Origin: a virus
Taxonomy: Duplodnaviria > Heunggongvirae > Uroviricota > Caudoviricetes
Length of the DNA stretch: 10,097 nucleotides
Strand: one strand, 5' to 3'
Virus record (IMG/VR): IMGVR_UViG_2537561978_000012
Span: 1 to 10,097 of that record
Notes under the pieces: generated by a model
Seen by the model: only the letters and a program-made list of their open reading frames with translations
Database searches by the model: none
What the model was told of the DNA's origin: nothing
Made by a program: the position numbers and the translations under genes
Part shown: one piece after another, positions 1 through 10,097 of the stretch
How the letters are laid out: each line of letters begins with the position of its first letter
How positions within the stretch are numbered: the stretch's first letter is position 1

Positions 1-189
1 TAGTGCCAGCACGGTTTCTGGTCCGGTCAGAAATTTGAAGGCGTTGAGCGCATCAATATCCACACCGTAATCCTTAAGTTCCTGTTCACTTAACAAATCA
101 TCATCAACTGGCAACATTAACAGGCGTTCCATTGCCGGAATTGCACGTTCTGCCGCCTCACGCAGTGCCTGATAATTAATTTCGCTCAC
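1..189 (-). CDS. Partial ORF running off the left edge; Ea22-like N-terminus (tentative)
   Basis: Minus-strand frame is open from a GTG at 189..187 to position 1 (63 codons, no stop). GGAGGA Shine-Dalgarno lies about 8 nt upstream, and the GTG overlaps the TGA stop of the upstream gene (GTGA). Translation begins VSEINYQALREAAERAIPAMERLL, which resembles my recollection of the lambda Ea22 N-terminus. Not in the ORF track because it is incomplete. Confidence 0.4.
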   Translation of the reverse strand, partial: MSEINYQALREAAERAIPAMERLLMLPVDDDLLSEQELKDYGVDIDALNAFKFLTGPETVLAL

Positions 190-410
190 TCTTCATCCTC
201 CAAGTCGGCAACGGCGTCCATCACATCAGAACCGCGAATAACCTCAAAAGCACGGCAGGCCATTTGAAATACCAGTTGCTCTTGCGGGTGAGGAGACTCC
301 CAATATTTGAAGCCTGGGCGATGCGTGTACCCCATCATTGAATAAAAATCACCAGCAAGCTTAATCGCGGCATCGACAAGCTCTCTGTTAGTCATTCTTT
401 TTCCGCTCAC
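186..410 (-). CDS. Hypothetical small phage protein (74 aa)
   Basis: Complete ORF in the track. Start codon is GTG at 410..408, preceded by a strong AAGGAGG Shine-Dalgarno about 8 nt upstream. Lies in a same-strand run of small genes; no family recognised. Confidence 0.5.
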   Translation of the reverse strand: MSGKRMTNRELVDAAIKLAGDFYSMMGYTHRPGFKYWESPHPQEQLVFQMACRAFEVIRGSDVMDAVADLEDEE

Positions 411-702
411 TGGCTGCCTCCTTTACTGGGCTTTCGAATGTATCAAACTCAAACAACTTAACTACGTCATCAAACAGGACATAATCGCCATCAGAATCTT
501 CAGTCATGTCAGCGCCACAATCCTGACCGAACGAGTCACAACCATCCATATCAAGCTCGTATCGCTTGAGTTTTGCGATATTTGATAAATTCAGCGCCAG
601 TACAGCAAGGTCATAAACCTCATCAGCGGTATACCCGGCACCATGCCCATACATTTCAATACGGGATATGATTTCTTCTACACGTTGTTTTGTGATCGTC
701 AT
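388..702 (-). CDS. Hypothetical strongly acidic protein (104 aa)
   Basis: ATG at 702..700 overlaps the TGA stop of the upstream gene (ATGA). By my count about 24 Asp/Glu against about 11 Lys/Arg, with an acidic C-terminal half (DMTEDSDGDYVLFDDVVKLFEFDTFE). No family recognised. Confidence 0.55.
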   Translation of the reverse strand: MTITKQRVEEIISRIEMYGHGAGYTADEVYDLAVLALNLSNIAKLKRYELDMDGCDSFGQDCGADMTEDSDGDYVLFDDVVKLFEFDTFESPVKEAASERKKND

Positions 703-1115
703 TTTTGCTCACCTTCCTGTTCTTCCAGAAAAATACGCATAGCCTCAAGCATCTCTTCGGTGTCATACGGAGACAGCTTGTCACGCAGGATGTGTTCAAT
801 GCTGTTAATGAACTTGCGGATTGCTTTGCGTTCAATTTCAGCCAGGAAAGCGTCGGTGGCTGGGGTTTCCGTGAAGTTGTCCTCCCAACCGTAGTACTCC
901 TGACGACAGAAGTTATTAAATTCCTTCTCCGACTGTTTAAGCCCAGCATTCTCCGCTGCCAGCGCATTAGCACGCACCAGTTGCACTTCCAGTTGCGTTG
1001 CCAAATAGCTGATCAGCTTTGCCACACTGCGCATATCAACGGCACCACATTCTGCTTTCAGTTCCGAAGCCATCTCATGCCCGGCGGCAACTAACCCTTT
1101 GATATTACTTTCCAT
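699..1115 (-). CDS. Hypothetical phage protein (138 aa), probably alpha-helical / coiled-coil
   Basis: ATG at 1115..1113 with a GAGGG Shine-Dalgarno 6-7 nt upstream; stop overlaps the next start. Sequence is rich in A/E/L/K heptad-like stretches. No family recognised. Confidence 0.6.
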   Translation of the reverse strand: MESNIKGLVAAGHEMASELKAECGAVDMRSVAKLISYLATQLEVQLVRANALAAENAGLKQSEKEFNNFCRQEYYGWEDNFTETPATDAFLAEIERKAIRKFINSIEHILRDKLSPYDTEEMLEAMRIFLEEQEGEQK

Positions 1116-1176
1116 CTTTACCCTCGCTTATCCACATAACTTATTGATTACATTGATAACTAAAAAGATCGTCGAT

Positions 1177-1521
1177 TCAGAACTCTTCGATGTTCCAGCC
1201 GCCACCTGCTTTCTTTGGTTTAACCGTTACCCCGATGATTCGGAACGGATACTGATCTGCGGCTACTTTGGTTTTCACTCTGGCGTCGTCGGTCCAGAAA
1301 CCTTTCACTTCGTGCAGTTCCATCTCTCCGGTGGCGAGCATCACAGCGAAATCGGGCGTATAGAACGTGTTGTCAGCTAACCGCAGCTTAATACCCTCGA
1401 ATAGATACCAGGCGATTTCCCCTGCACGTTTACGCTGCTCAAGGTGCTGGCAATACGCAGATTCTGTTTTGTTCATCTGGCCTGTTTTGAGTCGACCAAG
1501 AGCCTGTATCTGTTTTCTCAT
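1177..1521 (-). CDS. DUF1064-like PD-(D/E)XK-fold protein (putative nin-region nuclease)
   Basis: ATG at 1521..1519. An AGAGG Shine-Dalgarno sits inside the operator palindrome at 1525-1539. Protein has a PD...E.HEVKG arrangement (YTPDF ... ELHEVKG) typical of small PD-(D/E)XK nucleases; overall resembles the about 115 aa DUF1064 phage proteins as I recall them. Confidence 0.55.
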   Translation of the reverse strand: MRKQIQALGRLKTGQMNKTESAYCQHLEQRKRAGEIAWYLFEGIKLRLADNTFYTPDFAVMLATGEMELHEVKGFWTDDARVKTKVAADQYPFRIIGVTVKPKKAGGGWNIEEF

Positions 1522-1524
1522 GAT

Positions 1525-1601
1525 TTACCTCTAAGGTAATTAAAAACCACATAAGACACGAAATCAATAGAGTTTAGAATATTTTATTACCTCACAGGTA
1601 A
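1525..1601 (-). promoter_or_regulatory. Operator pair plus candidate leftward promoter for the nin-like operon
   Basis: Two perfect TTACC-N5-GGTAA palindromes at 1525-1539 (TTACCTCTAAGGTAA) and 1587-1601 (TTACCTCACAGGTAA), 62 bp centre to centre. On the minus strand a TAAAAT -10-like hexamer immediately follows the 1587-1601 site, and a TTGATT / TTTAAT pair lies between the sites. The 1525-1539 site covers the Shine-Dalgarno and abuts the ATG at 1521. Confidence 0.55.
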
Positions 1602-1611
1602 TTATCGAGAC

Positions 1612-1633
1612 GTAAAAAAATGCGCTATCGCGC
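1612..1633 (-). terminator. Weak intrinsic-terminator-like element downstream of the P-like gene
   Basis: On the minus strand, immediately after the stop at 1641..1639: GCGC-GATA-GCGC hairpin (4 bp GC stem) followed by a T7 run (plus-strand A7 at 1614-1620). Stem is short, so strength is doubtful. Confidence 0.3.
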
Positions 1634-1638
1634 TGGTA

Positions 1639-2415
1639 TTACTTGATAAATCCTGCCGCCTTTCCCCGCCTGTATTCCTCCATCAGCCACTGCGCCGGTG
1701 TTATTCCCCCAAGGGTGGCGGCGTTAGGCATGCACCCGAAACTTCGCCCTGGTGGATGGTAAACGTCTCTCCCTGTGTCCGGAGGCGTACTCATGGGTTC
1801 TGGCTTTGCCTGTATGCTGATCACCGGATCCGGTATCTGCTGTCCGGAAGCCACCTTTTTCGCCCAATCATCGAGCAGCCTGCGCGCGTGTTTCTCAACC
1901 TCAATCTCGCTAAGCTGGCGCTGATACATTGCACGGCGGGTATCACATACGACCCAGTACATAACCGGATGTCGCCACGGGAATCTTTCGGGACCACCAG
2001 GATATAAACTTTTTTCCTTGCTGTACCGGTGAAACTCCGCCATCACATCGTCAATGGTGACGCCAAGAACCATCTTGCTGTCTTTACACCACTTGATGAA
2101 TTGCCCTGGCGACGGCCAGAACGGAGACTCACTGGCGCGGGCGTGGCGCATACCAGCGTTAACCTGTTCCATTGTAGTGATCCCATTCTCCAGAAACGCA
2201 AGCATCCATTGCTTACGGAATTCATTAAGTTTGTTCTGCTCCCTTATGGTCGAAACGCTTGCGGGAAATGCAGCCTGTAACTGGACAAATAGTTCATTGA
2301 AAATTCTAGCGACCTGCTCCTTTTTGCCATTGCTGTCACGCCGCTCTTCATGCACAGCAACACCATGCTCACGTAAGCGATCGTACTCATTGAGAAGTTC
2401 TGGAGTTGATTTCAT
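1639..2415 (-). CDS. Lambda P-like replication protein (DnaB helicase loader)
   Basis: 258 aa. Long collinear similarity to lambda P as I recall it: AAFPASV...NEFRKQWMLAFLENGITTMEQVNAGMRHAR...PFWPSPGQFIKWCKD versus lambda ATFPASL...NEIRRQWVLAFRENGITTMEQVNAGMRVAR...PFLPSPGQFVAWCRE. ATG at 2415..2413 with an AAGGGG Shine-Dalgarno; start overlaps the 3' end of the upstream O-like gene. Confidence 0.85.
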   Translation of the reverse strand: MKSTPELLNEYDRLREHGVAVHEERRDSNGKKEQVARIFNELFVQLQAAFPASVSTIREQNKLNEFRKQWMLAFLENGITTMEQVNAGMRHARASESPFWPSPGQFIKWCKDSKMVLGVTIDDVMAEFHRYSKEKSLYPGGPERFPWRHPVMYWVVCDTRRAMYQRQLSEIEVEKHARRLLDDWAKKVASGQQIPDPVISIQAKPEPMSTPPDTGRDVYHPPGRSFGCMPNAATLGGITPAQWLMEEYRRGKAAGFIK

Positions 2416-3217
2416 CCCACACCCCTTCTATCCAGTCAGTGTTATTCCAGTCAAGCTCATCGCTTTTCCCGGCGTTTTTTGATTTTCCCCTGATATGATT
2501 TACGTGCCTGGCGAATTTTTGTTCCCACTGAACCTGCGTGAACACTTTGCCCTCAGCCATCCAGTAATCCCGGAATGCAGCAAGTTCAGCAGGTGTAAAT
2601 TCCGGTTCCGGCAGGGCCGTTCCCCACAGCGCAGCACGCCGTCGAAAATCCGGCGACGGATGCCAGCCATCGGTCATCGGAAATTTCCCGATGGGTTCAC
2701 TCAGGCCATCCAGAAATTCAGGTTCAGCCACCTGCAACGGCATACCGTTCGCTTCACTGGTCGGAGCACCCTCGCGCACGTGCGCTATGTGTGGGGTTTT
2801 ATATATATCTTCCTCTTCCTCTTCCTCTGGTAACTCCTTTTGTAACGCTGTTGGCGTTACTTTTTGCGTTACTCGTTTTCGATGCTCTGCCACTCTTCTA
2901 TTCGTAAGTGCACGTTTTTTCGATGATTCTCCATTGTGTCGCTCAAAGTTTGGAAGAATTAGTTTGCCGTCATGATAAGCAAGCCATCCGACGCTAATGA
3001 GGGCGTCAGCAAATCCTGTAATAAAAGCGAGTCTATCAAGTACTCCTTTTGTAACGCTGCCAGCGTTACCGTCTATTGTTTGCTGGTCAGCCCATGCCCA
3101 TATACGAACCAGCTTTCCAAGAACAGCATCTGGATCAATACCCAGAATTTCTGCTATCTGAAAAATTTCAGGTTTATCAGGAGTGATAACTTCAACCTTA
3201 ATCCAGCTGCTTGCCAT
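2387..3217 (-). CDS. O-like replication initiator (HTH N-terminus, acidic linker, DnaT-like C-terminus; tentative)
   Basis: Track ORF is 2387..3235 beginning at a GTG. I prefer the ATG at 3217..3215 (MASSWIKVEV...) because GAGGGG lies about 7 nt upstream. Sits immediately upstream of and overlapping the P-like gene, carries an EEEEEE linker and internal iteron-like DNA repeats. Not similar in sequence to lambda O; assignment rests on position and architecture. Confidence 0.65.
   Translation of the reverse strand: MASSWIKVEVITPDKPEIFQIAEILGIDPDAVLGKLVRIWAWADQQTIDGNAGSVTKGVLDRLAFITGFADALISVGWLAYHDGKLILPNFERHNGESSKKRALTNRRVAEHRKRVTQKVTPTALQKELPEEEEEEDIYKTPHIAHVREGAPTSEANGMPLQVAEPEFLDGLSEPIGKFPMTDGWHPSPDFRRRAALWGTALPEPEFTPAELAAFRDYWMAEGKVFTQVQWEQKFARHVNHIRGKSKNAGKSDELDWNNTDWIEGVWDEINSRTSQ
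2797..3069. repeat. Iteron-like repeat array inside the O-like gene (candidate replication origin)
   Basis: Two perfect 19-bp palindromes GTAACGC-N5-GCGTTAC at 2842-2860 and 3051-3069, each preceded by the identical 18-mer ACTCCTTTTGTAACGCTG (2833-2850 and 3042-3059). Extra GCGTTAC half-site at 2866-2872; CGTTTT(TT)CGATG direct repeats at 2874-2884 and 2913-2925; (TA)-rich tract TTTTATATATAT at 2797-2808; (CTTCCT)3 at 2809-2826. Confidence 0.5.
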
Positions 3218-3410
3218 AGGTTTCCCCTCTTGCACTCTTTAGTGCACAAGCAAATTCATTACGATGGCGGTTGGCGCTATTCATTGCACATTCAACACAT
3301 GTTCCGTTCAGAACATACCTTTCAGAGAGATGGCCGTGACGGCACCGCTTTCCTGTGAAATAGCGATTTAACCCGGCTTTTGCGGCCTCCATTCTGGTTA
3401 CTATCTTCAA
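3198..3410 (-). CDS. Small zinc-ribbon-like protein at the cII position (hypothetical)
   Basis: Track ORF starts at a TTG (3410..3408) with an AAGAGG Shine-Dalgarno about 9 nt upstream; alternative ATG at 3392..3390 (MEAAKAG...) has no obvious Shine-Dalgarno. Contains C-x-H-x-H ... C-x2-C (KRCRHGH...CVEC). Its 3' end overlaps the O-like start region. No similarity to lambda CII noted. Confidence 0.45.
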   Translation of the reverse strand: MKIVTRMEAAKAGLNRYFTGKRCRHGHLSERYVLNGTCVECAMNSANRHRNEFACALKSARGETYGKQLD

Positions 3411-3517
3411 TTTTTCCGCCTCTTTTTGTTATTGATATTGGCTATTTTGCACAATTGGAAAATTTGATCAACCAGATTTGGTTTTTTATTACCTTTGAGG
3501 TACGAATAGATATGAAA

Positions 3518-3537
3518 AGACCGCCGGGTGGCGGTCT
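3518..3537 (-). terminator. tR1-position hairpin (possible partial terminator / attenuator)
   Basis: Perfect 8-bp stem AGACCGCC / GGCGGTCT with loop GGGT, located between the Cro-like gene end (3559) and the zinc-ribbon gene. On the minus strand it is followed by TTTCATATC, a weak U-tract. No T-run on the plus strand. Confidence 0.35.
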
Positions 3538-3558
3538 ACAGAGGGTTGTAGCTGGATA

Positions 3559-3789
3559 TCATGAGTAGAAGAAGTATGCCAGTTCTGCTTTTGAGCGCAG
3601 CCATTGTCTTGTTTTACAGGCTTTAAAAAGCCCATTCATCAATACTTTACCTGGCATTTTGCGCTTACCTGTTAAGTGAGTCTGGATATAGTGACTCGTC
3701 GTTCCGGCTTCCTGTGCGAAGGCTTCACGCTCATCCGGAGTAAGTGCAAGCCAGTGCTTTTTGAAATCGAAATGTCCGTTATCGCTCAT
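3559..3789 (-). CDS. Cro-like small HTH regulator
   Basis: 76 aa; ATG at 3789..3787. First gene leftward from the divergent operator region, facing the repressor gene. Predicted helix-turn-helix around EAFAQEAGTTSHYIQTHLTGKR. Position and size match a Cro analogue; no direct similarity to lambda Cro. Confidence 0.55.
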   Translation of the reverse strand: MSDNGHFDFKKHWLALTPDEREAFAQEAGTTSHYIQTHLTGKRKMPGKVLMNGLFKACKTRQWLRSKAELAYFFYS

Positions 3790-3821
3790 AGCTATTGCCT
3801 GATATTTATTTCAGATAATAA

Positions 3822-3888
3822 ATATTCACCCATAAGGTAACAAAAATCAAGGATAGTTACCTATGAGGTGCATTTACCTGTTGGGTAA
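3822..3888. promoter_or_regulatory. OR-like tripartite operator with divergent promoters
   Basis: Site C 3874-3888 TTACCTGTTGGGTAA (perfect); site B 3857-3871 TTACCTATGAGGTGC (left half perfect, right half 3/5); site A 3826-3840 TCACCCATAAGGTAA (one mismatch). Candidate leftward promoter on the minus strand: -35 TTGATT (plus 3845-3850), 17-bp spacer, -10 GAATAT (plus 3822-3827), with site A inside the spacer/-10. The rightward repressor promoter is not confidently located; TAATAT at 3886-3891 is a candidate -10. Confidence 0.6.
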
Positions 3889-3943
3889 TATTGCTTTAAA
3901 TTGAATCATCTACTGATTCATATATGAGGCGATTTTCCAGAAA

Positions 3944-4528
3944 ATGAAAAGTATCCAGGACGTCCGCAGGCAAAATCTCAACGACTTGATCGACCGTGAA
4001 TTCAATGGTGTTCAGACGCGGATGGCAGAAAAACTTGGAACTCAGGCAAATCTGGTAAACCGCTGGGCTCTTGGCAAGAAGGTTATCGGCGACCAGGTTG
4101 CGCGAAAAATTGAAGCTGCCGCCAATAAACCCCGTAACTGGCTTGATATCGATCGCTCGCTTTCTCAGGAGGGGTTTCAGCCTGTCGGCCCAAGCGACAT
4201 TGGTCAGCTGGCGGCTCACAACCTGGAACGCTGGATGAGCGAAAGCCGCGACCTTTCAACGCAGGGAAAACTACACCGCGCATCCGGCGTCGCCCAGGTG
4301 ACAATCAGCCGCCTGTTAAACAATGAAGTCAGCGTTTCCATTTCCACCCTAGAGAATGTTGCATCCGCATTCGGGCGTCACGGCTATGAATTACTGATTC
4401 ACCCGCACGACCCTGCGACTATCAACTATGACCGCTCGCGCTACGCATTGTTACCCGAAACAGAGAAGGCAAAGATCGAAAGTTACATTGAATTTGTCAT
4501 CAGCCAGAACGAAAGAAGCAAACAATAA
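3944..4528 (+). CDS. Prophage repressor, CI-position, dual helix-turn-helix, no S24 peptidase domain
   Basis: 194 aa. First ATG of the frame at 3944, in-frame stop upstream at 3914-3916, no convincing Shine-Dalgarno. Two HTH-like segments: MAEKLGTQANLVNRWALGKK (N-terminal) and LHRASGVAQVTISRLLNNEVSVSISTL (C-terminal). No Ala-Gly / Ser...Lys autocleavage module evident. Divergent from the Cro-like gene, followed by a terminator and then the pL-like promoter, i.e. the lambda cI layout. Confidence 0.7.
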   Translation: MKSIQDVRRQNLNDLIDREFNGVQTRMAEKLGTQANLVNRWALGKKVIGDQVARKIEAAANKPRNWLDIDRSLSQEGFQPVGPSDIGQLAAHNLERWMSESRDLSTQGKLHRASGVAQVTISRLLNNEVSVSISTLENVASAFGRHGYELLIHPHDPATINYDRSRYALLPETEKAKIESYIEFVISQNERSKQ

Positions 4529-4548
4529 AACTATAGTTTTCAGTAAGT

Positions 4549-4573
4549 AAGCCGCCTCATGGCGGCTTTTTTA
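4549..4573 (+). terminator. Rho-independent terminator after the repressor gene (tImm-like)
   Basis: AAGCCGCC-TCAT-GGCGGCTT hairpin (GC-rich 6-8 bp stem) followed directly by a T-run at 4567-4572, 21 nt after the TAA stop at 4526-4528. Confidence 0.75.
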
Positions 4574-4585
4574 TTGCCAACAAGA

Positions 4586-4662
4586 TTACCTTATGGGTAA
4601 TTTTTTTAACTCATATCTATTGACATCAAACCAAATACGCATAATTATTACCTCAACGGTAA
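4586..4662 (+). promoter_or_regulatory. pL-like early promoter flanked by two perfect operators
   Basis: Perfect palindromes at 4586-4600 (TTACCTTATGGGTAA) and 4648-4662 (TTACCTCAACGGTAA). Between them a consensus -35 TTGACA at 4620-4625 and an A/T-rich -10 candidate (AATTAT, 4643-4648) after a 17-bp spacer. The downstream site overlaps the -10 and start region. Confidence 0.65.
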
Positions 4663-4681
4663 CAGACCGAGGTAACAAGTT

Positions 4682-4834
4682 ATGCAGTGGAAAATCATCA
4701 ACGGTTGGTACTGCGTTACTGCATGCGGATTCATGAGCTGGAAGTTCCGCACCTTACAGGAAGGCATTAAGTGGGCTTTCGTCAGCAAAGAAGCTCGCGA
4801 TGTGGCCAACGATAACGAGATATGGGAGGGCTGA
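4682..4834 (+). CDS. Untracked small ORF (50 aa), first gene of the pL-like operon
   Basis: ATG at 4682 preceded by GAGGT at 4669-4673 (8-nt spacing); TGA at 4832-4834, two nucleotides before the next ATG. Hand translation: MQWKIINGWYCVTACGFMSWKFRTLQEGIKWAFVSKEARDVANDNEIWEG. Missing from the track only because it is shorter than the shortest listed ORF. Not Arg-rich, so not N-like. Confidence 0.4.
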   Translation: MQWKIINGWYCVTACGFMSWKFRTLQEGIKWAFVSKEARDVANDNEIWEG

Positions 4835-4836
4835 TA

Positions 4837-5136
4837 ATGAACGTTAATCAGCAGAAAAATCTTCAAAAAATCATGCTGGCATTCGACAAGGACTACCGCC
4901 TGTCAGAACAGCTATATGACCGACAAGTTGAACTGATTGAGAGCATCCGACTTCATCAACTGTCCTCAACTTTCGACGTTGTAACAGGCAAAGGCGTTCG
5001 TCAGGAAGTGCTGGAGGCTGCTAAAGACAGCCCTGAGTTCGAAGAACTGATGGATTCCTACCGGCGCGAGGCAATGGCAATTATAGCGCGCTGGGATCTG
5101 GCGGATCAGCTTGATGGGCAGAGGGAAGCGGCATGA
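4837..5136 (+). CDS. Hypothetical protein (99 aa) immediately upstream of the exonuclease
   Basis: Track ORF 4822..5136 begins at a non-ATG codon; ATG at 4837 (MNVNQQ...) follows a GGGAGGG Shine-Dalgarno. Stop overlaps the exonuclease start (ATGA at 5133-5136). No family recognised. Confidence 0.6.
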   Translation: MNVNQQKNLQKIMLAFDKDYRLSEQLYDRQVELIESIRLHQLSSTFDVVTGKGVRQEVLEAAKDSPEFEELMDSYRREAMAIIARWDLADQLDGQREAA

Positions 5137-5954
5137 AACCGGGAATTTATTTCGACATCAGCAACGAAGACTACCACGCCGGTGACGGCGTGAGTAAGTC
5201 GCAACTGGACATGGTTGCCAAGAATCCGGCGCTTCTTAAATGGGTTCAGGCAGCACCAGAAGACGAAGAGAAAAAGTCTGCACTGGATATGGGAACCGCA
5301 TTGCACTGTCTGCTTCTGGAGCCTGGAGAATTCGACAAACGCTTCATTGTTTCACCGAAGTTCGATCGTCGGACGAAACAAGGTAAAGCTGACGAAGAGG
5401 CATTTCTTCGTGATGTGGCGGATATGGGGATTACGGTACTTGATGCCGAGCAGTGGCGGAAACTGGAGCTGATGCGTGATAGCGCAATGGCTCACCCGGC
5501 GGCACGCTGGATGTTGGAAGCACCTGGTTACTGCGAAGCGTCAATGTACTGGAACGATGAAGAAACGGGTGAGTTGTGCCGAATTCGTCCAGACAAATGG
5601 CTGAACGAGCACAACGTGATCATCGACGTGAAAAAGGTTGCAGATATGGACCGTTTTGCACGTCACATCGAGGAATTCCGCTACCACGTGCAGGACGCAA
5701 TGTACCGCGAAGGCGCAATGAGGGTTACTGGTCAGCCGCATGGTTTTTTCTTTCTTGCCGTGAGCGAAAGCATTGATTGTGGTCGGTATCCGGTACGCGT
5801 GTTCGAGCTGGATGCGCCGGATGTCGATGCCGGGCACGCTCTGTTCCGCCGGGATCTGAATACCTATCACGAATGCCGCATCAACGATGAGTGGGGCGGA
5901 GTGGAAATTATTAAACGCCCTGACTGGGCACGTAAACAGGATATGTACGTATGA
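5133..5954 (+). CDS. RecE-like PD-(D/E)XK 5'-3' exonuclease (exonuclease VIII-like domain)
   Basis: 273 aa; nuclease motif arrangement RPD ... IIDVKK (D ... D-x-K). Sits directly upstream of, and is translationally coupled to, the annealase (ATGA overlap at 5951-5954). Not similar to lambda Exo as I recall it. Confidence 0.7.
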   Translation: MKPGIYFDISNEDYHAGDGVSKSQLDMVAKNPALLKWVQAAPEDEEKKSALDMGTALHCLLLEPGEFDKRFIVSPKFDRRTKQGKADEEAFLRDVADMGITVLDAEQWRKLELMRDSAMAHPAARWMLEAPGYCEASMYWNDEETGELCRIRPDKWLNEHNVIIDVKKVADMDRFARHIEEFRYHVQDAMYREGAMRVTGQPHGFFFLAVSESIDCGRYPVRVFELDAPDVDAGHALFRRDLNTYHECRINDEWGGVEIIKRPDWARKQDMYV

Positions 5955-6832
5955 GCAATGATATCGCAATCACATCACAACCAGGCGCAACTGTAGGCAC
6001 TGCTGCGGCAATCTTCAGCCCCGAGGGAATGAATCAACTGGTGCGTTTCGCTGAGTTGATGTCACAAAGCAAAGCGACTGTACCGAAACATCTTGAAGGC
6101 AAACCTGCCGATTGCCTGGCGGTGACCATGCAGGCGGCACAGTGGGGAATGAACCCTTTCGCCGTGGCGCAGAAAACGCATGTGGTAAACGGAACGTTAG
6201 GCTACGAAGCACAGTTGGTAAACGCGGTCGTATCCTCGTCAAGCCTGCTGGCGACACGCCTGAATTATCGCTGGAGCGGTGACTGGTCGAATGTTAACGG
6301 CAAAACAGATAAATCACCGAATCTGACGGTAACTGTGTCAGCAGTTCTTAAAGGAGAAGCAGAACCACGTGAGCTTACCATCAGTATGGCGCAAGCCGGA
6401 GTGCGTAACTCTCCATTGTGGGAACAGGATCCTCGCCAGCAGCTTGCCTATCTTTGCACGAAACGATGGGCTCGCCTGCACGCTCCTGATGTACTTCTCG
6501 GTGTTTACACCCCTGACGAATTACAGGAAACGGCACCGCGCGTTGAACGAGACATTACTCCGCAAACAACTACTGCTGCGGGAATGAACAGTCTGATCAA
6601 CGCTAAACCAGTGAAAAAGCCTGATGAGCAAACGCGTAAAGCGGATAGCCGTGATCCAGAAGAAATGCTGATGGCCTTTACCAGCGCAGCGATGAATTAC
6701 AGCACTGTCTCCGAACTGGATAAGGCTTACAAATACATTGCACAAAAACTTTCAGATGATGACGAACTGCTGGCAAAAGCAACCGACGTTTACAGCGTTC
6801 GTCGGGAAGAATTAAACGAAACATCTATGTAA
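5951..6832 (+). CDS. Bet/Red-beta-family single-strand annealing protein
   Basis: 293 aa. Collinear matches to lambda Bet as I recall it: AAQWGMNPF versus ANQYGLNPW, and PRVERDITP versus QPERDITP, with a similar hydrophobic core between. Confidence 0.75.
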   Translation: MSNDIAITSQPGATVGTAAAIFSPEGMNQLVRFAELMSQSKATVPKHLEGKPADCLAVTMQAAQWGMNPFAVAQKTHVVNGTLGYEAQLVNAVVSSSSLLATRLNYRWSGDWSNVNGKTDKSPNLTVTVSAVLKGEAEPRELTISMAQAGVRNSPLWEQDPRQQLAYLCTKRWARLHAPDVLLGVYTPDELQETAPRVERDITPQTTTAAGMNSLINAKPVKKPDEQTRKADSRDPEEMLMAFTSAAMNYSTVSELDKAYKYIAQKLSDDDELLAKATDVYSVRREELNETSM

Positions 6833-6881
6833 CCACCACCGCGGCGCCACACGCGCCGCACTGCAACCAAGAGAGGTATTT

Positions 6882-7130
6882 ATGAAAGGTGCATTAGGTA
6901 AGAAGGAACTCCTGGCGGTGGTGCCACTGTCATGGAGCACTATCGACCGTATGGAGCGCGCAGGGGAATTTCCTAAACGCTGGTATATCACTGACAAACG
7001 CTGCGCATGGAACCGTGACGAAGTTGAGCGTTGGCTTGATGAACGTCAGGCAGCAAGTCCGGCAGAGTTCCAGGGTAAAAAACCTCCTGTTCAGCAACGT
7101 GTATATCGTCCCGTGAGCAACGCTGCATGA
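6882..7130 (+). CDS. AlpA-family small HTH protein (excisionase / regulator-like)
   Basis: 82 aa; ATG at 6882 with AGAGG about 6 nt upstream. Sequence pattern LSWSTIDRMERAGEFPKRWYI...AWNRDEVERWL is typical of AlpA/Xis-type MerR-like HTH proteins that accompany P4-type integrases. Confidence 0.7.
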   Translation: MKGALGKKELLAVVPLSWSTIDRMERAGEFPKRWYITDKRCAWNRDEVERWLDERQAASPAEFQGKKPPVQQRVYRPVSNAA

Positions 7131-7239
7131 GTGCGCTGCTAAGGCACTGGAGCAAATGGTCAGGATGGTACTTATTCCTGGCCTCTGTTTCAGCATGGCT
7201 TTATCTGCTGGCATTAATTTTCAGAGAGGGTTGGATTAA

Positions 7240-7539
7240 GTGAGAAAGTTAAGCCGACTTGAAAAATATCACATGAATAAGGTTTCAATGCGTAGTCCGT
7301 CAAAGATTGTCGCCGTTACTCCTGCGGCGATAGAGATCGAAAAACGCGCGATTGAAAGAGAAAAAAAAGGGCAGTTCCGCATTGCCGCTCACCTTTGGCT
7401 TCAGTGTATGGATGTTGCTTCTGGTGATGTTGAGCGAGCAAGGATTGCGGTTCGCAGGGACCAATGTATCACAAAAGGTAACGGCCTTCGCCGTGGCGAC
7501 TATAGCGGCATAGGATGTTGTGGGGTGGTTTATGACTAA
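7240..7539 (+). CDS. PerC-like small regulator (tentative); start uncertain
   Basis: Track ORF begins at GTG 7240; alternative ATGs at 7273 and 7288, the latter with AAGG 5 nt upstream. Core EKKGQFRIAAHLWLQCMDV...ERARIAVRRDQC resembles the PerC-family pattern as I remember it. 3' end overlaps the methyltransferase start by 8 nt. Confidence 0.4.
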   Translation: MRKLSRLEKYHMNKVSMRSPSKIVAVTPAAIEIEKRAIEREKKGQFRIAAHLWLQCMDVASGDVERARIAVRRDQCITKGNGLRRGDYSGIGCCGVVYD

Positions 7540-8182
7540 GAAATACACACTAATCTATGCAGATCCACCCTGGGTATACCGGGACAAAGCCGCAGATGGT
7601 AATCGCGGTGCCGGTTTTAAATATCCGGTTATGAGTGTGCTTGATATCTGCCGCCTTCCTGTGTGGGATTTGGCCGATGAAAACTGTCTGTTGGCCATGT
7701 GGTGGGTGCCAACACAACCACTCGAAGCACTAAAAGTTGTTGAAGCCTGGGGATTCCGTCTGATGACCATGAAGGGCTTCACGTGGATAAAATGTGGTAG
7801 TCGACAACAAGATAAACTGGTTATGGGTATGGGTCACATGACTCGCGCCAATAGTGAAGATTGCCTGTTTGCAGTAAAGGGAAAACTACCTCCGCGCATT
7901 AATGCAGGGATCGTTCAGTCATTTACCGCACCGCGGCTTGAGCATTCAAGAAAACCAGATGTCGTTCGTGAAAAACTTGTGCAATTGTTAGGCGATGTTT
8001 CTCGCATTGAACTGTTCGCCCGCCAGTCGTCTCATGGCTTCGATGTTTGGGGTAATCAGTGCGAAGACCCGGCAGTGCAACTACACCCTGGATACGCGTT
8101 GGCTATTGGCGGATTAACAAATGCATTCAGCAATGCTCCGCTGTCACCAACAGACAACCAGGGGCGGGAGCGTTCAGCATGA
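7532..8182 (+). CDS. MT-A70-family N6-adenine DNA methyltransferase (orphan)
   Basis: Track ORF starts at GTG 7520; I prefer ATG 7532 ([14 protein letters not shown]...). Catalytic DPPW motif near the N-terminus. No adjacent restriction endonuclease candidate. TGA stop overlaps the phosphatase start (ATGA at 8179-8182). Confidence 0.8.
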
Positions 8183-8838
8183 ACCTATATCAACGCATCA
8201 ATGGCGCTGACTGGTGCAATATCTTCGTCGTCGGCGATCTGCATGGGTGCTACACGCTGCTGATGAACGAACTCGACAAAGTTTCATTCGACCCGGCGCG
8301 CGATTTGCTTATTTCCGTTGGTGACCTTGTTGACCGCGGCGCTGAAAACGTCGAATGCCTGGATTTGATTACTATGCCGTGGTTCCGAGCTGTTCGTGGC
8401 AACCATGAGCAGATGATGCTGGATGCACTGGTCAACGGCGGAAGTTTCGGACATTGGATGTCAAACGGCGGTGGATGGTGGCGCCAACTTGATTCTGAGC
8501 AGGATGTGCAACTCAAATACCTTCTGCCAAAGGTTACCAACCTCCCGATGATTATCGAACTGGTTACCGGCAATAAGAAGGTCGTCATCTGCCACGCAGA
8601 CTACCCCCACAACGAATACGCATTCGATAAGCCAGTACCGGAAGAAATGGTGATATGGAATCGTGAGCGGGTTAGCGACGCGCAGGACGGTATTGTCTCG
8701 GAGATAACCGGTGCCGATTTGTTCATCTTCGGTCATACGCCAGCACATCACCCACTAGTGTATGCAAACCAGATGTACATCGACACCGGCGCAGTGTTCT
8801 GCGGAAATCTGACGCTTACCAAAGTCCAGGAAGGATAG
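8179..8838 (+). CDS. Lambda-type Ser/Thr protein phosphatase (metallophosphoesterase)
   Basis: Track ORF starts upstream at 8059, but homology begins at ATG 8179 ([12 protein letters not shown]...). Signature motifs GDLHG, GDLVDRG and GNHE are present, and similarity to lambda phosphatase (as I recall it) runs end to end, including the C-terminal [13 protein letters not shown]. Confidence 0.9.
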
Positions 8839-8840
8839 AA

Positions 8841-10097
8841 TTATTTATTACTGTCTTCCATCCACTTCTCAAACTTCGACGGGGAGAACGGAATCAGATC
8901 CGTATGCTCCCCGTTAATCCAGGAATCAATCATATCGGCCCACTGCTGCAACATGTAGGCGCGCTGTCTGGCGTATTCCGCTTTGTTATATACGGCGCGC
9001 ACACCTTTCTGCTCATGTGCCAGAGCCTTTTCAATCCAGTCTGAAGGATAACCAGCCTCATGCAACAACGTACTGGCTGTACGGCGCATATCATGTACAG
9101 TGAAGTCCTGAATATACTCACCATCTTCATTTATTATTTTCACCGTTCTGTCGATCAGAGAGTTCAGTGCGGCATTAGATAATGGCTTCCGGAAATTGTA
9201 ACGACCAGGAACCAGATATTCACTTCCACCAGCGCACATCTGCAACCCAACCAATATATCCTGTGCCTGTTTTGGCAGGTAAATAACGTGCGCCCGGCTT
9301 CCCTTCATGCGGTCTGAAGGAATTGTCCATGTCCATTTTTTAAAATCTATTTCGTCCCACGTTGCATTGGTGAATTCGCCTTTACGAACCATAGTGATAA
9401 GCACCAGTTTTAAAGCCATTTTCATAGTGCCCATAGCACCAATGGCATCCAGCGTGCGGAAGAAAAGACCAATTTCTTCTGGTGTCAGCGTTCGCTCTCG
9501 TGGTTTAAATATGGCGATAGACGAAGGCTTAATATCAGCCGCAGGATTAAACAAACCATGACCGCGGTCATTGGCGTGACGGTATACGCTGCTGATGATC
9601 TCCCTGGCCTGCACTGCTGTTGCCCGGCCACCGCGTTCGACAATCCGGTCACACAAATCACGAACCATCGATGTGGTAATTTCAGCCATCATTTTGTTGC
9701 CAAGAACCGGAAGTATGTCACGGTCGATCACCGCCTGCTTCATTGCGCGGGTACTGTCAGCCAGGATGACGTGTTTCATATAACTGTCGGTATGTACCGC
9801 AAACGTCTCGGCACCACGAATCTTTTTGATACCGTCACGTTTAGCCGCAGCCGGCGACTGGCCTGCTTTAAGCAACTTCTTTGCAGCAATCAGTTCTTCC
9901 CGCGCTTCTGCCAGGCTGATACCGTCACGCCCATACTGCCCGATTACCAGTGTTTCGCGGCGACCGTTGATACGGTAGTCATAGCGAAACGAGACCGTAC
10001 CTGACGTAAGCACAGCTACATACAGCCCGTCACGATCGGAGACCTTGTACAGTTTGTCCTGCGGCTTGAGGTTTTTTAATTTTGTATCGGTAAGCAC
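8841..10097 (-). CDS. int: P4-type tyrosine integrase; N-terminus at or just beyond the right window edge
   Basis: 418 aa. N-terminal LTDTKLKNLKP...YKVSDRDGLYV...FRYDYRINGRRETL is typical of the arm-binding domain of P4-family integrases. C-terminal catalytic region includes HDMRRT and a Tyr-containing tail (RAVYNKAEY). First codon in the window is GTG at 10097..10095, so the true start may lie just outside. Convergent with the phosphatase gene, 2-nt gap. Confidence 0.9.
   Translation of the reverse strand: MLTDTKLKNLKPQDKLYKVSDRDGLYVAVLTSGTVSFRYDYRINGRRETLVIGQYGRDGISLAEAREELIAAKKLLKAGQSPAAAKRDGIKKIRGAETFAVHTDSYMKHVILADSTRAMKQAVIDRDILPVLGNKMMAEITTSMVRDLCDRIVERGGRATAVQAREIISSVYRHANDRGHGLFNPAADIKPSSIAIFKPRERTLTPEEIGLFFRTLDAIGAMGTMKMALKLVLITMVRKGEFTNATWDEIDFKKWTWTIPSDRMKGSRAHVIYLPKQAQDILVGLQMCAGGSEYLVPGRYNFRKPLSNAALNSLIDRTVKIINEDGEYIQDFTVHDMRRTASTLLHEAGYPSDWIEKALAHEQKGVRAVYNKAEYARQRAYMLQQWADMIDSWINGEHTDLIPFSPSKFEKWMEDSNK

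Follow-up and report, generated by a model that had tools for sequence, protein, structure and literature searches.

The 117-bp gap between the lambda-P-like replication gene and the DUF1064 gene is probably, with real room for doubt, a repressor-gated promoter cassette, i.e., a sigma-70 promoter repressed by the prophage repressor Rep and serving the nuclease-led operon that follows the replication genes. The gap was analyzed as part of a stretch of 10,097 nucleotides, hereafter the window. Judged from its sequence, the window is the early region of a temperate E. coli podophage of the phiV10/epsilon15 type, genus Uetakevirus, and its identity to phiV10 and relatives is 96-98.5%. In the minus-strand reading direction, the following features were found in the gap and at its borders.

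1639 to 2415, minus strand: replication gene of the lambda-P family, last of the upstream operon (Pfam PF06992, E 1.7e-55).
1612 to 1633, minus strand: terminator-like element, GCGC (1633-1630), loop GATA and GCGC (1625-1622), followed by A and T7 (1620-1614), 5 nt after the stop codon of the P gene.
1587 to 1601: distal dyad, candidate Rep operator, TTACCTCACAGGTAA; the epsilon15 orthologue is annotated as protein_bind 'repressor'; half-sites invariant and centre hypervariable in 61 unique relatives.
1581 to 1586, minus strand: TAAAAT adjoining the distal dyad, kept as (T/C)AAAAT with AAAAT invariant.
1562 to 1567, minus strand: -35-like TTGATT, set off from the distal dyad by 19 nt, a register that it shares with the TTGACA of pL.
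1539 to 1544, minus strand: -10-like TTTAAT at a 17-nt spacer (TTAATT at 18 nt), sharing its last base with the start of the proximal dyad; non-canonical, with a base other than A at position 2.
1525 to 1539: proximal dyad, candidate Rep operator, TTACCTCTAAGGTAA; kept in all relatives examined.
1177 to 1521, minus strand: DUF1064 gene, first of the downstream operon (Pfam PF06356, E 4.1e-07); annotated in relatives as endonuclease-I-like.

The sequences of both dyads were read from the window. Each has the arms TTACCT and AGGTAA, 6 bp long, with 3 central bases between them, and the two dyads start 62 bp apart. A preliminary description of this DNA had reported two perfect copies of the OR/OL motif here, flanked by P-like and DUF1064-like genes; the coordinates and the perfect arms were confirmed, and both flanking genes are supported by Pfam. 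On the minus strand, the gap runs from the P stop codon through 5 nt, the hairpin with its A and T7, 10 nt, the distal dyad, TAAAAT, TTGATT, 17 nt, TTTAAT, and the proximal dyad to ATC and ATG. The proximal dyad covers the predicted transcription start and the Shine-Dalgarno sequence AGAGGT (1532-1527, minus strand). Its end is separated by 3 nt (ATC) from the ATG at 1521, in agreement with the earlier placement of an AGAGG Shine-Dalgarno inside the site and 3 bp from the ATG. The distal dyad is located 65 nt from any start codon.

Such sites are strongly overrepresented in the window. With up to two mismatches allowed, TTACCTNNNAGGTAA has 9 matches, against 0.19 expected, and none of 200 shuffles reaches 9. 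Perfect TTACC-N5-GGTAA sites were found at five positions (1525, 1587, 3874, 4586, and 4648), against 0.00 expected in 200 shuffles. No Rfam match was found in the whole window. The repressor gene, the other operators, and one further replication gene are located as follows.

3944 to 4528, plus strand: Rep, prophage repressor with two HTH regions and, by Pfam, no peptidase S24 domain; presumed binder of the dyads.
3826 to 3888: OR, three dyads (3826-3840, 3857-3871, and 3874-3888) between the divergent Rep and cro-like genes.
4586 to 4662, plus strand: OL/pL cassette, with dyad 4586-4600, 19 nt, TTGACA 4620-4625, 17 nt, AATTAT 4643-4648, and dyad 4648-4662.
3489 to 3503: single post-cro dyad with 1 mismatch, TTACCTTTGAGGTAC, between the terminator of the cro-like gene and the replication genes.
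2387 to 3235, minus strand: DnaT-domain (DnaT/O-like) gene, identified by domain match.

Inside the DnaT/O-like gene, a 28-nt direct repeat was found at 2833-2860 and 3042-3069, the copies being 209 bp apart. Each copy contains a palindrome of 19 nt, which reads GTAACGCTG-T-TGGCGTTAC in the copy at 2833-2860 and GTAACGCTG-C-CAGCGTTAC in that at 3042-3069, and a TCTTCCTCTTCCTCTTCCTCT run is located close by at 2808-2828. Together, the repeats and the run could be a candidate replication origin.

Rep of the window aligns over its full length with SPC32H Rep (PDB 5D50; E 4.5e-42, residues 1-190), at about 42% identity. The Rep proteins of phiV10, BUCT554, Tyrion, BUCT711, epsilon15, and SPC32H are 42-78% identical to it, and in the N-terminal HTH stretch NLVNRW..G.K.G..AR.IE the listed residues are invariant across the genus. 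SPC32H Rep engages DNA as a tetramer in which each DNA-binding pair is built from two different dimers, and it is removed by a tetrameric antirepressor, not cleaved (PMC9638917). In the Rep tetramer, the two pairs of middle domains are about 100 Å apart, and the tetramerisation domain has been likened to that of pLS20 Rco, a protein that forms loops between operators 75 bp from each other; the repression mechanism of SPC32H-type Rep 'has not been extensively characterized' (PMC9986798). Because the window encodes a Rep of this tetrameric, antirepressor-removed type, the lambda paradigm, in whose terms the DNA had first been described, is the wrong reference frame. The gap pair consists of two sites 62 bp apart that go with a Rep lacking the peptidase S24 domain, as against the lambda type, in which a CI repressor with a LexA-like cleavage domain binds three adjacent sites cooperatively. 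By motif, cognate Rep, and orthologous position, both gap sites are presumed to be Rep operators of the Uetakevirus (epsilon15/SPC32H) type. When covariation of operator and repressor was looked for, the TTACC half-site proved common to all full-length Rep relatives: each of them, down to 41% identity, uses TTACC-N5-GGTAA, and no differing operator was found among them. Among more distant matches, which cover the N-terminal domain only, no TTACC-N5-GGTAA sites were found.

Conservation of the dyad pair is genus-wide. In phiV10, Enterobacter phages BUCT554 and Tyrion, Klebsiella phage BUCT711, and Salmonella phages epsilon15 and SPC32H, it follows the last replication gene and keeps its 62-bp spacing. 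Prophages of Superficieibacter, Erwinia, Klebsiella, Citrobacter, and Scandinavium, six in all, likewise have the pair, spaced by 61-62 bp (61 in one). In an unbiased sample of 80 IMG/VR loci, for which the P protein was the sole criterion of choice and which comprises about 60 distinct intergenic sequences, both dyads are perfect in 79 loci, and a single mismatch was found in the remaining one. The comparison with relatives that had been suggested as a check thus places the pair at the same position in the six named phages, the six prophages, and 79 of the 80 loci. Over 61 unique sequences, only one change was found in the 20 half-site columns, and 9 of the 10 columns of the dyad centres vary, with 28 haplotypes at the distal centre. 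To judge from this alignment, selection acts on the half-sites.

The centres have a peculiarity of their own. Among close relatives (loci L128-L207), the distal-dyad centres and upstream flanks (1592-1596, 1602-1610, and 4579-4594) are near-saturated. Their nucleotide diversity is 0.5-0.64 in both the gap cassette and OL, compared with about 0.05 for the fourfold sites in the flanking genes, and, unlike them, the half-sites and the OR centres hardly vary. Hypermutation acting locally on the dyad centres was considered and rejected: loci identical over 865 flanking nt always share identical centres, and no sign of a fast process was seen in loci with identical flanks.

The genes next to the pair are less constant than the pair itself. 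The DUF1064 gene of SPC32H is 93% identical to that of the window and has the same dyad pair ahead of it. In epsilon15 and Tyrion, a RuvC-like junction nuclease gene is located downstream of the pair instead of DUF1064, and the pair is still present. Of 87 cassettes, about 70 are followed by a DUF1064 gene, about 15 by a RuvC-like gene with the motif LGIDPGCS, and a few by a different small ORF. This first-gene slot (IMG/VR loci L008-L127; L003 2594-3058; L004 2836-3300) is interchangeable, nuclease-like genes undergoing non-orthologous replacement at a fixed regulatory position. No dyads were found upstream of the DUF1064 homologues of Pseudomonas phage F116 and Vibrio phage phi 2 (83% and 69% identical, respectively), both of which are outside the phage records matching Rep. 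As far as these distributions tell, the dyads go with the Rep-type immunity system and not with the genes on either side.

The gap cassette resembles the OL/pL region in its geometry. The OL dyads are located downstream of the repressor gene, around the strong promoter TTGACA-17-AATTAT, and the two regions share one plan: a dyad, 19 nt, TTGAnn, 17-18 nt, and an A/T-rich hexamer adjoining the second dyad. When IMG/VR was scanned for dyad pairs with the 62-bp spacing, at least 120 stretches were obtained. In 165 of the 167 paired-dyad occurrences in the loci compared, TTGA occupies positions 20-23 of the spacer, in one orientation. These occurrences belong to just two classes. The pL class has TTGACA or TTGACT, and its first gene begins with MQWKIING. 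The gap class has TTGATT, TTGATA, or TTGAAA, and its proximal dyad is followed by the ATG at a distance of 3-5 nt (in a few loci, 18 nt). Since the spacer of the gap cassette (O3) is identical to that of OL at 22 of 47 positions in the window and at 29 of 47 in Tyrion, against about 14-15 in shuffles, the two spacers look paralogous.

The terminator-like element upstream of the pair is conserved but weak. Its hairpin has a folding energy of -8.4 kcal/mol (z -1.7) and a stem of only 4 G-C pairs, and it was not called by the terminator scan (stem below 5 pairs). GCGC-N4-GCGC with T7 is kept in six diverged phages, and a putative terminator is annotated in the phiV10 record. The weak hairpin with a T7 run that had been noticed earlier is thus present, conserved, and annotated in phiV10, and its strength is indeed low. 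We read it as a weak intrinsic-terminator-like element at the end of the replication operon. If the dyads had no promoter of their own, Rep bound to them could stop polymerase reading through from the replication operon, as at the stoperators of phage L5, so that the dyads would act as a roadblock or terminator helper. Such a role would suit dyads placed 10 nt downstream of a weak conserved terminator, the non-canonical -10 of the window, and the similar dyad found after the terminator of the cro-like gene. We consider it unlikely, since it needs neither the fixed-register -35-like element of 165 of 167 cassettes nor the pL geometry, since the dyads are palindromic, unlike the orientation-dependent stoperators, and since pR is itself repressed in the lysogen, which leaves little to block.

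The promoter elements between the dyads are clearer in the relatives than in the window. In the gaps of epsilon15 and SPC32H, the promoter scan made exactly one call each, TTGAAA-18-TAAATT, located between the dyads and having A at position 2 of the -10. In the window, neither TTTAAT at 17 nt nor TTAATT at 18 nt has A at this position, and neither was called by the consensus scan. Since the scan called TCGATA-16-TAAAAT instead of the TTGATT promoter, the gap promoter of the window may be weak, activator-dependent, or differently placed. The non-canonical -10 is the main weakness of the promoter reading for the window phage.

The called element coincides with the TAAAAT that had earlier been proposed as a -10-like sequence next to the distal site. 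It is present at 1586-1581 with AAAAT invariant, but it has no conserved -35, and the conserved TTGATT is favoured over it; TAAAAT may be a UP-like A/T tract or may serve a minor, alternative promoter as its -10. With 1586-1581 as the -10, the spacer would be filled by the distal dyad, and transcription would start about 45 nt upstream of the proximal dyad. We regard a promoter at this place as quite improbable, in spite of the scan call and of the (T/C)AAAAT kept in all lineages: its -35 positions are among the most variable of the region (pi up to 0.61; relatives read, among others, TCAATA, AGCACA, and CACACA), the TG extension is absent, and pL has merely a T-run at the equivalent place. 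Two further assignments were rejected. TCGATA (1608-1603) as the -35 of a main promoter with TAAAAT consists of hypervariable bases, and the TAGAAT positions of a plus-strand candidate, AAGACA-16-TAGAAT (1553-1580), read GCGCAT in BUCT554, epsilon15, and BUCT711.

The gap pair is an ordinary member of a genome-wide operator set, and not the unique third cluster for which it was first taken. In the window, a dyad is also located at 3489-3503. In total, 14 sites with at most one mismatch were found in the complete genome of phiV10, at about ten loci. Twelve of the 14 sites are located in annotated non-coding DNA at operon heads. The heads with sites are those of the portal operon, the antirepressor region, the tail fibre, lysis, and integrase genes, together with OL, OR, the post-cro position, and the gap pair. 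The remaining two sites are located inside the terS ORF as annotated, within 80 nt of its start. The position of the post-cro dyad is kept in phiV10 (33112), Tyrion (L003 5024), and BUCT554 (L002 7313). The rightward early region may thus consist of three units, each repressed on its own. In the window, the TTACCTTTGAGGTAC dyad is located just after a terminator at 3518-3537 (minus strand) and 17 nt before TTGATC-16-CAAAAT.

Several observations were made at the other operators of the set. In phiV10, dyads 87-101 and 105-119 are located inside the annotated 5' end of terS (41-125, with the start at 41). The N-terminus of epsilon15 TerS, MPAEPK, aligns with a phiV10 ATG at about 122-125, directly after the second dyad; the annotated start at 41 is probably too early. 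The heads of the late operons (portal, tail fibre or tailspike, and lysis) have a common plan, consisting of a Rep dyad, 32-44 nt, CATATGTGGTT, 7 nt, and a -10-like hexamer beginning with TA. These heads are located at 3252-3340, 20877-20950, and 24692-24770 in phiV10 and at 2932, 19896, and 24704 in epsilon15, where CATATAAGGTT replaces CATATGTGGTT at the tailspike head. The late-head motif may be a site for a phage activator. The gap cassette carries TTATGTGGTT, in a register differing from that of the late heads. A shared late-promoter motif, WTRTGGTTW, was tried and is kept as no more than an observation: it has 7 matches in phiV10 against 2.7 expected, a modest excess, and its register in the gap cassette differs from that of the late heads. 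Also in phiV10, a LexA-box-like sequence, CTGTATAAATACACAG, was found at 20822-20837 in the divergent region upstream of p24. This gene precedes p23, the Bro-N 'anti-immunity' gene, and a Rep dyad is located between the two (20497-20511). The box and the p24/p23 layout are consistent with SOS-controlled induction of the antirepressor, which has reportedly been described for SPC32H.

The gap dyads could also serve as auxiliary operators only. The pair would then mainly be a high-affinity anchor that raises the local concentration of Rep or loops to OR, about 2.3 kb away. Comparable arrangements are the OL-OR pair of lambda, the flanking sites of phage 186, and OD of TP901-1. Two local dyads already saturate one tetramer, OR is anywhere from about 2.2 to 3.3 kb away in the relatives while the local spacing is fixed at 62 bp, and similar dyads head late operons far from OR. 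A purely auxiliary role is therefore thought distinctly unlikely, for all that both gap dyads are perfect where several OR sites are imperfect and that Rep is tetrameric with a loop-type tetramerisation domain.

A chance or Shine-Dalgarno-related origin with no regulatory role, for which the overlap of GGTAA with GAGGT-type ribosome-binding sites (e.g., 1527-1532 and 4670-4676) could be cited, has a negligible probability and is refuted by statistics and conservation, as the preliminary description had anticipated for the full dyads: the five perfect sites stand against none expected in shuffles, 65 nt separate the distal dyad from the nearest start codon, and the half-sites are invariant across genera at places where the neighbouring bases vary.

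Under the preferred reading, that of a Rep-repressed promoter, the cassette would be composed of a weak terminator ending the replication operon, the distal Rep operator, TTGATT with an A/T-rich -10 at 17-18 nt, and the proximal operator over the transcription start and the ribosome-binding site. In the lysogen, Rep would occupy both dyads. Because 62 bp corresponds to about 5.9 helical turns, the dyads are expected on one face of the helix, and this placement, together with the two DNA-binding pairs of Rep, makes bridging by one tetramer plausible. One Rep tetramer would probably bridge the dyads, enclose the promoter, and keep the nuclease-led operon, about 4 kb long, silent. Against bridging, the enclosed segment of 47 bp is a very tight loop. 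On induction, the antirepressor would dismantle Rep, and the gap promoter would fire together with pL and pR, with no wait for read-through from pR. Since the terminator is conserved and read-through from pR would be at least partly cut, the downstream operon would need a start of its own; since the hairpin is weak, read-through from pR may nevertheless supply much of the expression. A junction-type nuclease as the first gene would be a good reason to repress the operon tightly and directly. Direct repressor control of the downstream operon, as proposed in the preliminary description, is in keeping with the OR/OL motif of the sites, their association with Rep immunity, the weak terminator upstream, and the promoter-like elements between them; its lambda framing and its promoter at TAAAAT have been given up.

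A broader version of this reading is possible but doubtful. The order terminator, dyad, promoter, dyad would be a duplicated and portable 'insulated switch', paralogous to pL and closed by one Rep tetramer that bridges the two in-phase dyads, with the -35 and -10 wrapped in a micro-loop of about 47 bp. Together with the single dyads at the late heads, it would mean that the whole programme of epsilon15/phiV10-type phages is run by direct and simultaneous derepression via the antirepressor, not by a lambda-style antitermination cascade.

If the cassette works as proposed, these widespread serotype-converting prophages of E. coli, Salmonella, and Klebsiella depart from the lambda scheme of two operators and antitermination. 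A single antirepressor-sensitive tetrameric repressor would then act on every operon head, including that of the operon for a junction-cutting nuclease, which a lysogen presumably must hold tightly off. The fixed 62-bp pairing would offer a concrete geometry for an SPC32H-type Rep tetramer on DNA.

Among known systems, lambda has the same gene order of a cro-like gene, replication genes, a P-family gene, a terminator, and small accessory genes. The nin region of lambda is reached by N-dependent read-through of tR2, i.e., by antitermination, and lambda is not known to have an operator or promoter between P and the nin block. In the window, a terminator with a repressor-gated promoter appears to replace this antitermination logic, and Rep is not CI-like. 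In phage P1, the C1 repressor has operators, asymmetric 17-mers, scattered round the genome at separate operon heads, including those for late functions. The 14 sites at about ten loci of phiV10 are similar in this respect, by functional analogy only, the proteins being assumed unrelated. The stoperators of L5 gp71 are numerous, located outside the immunity region and often in short intergenic gaps, asymmetric, and orientation-dependent, and they act on elongation. In contrast, the gap dyads are perfect palindromes, with no such asymmetry, and they bracket promoter elements. Rco of pLS20 combines an N-terminal HTH with a p53-like tetramerisation domain, as does SPC32H Rep, and its two operator regions flank a promoter, with tens of bp between them (PMC9986798). 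It differs in having direct-repeat arrays and in the participation of several tetramers in looping.

The closest parallels are found within the genus. SPC32H has a Rep that aligns over the full length and the same dyad pair before its DUF1064 gene; it differs in its repressor, which is about 42% identical. The Rep/Ant switch of SPC32H (PDB 5D50 and 5D4Z) was reportedly described by Kim and Ryu in 2013 and by Kim et al. in 2016. For epsilon15, the publication tied to the genome record is said to be that of Kropinski et al. from 2007. In that record (GenBank AY150271.2), the same motif, (A)TTACC-N5-GGTAA(T), is marked as protein_bind 'repressor' at 35906-35922, between the replication and junction nuclease genes, i.e., at the site orthologous to the distal dyad. 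The record contains seven or more 'repressor' binding features, including those at OL and ahead of the terS, portal, and tailspike operons. Thus, a repressor site at the gap position is already on record for the genus. At the gap, the distal site alone is annotated in epsilon15, the proximal dyad, the inter-dyad promoter, and the 62-bp pairing being unmarked there and in the other records consulted. The GenBank records of phiV10 type carry none of these sites as repressor-site features and have only a 'terminator' feature in the gap, a point of use for their annotation. The present analysis adds to the epsilon15 annotation the genus-wide conservation of the pair, its independence from the flanking genes, its apparent paralogy to pL, and a fixed 62-bp pairing that fits a tetrameric Rep.

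Follow-up and report, generated by a model that had tools for sequence, protein, structure and literature searches.

A candidate replication origin within a phage initiator gene, marked by conserved GTAACGC-N5-GCGTTAC palindromes

The region 2797-3069 of the 10,097-nt prophage DNA analysed here (the window) is probably a replication origin that lies inside the gene of its own initiator and would work in a manner similar to oriλ. [quoted passage not shown] The original prediction of a plausible lambdoid-type origin is supported both by the synonymous-site conservation and by the lambda-like order, in which the sites are followed by a purine-rich/AT tract toward the loader gene.

The initiator and its neighbouring loader

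The coding features that frame the candidate origin are as follows.

2387-3217, minus strand: replication initiator gene from the ORF list, 276 aa, ATG at 3217 preceded by GAGGGG
2858-3217, minus strand: codes for the N-terminal domain, about aa 1-120, which is presumed to bind the origin
2471-2683, minus strand: coding region of the DnaT-like ssDNA-binding C-terminal domain (Pfam PF17948; NCBIfam PRK02854, partial; PDB 6aep, 4ou6 and 9zbt)
1639-2415, minus strand: lambda-P-like helicase loader gene (PF06992, phrog_109), overlapping the initiator stop by 29 nt

The initiator consists of an uncharacterised N-terminal domain, an acidic linker and a DnaT-like C-terminal domain; its start is the same in the TL-2011b annotation, and it matches phrog_2509, 'replication initiation protein', with an E-value of 1.6e-129. 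As had been claimed, the gene is located directly upstream of a lambda P homologue, which matches PF06992 (E 1.7e-55, 187.7 bits, cut-off 26) and lambda P itself (39% identity, E 2e-49). The C-terminal domain matches the Pfam DnaT family PF17948 (E 6.5e-19, 67.9 bits, cut-off 25) and the DnaT chains of the PDB (E 1e-17 to 1e-21; 6aep, E 7.7e-21). The score for the full-length DnaT equivalog is 93 bits, under the cut-off of 201, suggesting that this is a relative of the DnaT domain and not DnaT itself.

The N-terminal domain was modelled by AF2 with a core pLDDT of 76-94, showing helices at residues 16-25, 29-49, 57-64 and 69-76 and a hairpin at 80-87. The predicted fold is winged-helix-like, with non-significant matches to MarR and winged-helix structures. 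No family was matched in Pfam (aa 1-140, E up to 5), NCBIfam or PDB sequence searches, and a protein database search with this domain returned mostly fragments, from which no annotation was gained. The description of the gene as 'O-like' holds only for its role, as indicated by its position, the DnaT-like C-terminal domain and phrog_2509; homology to lambda O was rejected because the Phage_rep_O domain is absent and BLASTP against lambda O aligned only the C-terminal tail, weakly (E 0.003). Judged from these sequence comparisons, the initiator belongs to an unstudied initiator family and not to the lambda O family.

Repeat sites, their conservation and the adjoining tract

The repeat elements within the initiator gene are listed below.

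2833-2860 and 3042-3069: two copies of a 28-nt repeat, 209 bp apart, each containing GTAACGC-N5-GCGTTAC
3051-3069: palindrome 1 (cluster I), GTAACGC-TGCCA-GCGTTAC, encoding GNAGSVT in a loop of the N-terminal domain
2842-2860: palindrome 2, sense GTAACGC-CAACA-GCGTTAC, encoding KVTPTAL, part of cluster II
2830-2872: cluster II, four half-sites in the order -> -> <- <- with a period of 12-13 bp
2866-2872: third half-site GCGTTAC (sense GTAACGC), in cluster II
2830-2836: degenerate fourth half-site GTAACTC (sense GAGTTAC), in cluster II
2874-2884 and 2914-2926: CGTTTT..CGATG pair, CGTTTTCGATG and CGTTTTTTCGATG
3018-3034: stretch with conserved synonymous sites, sense GACTCGCTTTTATTACA, at a dip of third-position diversity (gene nt 184-200)
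2906-2929: second such stretch, sense GAATCATCGAAAAAACGTGCACTTAC, at a dip at gene nt 289-312, including the CGTTTTTTCGATG copy

Both palindromes and the third half-site had been pointed out in the original prediction and were found again. The 18-mer said to precede each palindrome, ACTCCTTTTGTAACGCTG, is in fact composed of 9 flanking nt and the first 9 nt of the palindrome. The half-site GTAACGC occurs six times in the window (expected 1.14; none of 200 shuffles reached six), and five of these occurrences are packed into the 228 bp of 2842-3069. In the 44.8-kb complete genome of TL-2011b, a phage that is ~98% identical, the full palindrome with up to 2 mismatches is found only at these two places (expected 0.09). 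As the spacing of 209 bp is not divisible by 3, the two copies fall in different reading frames, and they do not represent a peptide repeat. No DnaA boxes are present near the region, and their count in the window is that expected by chance.

The claim that the repeats are constrained beyond coding was put to the proposed comparison with relatives, using a set of 56 distinct relatives with 75-100% nucleotide identity, and it held. The third-codon-position diversity (pi3) is 0.005 in the palindrome arms (n = 8) and 0.416 elsewhere (n = 87; Mann-Whitney p = 9e-6). The arms of palindrome 1 are invariant in the 56 relatives, third codon positions included, and those of palindrome 2 are likewise invariant around a hypervariable N5 centre in which all four bases occur (pi 0.6-0.74). 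Palindrome 2 is read as KVTPTAL here, in BUCT554 and in a Klebsiella phage; the reading in 673R7, Xanthomonas phage Tabio and the Pseudomonas phages VW-6S and PAN70 is GNAxxV(S/T), and the DNA motif is retained there. Both copies are in the same frame in distant relatives, whereas they are in different frames here. In Tabio, which has a GC3 of 0.81, both palindromes use the rare codons GGT (0.14), GCT (0.06) and GTT (0.10), and in 673R7 and a Rac-like prophage a third, non-coding copy is positioned upstream of the ATG. Collectively, the sites are under DNA-level selection that is independent of reading frame or codon usage. The spacing between the palindromes is also conserved, at 207-210 bp, which could be a mere reflection of the conserved protein length (69-70 codons).

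Among the remaining repeats, the CGTTTT(TT)CGATG copies are both present as described, but their proposed role as origin elements did not stand, in that just one of the copies falls within conserved sequence and relatives do not retain the two together. The stretch at 3018-3034 may be a degenerate half-site, because distant relatives (VW-6S, PAN70, ctnlZ23 and QkW1) carry a further GCGTTAC half-site at the equivalent position (GCGTTA, gene nt 194-197).

Different half-sites are found in other subfamilies of the N-terminal domain. A Vibrio phage shows GTCAC..GTGAC in both clusters; ε15, SPN1S, BUCT711, phiPSA1 and RPZH3 have the half-site GCGGAC, and in SPN1S and ε15 the layout of cluster II is the same, with GTCCGC/GCGGAC; Raharianne has GTAGAC, and an Aeromonas phage carries CGTGAC direct repeats. 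In one relative, Xanthomonas phage SAC, no obvious repeat was found. The subfamily half-sites usually form two clusters, one at gene nt ~140-200 and one at ~340-410, with AGAGAA/AGAAGA runs after them; the exception is the ε15 group, where cluster I is further upstream (gene nt ~54-105). The palindromes accompany the N-terminal domain with or without the ε15-type immunity operators TTACC-N5-GGTAA. Identity with these operators was rejected, since the motif differs and the two site types are distributed independently across phages. [quoted passage not shown] A single stretch of ~420 bp encodes both the domain and its sites, so that the two are inherited and exchanged as one specificity module.

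The tract next to cluster II comprises the following elements.

2797-2829: candidate unwinding region, sense (GAGGAA)3 polypurine run then ATATATATAAAA, encoding the EEEEEE-DIYK linker
2808-2828: polypurine run of 21 nt, the longest homopurine run in the window
2809-2826: (CTTCCT)3, encoding EEEEEE on the minus strand
2797-2808: TA tract TTTTATATATAT, sense ATATATATAAAA

The (CTTCCT)3 run was correctly predicted to encode the glutamates. The predicted AT-rich tract is also present, and it holds the least stable 20-mer of the gene (fifth in the window, z 2.8), but it is short, about 12-20 nt, and its region is not exceptional in helix stability at the 40-100 nt scale, at which lower stability is seen in several intergenic regions of the window. 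Among 40-nt sense windows, the one richest in purines begins directly after the last site, at gene nt 377 here and at O nt 431 in lambda. A low-stability, strand-asymmetric tract, as looked for in a lambda-type origin, is therefore found on the loader side, although it is short. The synonymous sites of the tract are nearly invariant among relatives, the hexamer copy number varies from 2 to 5, and homology among relatives stops just past the AT tract, at the junction with differing C-terminal modules. With respect to composition, codons for poly-Glu contain only purines, and the polypurine run is thus partly a by-product of coding.

Proposed initiation and alternative explanations

We infer N-domain binding, looping, melting and the recruitment of the P-like protein and DnaB, which could be arranged as follows. 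The initiator would be made by early minus-strand transcription, and dimers of its winged-helix-like N-terminal domain would bind the palindromes and flanking half-sites in clusters I (3051-3069) and II (2830-2872). The resulting nucleoprotein complex would destabilise the neighbouring polypurine/TA tract (2797-2829), possibly with looping of the DNA between the clusters, which measures about 190 bp or roughly 20 helical turns. The DnaT-like C-terminal domain might then hold the single strand and/or dock the lambda-P-like loader, by which host DnaB would be delivered.

A more specific form of this mechanism is a bipartite origin, in which the two clusters, ~20 helical turns apart, are joined by initiator-mediated looping, and cluster I is bound by the same domain in which it encodes a loop (GNAxSVT). 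We regard this as rather unlikely. In the Vibrio relative, a change of AAC to CAC replaces Asn by His and at the same time converts GTAAC into GTCAC, and all four half-sites are changed in step. If the bipartite reading were true, protein and site would change together, by way of shared nucleotides, whenever origin specificity changed, providing a physically coupled route to new replicon specificities.

It is unlikely, in comparison with an in-gene origin, that the sites serve the initiator or another phage protein in regulation only, as an autoregulatory element or roadblock in the early operon, with replication starting elsewhere, for example in the AT-rich intergenic DNA that lies downstream of the P-like gene. 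The third palindrome of 673R7 and of the Rac-like prophage is placed shortly before the initiator ATG, as is typical of autoregulation, and at the 40-100 nt scale the in-gene tract is more stable than the intergenic regions 1506-1606 and 3802-3902. However, these regions carry immunity-type TTACC-N5-GGTAA operators and not initiator-specific repeats, the conserved order of sites and then purine/AT tract on the loader side matches oriλ, and the single exchangeable module made up of the N-terminal domain and its sites has its end at the AT tract. Moreover, in lambda the same sites serve as the origin, so that a regulatory role may well be compatible with origin function. It is less likely still that a different factor (a CI-type repressor, the zinc-finger-like protein of 70 aa encoded upstream, or a host protein) binds the palindromes with the initiator uninvolved. 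The half-site GGTAAC does resemble the GGTAA half of the immunity operator, and ε15-like relatives have a conserved small ORF just upstream. In contrast, 673R7, Tabio, VW-6S, PAN70, ctnlZ23 and QkW1 differ in their immunity regions and upstream genes, yet the palindromes stay with the N-terminal domain, whereas ε15, SPN1S and BUCT711 have the operators but other in-gene repeats (the SPN1S zinc-finger ORF showing 48% identity). The absence of DnaA boxes nearby also argues against a host factor of that kind.

The palindromes might alternatively act as RNA hairpins, either antisense intrinsic terminators or elements of mRNA processing or stability, which is highly improbable. A terminator scan flags both on the plus strand, palindrome 2 is followed by TTTTT, and an invariant stem with a variable loop would be compatible with a hairpin. 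On the other hand, palindrome 1 is without a T run, compensatory stem changes are absent from the subfamily, there are additional half-sites beyond the hairpins with a period of 12 bp, the repeats at the same places in the Aeromonas relative are direct and not inverted, and a scan of 2300-4000 gave no plus-strand promoter-like site ahead of the palindromes. There is hardly any likelihood that the repeat is a by-product of protein-level conservation, that is, of a repeated peptide, or of chance. Palindrome 1 does encode a conserved peptide, GNAxSVT, and palindrome 2 encodes the same peptide in distant relatives. This is already contradicted by the different frames here and the invariant synonymous sites, and further by the rare codons in GC-rich phages and the non-coding copy in 673R7 and the Rac-like prophage; the shuffled sequences and the expectation for TL-2011b given above speak against chance.

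Distribution and comparison with known systems

The initiator family is widespread. At least 548 relatives are present in IMG/VR, 121 of 5,426 complete E. coli genomes contain prophages that carry this segment, and further members of the family come from phages of Klebsiella, Enterobacter, Pseudomonas, Xanthomonas, Ralstonia and Vibrio and from ε15-like podoviruses. No published description of this origin was found in literature searches covering Rac/oriJ, DnaT iterons, TL-2011b, ε15, Uetakevirus and ydaU/ydaV. For this family of phage initiators, which is unstudied, the analysis provides a precise, testable candidate origin and the putative recognition sequence GTAACGC-N5-GCGTTAC. The series of N-terminal domains and half-sites (GTAAC, GTCAC, GCGGAC, GTAGAC and CGTGAC) could offer a ready system for the co-evolution of initiator and origin specificity in one coding segment, as well as a possible source of orthogonal phage-derived replicons. 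The principle of an origin within the initiator gene is textbook lambda biology, and known biology is here extended, not overturned.

The closest parallel is oriλ in gene O of lambda and Stx phages; background on the lambda iterons, AT tract and O-some is taken from PMC7466680. In both cases the sites are in the middle of the initiator gene (codons ~116-130 here, 117-145 in lambda), each is a dyad of 18-19 bp, and a purine-skewed AT-rich tract directly follows on the side of the loader gene, where it encodes a charged linker between the N- and C-terminal domains. The next gene is in addition a true lambda P homologue (39% identical). Unlike in lambda, the initiator is not an O homologue and its C-terminal domain is DnaT-like. 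There are two clusters 209 bp apart instead of four to six contiguous iterons, with only two full sites compared to the four contiguous iterons of lambda itself; the pure AT tract is about 12 nt compared to about 40 bp, and the first cluster falls within the DNA that encodes the presumed binding domain.

The module of the Rac prophage, for which an active origin, oriJ, has been reported (PMC3945230), shares the order of regulator genes, initiator (ydaU) and loader (ydaV). YdaU of K-12 Rac also contains in-gene repeats, AGATGTTCAA-like and in five copies, and in the Rac-like prophage MN652886 and phage 673R7, YdaU shares the N-domain subfamily and the GTAACGC palindromes described here. The K-12 protein was rejected as a homologue, its N-terminal domain being the unrelated DUF1376, and the K-12 loader is DnaC-like, whereas the one here is P-like. 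The pair DopC/DopE of Cellvibrionales and Oceanospirillales is a domesticated lambda O/P-like pair (PMC5509034), and DopC likewise joins a DNA-binding N-terminal domain to a DnaT C-terminal motif directly upstream of a lambda-P-like protein. That study did not find iteron-like repeats in dopC, from which it was concluded that the gene no longer acts as an origin (PMC5509034). The N-terminal domain of DopC is HTH_36-like, and in contrast to dopC, repeats are present and strongly conserved in the initiator gene here.

Bacillus phage SPP1 has its oriL inside gene 38, the gene of the replisome organiser G38P. It differs from the present case in protein family, host and loader (G39P), all unrelated, and in having direct-repeat boxes and a second origin elsewhere. 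The likeness consists in an initiator that binds repeats within its own coding sequence, beside an AT-rich segment, which is the arrangement proposed for the region 2797-3069.

The initiator gene and its operon

Comparison among relatives argues for a lambda-style replication origin inside the initiator gene of an uncharacterised, widespread initiator family, and the comparative support is unusually clean. The window is 98–99% identical to the ε15-like podoviruses Escherichia phages TL-2011b, HEMP4, and vB_EcoP_ZX5, and a 301-bp segment was found in 121 of 5,426 complete E. coli genomes. The region upstream of the initiator gene contains a zinc-finger-like ORF of 70 aa, a cro-like gene, and, in divergent orientation, a cI-like gene; with the loader gene included, this set marks the locus as a temperate phage's early-right operon.

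Initiator and loader features
2387–3217, minus strand: initiator gene, ATG at 3217 preceded by GAGGGG, 276-aa product
Initiator N-terminal region, ~120 aa: no family in Pfam or NCBIfam searches
Initiator acidic linker: EEEEEE
Initiator C-terminal domain: DnaT-type, ssDNA-binding (PF17948, E 6.5e-19; PDB DnaT chains, E 1e-17 to 1e-21)
1639–2415: P-like loader gene, the next gene, overlapping the initiator gene by 29 nt (PF06992, E 1.7e-55)

A longer GTG start at 3235, given by the ORF tool, is not used in the TL-2011b annotation. The initiator is placed in phrog_2509 ('replication initiation protein') by PHROGs, and the loader protein, with 39% identity to lambda P, is by sequence a genuine lambda-P homologue. 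Of the originally predicted O-like gene upstream of a P-like loader, the P homologue and the oriλ-like layout hold, whereas the initiator is not a member of the lambda O family. The initiator tail LDWNNTDWIEGV (2420–2458, minus strand; aa ~254–266) resembles the lambda O C-terminus LDLTNTDWIYGV, a weak match (E 0.003) from a single comparison, which hints at a shared tail that P-type loaders may dock onto. In relatives with DnaC-like loaders, the protein ends in IPPGFRG instead.

The 70-aa ORF (3198–3410, minus strand) occupies the cII position and overlaps the initiator start by 20 nt. It shows a C-x-H-G-H ... C-x-x-C pattern, matches phrog_1081 (unknown function) and no Pfam family, and is 48% identical to its SPN1S counterpart. 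Between this ORF and the cro-like gene, a strong terminator-like hairpin, AGACCGCCACCCGGCGGTCT followed by TTTCATATCT (3518–3537, minus strand), was noted; its position resembles that of tR1 and implies that the replication genes are controlled by antitermination or read-through.

Repeat clusters, adjacent tract, and selection on the DNA

All elements listed in the original prediction were found at the locus, including the two 19-bp palindromes with their 209-bp spacing.

Elements of the candidate origin
3051–3069: palindrome 1, GTAACGC-N5-GCGTTAC (cluster I)
2842–2860: palindrome 2, same motif (cluster II, 2830–2872)
2866–2872: third half-site, a perfect copy
2830–2836: degenerate fourth half-site
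2797–2829: candidate unwinding tract, which includes a 21-nt homopurine run, the longest in the window, although poly-Glu codons are inherently purine-only

Both palindromes sit within a 28-nt repeat, and the 18-mer said to precede each of them turned out to be nine flanking nucleotides plus the first nine of the palindrome itself. On the sense strand, cluster II reads GTAACGC-AAAAA-GTAACGC-CAACA-GCGTTAC-AAAAGGA-GTTAC, in which two forward half-sites are followed by two reverse ones with a period of 12–13 bp. The GTAACGC heptamer occurs six times in the window, five of them at the locus, compared to 1.14 expected (0 of 200 shuffles reach six), and the complete 44.8-kb TL-2011b genome has the palindrome at these two places only, even with up to two mismatches allowed. 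Since a spacing of 209 bp is not divisible by three, palindromes 1 and 2 are read in different frames, as GNAGSVT and KVTPTAL, respectively.

Relatives were drawn from a phage collection and IMG/VR, where at least 599 stretches matched and at least 548 were confirmed as relatives. Diversity was analyzed in 56 distinct sequences over the first 405 nt of the gene (75–100% nucleotide identity). The comparison of synonymous sites, which the original prediction had named as a possible refutation, came out in its favor: third-position nucleotide diversity is 0.005 in the eight palindrome-arm codons, compared to a mean of 0.416 in 87 conserved-amino-acid codons (Mann-Whitney p = 9e-6). The arms of palindrome 2 are almost invariant, and its five central bases are hypervariable, with up to four bases per column (π 0.60–0.74). 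Palindrome 2 lies in the frame of palindrome 1 (GNAxxV[ST]) in 673R7, Xanthomonas Tabio, and Pseudomonas VW-6S and PAN70, and in another frame in the window, BUCT554, and a Klebsiella phage, with the same DNA motif throughout. In Tabio (GC3 = 0.81), both palindromes use the rare codons GGT (0.14 of Gly codons), GCT (0.06), and GTT (0.10). Collectively, the low arm diversity, variable center, frame change, rare codons, and non-coding copies of the motif rule out peptide-level conservation or chance as the source of the palindromes.

Such a non-coding copy, a third palindrome just upstream of the initiator RBS and ATG, is present in 673R7 (L004 1474–1494) and the Rac-like prophage MN652886 (L101 1953–1973, minus strand), which suggests that the initiator regulates its own expression; in the window, no copy lies upstream of the initiator ATG. 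Two more dips in synonymous-site diversity occur between the palindromes, at 3018–3034 (sense GACTCGCTTTTATTACA) and 2906–2929 (sense GAATCATCGAAAAAACGTGCACTTAC). The former aligns with an additional GCGTTAC half-site of distant relatives and may be a degenerate half-site.

No 20-mer of the gene is less stable than one in the candidate unwinding tract; in the whole 10-kb window it ranks fifth (z = 2.8), and the four that rank ahead of it all lie in inter-ORF gaps. At the 40–100 nt scale, its helix stability is not outstanding, and the AT tract is short. Synonymous sites are almost invariant throughout GCGTTAC-AAAAGGAGTTACC-(AGAGGA)n. The homology of relatives ends a few bases past the AT tract, at the junction with C-terminal modules that differ between them (DnaT-like or unrelated), as expected if the N-domain and sites form one specificity cassette. 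The GAGGAA hexamer of the poly-Glu linker (2809–2826) varies from two to five copies in close relatives (L032–L091), with two in TL-2011b, which looks like a slippage polymorphism within the candidate tract. In the Vibrio and PAN70 relatives (L010 1898–1929; L009 1887–1931), short AT-rich units in tandem (GAGTAGATAAGAGTA twice; TAGAGAAGAtTTAGA-like three times) make up the tract that follows cluster II, which recalls the repeated motifs of unwinding elements. At 1128–1136, ~1.7 kb from the candidate origin, an AT-rich stretch contains one perfect DnaA box, TTATCCACA, and the count of DnaA boxes across the window equals chance expectation.

Relation of the sites to the initiator N-terminal domain

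Judged from co-variation among relatives, the palindrome motif goes with the initiator N-terminal domain. The pair is retained, 207–216 bp apart, in ten phages with the 'GNAxSV(T/S)' N-domain, and this holds across different C-terminal domains, upstream genes, and immunity regions; the hosts of these phages are Escherichia, Enterobacter, Klebsiella, Xanthomonas, Pseudomonas, and Ralstonia, and two of the ten are from environmental or faecal material. The constant cluster spacing may just reflect conserved protein length. Other N-domain subfamilies have different half-sites in two clusters, usually at gene nt ~140–200 and ~340–410, with cluster I further upstream in the ε15 group (~54–105). A purine-rich AGAGAA/AGAAGA run follows the clusters in every subfamily. 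In one relative, Xanthomonas SAC, no clear repeat was seen.

Half-sites of other N-domain subfamilies
Vibrio phage: GTCAC..GTGAC, all four changed in step
ε15, SPN1S, BUCT711, phiPSA1, RPZH3: GTCCGC/GCGGAC
Ralstonia phage Raharianne: GTAGAC
Aeromonas phage: CGTGAC direct triplets

The window also holds seven TTACC-N5-GGTAA palindromes (0.15 expected), all between ORFs.

TTACC-N5-GGTAA copies
1525–1539
1587–1601
3489–3503
3826–3840
3874–3888
4586–4600
4648–4662

These flank the cI-like and cro-like genes, with others downstream of the P-like gene, and are probably ε15-type repressor operators, a repressor-binding site being annotated at one such position in the ε15 record. The motif also occurs in BUCT554, the Klebsiella phage, SPN1S, ε15, and BUCT711. 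The in-gene palindromes could be deduced not to be immunity operators because the two motifs occur independently: ε15, SPN1S, and BUCT711 have the operators without GTAACGC palindromes, whereas 673R7, Tabio, VW-6S, PAN70, ctnlZ23, and QkW1 show the opposite. Likewise, the zinc-finger-like protein is argued against as the palindrome binder, since SPN1S has this ORF and not the motif. A purely regulatory role of the sites is possible, though less likely than the origin reading, and the palindromes, flagged by the terminator scan, are unlikely to act as a hairpin or terminator.

Proposed mechanism and comparison with known systems

We infer that initiation at the candidate origin would start with N-terminal domain dimers binding the palindromes and flanking half-sites. 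This domain appears winged-helix-like in its AF2 model (three helices, then a beta-hairpin; core pLDDT 76–94), with which a structural search gave no significant match. The bound complex would stress and open the adjacent polypurine/TA tract, and clusters I and II, separated by about 20 helical turns (209 bp), may be brought together. The DnaT-like domain could then bind the exposed strand and/or dock the P-like loader, which would bring host DnaB.

The literature searched contains no description of the origin of this initiator family. The lambda origin lies in the middle of O, with iterons and an AT tract, and its minimal unwinding unit is two iterons plus the AT tract (PMC7466680). By analogy, cluster II with 2797–2829 would be the counterpart of this unit. 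The four annotated lambda iterons (O nt 349–433) are followed by an AT-rich tract whose sense strand is rich in purines. One metric, applied to both genes, puts the 40-nt sense window of highest purine content just past the last iteron in O (from nt 431; 0.80) and just past palindrome 2 (nt 358–376) in the initiator gene (from nt 377; 0.825). The N-domain and sites would form a specificity cassette of the kind known from lambdoid O genes. The layout is oriλ-like, although the initiator is outside the lambda O family.

The phage-derived DopC/DopE system combines a DNA-binding N-domain and a DnaT C-terminal motif next to a P-like protein, and its authors found no iterons (PMC5509034); the initiator and its P-like neighbor share this domain combination. 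The N-domain of K-12 Rac YdaU is DUF1376, unrelated to that of the initiator, and ydaU has in-gene repeats of its own: five AGATGTTCAA-like direct repeats (L102 2261–2563; spacings 211, 33, 33, and 12 bp), which may be oriJ iterons. The Rac-like prophage variant and phage 673R7 share both the N-domain and the motif of the initiator gene.

What the first reader, a model, noticed from the sequence alone, without database searches (positions are those of the whole stretch)
3826..4662. Perfect TTACC-N5-GGTAA palindromes define the operator motif of the immunity region
The 15-bp dyad TTACC-N5-GGTAA occurs with all ten specified positions matching at 3874-3888, 4586-4600 and 4648-4662, plus near-perfect copies at 3826-3840 and 3857-3871. 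Every copy is intergenic and positioned on a candidate promoter (a -35 TTGACA at 4620-4625; a TTGATT-17-GAATAT leftward promoter around 3822-3850). The layout mirrors lambda OR (three sites between divergent repressor and cro-like genes) and OL (sites around the early promoter after a terminator). A fixed 10-position pattern is expected by chance about once per million positions, so five perfect copies in 10 kb is far beyond chance, though the motif was defined post hoc. Which protein binds (the dual-HTH repressor or the Cro-like protein) is not resolved.
Basis: seen in the sequence. Interest (0 to 1): 0.6.

Follow-up and report, generated by a model that had tools for sequence, protein, structure and literature searches.

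The report
Known repressor operators of epsilon15-like prophage
The repeated TTACC-N5-GGTAA palindromes are real and almost certainly the binding sites of this phiV10/epsilon15-like prophage's main repressor, but the same motif is already annotated as repressor-binding in phage epsilon15 and the homologous repressor has been studied in phage SPC32H, so this is an ordinary rediscovery.

Summary
TTACC-N5-GGTAA occurs five times perfectly in the window, against 0 expected. Two it missed lie at 1525 and 1587. Conserved degenerate copies lie at 3489, 3826 and 3857. All eight are intergenic.

The window is the early region of a phiV10/epsilon15-like temperate podophage (genus Uetakevirus), about 98% identical to published phages. 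The epsilon15 GenBank record already annotates this dyad as "protein_bind: repressor". The 194-aa gene at 3944-4528 is a full-length homologue of SPC32H Rep (PDB 5D50, E 4.5e-42), which the literature describes as binding palindromic sites as a tetramer.

The half-sites and the layout are unchanged in ten relatives whose Rep is only 41-78% identical. The resemblance to lambda is only superficial. Rep has no autocleavage domain. Sites occur at promoters across the whole genome, late operons included. Two window promoters share one cassette: terminator, operator, 19 bp, -35, 17 bp, -10 abutting a second operator, with the two dyads 62 bp apart.

Novelty: already known. Interest: low. The fixed 62-bp spacing, which suggests looping, and a Rep-type-specific spacer composition are the only points I could not find documented.

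The parts
1525..1539 (.). Operator O_A-down, perfect dyad TTACCTCTAAGGTAA. It abuts the -10 of the leftward promoter and contains the Shine-Dalgarno (GAGGT on the minus strand) of the DUF1064 gene that starts at 1521.
1587..1601 (.). Operator O_A-up, perfect dyad TTACCTCACAGGTAA, 62 bp from O_A-down
1539..1567 (-). Leftward promoter P_A: -35 TTGATT (1567..1562), 17-nt spacer, -10 TTTAAT (1544..1539). Same cassette as P_D.
   Evidence: read (CTATTGA invariant in 18 cassettes); inferred, not mapped
1612..1631 (-). Weak putative intrinsic terminator (GCGC-GAUA-GCGC followed by U7) after the P-like replication gene. phiV10 annotates a terminator in this same intergenic gap.
   Evidence: -8.7 kcal/mol, z -1.8
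3489..3503 (.). Operator-like site O_B, 1 mismatch (TTACCTTTGAGGTAC). It is degenerate in all four aligned relatives and lies upstream of a leftward TTGATC -35 (3471..3466).
3518..3537 (-). Intrinsic terminator after the 3559-3789 gene
3559..3789 (-). 76-aa small HTH protein (phiV10 gp41 / epsilon15 gp39 homologue) in the Cro position. Possible second binder of the dyads.
3822..3850 (-). Leftward early (lytic) promoter: -35 TTGATT (3850..3845), 17-nt spacer, -10 GAATAT (3827..3822)
   Evidence: -35 invariant in 10 genomes; inferred
3826..3840 (.). Operator O_C3, 1 mismatch (TCACCCATAAGGTAA). It covers the spacer and the edge of the -10 of the leftward promoter.
3857..3871 (.). Operator O_C2, 2 mismatches (TTACCTATGAGGTGC), 31 bp from O_C3 and 17 bp from O_C1
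3874..3888 (.). Operator O_C1, perfect dyad TTACCTGTTGGGTAA, nearest to rep
3944..4528 (+). rep: 194-aa lysogeny repressor, full-length homologue of SPC32H Rep (PDB 5D50). By that homology it has an N-terminal HTH DNA-binding domain, a middle HTH_3-like dimerisation domain and a C-terminal tetramerisation/antirepressor-binding domain.
4549..4568 (+). Intrinsic terminator after rep
4586..4600 (.). Operator O_D-up, perfect dyad TTACCTTATGGGTAA, ending 19 bp upstream of the -35
4620..4648 (+). Rightward early promoter P_D: TTGACA, 17-nt spacer, AATTAT. It drives the 4682 ORF, the recombination genes and the genes beyond them.
4648..4662 (.). Operator O_D-down, perfect dyad TTACCTCAACGGTAA. It starts on the last base of the -10 and lies 62 bp from O_D-up.

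Best explanation
The dyads are the operators of the prophage's lysogeny repressor Rep, the 194-aa product of 3944-4528.

The N-terminal HTH domains of Rep recognise the TTACC half-sites of (A)TTACC-N5-GGTAA(T). By homology with SPC32H Rep, the active form is a tetramer whose DNA-binding domain pairs come from different dimers.

In the window Rep would shut off three promoters directly.
- The leftward early promoter at 3850..3822, through O_C3, which lies over its spacer and -10. O_C2 and O_C1 lie upstream and probably also set rep's own expression.
- The rightward recombination-operon promoter at 4620-4648.
- The leftward promoter at 1567..1539.

The last two are each bracketed by an upstream and a -10-abutting operator exactly 62 bp apart, and each is preceded by a terminator. 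A degenerate site at 3489-3503 lies upstream of a fourth promoter.

Shown here: the sites, their statistics, their conservation, the promoter cassette and the Rep homology. Inferred: actual binding, which promoter elements are used, and occupancy order. Induction would be by an antirepressor encoded outside the window, not by RecA-stimulated autocleavage.
For: - Motif statistics: 5 perfect sites against 0 expected. All 8 credible sites lie in the roughly 16% non-coding DNA.
- The epsilon15 record AY150271.2 annotates 7 'protein_bind: repressor, lysogeny' features. Each coincides with a perfect TTACC-N5-GGTAA. They include the orthologues of the window's 4586, 4648 and 1587.
- Rep is homologous to SPC32H Rep 5D50 over residues 1-190, E 4.5e-42. 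The stretch NLVNRW, which I infer to lie in the recognition helix, is invariant in the four aligned Rep proteins.
- The literature states that SPC32H Rep binds palindromic sites as a tetramer (PMC9638917). It also gives Rep an N-terminal DNA-binding domain, a middle dimerisation domain and a C-terminal tetramerisation domain (PMC9986798).
- Overexpressing the identical repressor of phage ZX5 abolished free phage and cut holin transcription by 99.97% (PMC9782041).
- Phylogenetic footprint: half-sites are invariant and spacers variable in Tyrion, epsilon15 and SPC32H and in six prophages from other genera (Rep 41-74% identical), with the same layout.
- 18 promoter cassettes share O_up, 19 bp, CTATTGA (-35), 17 bp, -10 abutting O_down.
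Against: - No binding experiment exists for this phage's Rep on these sites. I could not read the primary SPC32H and epsilon15 papers (not held), so the exact operator DNA used experimentally is not verified here.
- The epsilon15 annotations are predictions.
- The rep promoter itself could not be located convincingly. The best candidate is TTTACC-18-TAAATT, an 8/12 match.
- A second HTH protein (3559-3789) is encoded next to the sites and could share them or be their main ligand during lytic growth.
Confidence: 0.85

Rival explanations
1. The dyads, at least the three in the divergent region, are mainly or additionally the targets of the 76-aa HTH protein encoded at 3559-3789. That protein would act as a Cro-like lytic repressor, or a CII-like activator, competing with Rep for the same sites.
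For: - The protein sits in the Cro position and is transcribed divergently from rep.
- It matches PHROG 35 'transcriptional repressor' at E 5.6e-13.
- The AlphaFold model (pLDDT 87.7) is a five-helix Xre/Cro-type HTH domain. Its nearest solved folds are YdaS of prophage CP-933P (TM 0.64), P22 c2, 434 repressor and R-M controller proteins.
- It shares 27% identity with the Rep N-terminal domain across the HTH.
- It is far more conserved than Rep between the phiV10 and epsilon15 types (76% against 43%), in parallel with the invariant half-sites.
Against: - No Foldseek hit reaches E<0.001, and there is no Pfam or PDB sequence match.
- Its putative recognition helix (TTSHYIQTH) differs from Rep's (TQANLVNRW).
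- All database homologues are 'hypothetical protein'.
- Nothing shows that it binds DNA. Even if it does, that would add to Rep binding rather than replace it.
Confidence: 0.3
2. The dyads act at the RNA level as small hairpins (attenuators, processing sites or terminators), not as protein-binding DNA.
For: Each dyad can form a 5-8 bp hairpin. Several lie in 5' leaders (1525-1539, 4648-4662). One includes a Shine-Dalgarno sequence.
Against: - The hairpins are weak (-3.5 to -6.5 kcal/mol), A/T-rich and lack a U tract.
- About half the sites lie upstream of the -35 and would not be transcribed from their own promoter.
- Across more than 60 distinct sites the stem sequence itself is invariant, with no compensatory changes. 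That is the signature of base-specific protein recognition, not of selection for pairing.
- Real G+C-rich terminators sit next to them.
Confidence: 0.03
3. The sites are replication-origin iterons or recombinase/packaging sites rather than transcriptional operators.
For: The 1525/1587 pair lies just downstream of the DnaT-like and lambda-P-like replication genes. In relatives one degenerate copy lies near attP/int, and copies precede the terminase gene.
Against: - The sites are dispersed at a fixed register on sigma-70-type promoters throughout the genome, not clustered at one locus.
- They are dyads, not direct repeats.
- The epsilon15 annotators assign separate 10-bp integrase sites.
Confidence: 0.03

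Closest known systems
Repressor-binding sites annotated in Salmonella phage epsilon15 (GenBank AY150271.2; Kropinski et al. 2007, Virology 369:234, not readable here)
   Same: - The half-sites are identical (TTACC-N5-GGTAA, usually with A/T flanks) and the genus is the same.
- The positions are orthologous. The two sites around the promoter downstream of rep correspond to the window's 4586 and 4648. The annotated site after the replication genes corresponds to the window's 1587.
- The pair spacing is the same 62 bp.
   Different: - The window's Rep is only 43% identical to epsilon15 Rep.
- epsilon15 has a third site 76 bp further downstream that the window lacks.
- The epsilon15 record leaves the two perfect dyads of the rep-gp39 divergent region unannotated.
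- The epsilon15-type spacer is almost purely A/T. The window type favours T at position 6 and often has G/C at positions 7 and 9.
Rep/Ant antirepression switch of Salmonella phage SPC32H (Kim & Ryu 2013 J Virol; Kim et al. 2016 PNAS; PDB 5D50, 5D4Z)
   Same: - The repressor is homologous over its full length, E 4.5e-42.
- The operator layout in the SPC32H genome is the same.
- Published summaries describe tetrameric binding to palindromic sites and inactivation by an antirepressor.
   Different: - The window holds no antirepressor gene.
- The closest annotated complete relative, ZX5, carries a different antirepressor of the Bro-N type.
- Whether the window's Rep is inactivated in the same way was not tested.
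Lambda/P22/434 OR and OL operators with the CI-Cro switch
   Same: - Three dyad sites of graded match lie between divergent repressor and small-HTH genes.
- Operators overlap the early promoters.
- The repressor uses an Xre-type HTH.
   Different: - There is no LexA/S24 autocleavage domain.
- Adjacent site spacing is 17 and 30/31 bp.
- Operator pairs 62 bp apart bracket the promoters.
- Operators also sit at late and accessory operons genome-wide.
- Each early segment is insulated by a terminator and has its own repressible promoter.
Rco of Bacillus plasmid pLS20 (looping repressors with a TetDloop domain)
   Same: PMC9986798 reports that SPC32H Rep has the same C-terminal tetramerisation fold, which in Rco drives DNA looping. 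The fixed 62-bp operator pairs seen here would suit bridging by one tetramer.
   Different: Looping by Rep has not been shown. Rco loops over longer distances and uses several tetramers.

Membership tests
Uetakevirus (epsilon15/SPC32H-type) Rep operators | A 15-17 bp dyad (A)TTACC-N5-GGTAA(T) | tested here: met
   5 perfect and 3 degenerate intergenic copies. The same pattern underlies all 7 annotated epsilon15 sites.
Uetakevirus (epsilon15/SPC32H-type) Rep operators | A neighbouring gene encodes a homologue of the characterised Rep (PDB 5D50) over its full length | tested here: met
   phmmer E 4.5e-42 over residues 1-190 of 194. NLVNRW, inferred to lie in the recognition helix, is invariant in the four aligned Rep proteins.
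Uetakevirus (epsilon15/SPC32H-type) Rep operators | Sites lie at orthologous, syntenic positions relative to rep, the replication genes and the recombination genes | tested here: met
   Alignments A1-A4 and ten genomes
Uetakevirus (epsilon15/SPC32H-type) Rep operators | Rep physically binds the sites and represses the overlapping promoters | not testable with these tools
   Only indirect support: ZX5 repressor overexpression and literature summaries for SPC32H
Lambda-type CI/Cro OR-OL switch | Three operator sites between divergently transcribed repressor and cro genes | tested here: met
   3826, 3857 and 3874 lie between 3789 (-) and 3944 (+)
Lambda-type CI/Cro OR-OL switch | The repressor carries a LexA-like (Peptidase_S24) autocleavage/dimerisation domain | tested here: not met
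   Pfam finds only HTH-type domains. The homologue has a dimerisation domain and a tetramerisation/antirepressor-binding domain.
Lambda-type CI/Cro OR-OL switch | A Cro protein binds the same operators with reversed preference | tested here: inconclusive
   The 3559-3789 product has an Xre/Cro-like fold. There are no significant matches and no binding data.
Lambda-type CI/Cro OR-OL switch | Operators are confined to two early promoters, with later genes reached by antitermination | tested here: not met
   Sites lie at 8 or more separate intergenic regions, including ones before the terminase, portal and tailspike genes, in ZX5, epsilon15 and SPC32H. Terminators precede the operator-promoter modules in the window.
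Intrinsic terminator / RNA hairpin element | A stable G+C-rich stem followed by a U tract, with stem pairing rather than sequence conserved | tested here: not met
   -3.5 to -6.5 kcal/mol and no U tract. The half-site sequence is invariant across more than 60 sites.

The most novel reading that the evidence does not exclude
The invariant 62-bp (about six helical turns) centre-to-centre spacing of operator pairs bracketing a promoter occurs 19 times in 11 sequences, against one case each of 61 and 63 bp. It may reflect a single Rep tetramer bridging both dyads through its two trans-paired DNA-binding domain pairs, wrapping the promoter in a tight micro-loop. In addition, immunity specificity between phiV10-type and epsilon15-type repressors may be encoded in the inner spacer positions 6-7 rather than in the shared TTACC half-site. 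As far as I could check, neither point is documented.
Probability: 0.3. Interest if true: 0.45.

Novelty: already known. Interest (0 to 1): 0.2.

Why it matters
The result matters mainly for annotation. phiV10-like prophages are common in E. coli: 83 of 5,426 complete genomes carry at least 80% of this window. In the three annotated relatives whose features I inspected over this region (phiV10, ZX5, Tyrion), no operator is annotated. Transferring the epsilon15/SPC32H operator model gives a ready map of the Rep regulon and of the promoters that must be de-repressed for induction.

The conserved promoter cassette with 62-bp operator pairs is a compact, portable repressible promoter design. It is also a concrete, testable hint that Rep works by bridging or looping. 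Nothing here changes current understanding of phage repression.

Tried and rejected
- I tried to read the three primary papers: Kropinski 2007 (PMC2698709), Kim & Ryu 2013 (PMC3807360) and Kim 2016 PNAS (PMC4983836). None is held. My recollection that the epsilon15 paper gives the consensus ATTACCWDWWNGGTAAT could not be verified (a search for that string found nothing) and is used only as a lead.
- Two literature searches returned mostly irrelevant hits.
- The viral-contig scan with the Rep alignment returned only 98-99% identical loci and added no diversity. The genome-contig scan was the informative one.
- The promoter scan suggested TCGATA-16-TAAAAT (1608..1581) for the leftward promoter of the 1525/1587 region. 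I rejected it in favour of TTGATT-17-TTTAAT (1567..1539), because only the latter is conserved and in register with the other 17 cassettes.
- A partner site 62 bp downstream of 3489-3503 does not exist.
- No LexA box is present in the window.
- The RNA-hairpin and iteron readings were considered and rejected; see the rival explanations.
- The rep promoter could not be assigned with confidence.

Full report
**What the window is.** Bases 3400-5000 are 97-98% identical to the temperate podophages HEMP4, vB_EcoP_ZX5, TL-2011b and phiV10 (genus Uetakevirus). They are about 77% identical to Enterobacter phage Tyrion. The phiV10 annotation and Pfam/PHROG scans give the following gene map.
- DUF1064 gene, 1177-1521 (-)
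- lambda-P-like replication gene, 1639-2415 (-)
- DnaT-like gene, 2387-3235 (-)
- small gene, 3198-3410 (-)
- 76-aa gene, 3559-3789 (-)
- repressor, 3944-4528 (+)
- two small genes, then the recombination genes and an integrase gene at the right end

This prophage type is common. 83 complete E. coli genomes cover at least 80% of the window.

**The observation.** TTACC-N5-GGTAA occurs perfectly at 1525, 1587, 3874, 4586 and 4648, with none in 200 shuffles. With up to 2 mismatches there are 12 hits against 2.77 expected. The extra intergenic ones are 3489 (1 mismatch), 3826 (1) and 3857 (2). The four remaining 2-mismatch hits are inside genes and match the chance expectation. Its 'five perfect copies' is true of the window but not of its own list, and it missed the pair at 1525/1587. 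All eight credible sites lie in the roughly 16% of the window that is non-coding.

**The motif is already known in this genus.** The epsilon15 GenBank record carries seven 'protein_bind: repressor (lysogeny)' features. Every one coincides with a perfect TTACC-N5-GGTAA. epsilon15 has 11 perfect copies in 39.7 kb, and 15 copies with up to 1 mismatch against 0.6 expected at that threshold. SPC32H has 9 perfect copies and ZX5 has 11, each with well under one expected.

In ZX5, which is about 98% identical to the window over 3400-5000, all 11 are intergenic. They lie around the antirepressor/tail-fibre region, at the four early-region positions seen in the window, just before the small terminase gene, and before the portal operon. 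The regulon therefore spans the whole genome, not only the immunity region.

**Which protein binds.** The 194-aa product of 3944-4528 matches SPC32H Rep (PDB 5D50) over residues 1-190 at E 4.5e-42. Published summaries make two points.
- SPC32H Rep binds palindromic DNA as a tetramer, with the DNA-binding domain pairs coming from different dimers, and it is disassembled by the antirepressor Ant (PMC9638917).
- Its architecture is an N-terminal DNA-binding domain, a middle dimerisation domain and a C-terminal tetramerisation/Ant-binding domain with a p53/Rco-like 'TetDloop' fold (PMC9986798).

The N-terminal HTH stretch NLVNRW, which I infer to lie in the recognition helix, is invariant in the four aligned Rep proteins (window, Tyrion, epsilon15, SPC32H), which are otherwise 43-78% identical to the window's. 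Overexpressing the identical ZX5 repressor abolished free phage and cut holin transcription by 99.97% (PMC9782041). Rep lacks any S24 autocleavage domain, and the window has no LexA box.

**Conservation.** Alignments of all four intergenic regions with Tyrion, epsilon15 and SPC32H show the half-sites and the -35 elements invariant while the 5-bp spacers and the surrounding DNA drift. A scan of one genome per species found six more prophages, in Superficieibacter, Erwinia dacicola, Klebsiella, two Citrobacter species and Scandinavium. Their Rep is 41-74% identical to the window's, and they have the same motif and the same layout. More distant homologues that share only the N-terminal domain (Hydrogenovibrio, Paraburkholderia) lack the motif. 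Because the half-site sequence itself is fixed, with no compensatory variation, and the hairpins would be weak (-3.5 to -6.5 kcal/mol), an RNA-structure explanation is unlikely.

**Anatomy in the window.**

*Divergent region (3790-3943).* O_C1 is at 3874-3888 (perfect), O_C2 at 3857-3871 and O_C3 at 3826-3840. Spacings are 17 and 31 bp. O_C3 covers the spacer and the edge of the -10 of the leftward promoter TTGATT-17-GAATAT (3850..3822), whose -35 is invariant in ten genomes. The weak half of O_C3 (TCACC/GGTGA) is conserved as weak, which suggests graded affinities. I could not assign the rep promoter. The best candidate, TTTACC-18-TAAATT (3873-3902), is only an 8/12 match and would overlap O_C1.

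*Two copies of one cassette.* Extracting 18 such modules from nine sequences shows a fixed design: intrinsic terminator, O_up, 19 bp, CTATTGA(C/T/A) as the -35, a 17-bp spacer, and a -10 whose last base is the first T of O_down.
- Window copy 1 is 4549-4662 on the + strand: terminator 4549-4568, O_up 4586, TTGACA 4620, AATTAT 4643, O_down 4648.
- Window copy 2 is 1631..1525 on the - strand: a weak terminator at about 1631..1612, O_up 1601..1587, TTGATT 1567..1562, TTTAAT 1544..1539, O_down 1539..1525.

In copy 2 the GGTAA half of O_down also supplies the Shine-Dalgarno sequence of the DUF1064 gene.

*Single degenerate site.* The site at 3489-3503 follows the terminator at 3518-3537 and precedes a TTGATC -35.

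Across 11 sequences, neighbouring-site spacings cluster sharply: 62 bp 19 times (61 and 63 once each), 17-18 bp eight times, 30-31 bp five times and 76 bp four times.

**Mechanism.** The best-supported reading is direct, promoter-by-promoter repression by tetrameric Rep. Every early segment is insulated by a terminator and has its own Rep-controlled promoter. This differs from lambda's two promoters plus antitermination.

The strict 62-bp spacing, about six turns, places both dyads on the same face of the helix. A Rep tetramer has two DNA-binding domain pairs and a looping-type tetramerisation fold. One tetramer bridging each pair is therefore an attractive but untested inference.

**The small protein at 3559-3789.**
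- It matches PHROG 35 'transcriptional repressor'.
- It has no Pfam or PDB sequence match.
- It has only 'hypothetical' homologues, within a narrow enterobacterial family.
- It is predicted with good confidence (pLDDT 87.7) to be a five-helix Xre/Cro-type HTH domain.
- The nearest folds are YdaS, P22 c2, 434 repressor and R-M controller proteins, but none is statistically significant.
- It is weakly similar to Rep's own N-terminal domain across the HTH.
- It is much better conserved than Rep.

It is a reasonable Cro-like candidate that may share the operators. This remains open.

**One possibly new detail.** The half-sites are identical in both Rep lineages, but the spacer is not.
- Window-type sites: T at position 6 in 65% of half-sites, A in 6%, and G/C at position 7 in 59%.
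- epsilon15-type sites: A at position 6 in 49%, and G/C at position 7 in only 10%.

The residues just before NLVNRW also differ, TQA against RSQ. Immunity specificity might therefore lie in the inner positions. The sites are phylogenetically non-independent, so this is a lead, not a result.

**Verdict.** The binder is largely resolved as Rep. The lambda analogy is superficial. The feature is already known for the genus, so interest is low.

Noticed in passing
window 1519-1539: The GGTAA half of the operator at 1525-1539 doubles as the Shine-Dalgarno sequence (minus strand TTACCTTAGAGGTAAATCATG) of the DUF1064 gene. CATGATTTACC is invariant in four phages, so repressor binding and translation initiation signals overlap.
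   Followed up: partly
window 4658-4675: An extra GGTAAC half-site at 4671-4676 repeats the right half of the 4648-4662 operator 13 bp downstream (GGTAACAGACCGAGGTAAC). It lies in the ribosome-binding region of the 4682 ORF. It may simply be the SD sequence.
   Followed up: no
L002 (epsilon15) 24704, 33341, 33358, 35969: Four of the 11 perfect dyads in epsilon15 are not annotated as repressor sites in its GenBank record. They include both perfect dyads in the rep-gp39 divergent region. The two divergent-region dyads each have one non-consensus flanking base outside the 15-mer, so a strict 17-bp pattern may have missed them. The record places an IHF site at 33307-33329 in the same rep-gp39 intergenic region.
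   Followed up: partly
sites pooled from window, L002-L005, L086-L091: Spacer composition differs by repressor lineage. phiV10-type sites favour T at position 6 and G/C at positions 7/9, whereas epsilon15-type spacers are almost purely A/T. The residues just before the conserved NLVNRW stretch of Rep differ in parallel (TQA against RSQ). This may be the basis of immunity specificity.
   Followed up: partly
L005 (Tyrion) about 4620-4650: An 11-bp insertion duplicates a half-site in the upstream operator (ATTACCTGACAATTACCCCACAGGTAAT). A perfect dyad and its register relative to the -35 and the downstream operator are nevertheless preserved.
   Followed up: no
L002 26882, L003 26960, L004 8026 (outside the window, beyond its right end): A conserved 1-mismatch dyad (TTACCTTAAAGGTAT; TTACCCTAAAGGTAT in epsilon15) lies just upstream of the integrase gene near attP in epsilon15, SPC32H and ZX5. 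In epsilon15 it overlaps an annotated integrase arm site. Rep may also control int.
   Followed up: no
window 5133-6832: The recombination module is read here as two overlapping ORFs (5133-5954 and 5951-6832). By homology with ZX5 these are an exonuclease VIII/RecE-like gene and a RecT recombinase gene. The phiV10 record instead annotates a single fused 'recET' gene of 1,761 bp.
   Followed up: no
window 3559-3789: The small HTH protein family is confined to enterobacterial Uetakevirus-like prophages (48 clusters, 62-100% identical). It is labelled 'hypothetical' wherever a source names it, although a five-helix HTH fold is predicted with confidence.
   Followed up: yes
L092-L096: Proteins in Paraburkholderia, Hydrogenovibrio and Thiomicrospira share only the first 70 or so residues (the DNA-binding domain) with Rep, at 35-40% identity. 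Their loci hold no perfect TTACC-N5-GGTAA; the only near-match is one 1-mismatch 15-mer in the Thiomicrospira locus.
   Followed up: partly

Follow-up and report, generated by a model that had tools for sequence, protein, structure and literature searches.

A Rep-family prophage repressor without a self-cleavage module in the immunity region of an epsilon15/phiV10-like prophage of Escherichia coli

How a prophage is induced when the repressor at its cI-like position lacks a self-cleavage module is the question raised by rep, a gene for a 194-aa prophage repressor at 3944..4528 (+) of the stretch of DNA analysed here (10,097 nucleotides, hereafter the window). A preliminary description of this DNA had pointed to such a repressor, with two helix-turn-helix (HTH) segments and the inducing factor, if any, outside the window. 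Here it is proposed, with high confidence, that the ORF encodes the immunity repressor of a Uetakevirus prophage, a member of the SPC32H Rep family that is not cleaved and is induced through a LexA-controlled antirepressor, Ant.

Immunity region and identity of the repressor

The 10-kb window belongs to a podovirus prophage of E. coli that resembles epsilon15 and phiV10 (genus Uetakevirus), and it covers the early and immunity region of this prophage. Around rep, its DNA identity is 97-98% to the phages HEMP4, vB_EcoP_ZX5, TL-2011b, and phiV10, and the top match of the whole window among E. coli genomes reaches 98.1% identity over 91% of the window. The gene content agrees with this assignment; it includes a P4-type integrase (8841-10097, -), an MT-A70 methylase, PerC-like and AlpA-like regulators, a RecT/PD-(D/E)XK nuclease pair on the + strand, and cro-like, DnaT-like, lambda-P-like, and DUF1064 genes on the - strand. 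A related prophage in NZ_CP126926 is adjoined by guaA, the 3' end of which is given as the integration site of ZX5 in the paper describing that phage.

The cI-like position earlier ascribed to rep is confirmed by its neighbours. Transcription of rep diverges from that of a cro-like gene of 76 aa (3559..3789, -; phrog_35 'transcriptional repressor', E=5.6e-13), which is syntenic with SPC32H_042 and phiV10 gp41. A terminator and the exo/recT operon come after rep, with the DnaT-like and lambda-P-like replication genes on the far side of the cro-like gene, opposite exo/recT. The GenBank record of SPC32H (KC911856), in which rep is SPC32H_041, has the same gene order, with rep, the cro-like gene, and the replication genes in succession and exo/recT on the other side.

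The rep product is an orthologue of SPC32H Rep, phiV10 gp40, and ZX5 ORF21. A PDB sequence search (phmmer) aligned its aa 1-190 to residues 2-197 of 5D50_A, 'Repressor' (E=4.5e-42), and its aa 89-190 to the fragment structure 5D4Z_A (E=4.6e-20), the two entries being titled 'Rep-Ant complex from Salmonella-temperate phage' and 'Repressor from Salmonella-temperate phage', respectively. By BLASTP, the protein has 42% identity and 59% positives to SPC32H_041 'rep' end to end (E=2e-52), and all 12 of the top Foldseek matches of its AlphaFold2 model are chains of 5D50 or 5D4Z. The two Uetakevirus repressors share length and domain order, whereas their hosts differ (E. coli here, Salmonella for SPC32H). 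The repressors of phiV10 (gp40), epsilon15 (gp38), ZX5 (ORF21), and TL-2011b are in effect the same gene as the rep of the window; ZX5 ORF21 has 98% protein identity to its product, and the GenBank note for phiV10 gp40 reads 'putative transcriptional repressor; two helix-turn-helix motifs; similar to putative repressor epsilon15p38'. According to the ZX5 paper, holin and endolysin transcripts fell by at least 99.97% and free phage disappeared when ORF21 was overexpressed; the ZX5 lysogen can be induced with mitomycin C. In PHROGs, the rep protein falls in transcriptional-regulator and repressor families, and a PADLOC search for defence systems gave no match for it.

Of 5426 complete E. coli genomes, 541 carry rep at a DNA identity of at least 95%, as do 17 E. 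coli phage records. Homologous proteins form 86 clusters from Escherichia, Citrobacter, Lelliottia, Serratia, Raoultella, and other Enterobacterales; the full-length homologues among them have ~194 aa and the same Pfam pattern, and an S24 domain is present in none of the 86.

Domain organization and the missing cleavage module

The two separate HTH-like segments of the preliminary description were recovered at aa ~21-61 and 106-147, both by Pfam and as two bundles in the structure model. HTH_3 (PF01381) matched the protein with E=1.2e-9 and 38.5 bits (cut-off 23) in two stretches, the best of them aa 106-147, and a Cro/YdaS-type HTH (PF15943) matched aa 21-61 with E=3e-4, under Pfam's own cut-off. 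The AlphaFold2 model, computed with 27 homologues as input (pLDDT 78.6), is all-helical, with helical bundles at aa 4-59 and 83-151, a disordered linker at aa 74-79, and a C-terminal helix, the C-terminal module of this monomer model being of low confidence (pLDDT ~60). Foldseek aligned the model to 5D4Z (Rep 92-198) with a TM of 0.73 and an rmsd of 3.6 Å over 100 columns; the structural neighbours also include the DNA-binding domains of SinR, DdrO, P22 C2, and Stl.

According to a structural re-analysis, SPC32H Rep consists of an N-terminal DNA-binding domain (DBD), a middle dimerisation domain (MDD), and a C-terminal domain (CAD) of the p53-like TetDloop type, which is responsible for the tetramerisation of Rep as well as for the binding of the antirepressor Ant. 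Equivalents of all three can be placed in the window protein. The N-terminal domain (aa 1-70; 3944..4153, +), with its HTH at aa 21-61, is the probable DNA-binding domain, judging from the PF15943 match, the SPC32H DBD, and a net charge of +4, which is likewise the family average; in its recognition helix, N36, R40, and W41 are invariant across the family and L37 is invariant or nearly so. The middle HTH_3-like module (aa 85-152; 4196..4399, +), which matches PF01381, lies within the 5D4Z fragment, and has a net charge of ~0, is the equivalent of the MDD. By analogy with the solved homologue, this second HTH-like module would correspond to the dimerisation domain, and two of its residues, Q118 and R123, which are invariant and sit in the helix matching the recognition helix position, may retain a residual DNA contact. 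The C-terminal module (aa 153-194; 4400..4525, +), which aligns with 5D50_A and 5D4Z_A up to aa 190, is the equivalent of the CAD, and its residues Y162, L170, and F184 are invariant across the family. The two-HTH architecture described earlier therefore holds for the presence of two modules, but the second is a dimerisation domain in the solved homologue, and a third, C-terminal module had been missed.

No match to Peptidase_S24 (PF00717) was obtained for the rep protein in Pfam even at E<=1, neither Ala-Gly nor Cys-Gly dipeptides occur anywhere in the 194-aa sequence, and the beta-rich S24 fold is absent from the AlphaFold2 model, with no S24 structure among its top 50 Foldseek matches. The profile search, the dipeptide check, and the all-helical model hence agree with the original remark that an S24 module is lacking. 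The accompanying proposal of a non-cleavable repressor, with an antirepressor elsewhere in the prophage, matches the documented Rep/Ant system of the homologous SPC32H. Kim and Ryu are said to have reported in 2013 that SPC32H Rep stays uncleaved during the SOS response.

Other functions or modes of inactivation were weighed against these observations. That both HTH modules bind DNA, either as a pseudo-dimer on one palindrome or on two classes of operators, is quite improbable; the significance of the HTH_3 match in the second module and the invariant Q118/R123 would favour it, but in the solved homologue the DBD is N-terminal and the second module is described as a dimerisation domain, the second module is neutral as against +4 for the N-terminal domain, and the symmetric palindromic operators presented below fit two identical HTHs, not two different ones. 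The literature on SPC32H Rep likewise assigns the HTH pair on each palindrome to the N-terminal domains of different dimers. RecA-stimulated self-cleavage as in lambda CI, or another proteolysis at a cryptic non-S24 site, is hardly credible: the mitomycin C inducibility of ZX5 fits either route and no evidence specific to cleavage was found, while the missing S24 match and dipeptides, the all-helical fold matching a non-cleavable Rep, and the conservation of a LexA-controlled Ant alongside Rep all speak against it. Still less credible is the assignment of the product to another Xre-type regulator or a HigA-like antitoxin in place of an immunity repressor. An NCBIfam search returned sub-threshold RstR, HigA, and TreR matches only, and the weak HigA and RstR matches on which such an assignment would draw score far under the curated cut-offs; no toxin partner is adjacent, and the cI-like synteny, the flanking operators, and the repression exerted by the 98% identical ZX5 protein point to an immunity repressor.

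Operators, promoters and translation start

A 15-bp palindrome, TTACC-N5-GGTAA, was noticed by eye and then counted by pattern search. With at most 2 mismatches allowed, the window contains 12 matches against 2.8 expected, and none of 200 shuffles reached 12. The candidate operators cluster as three sites at OR, in the gap between rep and the cro-like gene, and two at OL, and they overlap promoter-like sites. At OR, TCACCCATAAGGTAA (3826..3840) overlaps the cro-side promoter at the -35 and the spacer and keeps its position in SPC32H, TTACCTATGAGGTGC (3857..3871) has 2 mismatches and the same spacing in SPC32H, and TTACCTGTTGGGTAA (3874..3888) is perfect and the closest site to rep. In the left-operator region, TTACCTTATGGGTAA lies at 4586..4600 and TTACCTCAACGGTAA at 4648..4662, the latter abutting or overlapping the -10 and start of a PL-like promoter. 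This promoter (TTGACA-17-AATTAT; 4620..4648, +; 10/12 matches) would drive the exo/recT early-left operon, and the promoter-like site of the cro-like gene is TTGTTA-17-TATTAT (3815..3843, -). Between rep and OL there is an intrinsic terminator (4549..4568, +), and the phiV10 record likewise annotates a terminator after the repressor gene. Additionally, an operator-like site, TTACCTTTGAGGTAC (3489..3503), is located past the terminator that follows the cro-like gene, and two perfect palindromes (1525-1539 and 1587-1601) are found between the P-like and DUF1064 genes; this pair has equivalents in SPC32H (35972 and 36034) and in the related prophage L002.

From its position, the palindrome is the presumed operator of Rep. 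The motif and its OR spacing recur in SPC32H, in keeping with a conserved recognition helix, although the OL of SPC32H has three sites and that of the window two clear ones. According to the literature on SPC32H, Rep binds DNA as a tetramer, and one tetramer is enough for repression. As a separate observation, the palindrome is found in complete relatives before int, the head operon, terS, the BRO-N gene, and the ant/tailspike pair, and also in the nin-like region.

The rep ATG is the earliest possible start after the upstream stop in the ORF list. It had been stated that no evident Shine-Dalgarno precedes it; a GAGG is in fact present (dG -5.6 kcal/mol), but it lies 13-14 nt from the ATG and is badly spaced, so that the statement holds in part. 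The Shine-Dalgarno of the cro-like gene is still weaker, and SPC32H rep has no obvious one upstream either, as judged by eye. The idea of a leaderless mRNA like that of lambda cI found no support: a promoter scan of the window placed no promoter-like site for transcription from the rep ATG, and the sole promoter-like elements conserved in SPC32H, TTTACC-18-TAAATT (found by eye, 8/12 matches, under the threshold of the promoter scan), have a predicted start ~35 nt upstream of the ATG, near 3909.

Antirepressor, induction and relation to known systems

The window has no perfect LexA box and no antirepressor candidate. Its one-mismatch LexA boxes number 6 against 3.3 expected, a count reached in 21 of 200 shuffles and thus at chance level, in agreement with the earlier statement that it holds no convincing box or antirepressor. 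The inducer, if any, had been presumed to lie elsewhere, and in complete relatives ant and its LexA box are indeed present upstream of the tailspike gene. SPC32H ant (86 aa, KC911856) is just upstream of the tailspike gene, divergent from it, and is preceded by TACTGTATGTTTATACAGT. The prophage in NZ_CP126926, with an immunity region 99.8% identical to the window, encodes at the ant position a 'hypothetical protein' of 85 aa; this protein shares 88% identity with SPC32H Ant and matches PDB 5D50_E, 'Anti-repressor protein', with E=6.6e-47; upstream of it are a perfect LexA box, CTGTATATTTATACAG, and a further copy of the operator palindrome. This small gene is also labelled 'hypothetical protein' in phiV10, TL-2011b, ZX5, and the RefSeq E. 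coli records inspected. In an alignment of the ant regions of APEC E19035, HEMP4, phiV10, TL-2011b, GPEC1337, ZX5, and SPC32H, the LexA box TACTGT-N8-ACAGT is invariant (7/7 phages or prophages). A single-base change in this box reportedly gives SPC32N, a sister phage, a constitutive lytic cycle.

When rep and ant were joined into one query, 541 E. coli records gave 1095 matching places in total (median 2 per genome); in a sample of 60 records spaced evenly along the ranking, 59 had both genes, and ant was found in 16 of the 17 E. coli phage records carrying rep. One prophage-sized span of GPEC1337 contains both a window-like region (1308726-1318832) and ant (1343918-1344298). From this co-occurrence, it is very likely that the window's own prophage also carries ant. 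Compared with SPC32H, Rep has diverged far more (42% identity) than Ant (88%), and Ant may plausibly bind the window Rep.

Another gene with a LexA box was considered in L002 and rejected. This Gp49-family gene (12636-13010) is a lone opposite-strand gene in the late region with a perfect CTGT-N8-ACAG 68 nt upstream; it was discarded as an antirepressor, its product being a Phage_gp49_66 protein with a weak anti-CBASS Acb4 match and no Ant match, with a terminator-like hairpin (by eye) between box and gene and no conservation of the box in SPC32H.

Following the homologue and the literature, the basic N-terminal HTH domain of Rep would bind the TTACC-N5-GGTAA palindromes, the second HTH-like module would dimerise the protein, and the C-terminal module would tetramerise it; a Rep tetramer sitting on paired operators would then silence the lytic promoters. 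Upon DNA damage, Rep would remain uncleaved and RecA-stimulated LexA cleavage would derepress ant. Ant would bind the C-terminal part of Rep and split the tetramer into Ant-held dimers, off the DNA, and this release of Rep would lead to prophage induction, the inactivation of Rep being reversible. According to the structural literature, Ant traps Rep in a non-functional conformation and the DNA-binding domain is not occluded.

A different inducer is named in the ZX5 paper, in which LexA is unmentioned and the antirepressor is a BRO-N protein (ORF4, 'anti-repressor'). That this protein is the inducer, instead of or besides the small SPC32H-type Ant, is unlikely. Upon overexpression of ORF4, rep transcripts fell by 75% and the prophage fraction dropped from 10^9 to 10^6. 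A BRO-N gene is located 1-2 kb beyond ant in the APEC prophage and also in ZX5, where the two genes share a strand, and operator-like palindromes lie on both sides of it. However, the ORF4 data come from overexpression only, without a binding assay, in a paper that does not mention SPC32H either; the annotation of SPC32H has no BRO-N gene and gives Ant as the antirepressor, in phiV10, ant is followed by an annotated terminator and the 150 bp beyond carry no gene annotation, and no LexA box is found directly upstream of the BRO-N gene. Because it is without annotation in SPC32H and in the 150 bp beyond phiV10 ant, BRO-N gives the impression of variable cargo, in contrast to the invariant ant and its LexA box. 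The BRO-N protein could act as an accessory inducer, next to the LexA-controlled Ant preferred here.

SPC32H Ant has reportedly been described as structurally distinct from the antirepressors of Sipho- and Myoviridae. Similarly to the system proposed here, 186 (Tum), Gifsy-1/-3, Fels-2, and N15 (AntC) combine a LexA-derepressed small antirepressor with a repressor without a cleavage module, as covered in a review; the proteins are unrelated, however, and no sequence match to their repressors or antirepressors was obtained in the searches made. With lambda CI, P22 C2, and LexA, the window rep has in common the genome position, divergent promoters, triple operators, an N-terminal HTH, and C-terminal oligomerisation, but the S24 domain, the Ala-Gly site, and the Ser/Lys dyad module are theirs and not found in rep; by analogy with SPC32H, Rep would be inactivated reversibly by protein binding, in contrast to their cleavage. 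The pLS20 repressor Rco, of the p53 TetDloop type, also has an N-terminal HTH DBD and a C-terminal beta-strand/helix tetramerisation module, and its repression is relieved by a partner protein, Rap, as that of Rep is by Ant. Unlike Rco, Rep has an extra middle HTH-like dimerisation domain, and the two have no detectable C-terminal sequence similarity.

The palindromes extend beyond the immunity region. With at most 1 mismatch, 15 prophage sites were counted in the complete relatives against ~0.9 expected over the two loci searched. SPC32H has 18 sites against 0.5 expected. This prophage-wide distribution suggests direct prophage-wide repression. A reading of Rep as a direct genome-wide silencer, with a palindrome before nearly every transcription unit, and not as a lambda-style two-promoter repressor, is offered as tentative and somewhat doubtful; if true, ant would be under a double lock of LexA and Rep, and tetrameric Rep could bridge distant sites. 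The epsilon15 genome paper reportedly noted the repeated palindrome already, in which case this reading may not be new.

The initial observation on rep is correct and the system is already known, being the SPC32H-type Rep/Ant, with near-identical alleles annotated or tested in phiV10 and ZX5. The architecture, structure, and induction mechanism of the SPC32H repressor family were published by Kim and Ryu in J Virol in 2013 and by Kim et al. in PNAS in 2016. The discovery value of the locus is consequently small, and its practical use lies in annotation. This prophage type is present in about 10% of complete E. coli genomes (the 541 of 5426 above), and some such prophages are O157 typing or reporter phages or reside in pathogenic strains; correct annotation of rep, ant, the LexA box, and the operators would allow better predictions of their SOS inducibility.

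Rep and the protein at the cII-like position

The middle HTH-like "dimerisation" module of the repressor Rep (aa 106-147; window 4259-4384) is uncharged overall and has Q118 and R123 invariant in 27 homologues, at the positions used for DNA contact in an Xre-type recognition helix. At the cII-like position, the window encodes a 70-aa protein (3198-3410, minus strand) of phrog_1081 (function unknown), which has no Pfam family; its C-x-H ... C-x-x-C pattern hints at a small regulator that binds zinc.

A cargo gene and a possible anti-defence gene

A calcineurin-like metallophosphatase (Metallophos, E=1.1e-15) is encoded at window 8179-8838 on the plus strand, flanked by the MT-A70 methylase and the integrase. 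Relatives have a DUF1382 and/or a DGQHR (DNA sulphur-modification-like) gene here instead; thus this slot is a variable moron position. In L002, a stretch of a related complete prophage, a Phage_gp49_66 gene (12636-13010, plus strand) is the single opposite-strand gene of the late region and adjoins tRNA-Arg. Its product has a weak match to the anti-CBASS protein Acb4 (PDB 9E4W, E=2.5e-3), and the gene may be an anti-defence moron. A perfect CTGT-N8-ACAG box (12553-12568), which is not kept in SPC32H, lies 68 nt upstream, with a terminator-like hairpin, recognised by eye, between box and gene.

The antirepressor gene and the operator-like palindromes

The small SPC32H-type antirepressor gene, ant, is found in L004, from the related prophage (7710-7967, minus strand; LexA box 7990-8005), and in further relatives (L006 2611-2868; L008 and L009 256-513; L010 264-521). 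Despite its invariant LexA box, the only annotation that the gene carries in phiV10, TL-2011b, ZX5 and RefSeq E. coli genomes is "hypothetical protein"; the authors of the ZX5 paper gave the antirepressor role to a BRO-N protein, not to the small Ant.

The operator-like palindrome TTACC-N5-GGTAA, the predicted Rep site, spreads well outside the operator clusters OR and OL: in the window at 1525-1539, 1587-1601 and 3489-3503, in L002 at 12018, 15169, 15187, 18132, 18194 and 27404, and in L004 at 5786, 6831, 6924 and 8045. In SPC32H the motif occurs 18 times, where 0.5 occurrences would be expected. Almost all prophage transcription units are preceded by the palindrome, among them int, the head operon, terS, DUF1064, BRO-N and ant/tailspike. 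Its distribution suggests direct repression by Rep across the whole prophage, as well as double control of ant by LexA and Rep.

Follow-up and report, generated by a model that had tools for sequence, protein, structure and literature searches.

A conserved 50-codon gene behind the pL-like promoter of a phiV10/epsilon15-like prophage

In phages lambda and P22, N and gp24 respectively occupy the same slot: each lies downstream of the repressor gene and is the first gene to be transcribed from a leftward early promoter under operator control. What occupies this slot in temperate phages of other groups? The question is raised by a 10,097-nucleotide stretch of viral DNA (IMG/VR record IMGVR_UViG_2537561978_000012, hereafter the window), in which a 50-codon open reading frame (ORF) stands in the corresponding place. 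A preliminary description, made from the nucleotide sequence, had pointed out this small ORF, held it to be distinct from N-type antiterminators, and suggested a regulator, a host-takeover factor or an anti-defence factor.

The window covers the early region of a prophage of the Uetakevirus (phiV10/epsilon15-like) type. It shares 95-98% identity with Uetakevirus phages, among them phiV10, TL-2011b, ZX5 and the O157 typing phages 9 and 10; a looser relationship links it to Enterobacter BUCT554 and Salmonella PAT1. This prophage region was found in 558 of 5,426 complete E. coli genomes (about 10%), and the exact small-ORF protein is encoded on at least 1,000 contigs. The megablast matches to Salmonella PAT1 and to a prophage of EPEC E2348/69 are confined to the small ORF (window positions 4681-4826 and 4681-4752, respectively), which therefore forms a conserved island at a mosaic joint.

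The slot itself is well defined (Table 1). Directly upstream, and co-directional, lies a repressor gene whose product contains only helix-turn-helix domains, with no S24 peptidase domain in Pfam searches. This protein is homologous to PDB 5D50 (titled 'Repressor'; E 4.5e-42), presumably Rep of phage SPC32H. In SPC32H, Rep assembles as a tetramer bridging palindromic sites, and an antirepressor takes it apart (PMC9638917). The repressor transcript ends at a strong intrinsic terminator, beyond which the best promoter match of the window is flanked by two copies of the palindrome TTACC-N5-GGTAA. Seven such palindromes occur in the window, against 0.15 expected by chance. Because the proximal copy overlaps the end of the −10 element, the leader ahead of the small ORF is only about 27 nucleotides long. 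In relatives, too, an operator pair spaced by 62 bp surrounds the promoter, and a palindrome lies at most 50 nucleotides upstream of the small-ORF start codon in 120 of 121 loci. The pL-like promoter and operator of the preliminary description are thus well supported by the best promoter match and the two flanking palindromes. So is the likening of this site to the lambda N slot: the small ORF is the first cistron after an operator-flanked promoter, downstream of a repressor gene and its terminator.

The remaining palindromes are found at 1525-1539, 1587-1601, 3489-3503, 3826-3840 and 3874-3888. A second operator-flanked promoter (about 1581-1608, minus strand) precedes the ORF at 1521-1177, and its palindromes, like those at pL, have centres 62 bp apart, as would suit a tetrameric repressor of the SPC32H type that bridges the two sites. 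Between the divergently oriented repressor and cro-like genes, the two palindromes are spaced by 48 bp. The right half-site (AGGTAA) of the palindrome at 1525-1539 appears to double as the Shine-Dalgarno sequence of the next gene.

Table 1. Features from the repressor gene to recT, in window coordinates
Feature	Position	Strand	Remarks
Repressor gene, dual helix-turn-helix, 194 aa	3944-4528	+	Pfam HTH_3; directly upstream of and co-directional with the small ORF
Intrinsic terminator of the repressor transcript	4549-4574	+	8-bp stem with 6 GC pairs, then a T-tract; also delimited as 4549-4568; annotated in phiV10
Distal operator palindrome	4586-4600	.	TTACCTTATGGGTAA; centre 62 bp from that of the proximal site
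Early-left (pL-like) promoter	4620-4648	+	TTGACA at 4620, AATTAT at 4648, 17 nt between; best sigma-70 match in the window, 10/12
Proximal operator palindrome	4648-4662	.	TTACCTCAACGGTAA; overlaps the end of the −10 element and the inferred start of transcription; 34 nt upstream of the ATG
Shine-Dalgarno sequence of the small ORF	4669-4673	+	GAGGT; 8-nt spacer to the ATG
Small ORF, 50 aa	4682-4834	+	ATG 4682-4684, 50 sense codons, TGA 4832-4834; PHROG 898 family of epsilon15 gp37; = PhiV10p39, WP_001198620.1
Shine-Dalgarno sequence of the next gene	4824-4829	+	GGGAGG; inside codons 48-50 of the small ORF
Next cistron, p99, 99 aa	4837-5136	+	PHROG 856; no Pfam match
RecE-like PD-(D/E)XK exonuclease (DUF3799)	5133-5954	+	domain and profile match
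RecT single-strand annealing protein	5951-6832	+	domain and profile match

Is the small ORF a gene? Its layout is as first reported, with 50 codons, a well-spaced GAGGT and a stop codon 2 nucleotides before the next gene, all borne out by the sequence. The predicted product is MQWKIINGWYCVTACGFMSWKFRTLQEGIKWAFVSKEARDVANDNEIWEG, with five Trp, two Cys and two Arg residues and a pI of 6.1. Since the window contains 83 ORFs of at least 40 aa, a length of 50 codons is in itself no evidence of a gene; the case therefore rests on context and conservation. A Shine-Dalgarno-like motif precedes the small ORF in 118 of 121 loci. The protein matches the PHROG 898 profile over its entire length (E 1.9e-38, residues 1-50 on positions 1-50 of 50), and is 100% identical to products of phiV10, TL-2011b (both by tblastn) and ZX5. 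The phiV10 copy is annotated as PhiV10p39 (AAZ95928.1), 'similar to epsilon15p37', and the RefSeq entry for the identical protein, WP_001198620.1, reads hypothetical protein. The small ORF thus belongs to a family of hypothetical genes that had already been catalogued for Uetakevirus phages, and does not differ from epsilon15 gp37 and phiV10 gp39 in family or synteny. It had been introduced as untracked, which is true of the ORF track supplied with the window but not of phiV10, TL-2011b, ZX5 or RefSeq, where it is annotated. Annotation is nonetheless inconsistent, as PGAP skips the intact ORF in some genomes.

Two such cases are the E. coli loci L105 and L106 (NZ_OZ546967.1 and NZ_CP072688.1), in which the PGAP-unannotated ORF is intact; one encodes the identical protein, and the other differs only by R39L.

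PHROG 898 is annotated as unknown function, and searches of the accessible literature by locus tag, accession number and PHROG identifier returned no paper mentioning the family.

Selection on the reading frame was assessed in divergent loci from Scandinavium, Pseudocitrobacter, Citrobacter, Klebsiella, Erwinia, Serratia, Hafnia and metagenomes; the 80 protein-identical loci of the first viral scan, having been chosen for identity, were left out of these tests. Frame +1 is the only frame free of stop codons in all 18 divergent loci. The median dN/dS is 0.26 (pairwise Nei-Gojobori, dS about 1.2), and differs between parts of the ORF: 0.13 in codons 1-25, and 0.43 in the remaining codons. The ORF is intact in all 103 further viral loci, its length stays at 47-51 codons in hosts as distant as Serratia and Hafnia, and frameshifted variants are rare and occur only as singletons. 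The small ORF is a genuine protein-coding gene under purifying selection; its status stands above chance because of the full-length PHROG 898 match, the sole open frame in 18 loci, and the dN/dS value.

Which parts of the protein are conserved? The core spans approximately residues 1-40. Residues 1-25 are almost invariant among the Enterobacteriaceae phages sampled, and the core is near-invariant across phages of E. coli, Salmonella, Klebsiella, Citrobacter and Enterobacter whose repressors are 41-75% identical to that of the window. When distant homologues are included, G8, T13 and F33 are invariant, and Y10, G16, S19, F22 and A38 nearly so. Among the Trp residues, only W3, W20 and W31 are broadly kept in distant homologues; C11 is replaced by Y, L, F, H or I, and C15 by S or G. 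The Trp/Cys-rich composition noted earlier is therefore real in this copy but is a trait of one lineage, as the Cys residues and most of the Trp residues are not conserved. A zinc-binding or disulfide-bonded mini-protein was considered, but conserved Cys or His ligands are absent; metal binding and disulfides are unlikely because both Cys residues are dispensable.

Structure prediction by AF2 with the deeper alignment gives strands at residues 2-6, 9-14 and 18-22 followed by helices at 25-34 and 36-44 (pLDDT 71.9). An earlier run on 17 close sequences had yielded an all-helix model with pLDDT 56, and was set aside for the deeper-alignment model. The core is thus predicted to form a small, soluble domain in which three beta-strands precede the helices, and it appears to lack a transmembrane segment, conserved metal ligands, a helix-turn-helix and an arginine-rich motif. 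Fold searches with the AF2 model returned no significant structural analogue, and sequence searches of Pfam, NCBIfam, PADLOC and PDB matched no family; a PDB sequence match to designed 'Bagel' propellers was dismissed as a short-motif artefact. An HMM search of 1.84 billion cluster representatives recovered only small members of the same family and one repeat protein (P0030, 1,929 residues), likewise a short-motif artefact. A locus scan with P0034 found nothing, and alignment A6 was too diverse to serve for such a scan. The family is restricted to phages of Enterobacterales, and no homologue was found outside the phiV10/epsilon15 phage group.

The start of the gene also has the potential to fold as RNA. 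Within 4682-4717, the sequence around the start codon, AUGCAGUG, is complementary to UACUGCGU in codons 10-12, and the predicted hairpin has a minimum free energy of −17.5 kcal/mol and a z-score of −2.5. It is in codons 1-12 that synonymous divergence reaches its minimum (dS 0.22, versus 0.69 and 1.04 further along the ORF). The hairpin is present across the close clade, with no covariation; in L087 its pairing is disrupted, and distant relatives lack it. That the hairpin causes the low dS of codons 1-12 is unproven.

At its other end, the gene is closely joined to its neighbour. In the window, the next start codon is at 4837 (TGA-TA-ATG), and the next gene's Shine-Dalgarno sequence lies within the last codons of the small ORF. 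In relatives, the last codons are G-rich and Shine-Dalgarno-like, ahead of an overlapping ATGA or GTGA junction. The variable last five to six residues are encoded by these G-rich codons, and the embedded ribosome-binding site probably accounts for W48, E49 and G50 of the window's protein. Across 121 surveyed loci, many of them closely related, the next start codon overlaps the small-ORF stop or lies at most 4 nucleotides from it without exception. A crude codon check assigned an ATGA, GTGA or 8-nucleotide overlap to 113 of the 121 and a 2-nucleotide gap to the other 8; this check over-counts some GTGA cases, the annotated next start of L003, for example, being 4 nucleotides after the stop. 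The small ORF therefore has the arrangement of a translationally coupled cistron, with a stop codon that abuts or overlaps the next start and the next Shine-Dalgarno sequence inside its 3' end.

What follows the junction is less constant. The gene order is that of repressor gene, small ORF, one or more variable genes, exonuclease and RecT: all 121 loci have the repressor gene ahead of the small ORF, a RecT homologue is downstream in 115 of the 116 that could be tested, and the phage records with the small ORF are the same 36 of 36 as those with the repressor. Five families at least are represented by the gene after the small ORF (PHROG 856, PHROG 1376, Pfam Gam, p94/p101 and a long RecE-like exonuclease). 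In L087, the exonuclease/RecT pair is replaced by YqaJ and another RecT family while the small ORF is retained; because of this, the small ORF is not tied to one recombinase. The constant unit comprises the operator, the Shine-Dalgarno sequence, the small ORF and the tight junction.

In the window, the variable position is filled by p99, in all probability a nuclease inhibitor related to Gam but diverged from it. Compared directly with lambda Gam, p99 matches weakly; comparison of the p99 family with its positional equivalents by hhalign gave a probability of 88.9% (E 2.4e-6), and these equivalents include a Pfam Gam protein in L094 (PF06064, E 3.6e-12) and a GamL protein in L103 (PF28165).

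The RecE-like and RecT proteins are encoded here by two ORFs that overlap by 4 nucleotides, whereas the phiV10 GenBank record annotates one fused 'recET' coding sequence; the fusion may reflect a frameshift or a sequencing difference in the phiV10 record.

What might the small protein do? None of the roles offered in the preliminary description (regulator, host takeover, anti-defence) is favoured by homology. The best overall explanation, which taken whole is somewhat more probable than improbable, is that the small gene is the promoter-proximal cistron of a Rep-controlled early-left operon and that its translation is coupled to the genes downstream. In a lysogen, the repressor would occupy the two flanking operators and shut the promoter. 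Upon induction or infection, the 50-residue product would be the first left-operon protein made, from its short leader and GAGGT Shine-Dalgarno sequence. Its last five to six codons also provide the next cistron with its ribosome-binding site; the abutting or overlapping stop and start codons, together with the Shine-Dalgarno sequence in the last codons, suggest that translation of the small ORF feeds ribosomes to the Gam-like/RecE-like/RecT module. Unlike lambda N, the protein itself would have neither RNA nor DNA as its target. More tentatively, and with a probability well short of even, the peptide may work by binding another protein, either a conserved one of the host or a part of the recombination or anti-nuclease machinery, and so serve as an early factor with an accessory or takeover role.

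P22 Arf, the 47-residue cofactor of Erf, sets a precedent for coupling between a recombinase and a small accessory protein. Its gene is likewise a tiny early-left ORF just upstream of the recombination genes, and its stop codon overlaps the erf start by 4 nucleotides. Arf differs in being highly acidic, and shows no sequence similarity to the small ORF (E 0.88). Indeed, similarity was seen to none of the P22 and lambda pL-operon proteins tested (Arf, Kil, C3/cIII, Ral, Abc1/2, Ea10, N and orf60a).

An unlikely further step would make the core of approximately 40 residues a beta-beta-beta-alpha mini-domain and a hitherto unrecognised kind of early effector of phages, fixed as what the SPC32H/epsilon15-type switch produces first. 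If so, the effector might bind a highly conserved enterobacterial protein such as a nuclease, a protein of cell division or a transcription factor; alternatively, it might gate the recombination module through the peptide and coupled translation together. The clade-specific hairpin, by sequestering the start codon, might then regulate the effector. The finding is modest, in that the gene was correctly spotted but already catalogued. Still, it concerns an uncharacterised core early gene, the first of the early-left operon in a very common prophage. Its role could show how the SPC32H-type Rep/Ant switch, which has been studied structurally, hands over to lytic functions as well as to the Gam-like/RecE/RecT recombination module.

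Among alternative partners, the nearest at hand are the components of the lysis-lysogeny switch: Rep, Ant or the Cro-like protein. The small protein could act on one of these as a feed-forward anti-repressor, like P1 Coi, or as a stabiliser, like lambda cIII, locking the choice once pL has fired. The gene does adjoin an SPC32H-type repressor gene, with which it co-occurs in 36 of 36 phage records and 121 of 121 loci, and its operator palindrome stays 27-34 nucleotides before the ATG despite inserted genes or a 75-nucleotide leader. Moreover, the repressor lacks an S24 peptidase domain, so that induction would proceed through protein partners such as the SPC32H antirepressor Ant. The co-occurrence is confounded, however, every locus being from the same phage group. 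Residues 1-25 are almost invariant although the repressors have diverged to 41-45% identity, and there is no co-variation with Rep. Lambda cIII and P22 C3 are also small pL-operon proteins, but the small protein has no similarity to either and no detected cIII-type amphipathic helix motif. A part in the switch is thus rather unlikely, and because the core is near-invariant while the repressors are only 41-45% identical, this pattern argues for a conserved host or phage target over the repressor as partner.

A second possibility is a Kil-like host-takeover toxin, blocking cell division, for example. Lambda Kil, P22 Kil and Rac KilR are small early-left proteins encoded just before gam or a recombination module, and the small ORF has the same relative slot as lambda kil, directly upstream of gam, and P22 kil-arf, upstream of erf. 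In size it is close to lambda Kil (47 residues). Operators on both sides of the promoter, with a third beside the Shine-Dalgarno sequence in some relatives, indicate tight repression. No similarity to lambda or P22 Kil was detected (hmmsearch E 0.35 and 0.96, in tiny databases), as might be expected in any case, since Kil proteins are too diverse for sequence matching. The small protein is near-neutral and predicted to be beta-rich, however, whereas lambda Kil is basic (pI 9.6), and a Kil-like function is quite unlikely.

Phage early operons often begin with anti-defence genes, and the small protein might accordingly counter host restriction or abortive infection. Its family is confined to phages of Enterobacterales, and in a related locus the same operon carries a Lar restriction-alleviation gene and a methylase. 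Against this, anti-defence genes are usually variable accessory genes of hot spots, whereas the small ORF is a fixed core gene whose product has a nearly invariant core, and the variable slot is that of the gene after it. PADLOC gave no match, and sequence and fold searches of PDB and BFVD retrieved no anti-defence protein. This role is very unlikely.

Could translation matter and the peptide not? A mere leader ORF would couple ribosomes to the next cistron or shield the transcript from Rho, its peptide being functionless. The invariably tight junction, whatever the downstream gene, and the Shine-Dalgarno sequence embedded in the last codons are what such an ORF would require. A pure coupling ORF would drift in sequence, however, and this peptide is not free to vary: its amino-acid sequence is strongly conserved, most of all in codons 1-25, and its length is fixed out to Serratia and Hafnia. 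A functionless leader peptide is highly improbable.

Finally, the proposal that the small protein is a functional analogue of lambda N, letting early transcripts pass terminators such as the strong one after the cro-like gene (3537-3518, minus strand), is largely refuted and hardly credible: it draws on the positional N slot, on that terminator, on a terminator-like hairpin in the leader of some relatives, and on the boxB-like geometry of the palindromes (5-bp stem, 5-nucleotide loop), but is opposed by a near-neutral protein without an arginine-rich motif, by the missing boxA, by palindromes that behave as DNA operators, by separate operator-flanked promoters for the pL unit and for the unit before the ORF at 1521-1177, by a palindrome upstream of a weak candidate promoter for the third early unit (ORF70), and by the lack of any plus-strand terminator within the left operon. 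Lambda N has 133 residues, 12% Arg and a pI of 10.7 (NC_001416); the small protein has 50 residues, 4% Arg and a pI of 6.1. Unlike N and gp24, it is accompanied by no nut site, and follows a much abbreviated leader. Its profile shows no similarity to lambda N (E 0.81 in a 9-sequence search). No boxA was found; four matches with one mismatch occur, versus 7.5 expected, none of them in the leader, and Rfam gave no family match. Terminator-like sites on the plus strand are absent between position 4834 and the end of the left operon. The preliminary description was right on both counts, in setting the ORF apart from N-type antiterminators and in seeing no nut element.

The palindromes were also considered as boxB hairpins, and this was rejected: conservation is confined to their stems, the loops being variable, and their positions on either side of promoters are those of DNA operators.

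In several relatives (L003 at 2398-2501, L084, L086, L087, L088 and L098), an insert of about 75 nucleotides separates the promoter-proximal operator from the small ORF. It contains a GC hairpin with a U-tract, which resembles a terminator, and a third operator palindrome that adjoins the Shine-Dalgarno sequence. Rfam searches with the insert found no match. The clearest hairpin is that of L087 (CCACC-ACCG-GGTGG-UUUUCUC).

On the other side of the repressor gene, the strong intrinsic terminator directly follows the cro-like gene. Beyond it lie the palindrome at 3489-3503 and a weak candidate promoter (TTGATC-16-CAAAAT), which precedes a 70-residue ORF and the DnaT-like and P-like replication genes. 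The replication genes may depend on read-through of the cro-like terminator or on the weak candidate promoter.

The distal part of the left operon holds ORFs at 7240-7539, 7520-8182 and 8059-8838. It includes a PerC-family transcriptional activator (Pfam PF06069, E 6e-7), and PerC homologues activate virulence genes in EPEC and EHEC. By their position in relatives, the ORFs after PerC are a putative MT-A70-type adenine methylase and then a putative phosphatase-like ORF. Facing the end of the left operon, in convergent orientation, is the integrase gene (8841-10097).

Follow-up and report, generated by a model that had tools for sequence, protein, structure and literature searches.

A lambda-type phosphatase gene as exchangeable cargo next to an MT-A70 methyltransferase gene in phiV10-like prophages of Escherichia coli

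INTRODUCTION

Lambda phosphatase (NinI, orf221; PDB 1G5B) is a textbook enzyme, for which phosphodiesterase side activities have been reported as well. Its gene, which overlaps its neighbours, is located in the rightward nin region of the phage lambda genome, in the order NinE-NinI-NinG. In lambda, ninI was scored as non-essential and showed no plating phenotype (PMC10695390).

Among MT-A70 methyltransferases of temperate phages, M.EcoPA8orf6770P of the Stx2a phage PA8 has been studied both biochemically and genetically. This enzyme carries a DPPW motif, is encoded near the integrase end of the phage, and is said to resemble M.EcoGV of E. coli O104:H4 closely (PMC10810198). Alone it has little activity; a preference for 16S rRNA is gained with PNB-2, the product of an upstream ATGA-coupled gene and a true subunit of the enzyme, for which the C-terminal tail of the methyltransferase was proposed to be the binding part (PMC10810198). 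Thus, ATGA coupling can mark a complex. When overproduced, the Stx-phage enzyme is reported to act on GATC in DNA (PMC10810198); M.EcoGV is given as GATC-specific on DNA in REBASE-derived tables (PMC6602927). A Stx phage with an IS629-disrupted homologous methyltransferase gene still formed inducible lysogens (PMC10810198).

In PA8 the methyltransferase gene is followed by a DUF1382 gene, and the same is true for phiV10 (NC_007804), the type phage of Uetakevirus. Here we consider a locus in which a methyltransferase gene of this kind is followed by a gene for a lambda-type phosphatase. The window, as we call the whole stretch of DNA analyzed, has 10,097 nt (IMG/VR record IMGVR_UViG_2537561978_000012).

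RESULTS

The methyltransferase and phosphatase genes reside in a phiV10-like (Uetakevirus) prophage of E. coli. Positions 6800-10097 of the window were 98.4% identical to Escherichia phage vB_EcoP_PAS61 (OQ921333; Uetakevirus) and 98.1% identical to phage BP9, while positions 7240-8838 were found with 100% identity in the chromosome of E. coli ST95-32 (NZ_CP043950). All three share with the window the gene order alpA, small ORF, perC, methyltransferase, phosphatase, convergent integrase; there was no difference of substance, and we consider them to be the same element. The exact two-gene arrangement is already on record, in RefSeq and in the annotation of PAS61, and both genes are members of well-known families. 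The name of the methyltransferase varies between these three records (adenine DNA methyltransferase, MT-A70 family methyltransferase or N6-adenosine-specific RNA methylase IME4); the phosphatase appears as a serine/threonine protein phosphatase, called NinI in PAS61.

The plus-strand ORF at 7532-8182 (ATG to TGA, 216 aa) codes for an MT-A70 family N6-adenine methyltransferase. Its product matched the Pfam MT-A70 model (PF05063) over model positions 1-172 of 172 (E-value 2.1e-22; 80.3 bits, with gathering cut-off 23.9) as well as PHROG 359 (E-value 1.1e-119). The DPPW motif, residues 11-14 within YADPPWVY (residues 9-16), aligned with the DPPW of Tetrahymena MT-A70 structures; METTL3 structures matched the same region, residues 4-167. 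The gene is intact and under purifying selection (pN/pS 0.17 in 74 copies), and ∼10% of complete E. coli genomes encode this enzyme. No restriction endonuclease gene was recognised by Pfam, PHROG or PADLOC among the ORFs of the 10 kb window, the sizeable ones all falling under other phage functions or into families whose function is not known; thus, the methyltransferase is an orphan within these 10 kb, as the first-pass annotation had called it. Of the proteins scanned with PADLOC, it (Type II MTase model) and the DGQHR protein (DndB) of SPN1S were the sole matches; there was none for the phosphatase, for the PerC-like protein encoded upstream, for DUF1382 or for the third type of cargo described below.

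The first-pass annotation had held the suggested co-function to be uncharacterised. This is correct in part: lambda phosphatase is well studied, and so is M.EcoPA8orf6770P, to which 155 of 187 residues (83%) of the methyltransferase core (residues 1-187) are identical. The C-terminal tails, the last ∼29 residues here versus ∼21 in the PA8 enzyme, are unrelated. By tblastn, neither PNB-2, nor PNB-1, which accompanies it in PA8, nor DUF1382 was found in the window. The place of the PA8 partner is taken by a plus-strand gene for a small PerC/ANR-like regulator (7240-7539; Pfam PerC, E-value 6e-07; PHROG 868, E-value 5.7e-62; NCBIfam ANR_neg_reg, below cut-off), whose end is overlapped by the methyltransferase start by 8 bases, a detail absent from the first-pass annotation. 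We could not support the claim that the PerC-like protein is an equivalent of PNB-2, as no alignment between the two was obtained.

One could speculate that the methyltransferase acts mainly on 16S rRNA with the help of a nucleic-acid-binding partner, as in PA8, and that the PerC/ANR-like protein is this partner. The core identity, the dependence of the PA8 enzyme on PNB-2 (PMC10810198) and the presence, in all relatives examined, of a gene for a small protein of nucleic-acid-binding type overlapping the methyltransferase start from upstream would agree with such a role. We regard it as unlikely: the PNB-2 homologue is missing from the window, the tail proposed to bind it is different, other genes separate PerC and the methyltransferase in SPN1S, in Tyrion and in 5 of 80 E. 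coli contigs, and the close homologue M.EcoGV is tabulated as acting on GATC in DNA (PMC6602927).

The second gene, on the plus strand at 8179-8838 (ATG to TAG, 219 aa), codes for a NinI-type, Mn-dependent Ser/Thr (dual-specificity) protein phosphatase, so that both gene identities given by the first-pass annotation were borne out. Its product matched Pfam Metallophos (E-value 1.1e-15), PHROG 246, ‘NinI-like serine-threonine phosphatase’ (E-value 1.7e-107), and, end to end (1-217 to 1-217), lambda phosphatase 1G5B, a protein of the same length, with 145 of 217 residues identical (67%; E-value 1.2e-99). All 10 catalytic and metal-binding positions checked were identical to those of the lambda enzyme. 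The lambda-type signature consists of GDxHG, GDxVDRG and GNHE together with His139, His186, Arg53 and Arg162 (lambda numbering); the motifs are present here as GDLHG, GDLVDRG and GNHE. The gene was intact in 24 of 24 copies, with pN/pS 0.18; purifying selection acts on it, too.

The chromosomal PrpA/PrpB (PphA/PphB) proteins of E. coli have the same fold family and similar length. The best NCBIfam matches of the phosphatase, NF008516 (score 265.9, cut-off 326) and NF007425 (220.9, cut-off 332), were both below the equivalog cut-off, and, being phage-borne, the phosphatase is not a PrpA/PrpB orthologue. We considered whether K-12 matches at 78.8% identity could be chromosomal pphA; this was ruled out, as they are nin-region genes flanked by NinE and NinG, in a prophage-type block running from replication to lysis genes. 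The nearest homologues (62-79% identity) were mostly located beside NinE and NinG in lambdoid nin regions, where the phosphatase genes overlap both neighbours; in contrast to this location, the copy in the window closes the early-left operon beside the integrase gene of a podovirus-type prophage. In its central segment (aa 81-135) identity to the nearest nin-type copy was 44%, versus 88-93% in the flanks.

As read directly from the bases, the start codon of the phosphatase gene (ATG) and the stop codon of the methyltransferase gene (TGA) overlap in the ATGA at 8179-8182 (plus strand). A Shine-Dalgarno-like GGGAG lies inside the methyltransferase coding sequence (8166-8170, plus strand), 8 bases before the phosphatase ATG. 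After the phosphatase stop codon, a 2-base spacer leads to the convergent gene of a P4-type tyrosine integrase (8841-10097, minus strand; PHROG 1; Pfam Phage_integrase, Arm-DNA-bind_3 and Phage_int_M), which starts at or beyond the window edge; the placement of the pair beside the integrase is confirmed. In the early-left operon (4822-8838) overlaps are the default: six of the seven gene junctions are overlaps of 4 or 8 bases.

Upstream of this operon, a terminator-like hairpin (4549-4568, plus strand) follows the repressor gene (3944-4528), at the place equivalent to that of a terminator annotated in phiV10; in a pattern scan it was the sole plus-strand terminator-like site within 3500-10097. 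A consensus scan returned a promoter-like site, TTGACA-17-AATTAT, at 4620-4648 (plus strand; 10 of 12 consensus positions), which could drive the operon; from there to 8838 the scans returned no other promoter-like or terminator-like site on the plus strand. A ‘moron’ phosphatase gene expressed in the lysogen was also considered and set aside, with no promoter-like site seen in the gene or just before it by a consensus scan that can miss one.

The operon and integrase gene of phiV10 are ∼98% identical to those of the window, and its methyltransferase gene, too, is closed by this overlapping ATGA. At this ATGA, however, a 64-aa DUF1382 gene starts in place of the phosphatase gene. In junction alignments, similarity between phiV10 and the window continues through ATGAAC, breaks off, and restarts at a Met codon of the integrase gene. 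The cassette replacing the DUF1382 segment thus extends over 8185-8857 and includes the body of the phosphatase gene, the 2-base spacer and the last five codons plus stop of the integrase gene; the integrase C-terminus reads KWMEDSNK in the window versus KWMAGE in other variants. Some other relatives have a third type of cargo at the same ATGA, consisting of an 82-aa ORF and, after it, an AntA-like gene. The junction GGAGCGTxCAGC-ATGA-A is common to all three types of cargo, and the equivalent of GGGAG is retained in the DUF1382 and AntA-cargo variants. Behind a conserved prophage methyltransferase gene, the phosphatase gene is, therefore, interchangeable with at least two other types of cargo, with the ATGA also being the left boundary of the exchange.

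The tight coupling had led the first-pass annotation to suggest co-function of the two genes, and had named their not occurring together in related prophages as an outcome that would speak against it. They were found mostly apart, so that the suggestion is not supported. In the methyltransferase-integrase region of 548 complete E. coli genomes DUF1382 was present in 371 (68%) and the phosphatase in ∼143 (∼26%), leaving the methyltransferase gene without the phosphatase gene in ∼74% of related prophages; among 80 IMG/VR sequences the numbers were 52 with DUF1382, 23 with the phosphatase and 5 with other content. No MT-A70 gene was seen within 3 kb of any of 80 phosphatase homologues in species-representative genomes of 80 other species. 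Conserved co-occurrence, as would be expected of an obligate module, was seen neither among the E. coli prophages nor at these 80 loci. The phosphatase allele itself (≥95% identity) occurred in 146 records and together with the methyltransferase gene in 144, so that nearly all of its copies are in one context. The ∼143 genomes with an intact, selected phosphatase show that prophages at least tolerate and keep the combination.

DISCUSSION

We explain the locus as follows, with a probability of roughly 80%. The methyltransferase and phosphatase genes are accessory and independent of each other, and stand last in a phiV10-like early-left operon; the methyltransferase gene is the resident, while NinI came from a lambdoid nin region into a slot where it replaced the commoner DUF1382. 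This slot is delimited by the stop of the methyltransferase gene and by the final integrase codons, and the event is an ordinary mosaic exchange of cargo. The accessory status that the first-pass annotation gave to both genes agrees with the viability of phiV10, which has no phosphatase gene, as well as with the dispensable lambda ninI (PMC10695390) and the tolerated IS629 disruption of a methyltransferase homologue (PMC10810198). Since overlap is the ordinary way of packing phage genes and the cargo is interchangeable, the ATGA overlap is not evidence of joint function.

From the sequence and from homology we infer the transcription unit, the reinitiation and what the two enzymes act on. After induction or infection, transcription would start at the predicted promoter that follows the repressor gene and proceed through the recE-like gene, recT, xis/alpA, a small membrane-protein gene, the perC-like gene, the methyltransferase gene and the cargo gene. 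Ribosomes terminating at the methyltransferase UGA may restart at the overlapping AUG, aided by the internal GGGAG, as predicted from the consensus pattern; by such restarts any cargo in the slot would be expressed. The methyltransferase would produce N6-methyladenine, its target by homology being GATC in DNA and/or 16S rRNA. The phosphatase would act separately, removing phosphate from phosphoproteins of the host or the phage in an Mn2+-dependent manner.

Next to this explanation, the phosphatase could be an independent cargo for counter-defence or competition, an alternative to DUF1382, that reverses Ser/Thr phosphorylation by host immunity kinases (HipA-like, Stk2-like) or by kinases of rival phages (T7 kinase). 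The slot does hold interchangeable accessory genes, and its phosphatase is intact and selected. Furthermore, kinase-based defence and phage kinases disarming defence systems are documented (PMC11341870, PMC13645617), and the methods section of the latter report describes dephosphorylation of T7 kinase by lambda phosphatase in vitro (PMC13645617). But PADLOC did not recognise the phosphatase, lambda ninI had no effect on plating (PMC10695390), the consensus scan gave no promoter suggestive of expression in the lysogen, and the literature searched gave nothing specific on a NinI role in defence or counter-defence, nor an experimental link from NinI to any defence system. Such a function is improbable on this balance. 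More generally, the anti-restriction and anti-kinase roles raised by the first-pass annotation are speculation that would fit every member of both families and is not specific to the pairing.

A broader version seems to us somewhat less probable still: the segment from the methyltransferase stop to the integrase stop would be a dedicated Uetakevirus cargo hotspot whose occupants compete as counter-defence or inter-phage factors, with the phosphatase directed against Ser/Thr-kinase immunity or rival kinases, and with the methyltransferase targeted by an exchangeable upstream neighbour, here the PerC-like protein.

It is quite unlikely that the substrates of the ‘phosphatase’ are nucleotides or RNA ends instead of proteins, in the manner of an Ap4A hydrolase or a 2′,3′-cyclic phosphodiesterase. 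ApaH/PrpE and the phosphatase domain of bacterial Pnkp were matched more weakly, and these matches, along with the side activities of the lambda enzyme, could be cited in favor; however, the matches to lambda protein phosphatase (E-value 1e-99) and to the PrpA/PrpB protein phosphatase models were far better, and those to ApaH were limited to the N-terminal metal-binding motifs.

Least probable of all is a translationally coupled pair working together, e.g. as a two-part counter-defence module or complex; that the genes mostly occur apart goes far to refute it. In its favor, the ATGA overlap does exist, neither gene is disrupted and both are selected, the pair persists in the ∼143 genomes and in isolates PAS61 and BP9, and a related Stx phage has in its ATGA-coupled PNB-2 a genuine subunit of the methyltransferase (PMC10810198), but this known partner is upstream, not downstream, other cargos use the same junction, overlaps are the rule in the operon, and phosphatase homologues elsewhere, normally in nin regions, have no MT-A70 neighbour.

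As it stands, the finding matters little, the pairing being explained by modular exchange at gene boundaries. It carries a negative lesson: where genes of a phage early operon overlap by their stop and start codons, this is no evidence of shared function. A cheap lead for follow-up is this MT-A70 enzyme, whose closest studied relative is claimed to methylate rRNA in dependence on an upstream partner. The use of lambda-type phosphatases to a phage has been a question since the discovery of the enzyme; the natural isogenic variants of the cargo (DUF1382, phosphatase and AntA-type), present in hundreds of E. coli genomes, would permit a clean test of it.

The methyltransferase-phosphatase pair and its setting

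Both genes named in the first-pass annotation, and the overlap between them, were present as written. According to the ORF list and the sequence, the methyltransferase gene runs from ATG to TGA at 7532-8182 (plus strand, 216 aa) and the phosphatase gene from ATG to TAG at 8179-8838 (plus strand, 219 aa); at 8179-8182 the sequence reads ATGA, the phosphatase ATG overlapping the methyltransferase TGA, and a GGGAG motif (8166-8170) lies 8 bases 5′ of this ATG. To this we add that the methyltransferase start overlaps a PerC-like gene (7240-7539) by 8 bases. The family assignments held up as well. For the methyltransferase, the match to Pfam MT-A70 spans the whole model (E = 2.1e-22); the protein also matches PHROG 359 ‘DNA methyltransferase’ (E = 1.1e-119) and has a DPPW motif (YADPPWVY). 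The phosphatase matches Metallophos and PHROG 246 ‘NinI-like serine-threonine phosphatase’ (E = 1.7e-107); its alignment to 1G5B, the lambda protein phosphatase, spans residues 1 to 217 (E = 1.2e-99, 67% identity), and it shares with lambda the residue at each of the 10 metal-ligand, general-acid and phosphate-binding positions checked. The term ‘orphan’ was apt for the methyltransferase, since neither ORF family matches nor PADLOC revealed a recognisable restriction enzyme gene anywhere in the window.

Window positions 6800-10097 share 98.4% identity with Escherichia phage vB_EcoP_PAS61 (Uetakevirus) and, the phosphatase segment excepted, ∼98% with phiV10; positions 7240-8838 match the E. coli ST95-32 chromosome at 100% identity. 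The arrangement is already known: the public records of PAS61 and ST95-32 annotate a methyltransferase and a serine/threonine protein phosphatase (NinI in PAS61), and both families are well known.

Operon organization

The minus strand carries the replication module (186-3410) and a Cro-like gene (3559-3789); on the plus strand the repressor gene (3944-4528), a terminator-like hairpin (4549-4568) and a promoter-like site (4620-4648) precede an uninterrupted gene run, the early-left operon (4822-8838). It encodes, in order, a PHROG 856 protein, RecE-like exonuclease, RecT, an AlpA-type excisionase/regulator, a 38-aa membrane protein, the PerC-like protein, the methyltransferase and the phosphatase. 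A pattern scan found no plus-strand promoter-like or terminator-like site within the run. As start/stop overlaps of 4 or 8 bases occur at 6 of its 7 junctions, the ATGA that joins the methyltransferase to the phosphatase follows the rule of this operon and is no exception. In the window (5133-6832) and in PAS61, RecE-like exonuclease and RecT have a gene each, the two overlapping by ATGA, whereas the phiV10 annotation (L001 1273-3033) gives one fused CDS.

The pair adjoins the integrase, as had been noted: the P4-type tyrosine integrase gene (8841-10097, minus strand) and the operon converge at 8836-8843, where 2 bases separate them and no terminator-like site is present. Transcription continuing past the end of the operon would yield RNA antisense to the integrase, and a regulatory interaction is possible.

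One-sided linkage

Searching 5,426 complete E. coli genomes, we saw the methyltransferase in 548; the gene behind it was DUF1382 in 371 of these and the phosphatase in 143. IMG/VR viral contigs with the methyltransferase (80) had DUF1382 in 52, the phosphatase in 23 and other cargo in 5. On the other hand, the phosphatase allele (≥95% identity) was found in 146 records, essentially all in the methyltransferase-slot context. The linkage is thus one-sided: the phosphatase allele always comes with the methyltransferase, while the methyltransferase is usually without the phosphatase. This agrees with one or few captures in a single phage lineage. Among 80 species-representative loci, none had an MT-A70 gene within 3 kb of a phosphatase homologue.

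The first-pass annotation had read the genes as a coupled, co-functioning pair, perhaps in counter-defence. This proposal fails on its own terms because related prophages do not carry the two together, most of them having no phosphatase. Anti-restriction and anti-kinase roles are conceivable, but such ideas are generic to both families, and the pairing lends them no support; NinI gave no match in the PADLOC scan, and we found no literature linking it to defence or counter-defence. The claim that the phosphatase is accessory stands, because phiV10 lacks it wholly; lambda, too, does not need ninI for plating (PMC10695390).

A possible partner upstream

The core of the methyltransferase, residues 1-187, shares 83% identity with M.EcoPA8orf6770P of Stx2a phage PA8. 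Gong et al. report that this enzyme has little activity by itself, that it binds PNB-2, encoded by the gene upstream, in a 1:1 complex which prefers 16S rRNA as substrate, and that it makes spontaneous prophage induction more frequent (PMC10810198). M.EcoGV, to which it is highly similar, methylates DNA at GATC on overproduction (PMC10810198) and is listed as GATC-specific (PMC6602927). In PA8, a sequence check showed the PNB-2 gene overlapping the methyltransferase start by ATGA. Neither PNB-2 nor PNB-1 was found in the window; unlike in PA8, the overlapping upstream gene is PerC/ANR-like (7240-7539), with no similarity to PNB-2 found, and the C-terminal tail of the methyltransferase, the proposed PNB-2 binder, is unrelated.

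The start of the MT-A70 core is always overlapped by the gene 5′ of it, which encodes a small protein of nucleic-acid-binding type whose family differs by phage: winged-helix PNB-2, an experimentally shown subunit, in PA8 (L004 2851-3282), a winged-helix protein in Uetakevirus Tyrion (L005 2284-2511) and a DndB-like DGQHR protein in Uetakevirus SPN1S (L003 2933-3928), the latter also directly upstream in 5 of 80 E. coli viral contigs. This pattern suggests that the upstream gene may encode an exchangeable targeting subunit. By analogy, the partner of the methyltransferase, if any, would lie upstream rather than be the phosphatase.

Origin of the phosphatase and exchange of cargo

The nearest relatives of the phosphatase outside the lineage reside in lambdoid nin regions, flanked by NinE and NinG; there too the gene overlaps those on either side, by 4 and 8 bases. 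Those in E. coli have 78-88% nucleotide identity to it; amino-acid identity is 62-79% in Enterobacter, Citrobacter, Scandinavium, Atlantibacter and others. Aligned with a NinI from the nin region of a prophage in an E. coli K-12 genome (L007), the protein appears mosaic, with identities of 93% in aa 1-80, 44% in aa 81-135 and 88% in aa 136-219; the middle segment (window 8419-8583) may be a surface region close to the active site that is mosaic or evolves fast. The gene was intact in 24 of 24 copies examined. With pN/pS of 0.18, and 0.17 for the methyltransferase (74 copies), both genes are kept by purifying selection.

In phiV10 the methyltransferase is followed by a 64-aa DUF1382 gene (L001 4380-4574) starting at the same ATGA as the window's phosphatase. 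Position by position, similarity of the window to phiV10 extends up to …GGAGCGTxCAGC-ATGA-AC, is then lost, and returns only at the integrase codon for Met of …KWM; the phosphatase cassette therefore has its own integrase tail. The integrase ends in …KWMEDSNK (418 aa; 8841-8858) in the window but in …KWMAGE (416 aa) where the cargo is DUF1382 or of the AntA type, which places the exchange boundary within the integrase coding sequence. A third cargo (L017 3648-4871; also in L018, L019, L029), with identical left junction, begins at the same ATGA with an 82-aa ORF lacking a family match; an intergenic gap separates this ORF from the next gene, which encodes a 216-aa AntA/AntB-domain antirepressor-like protein. 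A DUF1382 gene also lies 3′ of the MT-A70 gene in PA8 (L004 2056-2268), overlapping its 3′-end by 41 bases rather than by ATGA; occurring in both PA8 and phiV10, this order is widespread across unrelated temperate phages.

Upon induction or infection, the early-left promoter would drive transcription of the whole run. Ribosomes ending the methyltransferase would restart at the overlapping AUG, aided by the conserved GGAG, so any cargo at this junction would be expressed. The methyltransferase would then produce m6A in GATC DNA and/or rRNA, and the phosphatase would independently strip phosphate from host or phage phosphoproteins. Judged from the alignments, the slot between the methyltransferase stop and the integrase 3′-end is a cargo-exchange site. 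One could speculate, as a modest upside, that it may be a hotspot for counter-defence cargo.
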